Both the position numbers and the translations under genes were made by a program. A stretch of 24,748 bases of DNA, from assembly GCA_031459535.1 (NCBI GenBank), contig JAVKIJ010000046.1, positions 1 to 24,748 on the forward strand, written 5' to 3'. This DNA is from Candidatus Fervidifonticultor quintus (lineage in GTDB: Bacteria; Sysuimicrobiota; Sysuimicrobiia; Sysuimicrobiales; Humicultoraceae). The notes under the pieces are model-generated. The model was not told where the DNA came from, searched no databases, and was given only the letters and a program-made list of their open reading frames with translations. Positions 1 through 24,748 of the stretch are shown piece after piece; within the stretch, counting starts at the first letter, position 1; the number at the start of each line of letters is the position of its first letter.

Positions 1-99
1 TGCTGGTTGCAACACCTCGGTTGGAGCCTGGGCGATGGCCCTCCTGTCTTCACCAAGGGCAGCTCCTCAAGTGCAAACACTACGTCCAAACAGGACACC

Positions 100-441
100 C
101 TAGTCGGGCAGGTAGTACCGGTTCTCGAGGCACAGATACCCCGTCTCCGTCCTGTACGGGCCGTGCGGGGTGCCGGGCGGCAGGCAGGTGTACGTCCCGG
201 ACCCCTGGTAGGTGTCGCCCTCCCACCAGCCCCCGTCCAGAATGTACGTTTCCTCCCAGAAGTCGTGCACCAGCACCTGGTCGATCGTCGCCCCGGGCAG
301 CGCCTTCAGGAGCCTCGTATGCGATCCTGTGTCTGGATCGAAGGAGAGGATCTTCTCGTAGGTATCGCGCGACCCTTCGACTCTCGTCCAGGGCAGTCTC
401 TCAATGTCCTCGGCGATCAGAACGACCTTGGGACGCGCCAT
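100..441 (-). CDS. ChrR-like cupin domain protein (cupin_7 type)
   Basis: 113 aa with cupin metal motifs HDFWEETYILDG and PPGTPHGPY. ATG at 441 chosen because AGGAGG (455-460) is only 1 nt from the GTG at 453. Confidence 0.8.
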   Translation of the reverse strand: MARPKVVLIAEDIERLPWTRVEGSRDTYEKILSFDPDTGSHTRLLKALPGATIDQVLVHDFWEETYILDGGWWEGDTYQGSGTYTCLPPGTPHGPYRTETGYLCLENRYYLPD

Positions 442-462
442 GTGCCAGAACACGCCTCCTGC

Positions 463-1473
463 TCAGTGATCGATCCCCAGACCGTACCGGAACGGATCCT
501 CGGGGTCCACCACGAACTGATGTATCGCGGTGAGGTACGCCTCGCCCGTCAAGAGAGGTATGATTCCAGAACGACCCTCTGTCCGCACCTCTTCCATGGG
601 TCTGACGCTGAAGACCATTCCAGCCATGCCTTCGTTCACGAACTCCCCGCCGGGGCGCAGCGCGCCACGTGCCCACAGGGCGGCGGCCCGGGCACACGTG
701 CCGGTCCCGCACGGTGACCGGCTGATCTGTCCGGAACAGATCACCACGTTGCGAGCGTGGGCCCTGGGATGCCGCGGCGGACCAAAGAACTGTACAAGAT
801 CGATCGGGCCCAGCGGAGCGCCGTTGAACGGATGGCGGAGGTGCAGCTGGGAATTGGCGGCGTCCCGGATCTCTCGCCACGCCTCTTTCAGCCCGGCCAC
901 CGCCCCGGGCTCCACATCCAGGCCCAGTTGCCCAGCCTCGACGATCACGTACGCGTTGCCGGCATACGCGATGTCAGCCAGCACGGCGCGCCCATCCGCA
1001 AGGGTGAGGCGGACGTCGAGGTCCAGGGCCACGGACGGCACGTTGACGACCTCCGCGTAGGACGACCCCGCATCCGTGCGCACCGCACGGGCCTGCACGG
1101 CCCCCGCGGGAGTGTCGAAGACTGCGCGCGCTTCGCCGGCTGTCCACGGAACGCTACCCACCTGGGCCAGAGCGGTGATCAGCGCCAGGGTGCCGTGGCC
1201 GCACATGGGCAGGTAGCCGGCGGCGTGCATAAAGAACACCCCGAAATCCGCATCAGCGAGGGCAGGCGGCGTCAGGACCGCCCCCATCATGTCGGCGTGG
1301 CCGCGGGGCTCGAGGATGAGAGCCCGCCGCAACCAGTCATGCGTCTCGGCGCAATGGGCCATGCGGTGGGCGACGGTGGCCCCGCGAAGCACCGGTCCGC
1401 CCGCGACCAGTACCCGCATGGGATCGCCACCGGCGTGGGCGTCGACCGCGATCAGGACCTGACTGGCGTTCAT
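463..1473 (-). CDS. Proline racemase/hydroxyproline epimerase family protein
   Basis: Motifs EPRGHADM, LPMCGHG and RSPCGTGT, with both catalytic Cys present. ATG at 1473 has an AGGAGGAG SD and an ATGA overlap with the upstream stop. The ORF-track extension to 1614 is an overlap artefact. Confidence 0.9.
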   Translation of the reverse strand: MNASQVLIAVDAHAGGDPMRVLVAGGPVLRGATVAHRMAHCAETHDWLRRALILEPRGHADMMGAVLTPPALADADFGVFFMHAAGYLPMCGHGTLALITALAQVGSVPWTAGEARAVFDTPAGAVQARAVRTDAGSSYAEVVNVPSVALDLDVRLTLADGRAVLADIAYAGNAYVIVEAGQLGLDVEPGAVAGLKEAWREIRDAANSQLHLRHPFNGAPLGPIDLVQFFGPPRHPRAHARNVVICSGQISRSPCGTGTCARAAALWARGALRPGGEFVNEGMAGMVFSVRPMEEVRTEGRSGIIPLLTGEAYLTAIHQFVVDPEDPFRYGLGIDH

Positions 1474-2372
1474 CTCCGGTCTCCTCCTGCCGTCCTCGCC
1501 ACCATGAAGTGCATGGCCGCGCAGGCAGCCATCATGGCAGTCTGGCTGCGGAAGTCCACGAGCGGGTTCGTCTCGACGATGCTCAGGGCTCGGGCGGCGG
1601 GCGCCACGGCCCACAAGAAGTCCAGCAGCTGCCGGGCGGTGAGGCCTCCGGGCTCAAATGCCCCAGCGCCGGGGGCGACCGCCGGGTCCAAGACATCCAT
1701 GTCCAGCGCCACGTAGGTCGTCGTCCCCCGTGTGACCTCCTGCGCCCGTGCCGCGGCCTCTTCCGCCCCGATCCGCTGAAACTCCCGTGCAGGGAGCAGC
1801 GTGATCCCCTTCCGGTGAATGAACTCGAAGGACGAGGGGAAGTTGAAGTTGCGCACCCCGATCTGAATGACCCGGGCCGGTGAGAGACGGGGCAGCTCCA
1901 GGCTGCGTCGGATCCCGCTACTGTGGGAGAGCCGACCCTGGAGATCGGACTCGTCCAACAGGTCCAGGTGGGCGTCCAGGTGGATGAGTCCCAGTTCCCC
2001 TGGCGTCTCATGGTGCAGAGCCCGGATGGCCGGGAAGGTGACCGAGTCATCCCCACCCAGGATGATGGGAATCGTGGGGGTTCGGAAGATCTCTCGCAGG
2101 CGGGCGGTGATGCGTTCGCCCGTTTGGGCCACGTCGTGGGCGACGACCGCGACGTCGCCAAGGTCGCGGACCGCACCGGCACTGAACGGCACCACGCGGT
2201 CGATATCGACCACGTAGATCGCCCCGTTCTGTTCCCTCTGGAGCATCCAGCGCAGCGCGCGGCGGATCTCCTCGGGTGCGTAGCGGCTGCCGGGCCACCC
2301 CAGGCTCGCACCACCGTCGAAGGGAATCCCCAGGATCGCGAACGCCGCTTGGTGGCCCCCTGACGCTGTCAT
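1470..2372 (-). CDS. Ureohydrolase (agmatinase/arginase/amidinohydrolase family) protein
   Basis: Motifs GIPFD, DLGDV, GGDDS, DAHLD, QIGVR, DMDVLDP, EPGGL and VETNP. Confidence 0.9.
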   Translation of the reverse strand: MTASGGHQAAFAILGIPFDGGASLGWPGSRYAPEEIRRALRWMLQREQNGAIYVVDIDRVVPFSAGAVRDLGDVAVVAHDVAQTGERITARLREIFRTPTIPIILGGDDSVTFPAIRALHHETPGELGLIHLDAHLDLLDESDLQGRLSHSSGIRRSLELPRLSPARVIQIGVRNFNFPSSFEFIHRKGITLLPAREFQRIGAEEAAARAQEVTRGTTTYVALDMDVLDPAVAPGAGAFEPGGLTARQLLDFLWAVAPAARALSIVETNPLVDFRSQTAMMAACAAMHFMVARTAGGDRR

Positions 2373-2394
2373 GGCTCACACCCCCGTCCGATAG

Positions 2395-2423
2395 CTGGAG
2401 CCCGGGGGGAACCCGGGCCCCAG
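2395..2423 (-). terminator. GC-rich hairpin after the SBP gene (mRNA stabiliser or weak terminator)
   Basis: Minus strand CUGGGGCCCGGG-UUCCC-CCCGGGCUCCAG forms a 12-bp stem with one G-U pair, starting 3 nt after the SBP stop. No U-tract follows. Confidence 0.55.
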
Positions 2424-2426
2424 TCC

Positions 2427-3557
2427 CTACTGCACCGGATAGAGTACAACCTGACCCCCCTGGATGGTCACAATCGGCAAGCGCTTGCCCGTGACCACCC
2501 GCTGCGACAGGTCGGTCAGGCCGGTGACGCCCCGGTAGTCCCGGATGGCCTGGAGCGCATCCCGAATGGCGGCCCGGTCGGCCTTCCCGGACCGCTTGAT
2601 GGCCAGGGCCAGCACGTATGCGGCGTCATAGGCGTACGGTGCAAACTGGTCGGGGTCCTTGTTGTACCTGGCGCGGTAGGCCTTCAAGAAGGCCTGAACC
2701 TTGGGATCCGTGCTGGTCGGCACGAAGTGGCTGGGGAAGATGACCCCCTCGAAGGCCTGCCCGGCGATCTTGACCGCTTCCGGTGAATAGATGCCGTCGC
2801 CGCCGATGATAGGCATGGTGTAGCCGAGCTTGCGGGCCTGCAGCGCGATCAGGGCGGCGTCCGAATAGTAGGAAGCGAGCGCCAGCACTTCGGGGTTGGC
2901 GTTCCTGATCTTGGTGAGGAACACGCTGAAGTCCTTGTCCTGCCCGCTCACGAATGTCTCGGACGCGACGATCTTCCCCCCAAACTCGGCGACCGTGTCG
3001 CGAAAGACTTGCGCAAAGCCCTTTCCGTACTCCGTGTTGTCCCACAGGATGCCCACCCTGGACTTCTTGAACCTGGTGACAGTCCACTCGGCGAGCTGCC
3101 TGGCCTGGAAATCGTCTCCGACGTTGATCCGGAAGGTCCACGGGCCCGCCTTGGCCACCTTGGGGTTGGTGGAGGCGATGGCGAACTGCACCATGCCCGC
3201 TCGGTTGTAGATGGGTGCCGTGGCGATCGTAGCGCTGCTGAAGAAATGCCCGAGCATGGCGACCAGTCGCTTGTCCAACACCATCTTCTCGGCCACGGCG
3301 ACGGCTTCTTTGGGATCGCCCTTGTCGTCGCCCACGACCAACCGGAGAGGGCGTCCCAGCACCCCGCCGGCCCGGTTGATCTCTTCAAAGGCCAGGTCGA
3401 TGCCTTCCTTGACCCGCTGCCCGTACTCCGCGTTGTCACCGGTCATTGGCGCAGCCATGCCCACATAGATGGGTTGAGGCTGCGCGGCCAGTGGCGGCGT
3501 AACCAGCGCCAGTGCCAGCAAGATCCCGAAGGCCCGTACCGTGTATGCCACCCGCAT
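2427..3557 (-). CDS. Branched-chain amino acid-type (LivJ/K family) ABC substrate-binding protein
   Basis: Signal peptide ending PPLAA; motifs APMTG, INRAGGVLGRPL, DDKGDP and YAYDA. AAGGAGG SD upstream. Confidence 0.92.
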   Translation of the reverse strand: MRVAYTVRAFGILLALALVTPPLAAQPQPIYVGMAAPMTGDNAEYGQRVKEGIDLAFEEINRAGGVLGRPLRLVVGDDKGDPKEAVAVAEKMVLDKRLVAMLGHFFSSATIATAPIYNRAGMVQFAIASTNPKVAKAGPWTFRINVGDDFQARQLAEWTVTRFKKSRVGILWDNTEYGKGFAQVFRDTVAEFGGKIVASETFVSGQDKDFSVFLTKIRNANPEVLALASYYSDAALIALQARKLGYTMPIIGGDGIYSPEAVKIAGQAFEGVIFPSHFVPTSTDPKVQAFLKAYRARYNKDPDQFAPYAYDAAYVLALAIKRSGKADRAAIRDALQAIRDYRGVTGLTDLSQRVVTGKRLPIVTIQGGQVVLYPVQ

Positions 3558-3635
3558 CGCTGTCCTCCTTACTCTCCAGTGTCAGAGCCTGCGGCCTGCC
3601 CACCCAGATCTCGAACATTCTCACCCCCTTCGCGC

Positions 3636-4349
3636 TCAAGATGTGATCCCGAGGTACGTGGACCGAACAGCCCGATCGGCCAGCAACGCGTGGCCCGGAC
3701 CTTCAAGCACAATCGTGCCCCGCTCCATGACGTACGCGTAGTCTGCCAGACGCAGCGCCTGCCGGGCATTCTGCTCCACCAGGAGCACCGTGACGCCTTC
3801 CCGCCTGATGTCGCCAATGTGCTCAAAGATCTGCCTCACGAGCACAGGTGCCAGCCCCGTAGAAGGCTCGTCCAGCAACAGGAGACGAGGTCGGGCCATG
3901 AGCGCACGGGCGATGGCGAGCATTTGCTGCTCACCGCCGCTGAGCGTGCCCCCTCGCTGGGTCAGGCGAACCCTGAGGGCAGGGAACAATCGGAGGACGA
4001 GCTGAAACCGGCGCGCCGCCTCCGCATCCCAGGTGTAGAGGTATCCGCCCAGCAACAGGTTCTCCCACACGGTCAGCGGTCCAAAGATGCGCCGCCCCTC
4101 GGGAGCCTGCACGATCCCCAGGCGGACCAGCGCGTGCGGCGGCATTCCGGTGATCTCGCGGCCATCGAACACCACGCGCCCGGACGCCGGACGGATCAGC
4201 CCGCTGAGACAGCGTAGCAGGGTCGTCTTGCCGGCTCCGTTGGCGCCGATGAGGGTCACAATCTGGCCCTCCCCCACCCGGAGCGAGATCCCGTGCAGGG
4301 CCTCGATGGCCCCGTAGGCCACCCGGAGACCCTCAATGGTCAGGAGCAT
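3636..4349 (-). CDS. livF: ABC ATP-binding protein, LivF family
   Basis: Walker A GANGAGKT, signature LSGGEQQ, Walker B LLLLDEPS, LLVEQN. Confidence 0.92.
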   Translation of the reverse strand: MLLTIEGLRVAYGAIEALHGISLRVGEGQIVTLIGANGAGKTTLLRCLSGLIRPASGRVVFDGREITGMPPHALVRLGIVQAPEGRRIFGPLTVWENLLLGGYLYTWDAEAARRFQLVLRLFPALRVRLTQRGGTLSGGEQQMLAIARALMARPRLLLLDEPSTGLAPVLVRQIFEHIGDIRREGVTVLLVEQNARQALRLADYAYVMERGTIVLEGPGHALLADRAVRSTYLGITS

Positions 4350-5118
4350 GAGAGCCCTCTTCCTCGCCCAGATACGCTTCGATCACCCGGGCGTCGCGCT
4401 GGACGGCCTCCGGAGGCCCCTCGGCGATCTTCTCGCCTTGATTGAGGACGACGATCCGATCGCAGGTGCCCATGATCATGCGCATGTGGTGCTCGATCAA
4501 CAGGATGGTCAAACCCTCACGTCGCAGCTGTGTGATGATCTTCACGAGTTGGTCAGTTTCGTTGGGATTCATGCCGGCGCTCGGCTCGTCCAACAGGAGC
4601 AGGCGCGGGCTGGTCGCCAGCGCCCGGGCCAGCTCCACGAGCCGCTGTTGACCGTACGGCAGGCTGGCCACCGGCGCCCCAGGCTCGGGCAGCCCCATCT
4701 CGGCAATCAGGGCGGCGGCCCGGGCCCGGGCCGCTTCTTCGCGGGTGCGTGCCGCCGGCGCGGTCGCCAGCGCCTCCACGAGGCGGGGCGCAATCGACAG
4801 GTGCATGCCAACCAGCACGTTGTCCAGCACCGACATGCTGGTGAAGAGGCGCAGGTTCTGAAACGTGCGGGCGATGCCGAGGGCCGTGATGCGGTACGGC
4901 GGCAGGCCGGCCAGGCTGTGGCCGTCGAAGACCATGTCGCCTGCCGTGGGTCGGTAGAGTCCGGTCAGAAGATTGAAGACCGTGGTCTTCCCGGCGCCGT
5001 TGGGGCCAATCAGGCCCACGATTTCGTGGCGATCCACACCGAATGAAAGGTCGCCAACGGCCCGAAGGCCTCCAAACACCTTCGTCAGCCCGGCCACGCG
5101 CAGCAGCGGCTCGGCCAC
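4333..5118 (-). CDS. livG: ABC ATP-binding protein, LivG family
   Basis: GPNGAGKT, ARTFQN, LPYGQQR, LLLDEP and IEHHM. GTG at 5118 has a GAGGGG SD; alternative start at 5136. Confidence 0.92.
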   Translation of the reverse strand: MAEPLLRVAGLTKVFGGLRAVGDLSFGVDRHEIVGLIGPNGAGKTTVFNLLTGLYRPTAGDMVFDGHSLAGLPPYRITALGIARTFQNLRLFTSMSVLDNVLVGMHLSIAPRLVEALATAPAARTREEAARARAAALIAEMGLPEPGAPVASLPYGQQRLVELARALATSPRLLLLDEPSAGMNPNETDQLVKIITQLRREGLTILLIEHHMRMIMGTCDRIVVLNQGEKIAEGPPEAVQRDARVIEAYLGEEEGSHAPDH

Positions 5119-5119
5119 C

Positions 5120-6091
5120 CTACACCCCTCGGTCACCCATCAAGCCCCGCGGTCGGAAGATCATCAGAACGACCATCAGGCCCCCGTAGGCGAGCTGGCG
5201 GTACAGCGCCAGGCCGCGGAGCAACTCCGGGACCACGGTCAACACCACGGCGCCCACCACGGCGCCTACGATGGTCCCCCGGCCTCCCAGCGCCAGCATG
5301 GTGAGAATGGCAATGGACTCCCACCCGCTGAAGTTCGTGGGGTTAATGAACGTCACGTAGTGGGCGAACAGGGCGCCAGCCACGCCGGCGTAGAACGCGC
5401 TGATGGCAAACCCGAGGATCTTGAAGGCGACGGTCGGCACGCCCATGATGGCCGCGGCCGTCTCGTTGTCACGGATGGCCACCCACGCCCGGCCAATTGC
5501 GCCGCGCCGCCACGCGGCGATCGGGATGACGGTCAGGAGCACGAAGGCCAGCACCATATAGTAGTAGGCGATCTTGCCCGCGAACGCGAACCCTGGCACG
5601 GCCGGAACAGGGATCCCGGGAATGCCGATCGGGCCCCGCGTCACGGTCTCCCAGTTGATCAGCACGAAACGCACGATCTCCCCGAACCCGAGCGTGACGA
5701 TCGCCAAGTAGTCGCCCCGGACGCGCAGGGTCGGGAATCCCAGGAGCACGCCGGAGATGAAAGCCGCCAGCCCGGCCACCGGCAGTGCAATCCAGAACCC
5801 GTACCAGGCCTCCCCGAATACATCGAGGCTCAGGAGCGCGGCGACATATGCGCCGATGCCGTAGAACGCCGCGTGGCCCAGATGCAGCAACCCCAGGTAG
5901 CCCGCGACGATGTTCAGACTCACCGTGAGGATGACATACAGGCCGCTCATGATCGCGATGTGCAGCACGTAAGGATCCCTGATGAAGAGCGGCAGTCCCA
6001 GAGCCGCCACGAGGAGCACGCGGCCGAAGATGGCCTGGAAGTCGGCGCCCCGGCGGGCAGTGGCCAGCGCGTCCGCTGTCCACCGCTTCAT
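5120..6091 (-). CDS. livM: ABC permease, LivM family
   Basis: LGHAAFYGIGAY, LRVRGDYLAIVTLGFGEI, AIRDNE and LGGRGT. Start uncertain (ATG 6091 or GTG 6115). Confidence 0.9.
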   Translation of the reverse strand: MKRWTADALATARRGADFQAIFGRVLLVAALGLPLFIRDPYVLHIAIMSGLYVILTVSLNIVAGYLGLLHLGHAAFYGIGAYVAALLSLDVFGEAWYGFWIALPVAGLAAFISGVLLGFPTLRVRGDYLAIVTLGFGEIVRFVLINWETVTRGPIGIPGIPVPAVPGFAFAGKIAYYYMVLAFVLLTVIPIAAWRRGAIGRAWVAIRDNETAAAIMGVPTVAFKILGFAISAFYAGVAGALFAHYVTFINPTNFSGWESIAILTMLALGGRGTIVGAVVGAVVLTVVPELLRGLALYRQLAYGGLMVVLMIFRPRGLMGDRGV

Positions 6092-6098
6092 GGTCAGA

Positions 6099-6971
6099 CT
6101 ACGCGCGTTCCTCACCGTAGGCGCCGAGGATGCCTCCCGGCCGAACCAACAGGACCAGGATCAGGATGATGTACGCGATGGCGTCCTTGTAGCCCGAGGA
6201 GATGTAGGCCGCCCCCACGGTCTCGGCCATCCCCAGGAACAGCCCCCCGACCATGGCACCGGGGATGTTGCCGATTCCGCCCAGGATGGCCGCCACGAAG
6301 GCCTTCAGCCCGATGATGTCGCCCATGTTGAAGACCACCACGTTGTAGTAGGACCCCACCAGGATGCCGGCCGCAGCGGCCAACCCCGAGCCGATGGCAA
6401 AGGTGGCGGAGATGACCCGATCGATGTCGATACCCATCAGCCGGGCGGCATCCATGTCGAGCGTGCTGGCCCGCATGGCAGCGCCGATCTTCGTCAGGTA
6501 GATGAACAGGGAGAGGACGAGCATCAGAGCCAGGCTGCCGCCGATGATGGCCAGCCGGGCCACGGGCAGCTGGAACCCGAGGAAGCTGCCGGCCTCCGGG
6601 AGGAGCGAAGGAAATCGCTTGGGCGACGAGCCCCACAGCAGCATCGCCACGTTGTTGAGGACAATCAGCATCCCCAGGGCGCTGATCAGCTGGGCCGAGC
6701 GCGGTGCGGTGCGGATGGGACGATAGGCCACCAGCTCGACCAGCACGCCCAGCACCGCCGTCGCCAACACGGCCACGGCCACGACAGTCGCCGTGCCGCC
6801 GGGTACGGATCGGGTGAGCAGCGCCAGGGCGAAGAAACCGCCCATCATGTAGATGCTCCCGTGAGCAAAGTTGATCAGGTTGAGCACGCCGTAGGCCATG
6901 GTGTAGCCCACGGCCACGAGCGCGTATACACTCCCGATCGTGAGGCCGTTGAGCAGTTGATCGATCAGCAT
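6099..6971 (-). CDS. livH: ABC permease, LivH family
   Basis: QLLNGL, INFAHG, GAAMRA and KAFVAAILGGIG. Confidence 0.92.
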   Translation of the reverse strand: MLIDQLLNGLTIGSVYALVAVGYTMAYGVLNLINFAHGSIYMMGGFFALALLTRSVPGGTATVVAVAVLATAVLGVLVELVAYRPIRTAPRSAQLISALGMLIVLNNVAMLLWGSSPKRFPSLLPEAGSFLGFQLPVARLAIIGGSLALMLVLSLFIYLTKIGAAMRASTLDMDAARLMGIDIDRVISATFAIGSGLAAAAGILVGSYYNVVVFNMGDIIGLKAFVAAILGGIGNIPGAMVGGLFLGMAETVGAAYISSGYKDAIAYIILILVLLVRPGGILGAYGEERA

Positions 6972-7067
6972 GCGGGGCAGTCTCCGGCTACGAACATAGG
7001 GAAGAATGACTTCGGTGAACCATCGGTTGCGGACCTGATTGGATCACTCCCGATCGGCGCCCGTCCG

Positions 7068-8285
7068 TCAGGGCCCGGCCCCAGGCGTCATCCGCACCCG
7101 CAGGAGCAGGACGGTTCCGACGAGTGTGAGCGCGGCCGCTGTGCCAAACGCCACGGGTGCACCTTGGGTCTGCCAGAGGAATCCCACGAGCACGCTGGAG
7201 ATGAGGTCGCCGATCCCGTTAACCGTCGCCAGGGCGCCGAAGCCAAACGCGCGTTGAGTCTCTTCAAGGAGGTCGGCAGCCGCCGCCCGCTCGAGCGCCT
7301 CCTCAATGCCGATGTAGATGCCCGAGCCAAGGAAGACCATCGCCAGAATAGGCAAGGGGCGGCGGTCCAGGGCCATGGTGAGGGTCACGACCCCCGCCAG
7401 CAGATACCCGAACAGCAGGAGCGGTCGCCGTCCCACGCGATCGCTCCACCCCCCGATGACGTAGGAACTCGCCGCGCTCACCACGTTGTAGGCCGCATAG
7501 AGAAGGATCGGCAAGGTGAGTTGACCGGTCCCGCCGATCTCCACGCCAACTCCGAGCGCCCAGAGGATGAGGAGCGTCCGGGAGAAGTCGCCCGCCCCGA
7601 AGACGCCCACGGCGAGCAGGAATCGCCGGAAGTTTGCTGGCAGAGACACGGTCATCTGCCAGAACGACTGTGAGGGACGGACCCCGCCTCGTTCGCGAAC
7701 TGTCAGGAACAGCAGGCCGGCCAGTATCCCCGGGATCAGCGTGACTAGGAGGATGGTCCGGAGGCGGGTTGACGCGGCAAGTAGGGCCAGCGCGACGAGC
7801 GGGCCGAGGACGGCGCCGACGGTGTCCATCGCGCGCTCGAAGCCAAATGCCCGGCCGTAGGCGGCCGGGGTGGTCTGCTCGGCCAGGAGCGTGTCACGGA
7901 GAGGCCCGCGAAAGCCACGACCGAGCCAGGCCACCGTGCGCCCCAACAGCACGTGCAGCCAGCTGGTCGCCAGCGCGAAGGAGCCGGTCGCCAGTGCCGT
8001 GACGAAGTACGCCGTCGCCGCCGGGCCCCGGCGGCGTCGCAGTCTTCCACCGAGATAGCCCGCCCACAGCTTGGCTGCGCTCGATGCGAAGTCCGCCAGT
8101 CCCTCGATGACGCCCAAGGCCAGCGGCGTGCCGCCAATGCTGACGAGGAACAGCGGGAGCACCGCGGTTGCGGTCTCATGGCCGAGGTCGCTCAGCAGGC
8201 TGGCCAGGCCTATGGCAACGACGCCCGGGGCGAGGGCCGGCGGAGCACGGTTGCCGGCTCTTCCAGAACTCGTCTCTTCTCTCAT
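7068..8285 (-). CDS. MFS transporter
   Basis: About 12 hydrophobic segments; MFS motif A GGWSDRVGRR; GRAFGFERAMDTVGA. Confidence 0.9.
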   Translation of the reverse strand: MREETSSGRAGNRAPPALAPGVVAIGLASLLSDLGHETATAVLPLFLVSIGGTPLALGVIEGLADFASSAAKLWAGYLGGRLRRRRGPAATAYFVTALATGSFALATSWLHVLLGRTVAWLGRGFRGPLRDTLLAEQTTPAAYGRAFGFERAMDTVGAVLGPLVALALLAASTRLRTILLVTLIPGILAGLLFLTVRERGGVRPSQSFWQMTVSLPANFRRFLLAVGVFGAGDFSRTLLILWALGVGVEIGGTGQLTLPILLYAAYNVVSAASSYVIGGWSDRVGRRPLLLFGYLLAGVVTLTMALDRRPLPILAMVFLGSGIYIGIEEALERAAAADLLEETQRAFGFGALATVNGIGDLISSVLVGFLWQTQGAPVAFGTAAALTLVGTVLLLRVRMTPGAGP

Positions 8286-8467
8286 CCCAGGTGCGAGCCA
8301 AGAACTCTACGGACTGCTGCTGCCATCCTCTGGCCGTAAAGTGGAAGACCGAGAACGCGCGCCAAACGAGGAGGTTCTGCGGCAGACTTGTACCATTTCA
8401 TCGAGACAGGTGCGCCCAAGAGGGCACGGAACATGGGCAGGCATGTGCGGGCACCTTCTGAACGCAT

Positions 8468-8510
8468 CGGCGCCCGACACACGGGACGGGACCTCCCGCG
8501 TTAGGCGCCG
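8468..8510 (-). terminator. Imperfect GC-rich hairpin just 3' of the tRNA
   Basis: Outer arms CGGCGCC/GGCGCCG and inner arms CGGGA/TCCCG, starting 4 nt after the CCA end. No U-tract. Confidence 0.4.
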
Positions 8511-8514
8511 GCGT

Positions 8515-8591
<77 letters not shown>

Positions 8592-8602
8592 TCGCACCTT
8601 GA

Positions 8603-8631
8603 ATCCTACCGCCGCCCCGGGCTGGTGTCAA
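8603..8631 (-). promoter_or_regulatory. sigma70-type promoter of tRNA-fMet
   Basis: TTGACA (8631-8626), 17-nt spacer, TAGGAT (8608-8603), ending 11 nt upstream of the tRNA. Confidence 0.8.
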
Positions 8632-8656
8632 CAAAGGGGAATGGCGCAACCGACCC

Positions 8657-9259
8657 TCACCGCCACCTGGCCAGGGTCGGGTCGTGCGCCAGCATCCAGG
8701 CCTCATTGGTGCGCCACGGGGAGAGGACCTCGGAGCGCACGCGAACGGCCTTGTCGGTCCACTGCACCCCGTCGCGCGCCACTGGTTTGCCGTCGGCCCG
8801 GTAGTACCACTTGACGTCCTGAATCAGGAACCAGAGATAGTGCAGGTACGACGACGCCACGACCTCGGTCACATCCATCATACCAGCGTCGAAGAATCCC
8901 ACCGGCGATTCGCCCAAGCCGTCTCGGCGGTCGAGCAGCAGCACGTAGGGGTTTCCGCACCCGTCGCTGCCGACCTCGACGTACGCGTCCTTCCAGCCCA
9001 GCGCGCCCCACAGCGCCCGCGCCTGCCGCGTCGAGTACAGAAGATTGAGCGCGGTCTGGATGGGCGGCACACCCAGCACGGGCTCGTGGACAATGAACCC
9101 GCCGTTGAACGCCGCCAGGACCTGGAGCATCGACGGTGGAAATCGGACGCCCAGCTCGGTCTGAGTCCGGGCGACCTGGTGTGGGATCGCCGGCTCGTTC
9201 AGGCGTACCACGCCCGGGGCGAAGTACGCCAGCTCTCGCCGGATGTCGTGCAGCGTCAC
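8657..9259 (-). CDS. SMI1/KNR4 (SUKH) family protein
   Basis: Pattern NEPA...TQTELGVRFPPS...FNGG and GSDGCGNPYVL. GTGA overlap with the purR stop. Confidence 0.8.
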   Translation of the reverse strand: MTLHDIRRELAYFAPGVVRLNEPAIPHQVARTQTELGVRFPPSMLQVLAAFNGGFIVHEPVLGVPPIQTALNLLYSTRQARALWGALGWKDAYVEVGSDGCGNPYVLLLDRRDGLGESPVGFFDAGMMDVTEVVASSYLHYLWFLIQDVKWYYRADGKPVARDGVQWTDKAVRVRSEVLSPWRTNEAWMLAHDPTLARWR

Positions 9260-10128
9260 GGAGCGTCGCCGGCCTGCCCGAGCTCTAGGCCGGCCGCCAG
9301 GGCGTCGATCCAGCGGCTCGGGCTCACCCGAGGCTCGCCGTCCACCACGCCGTGGTAGGTGATCAGCGCCAGATACCGGTCCAGCATCTTGTCTGCAGGG
9401 TGCTCCGTCTCAATCAATACCCCAACACCGACCACTTGAGCCCCGAACTCCCGCATCAAGTCATATACCCCACGGGCCGTCCCGCCACCGCGCAGAAAGT
9501 CGTCGATGAACAGGGCGCGGGCCCCCCGCGGCATGACACGAAGGGGCAGGGTCATGGACTGCACCATTCTGGACGATCCGGACACGTAGTTCACGCTGAC
9601 CGACGGGCCATCGGTCACCTTCCCGCCACGCCGGATGGTGACCAGCGGGACGTTGAACGCCCGCGCGGTCATGAACGCCAGCGGGATCCCCTTGACCTCC
9701 ATGGTCAGGATCACGTCGGGCCGGGCCTGCCAGAACAGCGTGGCGAAGGCTTCGCCGATCTCCTCCGTCAGCGAAGGCGTGGAGACGATGTCAGCGGTGT
9801 AGAGGAACCCGCCGGGAAGCACGCGCCCCGGATCGCGCAGCCGGGCGCACAGATCCTCGACCAGGCGCACGATCTGCTCGCGGGACCGCAGCGGCCGGAA
9901 GCGCACGCCGCCGCCTGCGCCCGGGACCGTCTCGATGCGACCGATGCCGAACCGGTCGCAGACCGCCCGTAGCAGGGCCAGGTCTTCGCTCACCGTGGAC
10001 TTGGCGGCCCCTGTCGCTTCGGCGAAACTGGACAGGGAGTGCAGCTGGTTGGGCGCGCGCATCAGGCGGCGCGCCAGGAGCACCATCCGGTCTCCCCGCC
10101 GCAGCCGACCGCCCTCGCGCGTCGCCAT
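9256..10128 (-). CDS. purR: Pur operon repressor, Bacillus-type (wHTH + PRTase domain)
   Basis: AAKSTVSEDL, ETVPGAGGGVRF, RVLPGGFLY, SVNYVSGSS and PRPP loop IDDFLRGGGT. ATG at 10128 has a GGAGGGGG SD. Confidence 0.92.
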   Translation of the reverse strand: MATREGGRLRRGDRMVLLARRLMRAPNQLHSLSSFAEATGAAKSTVSEDLALLRAVCDRFGIGRIETVPGAGGGVRFRPLRSREQIVRLVEDLCARLRDPGRVLPGGFLYTADIVSTPSLTEEIGEAFATLFWQARPDVILTMEVKGIPLAFMTARAFNVPLVTIRRGGKVTDGPSVSVNYVSGSSRMVQSMTLPLRVMPRGARALFIDDFLRGGGTARGVYDLMREFGAQVVGVGVLIETEHPADKMLDRYLALITYHGVVDGEPRVSPSRWIDALAAGLELGQAGDAP

Positions 10129-10154
10129 CTGTCCCCCTCCGCGCCGCGGGCGGC

Positions 10155-10913
10155 CTATCGGCTCTCCGACCCCGCCAGGGCGGCCTGCAGCACCGCCAGG
10201 TTCTCCGGCCGCTGCGTGTCCACGTCGAGGGCGAGCTCCGGGCTGGACACGATGACGGCCCGGGCGCGAATGCCGGTGATGTCGTACGCCCGCGCCTCCA
10301 GCTCGGCGATGGACAGACGGCCAGAGGCGAATTTCATGACGACGGCCCACCCGAACATCTGCGCCAGCACCCAGGGCTTCTTCCGCGCGGCCAGGATCTG
10401 CTCGACGAACGGTCGGACGCGGCCGATGACATCAGCCGCAAACAGCAGGACGCTGCCGCCGGTAAACGTGCCGTCTGTGACCCGAACGTAGGTCTTGCGC
10501 GCGCCAGGATAGCGCTGCTCGATGACCGCCTGCGGCACCACCGGGTAGTAGAAGTCGGCGCCAGTCTGGCAGCGCCCGAGGAAGTCGTCCAGCACCCTCC
10601 CCGTCAGCAGGGGCAGGTCGGAGGCCACGGCCAGGACCTGGCCGGTCGCCCCCACCTTCCTTATCGCGGCCTCGACGTTGTGCATCATCGAACCCTGCTC
10701 GGGCACGACCTCGACGCCGGGCCCCACGAGCGCCAAGAGCGGTTCGGCCGGCCCCACCACGACGATCCGGTCCACGGCCGCGCATGCCCGCAGGGCCGCC
10801 AGCACATGGACGAGGAGCGGCCGGCCCCCCAGCGTCAAGAACGCTTTGTTGGGCAGACCGGGTGCCAGGCGGGGTTCAGGCTCCCCGCCGGCCATGACGA
10901 TGGCAGCGGGCAC
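10155..10913 (-). CDS. MobA-like nucleotidyltransferase domain protein, function unknown
   Basis: AIVMAGG...NKAFLTLGGRPLL, ASDLPLL and ALDVD. GTG start overlaps the ispE stop. Confidence 0.8.
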   Translation of the reverse strand: MPAAIVMAGGEPEPRLAPGLPNKAFLTLGGRPLLVHVLAALRACAAVDRIVVVGPAEPLLALVGPGVEVVPEQGSMMHNVEAAIRKVGATGQVLAVASDLPLLTGRVLDDFLGRCQTGADFYYPVVPQAVIEQRYPGARKTYVRVTDGTFTGGSVLLFAADVIGRVRPFVEQILAARKKPWVLAQMFGWAVVMKFASGRLSIAELEARAYDITGIRARAVIVSSPELALDVDTQRPENLAVLQAALAGSESR

Positions 10914-11779
10914 TACCGCTCCTCCGCGAAGGTGCGGGTCACGATCACATCGACGTCGGGCATCGCCCCCAGGGTCTCGGCGACCCGCCGGGCCGCAGCC
11001 TCATTGGCCATCAGGCCGAACACGGTGGGACCGGTCCCGGTCATCGCGGCACCGTACGCCTCACCCCGCAGGATCTGCGCCTTGAGCTCGGCGACCACGG
11101 GGTGGTGTGCGGCGACCACGTTCTCGAACACGTTGCACAGTAGCCGGCCGACCGCCGGCACGTCGCGGCGACGGACCGCCTCCGCAAGGGCGGCGATATC
11201 CGGACGGTGCGCGATCTCCTGCAGCCTGATCTGTCCGTAGGCCCACTGGGTGAGCACCGGAATGCGCGGGCGAGCCAGCACCACCCAGGTCGCCGGCAGC
11301 GCCGGGAGGCGCTGCACTCGCTCGCCGCGGCCTCGGGCCACGGCCGCGCCGCCCGTGAGGAAGAAAGGGATGTCCGACCCCAGCCGCGCGGCCAGCGCCA
11401 TCAGTTCGCGGCCGTCGAGCCGGATCTTCCACATCTGCGCCAGGCCCATCAGGGTCACGGCCGCGTCTGCGCTGCCGCCGCCCAGCCCGGCCGCTACAGG
11501 GATGTGCTTGCGGATCTCGATCTCGACCGGCCGCGTCACGCCGTGCTGCTCGCGCAGCATGGCCGCAGCCCGGTAGACCAGGCTGTCAGGACCGGTGGGT
11601 ATACTCTCGCCGGTGCTGGTCACCCTGATGCCGTCGCCCTGCTCTCTGAGAAAGATGTCATCGTGCAGCGCGACGGTGTGGAGGACGGTTGCGATCTCGT
11701 GGAACCCGTCGTCGCGAGGCGCCAGCACGTCCAGGCCCAGGTTCACCTTGGCATACGCGTTGAGGTGGAGTTCCTTCAC
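10913..11779 (-). CDS. ispE: 4-diphosphocytidyl-2-C-methyl-D-erythritol kinase
   Basis: AYAKVNLGLDV, IPVAAGLGGGSADAA, GSDIPFF, GRGE and MTGTGPTVF. GTG at 11779 has a GGAGG SD. Confidence 0.95.
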   Translation of the reverse strand: MKELHLNAYAKVNLGLDVLAPRDDGFHEIATVLHTVALHDDIFLREQGDGIRVTSTGESIPTGPDSLVYRAAAMLREQHGVTRPVEIEIRKHIPVAAGLGGGSADAAVTLMGLAQMWKIRLDGRELMALAARLGSDIPFFLTGGAAVARGRGERVQRLPALPATWVVLARPRIPVLTQWAYGQIRLQEIAHRPDIAALAEAVRRRDVPAVGRLLCNVFENVVAAHHPVVAELKAQILRGEAYGAAMTGTGPTVFGLMANEAAARRVAETLGAMPDVDVIVTRTFAEER

Positions 11780-11806
11780 ACCCGCATCCTCCCGAGCGTG
11801 TCCCAG

Positions 11807-11829
11807 CGGCACCTAGTGCTTAGGTGCCG
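11807..11829. repeat. Perfect 9-bp inverted repeat in the ispE/LCP divergent intergenic region
   Basis: CGGCACCTA-gtgct-TAGGTGCCG. Confidence 0.7.
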
Positions 11830-11875
11830 GCAGGCGCAAGTCCTCTGTCTCGCGCCCGCCACCGCGGTCCTCGGA

Positions 11876-11904
11876 TTGCGCCACCGGGCGCCTTCACCTA
11901 AGAT
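11876..11904 (+). promoter_or_regulatory. sigma70-type promoter of the LCP gene (probably leaderless)
   Basis: TTGCGC (11876-11881), 17-nt spacer, TAAGAT (11899-11904), 6 nt, then GTG at 11911. No SD. Confidence 0.6.
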
Positions 11905-11910
11905 AGACCC

Positions 11911-13251
11911 GTGGCTCACGAAGAACGGCCCGCCGCGCCGGAGACGATTCCATCATCGGCAGCGCCGGAGCCCCCCCAGTCCACGATGCTCGCCCCGCTT
12001 CCACCTCCGCGCCCGCGCCGCCGGTGGTGGAGGTACGTGGCGCGGGCCATCCCCCTGCTCGTCGCGACCGTGGGAGGCCTGGCGCTCGGGGGCTACATCT
12101 ACCTGCTGGCCCAGGTGGCGGTCGGCCCGGCCGATGTGGCCCGCCGGCCGCAGGCCCGGTTGTTCGCGTGGCCCTTCCGCCTGGTCGATCGCGTGAACGT
12201 GCTGGTCATCGGTGTGGACGTGACCCTCGATGGCAGGCGACGGGTCCTCAACGTGAGCCGCGCCGACTCCCTGATCCTCGTCAGCGTGGACCCCAAGCGC
12301 CGGCGCATCGCCGCCCTGGCCATTCCGCGCGACACACGGGCCTTCATCCCGGGCATCGGCGAGACCAAGATCAACGCGTCGTACGCCTACGGCGGCCCGC
12401 GGCTGACCATCCGCACGGTAGAGCACCTGCTGGCGGTCAAGGTGCACTACTACGTCAAGCTCGGGCCGCAGTCATTCGCGCAGCTCATCGATGCCATCGG
12501 CGGGCTGGACGTCGATGTCGAGAAGGACATGAGGTACACCGACTCCTGGGCCGGGTATTCGATCAACCTCAAGAAGGGGCGCCATCACCTCAACGGCGAC
12601 CAGGTCACCGGGTACATTCGCTTCCGTCACGACGAGATGGGGGACATCGGCCGGGTGGAGCGGCAGCGGAAGGTGATGAACACCCTGGTGCGGCGGCTCC
12701 GGCAGCCCGAGACGATTCTCCATGCGCCAAGCCTGCTGCGCGCCTTCGCGCGGAACACCCAGACCGATCTCGGGGCCGTTGAGTTGATGACGCTGGGCCT
12801 GTTCGCGCTCCGCGCGAAGGATGCGCCGCTGCTGGAGTACACTCTGCCGGGCGGCTTCGCGCCCATGTACTGGGAGCCAGACTTCGGGCGGATCCGGCCG
12901 CTGGTCGCCGATCTGTTCTACGGCCTGTCGGCGGCCGAGCTCGCCGACACCCTGGTGGAGGTCCGCAGCCCACCTGGTCAGGCCGCGCTGGCCTGGCAGG
13001 CCGCGGCTCGCCTCCAGGAAGTGGGCTTCCATAACGTGAAGGTCAGCACGCAGCCTGCTGCCGCCGAGGTCACGACGGTTGTTGCCCGGATGCCGGAGGC
13101 TGGAGCTGCCCGGCTGGCCGCCGCGGCGCTCGGGCGCGCCGTGCTCAGGCACGACCTGGGCGCTGCTGGCGCGCCGATCACAGTGATCGCGGTGCGACAA
13201 CCCATAGATAGAGCTCAGGGGACCCTGCCGCGACGCAACGGCTCGCAGTAA
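11911..13251 (+). CDS. LytR-CpsA-Psr (LCP) family cell-wall glycopolymer transferase, possibly with a LytR_C-like C-terminal domain
   Basis: N-terminal TM helix; VNVLVIGVD, RADSLIL, IPRDT, KINASYAYGG and RFRHDEMGDIGRVERQ. Confidence 0.92.
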   Translation: MAHEERPAAPETIPSSAAPEPPQSTMLAPLPPPRPRRRWWRYVARAIPLLVATVGGLALGGYIYLLAQVAVGPADVARRPQARLFAWPFRLVDRVNVLVIGVDVTLDGRRRVLNVSRADSLILVSVDPKRRRIAALAIPRDTRAFIPGIGETKINASYAYGGPRLTIRTVEHLLAVKVHYYVKLGPQSFAQLIDAIGGLDVDVEKDMRYTDSWAGYSINLKKGRHHLNGDQVTGYIRFRHDEMGDIGRVERQRKVMNTLVRRLRQPETILHAPSLLRAFARNTQTDLGAVELMTLGLFALRAKDAPLLEYTLPGGFAPMYWEPDFGRIRPLVADLFYGLSAAELADTLVEVRSPPGQAALAWQAAARLQEVGFHNVKVSTQPAAAEVTTVVARMPEAGAARLAAAALGRAVLRHDLGAAGAPITVIAVRQPIDRAQGTLPRRNGSQ

Positions 13252-13254
13252 ACG

Positions 13255-13342
13255 CGTCAGCGGCCGCCTCCCGCGGAGTTAGGCCGGGTTGCTCCCCAGG
13301 GAGTACCTCACTCCCATCTCGCGCGGCTGCGCACCGCTGACG
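13255..13342 (-). ncRNA. Candidate structured small RNA (unassigned family)
   Basis: Long closing stem CGUCAGCGG/CCGCUGACG, inner stem CCGCG/CGCGG, and hairpins GGGAGU-GAGGU-ACUCCC and UGGG-GAGCAA-CCCG. A promoter lies directly upstream. Confidence 0.55.
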
Positions 13343-13347
13343 GTCGA

Positions 13348-13376
13348 ACTCTAACACCCGCCCACACCGTCGTCAA
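13348..13376 (-). promoter_or_regulatory. sigma70-type promoter for the candidate sRNA
   Basis: TTGACG (13376-13371, overlapping the aminotransferase stop), 17-nt spacer ending TGT (extended -10), TAGAGT (13353-13348). Predicted TSS ~13341-13342. Confidence 0.6.
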
Positions 13377-14623
13377 TCCGAAACGGTCGTTCCCCCTCTG
13401 TGGATGGTGTGGATAGCCGGGGCCATGCGGCGCACCAGCCGCGCCAGCCTCCCGATGCCCTCGCGGATCTCCTCCTCGGACGGATAGGAGAAATTCAGGC
13501 GCATGGTGTTGCGGCCGCTCCCGTCGCAGTGAAACGCCTGGCCGGGGACATAGGCAACGCCCTCTTCCTGCACTGCAGCCCGCAGCATGGCGCCGGCATC
13601 CATGTCTTCAGGCAGACGCACCCAGAGGAACAGGCCGCCTTCAGGTCGCGTCCACGACACGCCGGGAGGCATCTGGCTAGCGAGGGCCTCGAGCATCGCC
13701 TCGCGCTTCCGGCGGTACAGCGCCGCCACCGCGGGCAGACGCTGCGCGACCGTGCCGCGCGCCAGCAGTGCCGCGGCGATGGCTTGCGTGAACGAGGGTC
13801 CGCACAGATCCATGCCCTGTTTGGCCGTCACGCACCGCTCGATGATGGGCGCAGGCGCGGCGATCCAGCCGATGCGCAGGCCGGGGGCCAGTGTCTTGCT
13901 GAACGTGGACAGATAGAGGGTGCGCCGGTCGCGGTCGAGGGCGGCCACCGGCGGCGGGGCCTGGCCCATGAAGCGCATCTCGCGGTACGGGTTGTCTTCG
14001 ACGACCAGCACGTTGAACTCGGCCGCCAGGTCGAGCAGCCGCTCGCGGCGCTGGCGGCTCCAGGTGATCCCCGAGGGGTTCTGGAAATCGGGGACCACGT
14101 AGATGAACTTGAGTCGCCGCCCGGCGCGCCGCAGGTCGCGCAGCACCCCCGCCAGCCGATCGGGCTCGAGGCCCTCGTCGTCCTGGGGAACCCCAACCAT
14201 CTCGATCTGGTAGTAGCGAAACGCTTGGAGGCCACCCAGGTAGGACGGTAGCTCGCAGACGATGACGTCACCCGGGTCCAGCAGCACGCGGCCGACGATG
14301 TCCAGCGCCTGCTGCGATCCGTTGGTGATGAGGATCTGGTCCCGCTCGAAGGTGATGCCGTCCTTGGCCATCCACTTGACCAGCTCCTCGCGGAGCCTCG
14401 CGTCGCCTTCGGTGGTCCCGTACTGCAGAGCGCGGCCTGCCCCGGTGCGAAGGACCTCGTGGATCACCTCCTGGAGTTCGCCGACCGGAAAGGTCGCGGG
14501 ATCTGGGAGACCACCGGCAAACGAGATGACCTTCCCGCCGGCGGCAAACTTGAGCAACTCGCGGATGACGGACCGTTCGGCTCCCCGTGCGGGCGTTGAG
14601 AAGAACGCGTCGAACTCAATCAT
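13373..14623 (-). CDS. PLP-dependent class I/II aminotransferase (LysN/2-aminoadipate or aromatic transaminase-like)
   Basis: ISFAGGLPDP, LQYGTTEG, ITNGSQQAL, PDFQNPSG, EDNPY and PLP-lysine motif STFSKTLAPGLRIGW. Confidence 0.9.
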   Translation of the reverse strand: MIEFDAFFSTPARGAERSVIRELLKFAAGGKVISFAGGLPDPATFPVGELQEVIHEVLRTGAGRALQYGTTEGDARLREELVKWMAKDGITFERDQILITNGSQQALDIVGRVLLDPGDVIVCELPSYLGGLQAFRYYQIEMVGVPQDDEGLEPDRLAGVLRDLRRAGRRLKFIYVVPDFQNPSGITWSRQRRERLLDLAAEFNVLVVEDNPYREMRFMGQAPPPVAALDRDRRTLYLSTFSKTLAPGLRIGWIAAPAPIIERCVTAKQGMDLCGPSFTQAIAAALLARGTVAQRLPAVAALYRRKREAMLEALASQMPPGVSWTRPEGGLFLWVRLPEDMDAGAMLRAAVQEEGVAYVPGQAFHCDGSGRNTMRLNFSYPSEEEIREGIGRLARLVRRMAPAIHTIHRGGTTVSD

Positions 14624-14665
14624 CGCGTCACCTACCGGTCCAGAGTTCCTGCCGGGGGCTCGTGC

Positions 14666-15574
14666 TCAGCCCCCCTGGTCACTTCCCGACCGGCCCTCGC
14701 CGTCCCTGTCGGCAAGGACCTCGGCCAACCGCACGAACTCGGCCAGCGACAGGCTCTCTCCCCGGCGGCGCGCGTCGATACCGGCCGCCAGGCACAGCGC
14801 CTCGACGGTCTCCGGGGGCAGGTGCGGCTGCCGTGCAGCCCGCAGAGCGGTGCGCAGCATCTTGCGGCGCTGGCCGAATGCCGCGCGGGCGACGGTCATG
14901 ACCACGGACACCAGCGGCCGAGGCACCGGCGGCGGATCCGGGACCTCGAGGCGAACGATGGCCGAGGTCACCTGCGGAGGCGGGAAAAACGCCCGGCGCG
15001 GCACCAGGCTGACGATAGTCGGGAGGGCATGGGCCTGCACGGCCACCGACAGCAGGCCGTAGGCCTCGGTGTCCGGGCCGGCGACGATGCGGCGCGCCAC
15101 CTCCTCCTGGACCATGACGACGAACCGGCGTCCCCATCCGGCCTCCAGCAGGGTGATCAGCAGCGGCGAGGCGATCGAATAGGGCAGGTTGGCGACGACC
15201 TTGGTCGGCACCCCGGGCAACATCTCGGCTGCCAAGGCCATGGCGTCGGCGTGAAGGATGCGCACTCCAGGATACGGGGCACAGGTCGCCCGCAGGACCG
15301 GGATGAACCGGGGATCGACCTCGACCGCCGCGACCGCTGCGCCGGTCCGCGCGAGCGCCACCGTTAACGTACCGATGCCGGCACCGATCTCCAGCACCAG
15401 GTCGGTCGGATCGGGCGCCGCCGCCTCGACGATGCGGGCGAGGACGCGGCGGTCAACGAGAAAGTGCTGCCCGCGGGACGGCCGCAGGCGCAGGCCGGCA
15501 GCGCGCAGCGCGGCCCGGACCCCGGCCGGGGTCGCCAGGTCCAGGTGGGCCAGGGCGGAGAGCTCGTCGGTCAG
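14666..15574 (-). CDS. rsmA: 16S rRNA (adenine1518/1519-N6) dimethyltransferase
   Basis: GQHFL, VLEIGAGIG, VEVD, VVANLPY, MVQEEVA and AFFPPPQVTS. Start uncertain (CTG 15574 or TTG 15634). Confidence 0.92.
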   Translation of the reverse strand: MTDELSALAHLDLATPAGVRAALRAAGLRLRPSRGQHFLVDRRVLARIVEAAAPDPTDLVLEIGAGIGTLTVALARTGAAVAAVEVDPRFIPVLRATCAPYPGVRILHADAMALAAEMLPGVPTKVVANLPYSIASPLLITLLEAGWGRRFVVMVQEEVARRIVAGPDTEAYGLLSVAVQAHALPTIVSLVPRRAFFPPPQVTSAIVRLEVPDPPPVPRPLVSVVMTVARAAFGQRRKMLRTALRAARQPHLPPETVEALCLAAGIDARRRGESLSLAEFVRLAEVLADRDGEGRSGSDQGG

Positions 15575-15578
15575 AGAA

Positions 15579-16571
15579 CTAGCGGCGCGCGCTCGGCTCG
15601 GACAGGATGTACACCCGCACGGGTCGCCGGCCAAAACGGTAGGCCTCCCGGGCGGTGCCGAAGCCGAGGTCAATGCGGTTGCCCCGAATCGCGCCGCCGG
15701 TGTCCCCCGCGATCGCCCGGCCGTACCCCTCGATGAAGAGCACCGATCCCAGCGGAATGACCCGCGGGTCAACCGCCACGACCCCGTAGCCAGCCTTCAT
15801 GCCCGTGGCGGTCACGTCGTCGACCCCTCGTCCGTGCCACGGAGCGTAGCCGGTGGCCTCCATGACCAGGACTTCCTTGCCGGCAAACTCACCGCGAGAC
15901 GCAAAGACGCGCCTGGTCCCCACATGGACGATGCGGTCCTGCGGCGGACGCGTGATGACAGCTTCAACCTGGCGCCGCTCGACGATGAAGCCGTCCGCAG
16001 TGGTCACGGCAATCCGGCGGACCCTGATCCCTCCCCGGCCGCTCTGGGCCAATCGAATCTGTCCGCGGGGGAGGGTGGGGTCGGGCCGCCAGATGCGCGC
16101 AAACGTCAGACGCTCCTCCACGGTGACGATGCGCGTCTGCACGCGCACGATCCGGACCGTCGCACCGGGCCACAGCAGACTCTCCGGGGCCGGATAGACA
16201 TGATCCTGCGGTCGCAGGCCGACACCCGTCTCCCCGATAAACTCGTCAACCGTGCGCGCCGCAGTCAGGTAGACCCTGGGGTGGCCATCCGCAAAGAGCC
16301 GCACCGGGAAGGCGCGCCGGATGGCGATCGTCATGCCGGCAGCGAGCGGCGTGCCCGGCTTCGGGAGGACCCGGTCGTGGGGAGAGAGCGCGAGGCCGGC
16401 GTCACGGACCGCGTCGCCCACCGTGCGGCCGTAGGTCCGGACACGCTGGACTCCGGCGTCGTGCTTCACGGCGACGTATCGGGGCAGATGCGCGAGGGCG
16501 GCCACCCCCACCGCCAGCGTTGCCAGCCCCACGCAGGAGAGTAGGAGCGCCCGGCGTCTGGTCGCACGCAT
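15579..16571 (-). CDS. YabE-like cell-wall protein (ubiquitin-like DUF348 repeats + G5 + 3D domain)
   Basis: N-terminal TM/signal; two TV..(A/F)...G..L.P.D.V.P repeats; G5-like DPTLPRGQ...GRGG; 3D motif MEATGY...VAVDPRVIPLGS...AGDTGGAIRGNRIDL. AGGAGGTGA SD. Confidence 0.9.
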   Translation of the reverse strand: MRATRRRALLLSCVGLATLAVGVAALAHLPRYVAVKHDAGVQRVRTYGRTVGDAVRDAGLALSPHDRVLPKPGTPLAAGMTIAIRRAFPVRLFADGHPRVYLTAARTVDEFIGETGVGLRPQDHVYPAPESLLWPGATVRIVRVQTRIVTVEERLTFARIWRPDPTLPRGQIRLAQSGRGGIRVRRIAVTTADGFIVERRQVEAVITRPPQDRIVHVGTRRVFASRGEFAGKEVLVMEATGYAPWHGRGVDDVTATGMKAGYGVVAVDPRVIPLGSVLFIEGYGRAIAGDTGGAIRGNRIDLGFGTAREAYRFGRRPVRVYILSEPSARR

Positions 16572-16713
16572 CGCCTCACCTCCTGTCAGTCGGAGTTTGT
16601 GGGGCGGCCTGGGACTGTGGCCGGAGGCCCCACGGGGATTTCGAACGCCCCGGCGCGTCCTTCCGGCGTCAGGACAGCTCCGGGGCAGGAGAGAGATGCA
16701 GGGGAGTGACTGA
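16572..16713 (-). promoter_or_regulatory. Structured ~140-nt 5' leader of the YabE-like gene (candidate cis-regulatory RNA)
   Basis: Three hairpins inside a CGGAG/CUCCG closing stem, plus a CUCCUG anti-SD segment. Confidence 0.45.
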
Positions 16714-16717
16714 ACTC

Positions 16718-16746
16718 AGTATACCTGGCCCCAGGCGCCCGGGCAA
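16718..16746 (-). promoter_or_regulatory. sigma70-type promoter of the yabE-like/rsmA unit
   Basis: TTGCCC (16746-16741), 17-nt spacer, TATACT (16723-16718). Confidence 0.7.
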
Positions 16747-16755
16747 CGCCGAGCG

Positions 16756-18141
16756 CTACGGCGCCTGGTCCACGAGCTCGACGAGCGCCCCGTGGGTGTC
16801 TCTGGGGTGGACGAACACGATCCGGGTTCCGCGCGATCCCCTCCGGGGCTCTCGGTCGACCAGCGTGTAGCCGGCGTCGCGGACTCGCTCCATGGCCTGC
16901 ACCACGTCGGGCACCGCCAGCGCGATGTGGTGGATGCCCTCGCCGCGGCGTTCGACGAACCGTGCGACGGGACCGTCGGCCGCGGCCGGCTCGAGGAGCT
17001 CGATGCGGATCTCTCCCAGCGCGACGAAGGCTGCGACCACGCCGTCGTCGGGCAGCAGCTCCGCGTCACTCACCACCAGGCCCAGAGCGTCCCGGTAGAA
17101 GCGCCCCGCGTCGTCGAGATCGCGGACCGCAATGCCAATGTGGTCGAGGCGCACCCCCGGTGCGGCTGGCACCGGCGCACGCGCCGGCTGCGGCCCCGAG
17201 GCGGGTGCCAGTAGCAGGCCGGCCGCCGAGTGGGGATCGAGGCTCCCCCCGGCCACCCGCTCGACGAGCTCTTCCAGCCGGGCTCCAGACGCCCAGGCCG
17301 CCACCTGCTCCCGCACCCTGGCTTCGGCCGCCCGCAGGATCTCGCGCCGGCGGCGGTCGCGCCGGCGGCGCTCCAGCTCACCGGTGGATTCCTGATACCG
17401 GCGGTGGTCGGCCACGGCGGCCAGCACGTCGTTGACGCCTTCGCCCGTGGTGGCCACGGTGGCCAGCACCGGAGGTCGCCAGCGGTGCTCCTGGATCGAG
17501 CCCAGGGTCATCCGGAGATCCGCCACCGTCCGATCTGCGTCCGGCCGGTCGGCCTTGTTCACGACGAAGACATCTCCGATCTCCATGACGCCCGCCTTGA
17601 GTGTCTGGACCCCGTCGCCCAGCCCCGACGCGGTGACCACGACCACCGTGTCCGCGGCCGCCACCACGTCCACCTCGGCCTGGCCCGTACCGACCGTCTC
17701 GATCAGGACGGTGGACGCACCCCACCCGTCCAGGACCGCCACCGCCTCCGCAGCGGCTGGTGCGAGCCCCCCGAGGCTGCCACGGGTGGCCATCGAGCGC
17801 ACGAACACCTCGGGATCGGTACTGTGGTCCTGCATGCGGACCCGGTCGCCGAGCAGCGCGCCGCCGCTGAACGGGCTGGTGGGGTCGACGGCGATGACGC
17901 CGACCCGTTGCCCCTGCGCCCGCAGGGCCCGGATGGCCGCGTTCACCAGCGTGCTCTTGCCGCAGCCGGGTGGGCCGGTAATCCCGACCACGTACGCGCG
18001 CCCGGTGTGGGGCACGATCGCCTGGAGCACTTCCGCGGCGCGCGCGCCGTCGTTCTCGAGCAGGGAGATCAGGCGCGCCGCTGCCGCCGCAGAGCCACTC
18101 AGCAGCGCGGCGACGAGTTGCCGGATGGTCTGGTCGGTCAT
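16756..18141 (-). CDS. meaB: Fusion of MeaB/ArgK (MMAA) GTPase metallochaperone and methylmalonyl-CoA epimerase
   Basis: MeaB part: GITGPPGCGKST, AVDPTSPFSGGALLGDRVRM, RSMATRG, ETVGTGQ and NKAD. An Ala/Pro linker follows, then a VOC domain: LDHIGIAV, IELLEP, GEGIHHIAL, FVHPRDTHGALVELV. ATG at 18141 has a GGAG SD. Confidence 0.9.
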   Translation of the reverse strand: MTDQTIRQLVAALLSGSAAAAARLISLLENDGARAAEVLQAIVPHTGRAYVVGITGPPGCGKSTLVNAAIRALRAQGQRVGVIAVDPTSPFSGGALLGDRVRMQDHSTDPEVFVRSMATRGSLGGLAPAAAEAVAVLDGWGASTVLIETVGTGQAEVDVVAAADTVVVVTASGLGDGVQTLKAGVMEIGDVFVVNKADRPDADRTVADLRMTLGSIQEHRWRPPVLATVATTGEGVNDVLAAVADHRRYQESTGELERRRRDRRRREILRAAEARVREQVAAWASGARLEELVERVAGGSLDPHSAAGLLLAPASGPQPARAPVPAAPGVRLDHIGIAVRDLDDAGRFYRDALGLVVSDAELLPDDGVVAAFVALGEIRIELLEPAAADGPVARFVERRGEGIHHIALAVPDVVQAMERVRDAGYTLVDREPRRGSRGTRIVFVHPRDTHGALVELVDQAP

Positions 18142-18176
18142 GTCCGCTCCCATGCTAGGGTCGAGGCCGGACGGCT

Positions 18177-18962
18177 TCAAGCGCCGATCTCGGCGGCGAG
18201 CCGGTCATAGGCGGCCGGGGAGAGGACGCCACCCGGACCCACCAGATCTGCTAGCACCCCGCTGCGACGCAGTCGTTCCAGGGCCCGACCAATCGCCAGC
18301 TTGCTTCCCACGCCCGGCCGCAGCGCCGGGCGAAACGCGTCGTGCAGCAGGGCCGCGGCACGCCGCGCGGCATCGGCGCCGCCGGGGCCGCGCGCCTCGA
18401 ATTCGACCTCGTAGTGCCGGACGTCCACGCCCGGCAGATGGTAGACGACCGCGTCCACCGCCATCTCCGCCGCGGTCGCCCCGGGGTCACCGGACTCCAC
18501 GAGATGACGCACTGCCCTCTGGCATTCGCGATCCTGGACCACGGCGAGGCCCACCGCCCGGACGCTTGCCCGCGGATCGCCGGCTCCGGGCAGATGGGAG
18601 AAGCGGAGCCCTCCGAGACCCCTGGCGTCCAGCTCCGCGGCCACCTCCGGCGCTCCCTCGGGCCACGGCCGTTCGATCTCCAACCGCCGCACGCCGGCGC
18701 CCGGGAGGCGCTCCTCGTCGCCCTTGAGTGCGACCCACAGCTCCCCACCCACCGAGCGGATGCGCAGCGTCACGTGCGCCGCCCGAAGCGCTTCCTCGGG
18801 CGTGTCGAAGTAGAGGTCTCGGAGAAGCAGCAGGGGGCCCGGCTGCAGCCGGTAGGGGCCGAGACGCGCCAGCGAGACGACAGCCAGGCTCGTGGCCTCG
18901 GGATCGGCGGCCGCGATGGTCAGGCTGAACTCCGTCTCGAGATCGGCGGCCGGAGGGGCCAC
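18177..18962 (-). CDS. CYTH domain (triphosphate tunnel metalloenzyme) protein
   Basis: ETEF (ExE), DLYFDT, TLRIR, ALKG, RLEIE, YEVEFE and SK near the C-terminus. Confidence 0.8.
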   Translation of the reverse strand: MAPPAADLETEFSLTIAAADPEATSLAVVSLARLGPYRLQPGPLLLLRDLYFDTPEEALRAAHVTLRIRSVGGELWVALKGDEERLPGAGVRRLEIERPWPEGAPEVAAELDARGLGGLRFSHLPGAGDPRASVRAVGLAVVQDRECQRAVRHLVESGDPGATAAEMAVDAVVYHLPGVDVRHYEVEFEARGPGGADAARRAAALLHDAFRPALRPGVGSKLAIGRALERLRRSGVLADLVGPGGVLSPAAYDRLAAEIGA

Positions 18963-18965
18963 TGA

Positions 18966-20558
18966 CTATACCACCACCGGCGCGCGGTAGGTGCCGAAGA
19001 CCCCCCGCAGCACGTCGCAGATCTCGCCCACGCTGGCGTATGCGCGCACGGCGTCGAGGATGGGCGGCATGAGGTCATCTGAACCGCGGGCCGCCTCGGC
19101 CAGATGCGCCAGCGCCCGGTCCACCGCGGTGGCGTCGCGCTCGGCCCGCACGCGCTGGAGCCGCGCGATCTGCCGGACCGCGACCTCCTCGTCGAGCCGG
19201 TGCAACGCCATCCTGCCAGGCGCCTCGCTGCAGAACCGGTTGACCCCCACGACGACCCGGTCCCCGCGCTCGATGGCCTGGGCCTCGCGGTAGGCGCTCT
19301 CGGCGATCTCCCGCTGCACCCACCCACGCTCGATGGCCTGCAGCATGCCACCGGTGGCCTCAATCTGGGAGATGAGGGCCTCGGCGCGCTGCTCGATCTC
19401 GTCGGTCAGGTACTCGACGAAGTACGATCCGGCCAGCGGGTCCACGGTGGAGGTGACCCCGGTCTCGTACGCGATGATCTGCTGGGTGCGCAGCGCTAGC
19501 AGCGCCGAGTCCTCGGTGGGCAGCGCCAGCGCCTCGTCCCGCGCGTTGGTGTGGAGCGACTGGGTCCCGCCCAGCACCGCCGCCAGCGCCTGGAGGGTGA
19601 CGCGCACGACGTTGTTGTCGGGCTGCTGGGCGGTGAGCGCCGCGCCCGCGGTCTGGGTGTGAAACCGCAGCATCATCGACCTGGGGTTGGCGGGCCGGTA
19701 GCGGCCGCGCACGAGCCGGGCCCACAGCCGCCGCGCCGCACGGAACTTGGCCGCCTCCTCGAGGACGGCCATCTGCGCCGCGAAGAAGAACGACATGGTC
19801 GGAGCCACCTGATCCACCGCCAGTCCCGCGGCCACGGCGTGGTCCAGATAGGTCAGGCCGTTGGCCAGGGCGAACGCCACCTCCTGGACGGCGGTGGAAC
19901 CGGCCTCTCGGATGTGGTAGCCGCTGACGCTGATGGGGTGCCACCGCGGCAGGTGCCGTGCGCAGAACCGGAACATGTCGGCCACCAGCCGCATCGACAC
20001 CCGGGGCGGATAAATGTACGTCCCCCGGGCGATGTACTCCTTGAGGATGTCGTTCTGGGTCGTCCCGTCCAGGCGCTCTAGGGGCACGCCCTGCTTCTCG
20101 GCCACCGCCACGTACATCGCCAGCAGGATCGGCGCGGTGGCGTTGATCGTCATCGACGTCGACACGCGATCCAGCGGAATGCCGCTCAGCAGGATCTCCA
20201 CATCGGCCAGGGTGTCCACGGCCACGCCGACGCGACCGATCTCGGGCCGTGCCAGCGGGTGATCCGAGTCATAGCCCATCTGCGTCGGGAGGTCGAAGGC
20301 GATGGACAGCCCGGTCTGGCCCTGCTCGAGCAGATACCGGTAGCGCCGGTTGGACTCTTCTGCGCCCCCGAACCCGGCGTACTGCCGCATGGTCCACAGC
20401 CGGCCGCGGTACATGGTGGCATGGATGCCGCGCGTGAATGGATACTCGCCGGGCGCGCCGAGAGTCTCGAGGTAGCCTGGCCGTACATGAGACGGTCCGG
20501 CGCAGACCGGGAGGGGGATCCCATCGGCTGTAGCGACGCTGGGGGGACGCTCACTCAT
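18966..20558 (-). CDS. Methylmalonyl-CoA mutase, substrate-binding (N-terminal TIM barrel) subunit of a split enzyme
   Basis: [18 protein letters not shown] (Tyr89 equivalent), [13 protein letters not shown] (Arg207 equivalent), SGYHIREAG and GGTQSLHTN. The protein ends without a DxHxxG B12-binding domain. Confidence 0.93.
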
Positions 20559-21073
20559 CTCTGGGGGTCTTCGGCTTCGACCACGACCAGAACCTGCCCG
20601 CCGGCGACCTCCTGACCCGGGCGGGCCCTGACCTCTCGTATCCTTCCCGCGGCCGGGGAGGGCACCTCCATCTGCATCTTCATCGCCTCGACCACGGCCA
20701 CCGGGGCACCGGCCTGCACGGAGGCGCCTTCGATGAGGGGCAACGCCACCACGAGTCCGGGCATCGGCGCCCGCACTTCCACCCGCTCGGTCGCGGCAGG
20801 CCTCGCAGCCCCGCGGGAGGGGATCGGCAGCGCCCGGCGCAGACCCAGACGCGCCCGCCCCGCACCGATGACCACCAGCACGCCGCCGTCTTCAGGGTGC
20901 AGCCTCACCGGCACGGCCCGTCCCTCCAGGTGCAGGCGCCAGCACTCCGACCCCGCGGCGGGCTGGAGGCGGACGAGGGTCACTGTGTCGTCGGTCCGCA
21001 CGGCAAGCTGGTCGCCTGAGGGCTCCACATCCACCACGAGGCGGCGGGCCGGAGTGGTAACCTCGAGCCTCAC
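20555..21073 (-). CDS. Biotin carboxyl carrier protein (BT-like region + biotinyl domain)
   Basis: VRAPMPGLV and EAMKM biotinylation motif. GTG at 21073 overlaps the biotin carboxylase stop (GTGA). The ORF-track start at 21544 is an overlap artefact. Confidence 0.9.
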
Positions 21074-22548
21074 CGCAGGCTCTCCGCGCGGGCCTCGGCG
21101 GTCCACCGGGGCGCCGCACCGTCGGTTGGCAGCGCCGCACTGCTCGCGCGGCGATAGAACCACGCCGCCGCGGCCAGGATGGCCAGGCGCTCGATGTCCT
21201 GGGTGAGCGGCACCGACTCCCATGCCTCGGCAAAGCGCGCGTCGTAGATGCCGGCGCGAAATGCCGGCTGGTCCAGCGCCCACAGGTGGAAGGGAATGGT
21301 AGTATCCACGCCTGAGATGGCATACTCCTCCAGCGCCCGGCGCATCCGCGCAATGGCTGCCTCCCGCGTGGGTGCCGCCGCGATCACCTTGGCCAGGAGG
21401 GGATCGTAGTGGCGCGAGACGACCTGCCCGGGCCACAGGCCGCTGTCGACCCTGATGCCGGCGCCCGCCGGCTCCACGACGCCGTCCACGCGGCCAACGC
21501 ACGGCAGGAATCCCCGGTGCGGATCTTCGGCGCTGATCCGGCACTCGATGGCGACGCCGGTGTGGCGCACATCCTCCTGGCGAACCGGCAAAGGCTCGCC
21601 TGCGGCAATCTGGAGCTGCGCGGCCACGAGGTCGACGCCTGTCACCATTTCCGTGACCGGATGCTCCACCTGGATCCGCGCATTGACCTCGATGAAGAAG
21701 AACGCCTCGCCGTCCAACAGGAACTCCATGGTTCCGGCGTTGCGATATCCCAGCGCCTGCGCCACGCGGACCGCGGCGGCCGCCAGATCGTCACGGAGCC
21801 CGGGCGCAAGCCCTGGAGCCGGTGCCTCCTCGACGAGCTTCTGGTGACGGCGCTGTACCGAGCAGGCCCGCTCCCCCAGATGGACCACCTGCCCGAACCG
21901 GTCGGCCAGGATCTGGACTTCGACGTGCCGCGGCCGTTCGAGCCAGCGTTCGAGGTAGACCCGCGGGTCGCCGAACGCGGCCTGCGCCTCCCCGCGGGCG
22001 AGCCGCAGTGCCGCGGGCAACTCGTCGTAGCCGCGGACGAGATGAATCCCCTTGCCGCCACCGCCGCCCGCAGCCTTGATCAGGAGGGGAAACCCGATGG
22101 CCCGGGCTTCGCGCATCGCGCCTGCGTCATCAATGGGGCCGGTTCCCGCCAGCACGGGCACGCCCACGGACGCCGCCGCCGCCCGGGCGACGGCCTTGTC
22201 GCCGCAACGCTCCAGCACCGCAGCCGGCGGGCCGACGAAGGTGATGCCCGCCGCCTCGCACAGTGCGGCAAGCCGCGGGTTCTCGGCCAGGAATCCATAG
22301 CCGGGATGCAGCGCCTCCGCGCCCGACCGCCGCGCGAGCTGCACCAGCAGCGGGGCGTTCAGGTAGCTGTCGGCCGGCGCGTCACCGGGCAGCGGCAGGG
22401 CCTCATCGGCCAGGCGCACGTGCGGCGCGTCGGCGTCAATGGGCGCGTACACCGCGATCGGCGAGATCCCCAGGTCTCGAGCAGCGCGGGTGATGCGGAG
22501 CGCGATCTCGCCGCGGTTGGCAATCAACAGGCGACGAGGCAGTGGCAT
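21070..22548 (-). CDS. Biotin carboxylase subunit of acyl(propionyl)-CoA carboxylase
   Basis: LIANRGEIA, HPGYGFLAEN, KAAGGGGGKG, CSVQRRHQK, EVNARIQVEHPVTE, ECRISAED and YDPLLAK. Confidence 0.93.
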   Translation of the reverse strand: MPLPRRLLIANRGEIALRITRAARDLGISPIAVYAPIDADAPHVRLADEALPLPGDAPADSYLNAPLLVQLARRSGAEALHPGYGFLAENPRLAALCEAAGITFVGPPAAVLERCGDKAVARAAAASVGVPVLAGTGPIDDAGAMREARAIGFPLLIKAAGGGGGKGIHLVRGYDELPAALRLARGEAQAAFGDPRVYLERWLERPRHVEVQILADRFGQVVHLGERACSVQRRHQKLVEEAPAPGLAPGLRDDLAAAAVRVAQALGYRNAGTMEFLLDGEAFFFIEVNARIQVEHPVTEMVTGVDLVAAQLQIAAGEPLPVRQEDVRHTGVAIECRISAEDPHRGFLPCVGRVDGVVEPAGAGIRVDSGLWPGQVVSRHYDPLLAKVIAAAPTREAAIARMRRALEEYAISGVDTTIPFHLWALDQPAFRAGIYDARFAEAWESVPLTQDIERLAILAAAAWFYRRASSAALPTDGAAPRWTAEARAESLR

Positions 22549-22557
22549 CCGCGGGGG

Positions 22558-23037
22558 TCAGATCTCGTCTTCTTCGGGTTCCCGGGGCAGATCGGGGCGA
22601 TACACCATGGAGTAGCGGGCCAGGTGAAAGCCCACCGACTCCCAGAAGCGCAGGCCGCGCACGTTCCCGGCCACCACGCCGGACTGGATCTCATCGGCGC
22701 CGTGCGCCTTGAGCCAGTCGATCACCGCCTGCGCCAGTCGGCGGCCCCGCCCCTCGCGGCGATACTCCGGATAGACGAAGAACTCGCCGATCACACCCTG
22801 CGTGCGGCCGTTGGTCCAGTGCTTGCTGAGGACGGCCACCGCAAAGCCGATCTTGCGCCCGCCGTCAACCCCCCACCAGATGTAACGGTGTCGGCCCTGG
22901 TCGGCGAACAGCGCGCGCAGATACCGATCGAGCCAGGCGTCATCGGGCGCCTCGCCGGTGATCTCCTCCCGGTACCGGCGCAACCAGTCGCGAAACTTGG
23001 GGTCACCAGGTGTTACCGGTTGCAGGTGCATGGCCAT
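22558..23037 (-). CDS. GNAT family N-acetyltransferase
   Basis: FFVYPEYRREGRGRRL (motif A) and GNVRGLRFWESVGF (motif B). Confidence 0.87.
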   Translation of the reverse strand: MAMHLQPVTPGDPKFRDWLRRYREEITGEAPDDAWLDRYLRALFADQGRHRYIWWGVDGGRKIGFAVAVLSKHWTNGRTQGVIGEFFVYPEYRREGRGRRLAQAVIDWLKAHGADEIQSGVVAGNVRGLRFWESVGFHLARYSMVYRPDLPREPEEDEI

Positions 23038-23100
23038 CGGTCGTACTCAGGGATTTCGAGGAGGGAATTCCGCCTGCCCCCGGGAGATTCCTGTGCTTCC

Positions 23101-24648
23101 TCAGAGCGGGATGTTGCCGTGCTTGCGCCTGGGATTCGCGGCGCGCTTGCGGCAGAGGACCTCCAGCGCCGCAATGAGCCGGCCGCGCGTTTGGTGGGGC
23201 GCGATCACGTCGTCCACGTAGCCGCGCGCCGCGGCCACGTAGGGCGTCGCGAACTGGGCCCGATACTCGGCCACGAGCTGCCGGCGGCGCGCCTCGGGAT
23301 CGGCCGCCTCGGCCAGCTCCTTGCGGAAGATGATGTCGATGGCACCCTCAGGGCCCATGACCGCGATCTCTGCGGTCGGCCAGGCCAGATTGAGGTCGCC
23401 CCGGATGTGCTTGCTGGACATGACGTCGTAGGCGCCGCCGTAAGCCTTGCGGGTGATCACGGTCATCTTGGGCACCGTGGCCTCGCAGTAGGCATAGAGC
23501 AGCTTGGCGCCGTGACGGATGATTCCGCCGTGTTCCTGGGCAATCCCCGGCAGGAAGCCCGGCACGTCCACGAACGTCACCAGCGGAATGTTGAACGCGT
23601 CGCAGAAGCGCACGAAGCGAGCGCCTTTGACCGACGCATCGATGTCGAGCACCCCCGCCAGCACCGCGGGCTGTTGAGCCACCACGCCCACCGGCCGGCC
23701 GTGGAGCCGGGCGAACCCCACGATGAGGTTGCGGGCATACGCGGCGTGCACCTCGAGGAAGTCGCCGTCATCGACGATGCGCCGGATGATGTCGTGCATG
23801 TCGTAGGGCTTGGACGGGTCCTCGGGCACGATCTCATCGAGGGCGGCGTCGGCCCGCATCGGGTCGTCCCCCGACACGCGGCGCGGCGGGTCGTCCAGGT
23901 TGTTGGACGGGAGATAGCTCAACAGCCGCCGCACCAGCAGCAGGCACTCTTCGTCATCGGCGGCCACGAAGTGCGCGACGCCGCTTCGAGCCGCGTGCAC
24001 GTCTGCACCGCCCAGCTCTTCGAAGGACACCTCCTCGCGTGTCACAGCCCTCACCACCTGGGGGCCGGTGACGAACATATAGGCGGTGCCGCGCACCATG
24101 ATGGTGAAGTCGGTGATGGCCGGCGAGTACACCGCACCACCGGCGCAGGGGCCCATGATGGCCGAGATCTGGGGAATCACGCCGCTGGCCAGCGTGTTGC
24201 GCAGGAAGATGTCGGCGTAGCCGCCCAGACTGACGACGCCCTCCTGTATGCGCGCCCCGCCGGAATCGTTGAGCCCGATCACGGGGGTCCCGGCCTGCAT
24301 GGCCAGATCCATGACCTTGCAGATCTTGGCCGCGTGGCCCTCTCCCAGAGACCCGCCCAGGACCGTGAAATCCTGCGAGAACACGTGGACCGGGCGGCCC
24401 TCGATGGTGCCGTGGCCGGTCACGACGCCGTCGGCCGGGGCCTCCACGCGATCGAGGCCGAATTCCCGGCTACGAGGTGTCACGAACGGGTCGAGCTCGA
24501 CGAACGATCCGGGATCCAGCAGGAGATCGAGTCGCTCGCGGGCGGTCAGCTTGCCGGCGTCGTGCTGGCGGCGAACCCGCTCCTCGCCGCCCATGGCGAG
24601 CAACCGCTGGCGACGCCGGTGCAACTCTTCCAACCGGTCGGTGCCCAC
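23101..24648 (-). CDS. pccB: Acyl-CoA carboxylase carboxyltransferase subunit (PccB/MmdA family)
   Basis: [64 protein letters not shown] and RKHGNIPL. Confidence 0.92.
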
Positions 24649-24654
24649 GCGGGA

Positions 24655-24748
24655 TTACGACGGCATCGCAGGCTCGGGAGGCAGCGACGCAGAGGGCCGG
24701 ATCGCGATGATCCCGTGCTTGAAGAGCAGTTCCTCGACGCCGTTGACC
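24655..24748 (-). CDS. hfq: Hfq-like RNA chaperone, 3' part (truncated by the window edge)
   Basis: Manual translation gives ...VNGVEELLFKHGIIAIRPSASLPPEPAMPS*, matching the Hfq Sm2 motif [Y/F]KHAI plus a short tail. Not in the ORF track. Confidence 0.7.
   Translation of the reverse strand, partial: VNGVEELLFKHGIIAIRPSASLPPEPAMPS

Follow-up and report, generated by a model that had tools for sequence, protein, structure and literature searches.

A rare Liv-importer, ureohydrolase and proline-racemase-family operon with atypical enzyme active sites in Candidatus Fervidifonticultor quintus

Open reading frame and Pfam listings of the window, the whole 24,748-nucleotide stretch of Candidatus Fervidifonticultor quintus DNA that was analysed, placed eight co-oriented genes on the minus strand between positions 6971 and 100, in the order livH, livM, livG, livF, binding protein, ureohydrolase, PRS and cupin (Table 1). 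PRS is used here as shorthand for proline-racemase-family, and PRS residues follow the numbering of T. cruzi TcPRAC. All eight reading frames are intact with proper starts. Junctions computed with longest-ORF starts agree with the short gaps and overlaps described in an earlier note: the Liv genes are joined by three overlaps of 17 nt each, gaps of 78 nt and 54 nt separate livF from the binding protein gene and the latter from the ureohydrolase gene, and the gap between PRS and cupin is 9-21 nt, depending on the cupin start. The ureohydrolase and PRS genes share the 4-nt ATGA overlap (1473-1470) that the note had also reported. This overlap is preceded by AGGAGGAG, a Shine-Dalgarno sequence within the ureohydrolase gene, and the two features together indicate coupled translation. 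The sequence thus supports a single operon-like unit with translational coupling of ureohydrolase and PRS. No regulator or riboswitch was found accompanying the eight genes. The riboswitch leader characteristic of guanidine-riboswitch-controlled guanidine operons is absent at this locus, since an Rfam E-value scan of positions 1-9000 returned only tRNA and one chance-level match.

Table 1. Features of the operon-like unit and its surroundings, with the supporting matches.
Feature	Position	Strand	Basis
Repeat (context)	1..103	.	Starts at cupin stop codon, ends contig
Small single-domain metal-type cupin, 113 aa	100..441	-	Cupin_7 32.2 bits vs cut-off 27
Two-Cys PRS enzyme, rare divergent clade, 336 aa	463..1473	-	PF05544 (Pro_racemase) 305 bits
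Arginase-family ureohydrolase, GGDDS clade, 300 aa	1470..2372	-	PF00491 215 bits
Predicted secreted HAAT-family binding protein, 376 aa	2427..3557	-	Peripla_BP_6 231 bits
LivF-type ABC ATPase, 237 aa	3636..4349	-	ABC_tran
LivG-type ABC ATPase, 267 aa	4333..5136	-	ABC_tran + BCA_ABC_TP_C tail
LivM-type ABC permease, 331 aa by longest ORF	5120..6115	-	PF02653 (BPD_transp_2) 153 bits
LivH-type ABC permease, 290 aa	6099..6971	-	PF02653 (BPD_transp_2) 144 bits
MFS transporter (context)	7068..8285	-	MFS_1; co-oriented, 96 nt upstream of livH
tRNA-Met gene (context)	8515..8591	-	ARAGORN + Rfam tRNA

The tRNA-Met gene forms the border between conserved synteny, which begins in congeners at ~8657, and a variable region that holds both the operon and the MFS gene; the DNA match of the MFS gene in five congeners is an 81-nt stretch only. 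No orthologue of the operon was found in any of the five congeners, indicating that it does not belong to core metabolism. GC content is 0.64-0.70 in the operon region compared with 0.69-0.74 downstream. At the other end, copies of the terminal repeat that are 99-100% identical recur on three further contigs of this assembly, one located copy lying on C122 about 30 nt from the contig end, and the assembly breaks at this repeat bordering the operon. The operon is probably accessory and horizontally acquired beside tRNA-Met.

Two BPD_transp_2 permeases, two ATPases and one Peripla_BP_6 protein make up a HAAT (Liv) importer, the same full five-component set, with all family domains, as the branched-chain transporter LivJHMGF. 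Every component nevertheless scored below the E. coli-type equivalog or subfamily cut-off: LivH, the top NCBIfam match of its permease, gave 229 bits against 379, the LivM subfamily 251 against 366, LivG 283 against 362 and LivF 280 against 441. In contrast to LivJHMGF, the binding-protein gene comes last and the importer is tied to catabolic enzymes, as in locus L091 and the actinobacterial loci discussed below. The binding protein carries a hydrophobic signal-like segment at its N-terminus, and its nearest solved chains are 3hut, 3td9 and 4gnr (E 1e-52 to 1e-50).

The ureohydrolase is a full-length superfamily match to PF00491 (cut-off 22 bits; residues 10-290), and it missed each equivalog examined: agmatinase TIGR01230 (140.4 bits vs 174.3), a second agmatinase equivalog (157 vs 302), HutG/formimidoylglutamase TIGR01227 (133.7 vs 229) and arginase TIGR01229 (78 vs 227.6). 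The portion of PMC11271267 concerned with the metal site describes a conserved set of four Asp and two His. Here the first metal-binding His is replaced by Asp (GGDDS, where relatives have GGDHS) and the remaining five ligands are retained. Residues D108, D109, H131, D133, H135, D137, D224, D226 and E267 were invariant across 23 aligned relatives, and the Asp was found in 60 of 75 family ORFs, with His in nine and the other six mis-called and left unscored at this position. Among solved structures, guanidinopropionase came closest (3nip, E 7e-40). The arginase fold is shared over the full length with GpuA and GbuA of Pseudomonas aeruginosa (3nip, 3nio) and proclavaminate amidinohydrolase (1gq6), with E values of 7e-40 to 7e-33, as are the metal motifs DAHxD and DxDxxDP, and liberation of urea from a guanidino moiety would be expected here too. 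However, 3nip and 1gq6 read GGDH, and the present enzyme (GGDD) falls in a large separate clade of a quick tree (SH-aLRT 99) in which no solved or named member was found; it is moreover set apart from these enzymes by its operon, which also encodes a Liv-type importer and a racemase. The His-to-Asp change could lower or alter activity. Neither a urease alpha subunit nor a full urea carboxylase was found in the 88.85%-complete genome, so the nitrogen of any urea released may not be recoverable.

The PRS enzyme retains the MCGH motif (PMCGHG), the second catalytic Cys (SPCGTGT), Leu127 and His132, sharing its fold, MCGH and both catalytic Cys with TcPRAC (1w61), AsProR (7pb3) and 4-hydroxyproline 2-epimerase. 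Alignment to 1w61, whose numbering matches, revealed Met for Phe102, Cys for Phe290 and Ser for Asp296; the protein reads SRSPCGTGT for the usual DRSPCGTGT and HAGGDP for HTxGEP. These three substitutions occur in every clade member with sequence there (four to five of five, one being partial), and a search of 5.8 billion clusters turned up only five at ≥60% identity. Its members include P0122 and P0124-P0126. Scores were about half of the equivalog cut-offs for proline racemase (NF010576, 291 bits vs 556) and 4-hydroxyproline epimerase (NF010578, 252 vs 376). In trans-3-hydroxy-L-proline dehydratase, Thr takes the place of the second catalytic Cys. That identity was rejected because the pair here is Cys/Cys and NF045511 gave 245 bits against 540; C/T variants appear in Table 1 of PMC1964878. 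The same source defines proline racemase (EC 5.1.1.4) by the MIII motif DRSPCGXGXXAXXA and pocket residues Phe102 (R1) and Phe290, and 4-hydroxyproline 2-epimerase by His270 (R2), with position 102 being Val or Ser and MIII being followed by an XLA block (R3). By these definitions neither assignment fits: the MIII Asp is missing and positions 102 and 290 are Met and Cys, while, for the epimerase, Leu occupies position 270 and Met position 102, and the residues of the block are ALW. The pocket appears to lack the two Phe residues that would stack on the ring and the Asp that would pair with its nitrogen.

A hydroxyproline catabolic cluster was likewise rejected, as the ORF and Pfam listings of positions 1-10400 contained no hydroxyproline-cluster oxidase or dehydrogenase and no pyrroline-hydroxy-carboxylate deaminase, in agreement with the earlier note and in contrast to the usual surroundings of such enzymes. 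The note had also called both enzymes atypical and divergent at conserved active-site positions. Both points hold: every NCBIfam equivalog cut-off was missed, and GGDDS in the ureohydrolase and Met102, Cys290 and Ser296 in the PRS enzyme are clade-conserved.

These data bear on whether the locus merely scavenges ordinary nutrients, with the Liv system importing common amino acids, an arginase or agmatinase, and a proline or 4-hydroxyproline racemase feeding proline dehydrogenases. In its favour, genuine proline racemases (7pb3, E 1e-71; 1w61, E 7.5e-66) are the solved structures nearest to the PRS enzyme, Leu at position 270 is as in proline racemases, two Pro_dh genes are present in the genome, and the binding protein resembles Leu/Ile/Val binders. 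The wide margins by which the equivalog cut-offs were missed, the loss of the MIII Asp and of both pocket Phe residues, the replaced metal His and the absence of the operon from all five congeners nevertheless make this account quite improbable. Sequence comparison instead supports setting the ureohydrolase apart from ordinary agmatinases, arginases and HutG, and the PRS enzyme from ordinary proline racemases and 4-hydroxyproline epimerases.

The cupin start is more likely ATG at 441 than GTG at 453 (which would give 117 aa), owing to better spacing from AGGAGG and an N-terminus matching the homologue in genome G023. The profile score and a predicted cupin barrel place the protein in Cupin_7 (ChrR-like), and its AF2 model (pLDDT 96) had TM1459, KdgF, RemF and the ChrR C-domain as top Foldseek matches. 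H59, E63, E64 and H93 are conserved; the first cupin motif retains only one His, whereas conservation extends to Glu and to the His of the second motif.

Adjacency of ureohydrolase, PRS and cupin was found only in close kin. In G023 the three genes occur in the same order at 62-76% protein identity, the cupin (71%) again following PRS; the ureohydrolase there is a C-terminal fragment (residues 155-293 only) abutting an M28 peptidase gene, so that PRS and cupin are kept without an intact hydrolase. Metagenome proteins P0001 (90%) and P0122 (88%) each derive from a 6703 bp contig, probably one and the same. Across 80 wider-family loci, none had an adjoining PRS gene or this cupin, and the only PRS match in any of them was 29% identical, ~7 kb away and on the opposite strand. 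Co-occurrence in other genomes, the lack of which would have refuted the proposal of the earlier note, is thus seen only narrowly, among close relatives. Downstream of the closest independent orthologue of the ureohydrolase (G029/L013, 76% identity) come genes for a flavoprotein resembling SdhA/NadB, for an Fe-S subunit and for MmgE/PrpD, but none for a racemase. No ureohydrolase-racemase fusion protein was found, which is weak evidence. A literature search returned no paper pairing a ureohydrolase with proline racemase and no described pathway, consistent with the note's view that the gene combination is not a recognised one.

The truncation in G023, the position of the operon in a variable region ending at a repeat and the altered catalytic residues might suggest that a transferred island survives here only as a decaying or non-functional remnant whose active sites are crippled. 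This is scarcely credible given eight intact frames with proper starts and full retention of the remaining catalytic residues; furthermore, the substitutions extend across the clades of both enzymes, which argues against decay.

Related modules place a different racemase beside the same ureohydrolase family. In six of the 80 loci, LivHMGF sits just upstream in the same orientation, and L091 has Liv, binding protein and ureohydrolase in the exact order of this operon (41-54% identity; 41% for the binding protein) without PRS. Five of these six loci, together with L092, encode a 257-aa PRK07475-type protein, immediately downstream of the ureohydrolase gene in four of them. Its predicted structure (AF2, pLDDT 83) has an Asp/Glu/hydantoin racemase fold, matching arylmalonate decarboxylase and hydantoin, aspartate and glutamate racemases with Foldseek probability 1.00, and it carries two conserved Cys. 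The six modules (L071, L083, L086, L089, L091 and L092) belong to Actinomycetota, Bacillota and Spirochaetota, and racemase-linked ureohydrolases occupy three separate places in a quick tree. Like the present operon, they combine this ureohydrolase family with a two-Cys cofactor-independent racemase-type gene, mostly right after the hydrolase, and (L092 excepted) the same type of Liv importer upstream. They differ in having a racemase from the Asp/Glu/hydantoin superfamily, which is unrelated to PRS, in lacking a cupin, and, for L091 and L092, in keeping the metal His. PucR-type regulators appear to adjoin the actinobacterial modules, Pfam-confirmed only for the cluster representative L072.

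This distribution could also reflect a mosaic in which an old Liv-ureohydrolase module acting on a guanidino acid was joined, by rearrangement in the variable region, to a PRS-cupin pair acting on an imino acid, the two being co-transcribed with no common substrate. L091 without PRS, the persistence of PRS and cupin beside a truncated ureohydrolase in G023, the other partner genes of the 76% orthologue and the wider-family loci without adjacent PRS or cupin are all compatible with this reading, which we nonetheless regard as somewhat unlikely. The ATGA overlap and internal Shine-Dalgarno sequence indicate coupled translation, the ureohydrolase/PRS junction is retained in G023 despite the divergence, and another two-Cys racemase in the same slot of homologous modules would be hard to explain were the racemase irrelevant. 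Its recurrence from a different superfamily supports a conserved logic of import, inversion and hydrolysis. A parallel exists in D-cycloserine biosynthesis, where DcsB, an arginase-fold amidinohydrolase, is paired with DcsC, a cofactor-independent two-thiol racemase, on a ureido/guanidino amino acid. That system is biosynthetic, with a DapF-type racemase and no importer, whereas a Liv importer and a PRS enzyme are found here.

The operon is rare, and the active sites of both enzymes differ from those of every characterised relative. We infer, with about an even chance of being right, that this accessory operon serves catabolism or the scavenging of nitrogen and carbon, bringing in a chiral amino acid of the guanidino or amidino type, inverting its stereocentre and releasing urea. 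The HAAT/Liv importer and its own secreted binding protein would take up a chiral, amino-acid-like compound with a guanidino, amidino or formimino group. The more specific substrates suggested in the earlier note, namely N-amidino or N-formimino proline or pipecolate, cyclic guanidines and xenobiotics, are speculative candidates. The arginase-fold hydrolase, whose metal site would be all carboxylate plus one His with Asp replacing the first His, may cleave off urea or, less likely, formamide. The cupin is a putative metal-binding accessory of the pathway. The coupled PRS enzyme would act on the substrate or on the resulting amino or imino acid, inverting the configuration at the alpha-carbon, which may make both stereoisomers usable to the organism.

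The source assembly is a metagenome-assembled genome of 3.1 Mb in 138 contigs (completeness 88.85%, contamination 5.24%), of which the window is one entire contig (C80). ORF listing revealed eight co-oriented frames on the minus strand, from base 6971 to base 100, and Pfam assignments identified the components of a Liv-type importer, a ureohydrolase, a proline-racemase-family (PRS) enzyme, and a cupin. Junctions were tight, with three 17-nt overlaps followed by 78-nt and 54-nt gaps (longest-ORF starts), an ATGA at 1473-1470 that is both the ureohydrolase stop and the PRS start and is preceded by AGGAGGAG, and a gap of 9-21 nt between the PRS and cupin genes. The eight co-oriented genes, the short gaps or overlaps, and the ATGA coupling described in the earlier note were thus borne out.

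Features of the window and of the loci compared with it (window positions unless a locus or contig is named)
Feature	Location	Strand	Remark
Two ABC permeases		minus	Pfam BPD_transp_2
Two ABC ATPases		minus	Pfam; one bears a branched-chain C-terminal tail
Binding protein		minus	Pfam Peripla_BP_6; signal-like N-terminus
Ureohydrolase	2372-1470	minus	Pfam arginase family; 300 aa
PRS protein	1473-463	minus	Pfam proline-racemase family; 336 aa
Cupin	441 or 453 to 100	minus	Pfam Cupin_7; 113-117 aa
MFS transporter gene	7068-8285
tRNA-Met gene	8515-8591
MeaB/glyoxalase-type frame	16756-18180
Second PRS-family gene, source genome	G000:C1:115139-116146 (L139 6113-7165)		Ser/Cys type
Ureohydrolase fragment, G023	L005, G023:C245 1281-1823		C-terminal half only
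PRK07475-type gene	L071:8917-9651
PRK07475-type gene	L083:4628-5218
PRK07475-type gene	L086:8909-9631
PRK07475-type gene	L089:8848-9621
PRK07475-type gene	L091:2282-3055
PRK07475-type gene	L092:2186-2911
SdhA/NadB-like flavoprotein locus	L013 (JACQTN010000265.1) 1199-4100		then Pfam-confirmed Fe-S subunit, MmgE/PrpD
SdhA/NadB-like flavoprotein locus	L091 8949-10691
SdhA/NadB-like flavoprotein locus	L092 3007-5348		then 225-aa ORF
PRS gene and ureohydrolase, metagenome contig	L109 (LKMJ01022480.1, 2800-5006)		low GC

DNA synteny with all five congeners (same-genus genomes) starts at about 8657, at the tRNA-Met gene, and includes the housekeeping genes for PurR, an IspE-like kinase, KsgA, methylmalonyl-CoA mutase, and a carboxylase; because this block lies on the same contig, the contig belongs to this genus. 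Bases 1-8500 had no match in the DNA of the five congeners except for short stretches, and orthologues of the ureohydrolase, PRS enzyme, and cupin were missing from all five (best ureohydrolase match, E 1e-27). GC content was 0.64-0.70 over the eight-gene unit versus 0.69-0.74 further on. The assembly has three further copies of bases 1-103, which begin at the cupin stop codon; these are 99-100% identical and lie on contigs C122, C110, and C56, the C122 copy about 30 nt from the contig end, after the frr gene. The assembly therefore breaks at this repeat, and the break was probably caused by a longer repeat or insertion sequence whose edge is the 103-nt stretch. Taken together, the missing congener orthologues and synteny, the lower GC content, and the repeat edge indicate that the unit is accessory and was probably transferred. 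A riboswitch scan of bases 1-9000 found none. The variable stretch, from base 1 to about 8500, also includes an MFS transporter gene. Beside the methylmalonyl-CoA mutase and carboxylase genes, a MeaB GTPase domain shares a single frame with a glyoxalase-type domain, which may be a methylmalonyl-CoA epimerase.

The ureohydrolase scored below all NCBIfam equivalog cut-offs, with 140 bits for agmatinase (cut-off 174), 134 bits for formimidoylglutamase (229), and 78 bits for arginase (228). Its nearest solved relatives were guanidinopropionase 3nip (E 7e-40), proclavaminate amidinohydrolase, and guanidinobutyrase. Residue-by-residue alignments placed GGDD where these relatives have GGDH, so that the first metal-binding His is Asp, with DAHLD, DMDVLDP, and a later Glu retained. 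For the family, a metal site of four Asp and two His is described as conserved (PMC11271267); the deviation claimed for this enzyme at a conserved active-site position is therefore real. Homologues of about 50% identity were plentiful (1252 matches in the search), many of them from Rokubacteria/Methylomirabilota, Acidimicrobiia, Dormibacterota, and actinomycetes, and D108 and D109 showed no variation across 23 aligned sequences. Of 75 ureohydrolase-family ORFs drawn from loci, 60 carried Asp at the metal-His position (GGDDS, GGDDA, GGDDC, or GGEDS), nine kept His (a Bacillus-group clade and loci L057, L069, L091, and L092), and six, being mis-called, were left unscored. Seven distant paralogues, including that of locus L010 in genome G022, show GGDH; G022 and G013, both flagged as unpublished, are included in the genome tally, but no conclusion depends on these two by themselves. 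A quick maximum-likelihood tree of 84 rows was built without the G023 fragment and four distant paralogues, and four more rows were removed because they contained an internal stop or were short. Asp-type ureohydrolases formed one clade (SH-aLRT 99), within which the window enzyme fell in a small basal sub-clade with the homologues P0001 and P0004 and that of locus L013 (SH-aLRT 97). As judged from these comparisons, the His-to-Asp change is not a private defect. The fusion search returned no ureohydrolase-racemase fusion proteins. The only fusions found were with TauD, at 33% identity to the window enzyme; in P0395 and P0396, of 650-660 aa, an arginase-family domain is fused to a TauD-type 2-oxoglutarate dioxygenase domain.

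The PRS enzyme also fell below all NCBIfam equivalog cut-offs (proline racemase, 291 bits against 556; 4-hydroxyproline epimerase, 252 against 376; trans-3-hydroxyproline dehydratase, 245 against 540). Its nearest solved relatives were true proline racemases, 7pb3 (E 1e-71) and Trypanosoma cruzi 1w61 (E 7.5e-66), and the 1w61 chain numbering used in the alignment agrees with the published numbering (Cys130, Cys300). In excerpts of Goytia et al. (2007; PMC1964878), MCGH and DRSPCGXGXXAXXA are given as essential motifs, Leu127, His132, and Asp296 as pocket residues common to racemases and epimerases, Phe102 and Phe290 as racemase-specific, and His270 and an XLA block as epimerase-specific, the carboxylate of Asp296 being reported among the residues that assist catalysis. 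The window enzyme retains both Cys, MCGH, Leu127, and His132; Phe102 is replaced by Met, Phe290 by Cys, and Asp296 by Ser, with a racemase-like Leu at position 270 and ALW as the block that follows the motif. With these replacements the enzyme fits neither the racemase nor the epimerase signature, and departure from conserved active-site positions, likewise proposed for this protein, was confirmed at 102, 290, and 296. With both ring-packing Phe residues and the carboxylate lost, the sequence suggests a wider and less anionic pocket. Met102, Cys290, and Ser296 are shared by every close relative with sequence at each site (P0122, P0124, and P0125 at all sites; the partial P0126 at 290 and 296 only), and the next homologues, of at most 46% identity, have canonical residues. 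This clade is very small: only five clusters of at least 60% identity, one of them labelled as from Longimicrobiales, were found in a collection of 5.8 billion clusters, and it occurs in one of 93 other genomes of the phylum. Metagenome contigs searched with the PRS enzyme gave 23 loci, all at 31-40% identity. The second PRS-family gene of the source genome (MSGT, DRSPCGTGT) adjoins pantothenate genes, a beta-lactamase-like gene, and an amidase gene, and its locus is not a hydroxyproline cluster. Ordinary scavenging of arginine and proline, to be weighed between the two proline dehydrogenases of the source genome and the altered active sites of both enzymes, is considered improbable.

Co-occurrence of homologues in other genomes, proposed earlier as a check on the pathway, was found only narrowly. 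In G023, from another genus of the same family, a 2631-bp contig carries genes for the ureohydrolase (76% identity), PRS enzyme (62%), and cupin (71%) in the window's order. The ureohydrolase there spans only residues 155-293, and it abuts a divergent gene for an M28 peptidase on the opposite strand; the PRS and cupin genes look intact, the cupin being cut by the contig end. Decay of the operon, which such a truncated gene might evoke, is considered very improbable beside a metal-site Asp conserved across a clade. The metagenome proteins P0001 (ureohydrolase, 90%) and P0122 (PRS, 88%) each derive from one 6703-bp contig, probably the same one. On the negative side, the genes that come after the 76% identical ureohydrolase of G029 (locus L013) encode an SdhA/NadB-like flavoprotein, an Fe-S subunit, and a protein of the MmgE/PrpD type, and the best PRS gene of that genome (46%) lies on another contig. 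A wider tblastn survey of 80 ureohydrolase loci from named genomes found a PRS gene in one (L068; 29% identity, about 7 kb off, convergent), where it heads its own Liv operon, and the window cupin in none. The main rival explanation, a mosaic of two modules without a common substrate, draws on these absences, is set against the order kept in G023, and is considered rather unlikely. In locus L109, a PRS gene lies 237 nt upstream of a ureohydrolase with the canonical GGDHS motif; each shares only about 30% identity with its window counterpart and has standard motifs (PRS ACIHG, DRSPCGTGT), and this pairing was set aside as a weak parallel, possibly chance or independent.

Nine of the 80 wider-family loci contained the complete set of four Liv membrane and ATPase components, which lay directly upstream and co-oriented in six (L025, L071, L083, L086, L089, and L091). 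Locus L091, from a Bacillota MAG, has the exact window order of LivH-M-G-F, binding protein, and ureohydrolase at 41-54% identity. Five of the six Liv-linked loci, as well as L092, encode a protein of 257 aa that belongs to NCBIfam PRK07475, a family that bears the name "hypothetical protein". In four actinobacterial loci its gene starts about 50 nt or less after the ureohydrolase stop, occupying the slot of the window's PRS gene. Pfam gave only a sub-threshold Asp_Glu_race match (E 4.5e-4). An AF2 model from a six-sequence alignment (pLDDT 83, pTM 0.81) matched arylmalonate decarboxylase and hydantoin, aspartate, and glutamate racemases (Foldseek probability 1.00, TM 0.5-0.6); as modelled, the protein folds as an Asp/Glu/hydantoin racemase, a superfamily unrelated to PRS, and it has two conserved Cys in the contexts NCGF and LLEC. 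On the quick tree, PRK07475-linked ureohydrolases occupy two places, an actinobacterial sub-clade and a basal His-keeping group, and the PRS-linked clade is a third. Because kin share contexts, the hydrolase-racemase linkage counts as three or four independent observations rather than eleven. This recurrence is the strongest argument for including stereo-inversion in the pathway and for reading the PRS gene as an analogous replacement. DcsB and DcsC of D-cycloserine synthesis may provide a parallel to such a pairing.

Other neighbors of family ureohydrolases were heterogeneous. PucR-type regulators occurred in 18 loci and a TPP enzyme in nine related ones, and further neighbors comprised SSF, MFS, or APC permeases or polar-amino-acid ABC systems, aminotransferases of classes III and IV, 2-hydroxyacid dehydrogenases, and an argininosuccinate-lyase-like protein. 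Most such neighbors act on amino-acid alpha-carbon or succinate-type skeletons, with which an amino-acid-like guanidino substrate is compatible; naming one substrate from these contexts was rejected, as they are too heterogeneous to give more than hints. In three loci, each from a different phylum, the ureohydrolase has an SdhA/NadB-like flavoprotein as a neighbor. Neither a urease alpha subunit nor a complete urea carboxylase was found in the source genome, which is 88.85% complete. The cupin yielded a confident AF2 model (pLDDT 96) resembling generic small metal cupins (TM1459, KdgF, RemF, and the ChrR C-domain), and one first-motif His, two Glu, and the second-motif His are conserved across 28 aligned relatives. 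Four homologues in the phylum (45-49% identity) lie on contigs other than those with the PRS matches of their genomes and therefore give no functional lead; a whole-library search returned 435 relatives, many two-domain, without names. Literature searches found no paper joining "ureohydrolase" and "proline racemase" and none for "amidinoaspartase" among the matches listed, and N-amidinoproline and 1-carbamimidoyl-L-proline turned up in just three papers, which by title and abstract seem to be metabolomics or phytochemical surveys.

The earlier interpretation of the unit as a catabolic pathway is partly supported: the conserved Liv-ureohydrolase module and the recurrent racemase favor it, whereas the PRS/cupin pairing is lineage-specific. 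The operon would be built from a conserved Liv and Asp-type ureohydrolase module to which a lineage-specific PRS racemase and cupin were added. That it is an accessory import-invert-hydrolyse unit for a chiral guanidino or amidino amino acid is held with about even confidence. More tentatively, GGDD ureohydrolases may be a widespread isofunctional family for chiral guanidino or amidino acids, with the inversion step supplied at least twice from unrelated two-thiol racemase superfamilies and the window PRS clade representing a new specificity. Candidate substrates would then be alpha-N-amidino acids (N-amidino-proline, guanidinosuccinate) or D-configured guanidino amino acids, catabolism of which would need stereo-inversion; the PRS pocket would be widened and uncharged for an N-substituted or ring-modified imino acid, and the cupin would add one further step.

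Guanidino compounds (guanidine, guanidino acids, metformin) are a growing topic in microbial nitrogen metabolism, and most arginase-family proteins are still automatically named "agmatinase". The finding points to two groups: a large soil and groundwater clade of ureohydrolases whose metal site is altered, and a rare proline-racemase clade whose pocket is rebuilt. If a hydrolase is repeatedly paired with racemases of two unrelated types, this would cleanly exemplify non-orthologous displacement that defines pathway logic, and the recurrent pairing could link orphan activities such as amidinoaspartase to genes.

What the first reader, a model, noticed from the sequence alone, without database searches (positions are those of the whole stretch)
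13255..13376. Stand-alone ~88-nt structured RNA with its own promoter, between two convergent genes
Seen: TTGACG-17-(TGT)TAGAGT on the minus strand predicts +1 at the base of a long closing stem (13342-13334 pairing with 13263-13255). The stem continues through CGC/GCG, CCGCG/CGCGG and GAG/CUC into a junction with two hairpins (loops GAGGU and GAGCAA). The next gene downstream is on the opposite strand, so this cannot be a riboswitch leader. It is also more elaborate than a terminator. I cannot match it to tRNA, SRP, 6S or common ribozyme cores. Inference: an unannotated trans-acting ncRNA; an Hfq-like gene is present in the window.
Basis: partly seen in the sequence, partly recalled or inferred. 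Interest (0 to 1): 0.7.

Follow-up and report, generated by a model that had tools for sequence, protein, structure and literature searches.

The report
Phylum-wide small hairpin RNA gene
This is a real, separately transcribed gene for a roughly 90-base hairpin-shaped RNA of unknown function that nearly every genome of one uncultured bacterial phylum carries and that matches no described RNA family.

Summary
The promoter, the 9-bp closing stem and the convergent flanking genes are as described. No Rfam family matches.

Relatives correct the fold. It is one long irregular hairpin, not a junction with two hairpins. On 63 sequences 93.8% of cells pair and 24 of 31 pairs show compensatory changes.

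A covariance model finds the RNA in 84 of 94 genomes of the phylum, CSP1-3/Sysuimicrobiota by record titles. It lies in at least five different gene contexts. Most copies have their own promoter and a U-rich tail. SRP RNA, 6S, tmRNA and RNase P RNA lie elsewhere. No Hfq gene was found.

A second orphan RNA of about 190 nt shares a promoter module found only at these two genes. In one genus it sits directly in front of this RNA. The module holds DnaA-box-like repeats and a GAAC-N4-GTTY palindrome.

Best reading: a stand-alone structured RNA whose invariant purine-rich internal loop is a binding platform. Transcription and the partner are not shown.

The parts
13250..13344 (-). The RNA gene (RNA-A). 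The predicted transcript runs from about 13344-13341 to about 13250 and is about 92-95 nt. It folds into one irregular hairpin.
   Evidence: The 5' end is inferred from the -10 box ending 5-7 nt before the closing stem in 55 of 63 family members. The 3' end is inferred from the U-rich run after the stem. The covariance model R1 matches window 13242-13348 (-) at 97.4 bits. Neither end was measured.
13334..13342 (-). 5' strand of closing stem P1 (CGUCAGCGG).
   Evidence: It pairs with 13255-13263. In the 63-sequence alignment, 8 of the 9 P1 pairs show compensatory changes, for example UA>CG in 28 sequences and AU>GC in 17.
13255..13263 (-). 3' strand of closing stem P1 (CCGCUGACG), followed by CGUUUA. 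The stem plus U-run is terminator-like.
   Evidence: 57 of 63 family members have at least 4 U in the 9 nt after P1, and 48 of 63 have at least 3 in a row. The window's own copy has only UUU. The generic terminator scan lists nothing here because the 'loop' is the whole rod.
13276..13320 (-). Invariant core: GAG-R-UGGG-AG(n)-G-A-GGU-A ... CAACC-C-GG-CCUA-A-CUC, including the apical hairpin CUCC-CUGG-GGAG (13303-13292).
   Evidence: Fourteen core positions are identical in 63 of 63 sequences. They include the unpaired A, G, A, GG and A and a G.U wobble. The helix UGGG/CCUA is proven by compensatory changes: GC>AU in 6 sequences, UA>CG in 2 and GC>AU in 1.
13348..13356 (-). Extended -10 box TGT-TAGAGT.
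   Evidence: Found by the promoter scan. TANNNT lies at a fixed distance in 55 of 63 members, 45 of them with the TG extension. The spacer sequence varies while the boxes are kept.
13371..13376 (-). -35 box TTGACG. It contains the TGA stop codon of the aminotransferase ORF.
   Evidence: TTGACG is the -35 in 31 of the 55 promoters scored.
13381..13392 (-). Palindrome-like GAAC-GACC-GTTT just upstream of the -35. It is operator-like and resembles the SOS-box core.
   Evidence: GAAC-N4-GTT[CTG] occurs upstream of RNA-A in 32 of 35 family-f1 loci and 8 of 10 f2 loci, where it is a perfect GGAAC-N4-GTTCC. The genome's own lexA and recA boxes read CGAAC-N4-GTT[CT]G. The binding protein was not tested.
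13399..13416 (-). Two head-to-tail 9-mers, CTATCCACA and CCATCCACA, that are DnaA-box-like. They lie inside the last codons of the aminotransferase ORF.
   Evidence: Read from the sequence. Boxes with at most 1 mismatch to TTATCCACA lie upstream of RNA-A in 17 of 35 f1, 5 of 10 f2 and 2 of 6 f4 loci, and upstream of RNA-B in 18 of 24 loci. The genome background is 119 such boxes in 2 x 3.1 Mb. The only other cluster lies upstream of dnaA. The consensus box is recalled, and binding was not tested.
13373..14623 (-). Upstream neighbour on the same strand: class I/II aminotransferase ORF. Its C-terminal tail overlaps the RNA gene's promoter module.
   Evidence: Pfam PF00155, E 2e-43. The same gene lies upstream in 30 of 42 distinct loci, all of family f1 type.
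11911..13251 (+). Convergent neighbour: LytR-CpsA-Psr (LCP) family ORF. Its stop codon lies 3 nt from the base of the RNA's closing stem.
   Evidence: Pfam PF03816, E 6e-44. It is present downstream in 29 of 42 distinct loci.

Best explanation
The element is the gene for a previously undescribed small structured RNA, called RNA-A here. It is about 90 nt long (about 136 nt in one family) and is conserved across the uncultured phylum CSP1-3/Sysuimicrobiota. It has its own sigma-70-type promoter with an extended -10 box. It folds into a single long irregular hairpin, and its GC-rich closing stem followed by a U-rich run probably also ends transcription.

Shown: the conservation, the rod fold with covariation, the promoter conserved with a variable spacer, and independence from any particular neighbouring gene.

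Inferred: the RNA acts as a free molecule through its invariant core. That core is a purine-rich internal loop (A, G / G, G) with a bulged A, an R.A mismatch and an invariant G.U wobble, set between helices that do covary. This pattern is typical of a docking site for a protein or another macromolecule, as in SRP RNA domain IV or 6S RNA. It is not typical of a base-pairing seed.

Also inferred: in three of the five families with more than one genome searched, RNA-A is co-regulated with a second orphan RNA, RNA-B (about 190 nt). The two share a promoter module of DnaA-box-like repeats plus a GAAC-N4-GTTY palindrome, which hints at control by replication or DNA-damage status. My confidence that this is a genuine independent ncRNA gene is about 0.9. 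My confidence that it works as a binding platform is about 0.4. The confidence figure given is for the whole statement.
For: Distribution. blastn finds the element in 24 of 24 other genomes of the same family, with similarity starting at the base of the stem. Model R1 finds it in 84 of 94 genomes of the phylum and in 52 of 54 high-quality ones. An exact core pattern scanned over one genome per species of 185,579 species gave 38 loci. All the records are MAGs. The titles that name a taxon name Sysuimicrobiota genera, 'Armatimonadota/Armatimonadetes bacterium' or, in one case, Candidatus Nitrosymbiomonas; the rest say only 'bacterium'.

Structure. On the MAFFT alignment of 42 sequences, 91.7% of cells pair against 30-44% when partners are slid. 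On the model-fitted alignment of 63 sequences, 93.8% of cells pair, 24 of 31 pairs have changes on both sides, and 208 cells do. Slid controls give 6-12 pairs and 22-42 cells, and 0 of 500 shuffles reach the observed values. Six distant members fold into the same rod on their own.

Own transcription unit. -35 and -10 boxes at fixed spacing with a variable spacer occur in 55 of 63 sequences. Seven more have TTGACC-17/18-TGGTACAAA-type boxes. A U-rich tail follows in 57 of 63.

Context. The neighbours differ by family: aminotransferase/LCP, Pyr_redox_2/ispG, nadE, AlaDH/M20 peptidase, ctaA-ctaB. In the loci printed, the same-strand downstream genes ispG and nadE have their own -10-like box after the RNA's tail.

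Not a known RNA. There is no Rfam hit. The large SRP RNA, 6S, tmRNA and RNase P RNA lie elsewhere in the genome.

Core. Fourteen positions are invariant in 63 of 63 sequences, including unpaired purines and a G.U pair.

Link to RNA-B. The composite promoter module occurs at exactly these two genes in the 3.1-Mb genome. RNA-B is itself a conserved structured RNA, with 13 of 43 pairs compensatory, present in 74 of 94 genomes. In all 5 genomes of genus g29 that have RNA-A, it lies directly 3' of RNA-B with no promoter of its own.
Against: No transcript was seen. The one RNA library available is held as contigs. It shows only a relative's contig running across 13000-13398, which says nothing about ends or strand.

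No partner protein is identified. None of the gene neighbourhoods holds an RNA-binding protein.

The window's own copy has only three U after the stem.

In families f5 and f2 a same-strand gene starts within roughly 30-130 nt of the RNA, so some leader function there is not excluded.

RNA-B was not found in any of 12 f5 genomes, 11 of which have RNA-A. The f5 promoters also lack the shared module. The coupling is therefore not universal.

The DnaA-box and SOS-box readings rest on recalled consensus motifs. The palindrome's flanks (GGAAC...GTTCC or GTTTC) differ from this genome's lexA and recA boxes.

Alignment A5 was fitted to the model's structure, which leans its counts towards that structure.
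Confidence: 0.55

Rival explanations
1. It is a base-pairing, chaperone-dependent trans-acting sRNA that regulates mRNAs. The SD-like GGAGGAGGU or the CUCC/CCC words would serve as the seed.
For: It has its own promoter and a terminator-like 3' end. The 5' core reads like a strong ribosome-binding site of this genome, and GGAGGAGG-type words occur before start codons.
Against: The RNA is 92-94% paired with no conserved single-stranded stretch. No Hfq gene was found in the window or the genome. The 14-nt invariant 3' core has no complement elsewhere in the genome with 0 mismatches and only one with 1 mismatch. The 5' core has none with 0 mismatches. The apical CUCC hairpin is replaced in families f2 and f4. 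Invariance of unpaired purines next to covarying helices fits shape recognition better than a seed.
Confidence: 0.13
2. It is a cis-regulatory leader, riboswitch-like, for the gene downstream on the same strand: ispG in family f5 and nadE in family f2. The stand-alone copies would be relics.
For: In f5 the RNA lies between a divergent Pyr_redox_2 gene and ispG. In 4 of 6 long-form f2 loci examined it lies in front of nadE, 12-69 nt from the longest ORF start. The closing stem plus U-run could act as a regulated terminator.
Against: The downstream genes are unrelated between families. In f1 and f4 the next gene is on the opposite strand. In the f5 and f2 loci printed, a separate -10-like box lies between the RNA's tail and ispG or nadE. 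The closing stem is always complementary, and no alternative anti-terminator pairing is conserved. In genus g29 the RNA follows another RNA. No riboswitch family matches.
Confidence: 0.07
3. It is only a bidirectional terminator or 3'-UTR structure shared by the two convergent genes.
For: It sits 3 nt after the LCP stop codon and about 30 nt after the aminotransferase stop codon. It is a stable GC-rich hairpin on both strands.
Against: Terminators are not conserved in sequence across a phylum, and they do not move with their own promoter into five unrelated contexts. The model scores the minus strand at 97 bits against 26 bits for the plus strand. The core is invariant while the stems covary.
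Confidence: 0.03
4. It is a very divergent member of a known RNA class that the Rfam models miss, such as a Y-RNA-like or SRP-like RNA or a second 6S-type RNA.
For: The rod shape with conserved internal loops and a stable tetraloop is the design of SRP RNA domain IV and 6S RNA. The AGCA-like and GGU words near the apex recall SRP RNA (recalled, not tested beyond Rfam).
Against: No hit at E<=10 to any of 4227 families. The genome already has SRP RNA at 178 bits, 6S at 69.5 bits, tmRNA at 148 bits and RNase P RNA at 258 bits. At about 90 nt, without a central bubble, it is too small for 6S.
Confidence: 0.04
5. It is a dispersed repeat or mobile-element remnant (REP or MITE-like).
For: It is a long inverted repeat in an intergenic region.
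Against: It has one copy in its own genome and 1-4 per genome elsewhere. Synteny is conserved within families. None of 80 viral-contig loci that match a loose core pattern matches the model.
Confidence: 0.01

Closest known systems
Bacterial SRP RNA (4.5S / domain IV; Rfam RF00169, RF01854)
   Same: It is a stand-alone gene whose RNA is one long hairpin. Conserved asymmetric and symmetric internal loops near a stable tetraloop form a protein docking site, and the distal stems covary.
   Different: No model match. The genome's real SRP RNA is a 266-nt large-type RNA on another contig. The loop sequences differ, and the apical tetraloop is variable and dispensable here.
6S RNA (RF00013) and other polymerase-binding rods
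   Same: It is a rod-shaped, independently transcribed, near-universal housekeeping-type RNA.
   Different: It is half the size, has no central open-promoter-like bubble, and gives no model match. 6S is present elsewhere.
Phylum-restricted orphan structured RNAs found by comparative genomics (for example the Chloroflexi-1, Acido-1 and Dictyoglomi-1 type motifs; names recalled)
   Same: It is a conserved sequence and structure limited to one phylum, in intergenic DNA, with unknown function and evidence mainly from covariation.
   Different: None of those families matches. This one also has a clearly conserved promoter and a partner RNA with the same promoter module.
Paired regulatory RNAs that share a dedicated upstream element (RsmY/RsmZ or CsrB/CsrC with their GacA/UvrY box; recalled)
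   Same: Two different ncRNA genes are the only places in the genome that carry one composite upstream module.
   Different: There are no repeated GGA hairpins, and family f4 has no GGA in the core. The module looks like DnaA boxes plus an SOS-like palindrome, not a Gac box. In one genus the two RNAs are fused into one unit.
Intrinsic (Rho-independent) terminator
   Same: It has a GC-rich stem directly followed by a U-rich run, between convergent genes.
   Different: The 'loop' is a 70-nt conserved structured domain. The element carries its own promoter and is conserved in sequence across a phylum.

Membership tests
Bacterial SRP RNA (RF00169 / RF01854) | Match to the family covariance model (domain IV loops and GNAR tetraloop) | tested here: not met
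   No SRP hit at E<=10 in 13100-13500. The SRP RNA of this genome is at G000:C53, 178 bits.
6S RNA (RF00013) | Match to the family model: a rod of about 180 nt with a central bubble | tested here: not met
   No hit in the region. 6S is at G000:C24:32688-32868, 69.5 bits. This RNA is about 90 nt without a large bubble.
tRNA / tmRNA / RNase P RNA | Match to the family models | tested here: not met
   The only tRNA in the window is at 8518-8591. tmRNA and RNase P RNA lie on other contigs.
Hfq-dependent base-pairing sRNA | An Hfq gene in the organism | tested here: not met
   The Pfam Hfq model's best hit in the genome is 15 bits, below the 27-bit cut-off, inside a 479-aa frame on another contig. 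The genome is 89% complete.
Hfq-dependent base-pairing sRNA | A conserved single-stranded seed region | tested here: not met
   92-94% of cells in the rod are paired. The invariant unpaired bases are 1-3 nt bulges and loops.
Hfq-dependent base-pairing sRNA | A terminator hairpin with a U tail | tested here: inconclusive
   57 of 63 sequences have a U-rich tail after P1. The window's copy has UUU only.
Riboswitch / cis-regulatory leader | Consistent position upstream of functionally related genes on the same strand | tested here: not met
   The next gene is convergent in f1 and f4. It is ispG in f5 and nadE in f2, each with its own -10-like box in the loci printed.
Riboswitch / cis-regulatory leader | Ligand binding or alternative terminator / anti-terminator folds | not testable with these tools
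   No conserved alternative pairing was seen. Ligand binding needs in-line probing.
Intrinsic terminator | A short GC-rich hairpin (loop 3-8 nt) followed by a T-run | tested here: not met
   The terminator scan finds 0 sites in 12800-13800. Only the base of the rod plus the U-run resembles one.
Dispersed repeat (REP / MITE) | Many copies per genome | tested here: not met
   One copy in the genome; the other matches are 14-46 nt chance hits.
11-nt GAAA-tetraloop receptor (CCUAAG / UAUGG; recalled motif) | The receptor register, with a U.A reverse-Hoogsteen pair and an A-A platform, which needs the A of UAUGG | tested here: not met
   The core reads CCUAAC / GRUGG. However, covariation supports the plain helical register (column 36 with 108, GC>AU in 6 sequences). 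The required A is G in 34 of 63 sequences.
DnaA-regulated promoter | DnaA boxes (TTATCCACA, recalled consensus) near the promoter | tested here: met
   Two head-to-tail boxes with 1 and 2 mismatches lie at 13416-13399. Family f2 has perfect boxes. The only other box cluster in the genome is upstream of dnaA.
DnaA-regulated promoter | DnaA binding and an effect on transcription | not testable with these tools
   This needs EMSA or footprinting and a reporter assay.
LexA (SOS) regulon, Gram-positive-type box | A CGAAC-N4-GTTCG box as found at this genome's lexA and recA | tested here: inconclusive
   The GAAC-N4-GTT core is present in 32 of 35 f1 and 8 of 10 f2 loci. The flanking bases differ, and the site lies upstream of the -35 rather than inside the promoter.

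The most novel reading that the evidence does not exclude
RNA-A and RNA-B form a phylum-specific two-RNA module whose transcription is wired to the replication initiator DnaA and to an SOS-like operator. The pair would report or control replication or DNA-damage status. For example, the invariant purine loop of RNA-A could bind and titrate a conserved protein. It would be an RNA system with no described counterpart.
Probability: 0.2. Interest if true: 0.85.

Novelty: new member of a known kind. Interest (0 to 1): 0.62.

Why it matters
CSP1-3/Sysuimicrobiota is described in the two phylum papers' abstracts as a prevalent but uncultivated phylum of hot springs and deep soils. Searches of both papers' main text for six RNA-related terms gave no mention of non-coding RNA.

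An RNA kept in nearly every genome of a phylum, with a core as invariant as that of SRP RNA, is likely to do something central that gene-based annotation misses. The coupling to a second orphan RNA adds concrete, testable hypotheses, and so does the promoter that looks DnaA- and SOS-controlled. These are rare for orphan RNAs. The covariance models built here would let the RNA be annotated in metagenomes.

If the function turns out to be ordinary, the finding still adds two RNA families to the catalogue.

Tried and rejected
Divergent SRP RNA. I considered this because of AGCA/GGU-like words near the apex. It is rejected because the real SRP RNA is elsewhere.

6S, tmRNA and RNase P RNA. All lie elsewhere.

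RNA-B as the 6S RNA. Rejected: it has no Rfam hit, and 6S is on contig C24.

Homology between RNA-A and RNA-B. Model R1 finds nothing in 20 RNA-B loci except one 13-bit chance hit.

Direct pairing of RNA-A with RNA-B. duplexfold of the full GC-rich RNAs gave -91.6 kcal/mol against -79.4 +/- 5.5 for shuffles, with no defined site. This is uninformative.

Targets complementary to the invariant cores in the own genome. None is convincing.

GAAA-tetraloop receptor, K-turn and CsrA-sponge readings of the core. The first is rejected on register and on variation at one position. The K-turn fails because the tandem G.A consensus (recalled) is not met. The sponge fails because family f4 has no GGA.

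Small ORF 13178-13357 (-). It is not coding. One-nucleotide and roughly 35-nt insertions in relatives break any frame.

LexA assignment of the palindrome. Left open.

Expression. One RNA run, held as contigs, was laid. A relative's 478-nt contig spans 13000-13398, and another contig ends inside the core. It shows no ends, no strand and no level.

Viral contigs. Of the 80 listed, none matches R1.

A full-text search for the core words found only unrelated primers.

I did not scan the metagenome collection. I could not search genomes outside the phylum with the model. 'Restricted to the phylum' therefore rests on the exact-pattern scan, which would miss diverged cores.
Full report
**What is at the coordinates**

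On the minus strand the window reads TTGACG (13376-13371), a 17-nt spacer ending in TG, and TAGAGT (13353-13348). Five bases further on comes CGUCAGCGG (13342-13334). This is perfectly complementary to CCGCUGACG (13263-13255).

The promoter scan finds this one site in 12800-13800, against 0.2 expected. The 96-nt stretch folds to -52.9 kcal/mol. That is 3.3 standard deviations better than dinucleotide shuffles, and the plus strand folds almost as well.

The flanking ORFs converge. A LytR-CpsA-Psr family gene ends at 13251. A class I/II aminotransferase ends at 13373, and its TGA stop codon lies inside the -35 hexamer. Further along the minus strand lie ksgA/rsmA upstream and ispE downstream.

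Rfam 15 has nothing for the element, neither at gathering thresholds nor at E<=10. The element is single-copy in its 3.1-Mb genome.

**The fold**

Its MFE fold is a continuous rod. Relatives decide for the rod.

I collected homologues by blastn from related genomes. I added loci from an exact core pattern scanned over one genome per species of 185,579 species. I then used a covariance model, R1.

On a plain MAFFT alignment of 42 distinct sequences, the rod pairs in 91.7% of cells against 30-44% when the partners are slid. On 63 sequences aligned to the model, it pairs in 93.8% of cells. Of its 31 pairs, 24 have changes on both sides, in 208 cells. Slid controls give 6-12 pairs and 22-42 cells, and no shuffle of 500 reaches the observed values. 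That alignment is fitted to the structure, which favours it.

The second one pairs in only 61.9% of cells, and one of its pairs forms in 2 of 42 sequences.

The apex of the rod is CUCC-NNNN-GGAG with UUCG, GAAA, GCAA, GGAA or GCGA loops. In family f2 it is replaced by a stem about 35 nt longer, giving a 136-nt form. In family f4 it is GCUC-UUCG-GAGC. The apex is therefore structural, not the functional part.

Six distant members fold into the same rod when folded alone.

**The core**

Below the apex lies a block that hardly changes: GAG-R-UGGG-AG(n)-G-A-GGU-A on the 5' side and CAACC-C-GG-CCUA-A-CUC on the 3' side (window 13320-13276).

Fourteen positions are identical in all 63 sequences. They include the unpaired A and G, the bulged A, the opposing GG, an A facing R, and a G.U wobble.

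The helix UGGG/CCUA is nevertheless proven by compensation. Family f4 has UGAG/CUUA, and two other sequences have CGGA/UCUG and CGAG/CUUG.

Helices that covary around unpaired purines that never change are what one sees at protein or tertiary docking sites. I considered three named motifs from memory.
- **GAAA-tetraloop receptor.** The core reads CCUAAC/GRUGG, but covariation supports a plain helical register, and the critical A is G in 34 of 63 sequences.
- **K-turn.** There is no tandem G.A.
- **CsrA site.** Family f4 has no GGA.

None of the three fits.

**It is a gene of its own**

In the alignment that includes upstream DNA, the -35 and the extended -10 are conserved while the 17-18-nt spacer between them is free to vary.

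Of 63 distinct loci, 55 have TTGNNN-17/18-TANNNT ending 5-7 nt before the closing stem, and 45 of these carry the TG extension. Seven more, the long f2 form, have TTGACC-17/18-TGGTACAAA-type boxes. The last one follows another RNA, as described below.

After the closing stem, 57 of 63 loci have at least four U in nine bases. The window's own copy has only UUU.

The model scores the minus strand at 97 bits and the plus strand at 26 bits.

**Distribution**

R1 finds the RNA in 84 of 94 genomes of the phylum and in 52 of 54 high-quality ones. By family the counts are f1 31 of 33, f2 22 of 22, f4 18 of 23, f5 11 of 12, f7 1 of 1, and f3 and f6 0 of 1 each. That search used stricter filters, and f4 scores are low, so some misses may be false.

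Several genomes have two to four copies.

All 38 records hit by the exact-pattern scan are MAGs. Those whose titles name a taxon are Sysuimicrobiota genera, 'Armatimonadota/Armatimonadetes bacterium' or, in one case, Candidatus Nitrosymbiomonas; the others are labelled only 'bacterium'. Twenty-two of them are identical to loci already fetched.

The tallies include the two genomes flagged unpublished, G013 and G022. No claim depends on them.

I could not search other phyla with the model. Restriction to the phylum therefore rests on the exact pattern alone.

**Context**

In family f1 the RNA always lies between the aminotransferase on the same strand and the convergent LCP gene. This holds in 30 and 29 of 42 distinct loci respectively.

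Other contexts are as follows.
- **f5:** between a divergent Pyr_redox_2 gene and ispG.
- **f2, long form:** in front of nadE in 4 of 6 loci examined.
- **f4:** between a divergent alanine dehydrogenase gene and a convergent M20 peptidase gene.
- **Extra copies:** in two of the three such loci annotated (L074, L086), after a ctaA-ctaB fusion gene.

I assigned family labels to some loci from the pattern scan by likeness, not by a tool.

In the f5 and f2 loci whose flanks I printed, a separate -10-like box lies between the RNA's tail and the start of ispG or nadE. It reads TGNTATNCT in the f5 loci and is TATAAT-like in the f2 loci.

No neighbourhood is shared across families, and none holds an obvious RNA-binding protein. 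This argues for a free-standing RNA. It argues against a leader, a 3' UTR or a plain terminator.

**Not a known housekeeping RNA**

The genome has the following elsewhere.
- A large-type SRP RNA (178 bits).
- 6S RNA (69.5 bits).
- tmRNA (148 bits).
- RNase P RNA (258 bits).

The Pfam Hfq model finds no gene in the window or the genome (the genome is 89% complete).

The two papers on the phylum do not mention non-coding RNAs. I searched their main texts for six terms and did not read the supplements. The core words occur in no paper of the library except as unrelated primers.

**A partner RNA and a shared promoter module**

Upstream of the -35, conservation goes on. There are two head-to-tail 9-mers, CTATCCACA and CCATCCACA (13416-13399). 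Then comes GAAC-GACC-GTTT (13392-13381), and then GGATTGACG.

In the window these lie inside the last codons of the aminotransferase ORF. Yet they travel with the RNA to loci that have no aminotransferase.

In the whole genome the composite occurs at exactly one other place. That is the promoter of a second unannotated RNA, RNA-B, at G000:C115:12563-12752 on the minus strand.

RNA-B is a rod of about 190 nt (z -4.6). It has no Rfam match. Of its 43 predicted pairs, 13 are compensatory in 27 sequences. It is found in 74 of 94 genomes, with up to eight copies in family f4 and none in 12 f5 genomes. It is not homologous to RNA-A by the model.

In all five genomes of genus g29 that have RNA-A, RNA-A lies directly behind RNA-B. 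It has no promoter of its own, and the shared module sits in front of RNA-B. One f1 genome has a weak RNA-B-like copy 40 nt beyond RNA-A on the other strand.

The f5 genomes lack RNA-B, and their RNA-A promoters also lack the module.

**What the module looks like**

The 9-mers match the DnaA-box consensus TTATCCACA, which I recall rather than derive. The match is perfect in several f2 and f1 loci.

Boxes with at most one mismatch occur as follows.
- **Upstream of RNA-A:** 17 of 35 f1 loci, 5 of 10 f2, 2 of 6 f4 and 0 of 11 f5.
- **Upstream of RNA-B:** 18 of 24 loci.

The genome holds only 119 such boxes on both strands. Its only cluster of two or more within 60 bp lies upstream of the dnaA gene fragment on contig C9.

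The palindrome has the core of the Gram-positive SOS box. This genome's lexA and recA promoters carry CGAAC-N4-GTT[CT]G. The RNA promoters instead read GGAAC-N4-GTTCC or GTTTC, and the site lies upstream of the -35. I therefore leave the protein open.

Both readings are leads. They point to control by replication or DNA-damage status.

**Expression**

One metatranscriptome run held part of the stretch. It is stored as contigs. A relative's 478-nt contig crosses 13000-13398, and another contig ends in the core. This shows neither a start, an end nor a strand. Transcription of a discrete RNA is not shown.

**Verdict**

It is a near-universal RNA gene of a whole phylum, with a partner RNA. It is less than claimed in two respects: there is no junction and no Hfq.

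The most likely mechanism is a free, stably folded RNA that works through its invariant purine-rich loop as a binding platform. In most families it is expressed together with RNA-B from a specially regulated promoter. The steps from 'conserved structured RNA' to 'binding platform' and 'DnaA/SOS control' are inference.

Noticed in passing
G000:C115:12563-12752 (-), locus L093:770-955 (-); not in the window: A second orphan structured RNA (RNA-B, about 190 nt, rod-shaped, invariant GUAA loop). It has no Rfam match and 13 of 43 pairs compensatory. It is present in 74 of 94 genomes of the phylum, is multi-copy in family f4, and was not found in family f5. In f1 it lies between acpS and nnr (YjeF).
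   Followed up: partly
window 13373-13416 (-): The last 14 or so codons of the aminotransferase ORF, including its stop codon, are made of the RNA gene's promoter module (DnaA-like boxes, palindrome, -35). The protein tail is conserved with it. tblastn alignments reach residue 416 in 27 of 30 loci.
   Followed up: partly
G072-G076 (genus g29), e.g. L140:1316-1600: RNA-B and RNA-A form a tandem unit with about 10-20 nt between them and one promoter module in front.
   Followed up: yes
G017:C32:20201-20377 (-), L041:1776-1952 (-): A weak RNA-B-like copy (64.8 bits) lies convergent to RNA-A, 40 nt beyond RNA-A. It fills the extra gap before the LCP gene seen in this locus.
   Followed up: no
G000:C9:1550-1581: The only cluster of DnaA boxes in the genome (3 boxes with at most 1 mismatch within 32 bp). 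It lies about 1 kb upstream of the dnaA gene fragment at the contig end and is probably the dnaA promoter or the origin region.
   Followed up: no
G000:C18 about 2690-2703 (lexA), C21 about 2696 (recA), also C61, C65, C51, C112: Gram-positive-type SOS boxes CGAAC-N4-GTT[CT]G sit inside the lexA and recA promoters and at a few other genes.
   Followed up: no
G000:C37:1334-1683 and C52:45-391: There are two full-length tmRNA matches (148 and 134.7 bits) in one genome bin with 5% estimated contamination. This may be strain mixture or contamination.
   Followed up: no
window 8518-8591 (-): A tRNA gene with anticodon CAU (64.6 bits).
   Followed up: no
window 16759-21544 (-): A methylmalonyl-CoA mutase cluster: a MeaB GTPase fused to a glyoxalase-like (epimerase-type) domain, a CYTH-domain ORF, the mutase, and a biotin/lipoyl-domain protein. 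A PurR-type regulator lies at 9259-10350 (-).
   Followed up: no
L128, L129 (family f2): An ANTAR response-regulator gene lies 124-143 nt upstream of the long form of RNA-A on the same strand in 2 of the 6 long-form f2 loci annotated.
   Followed up: no
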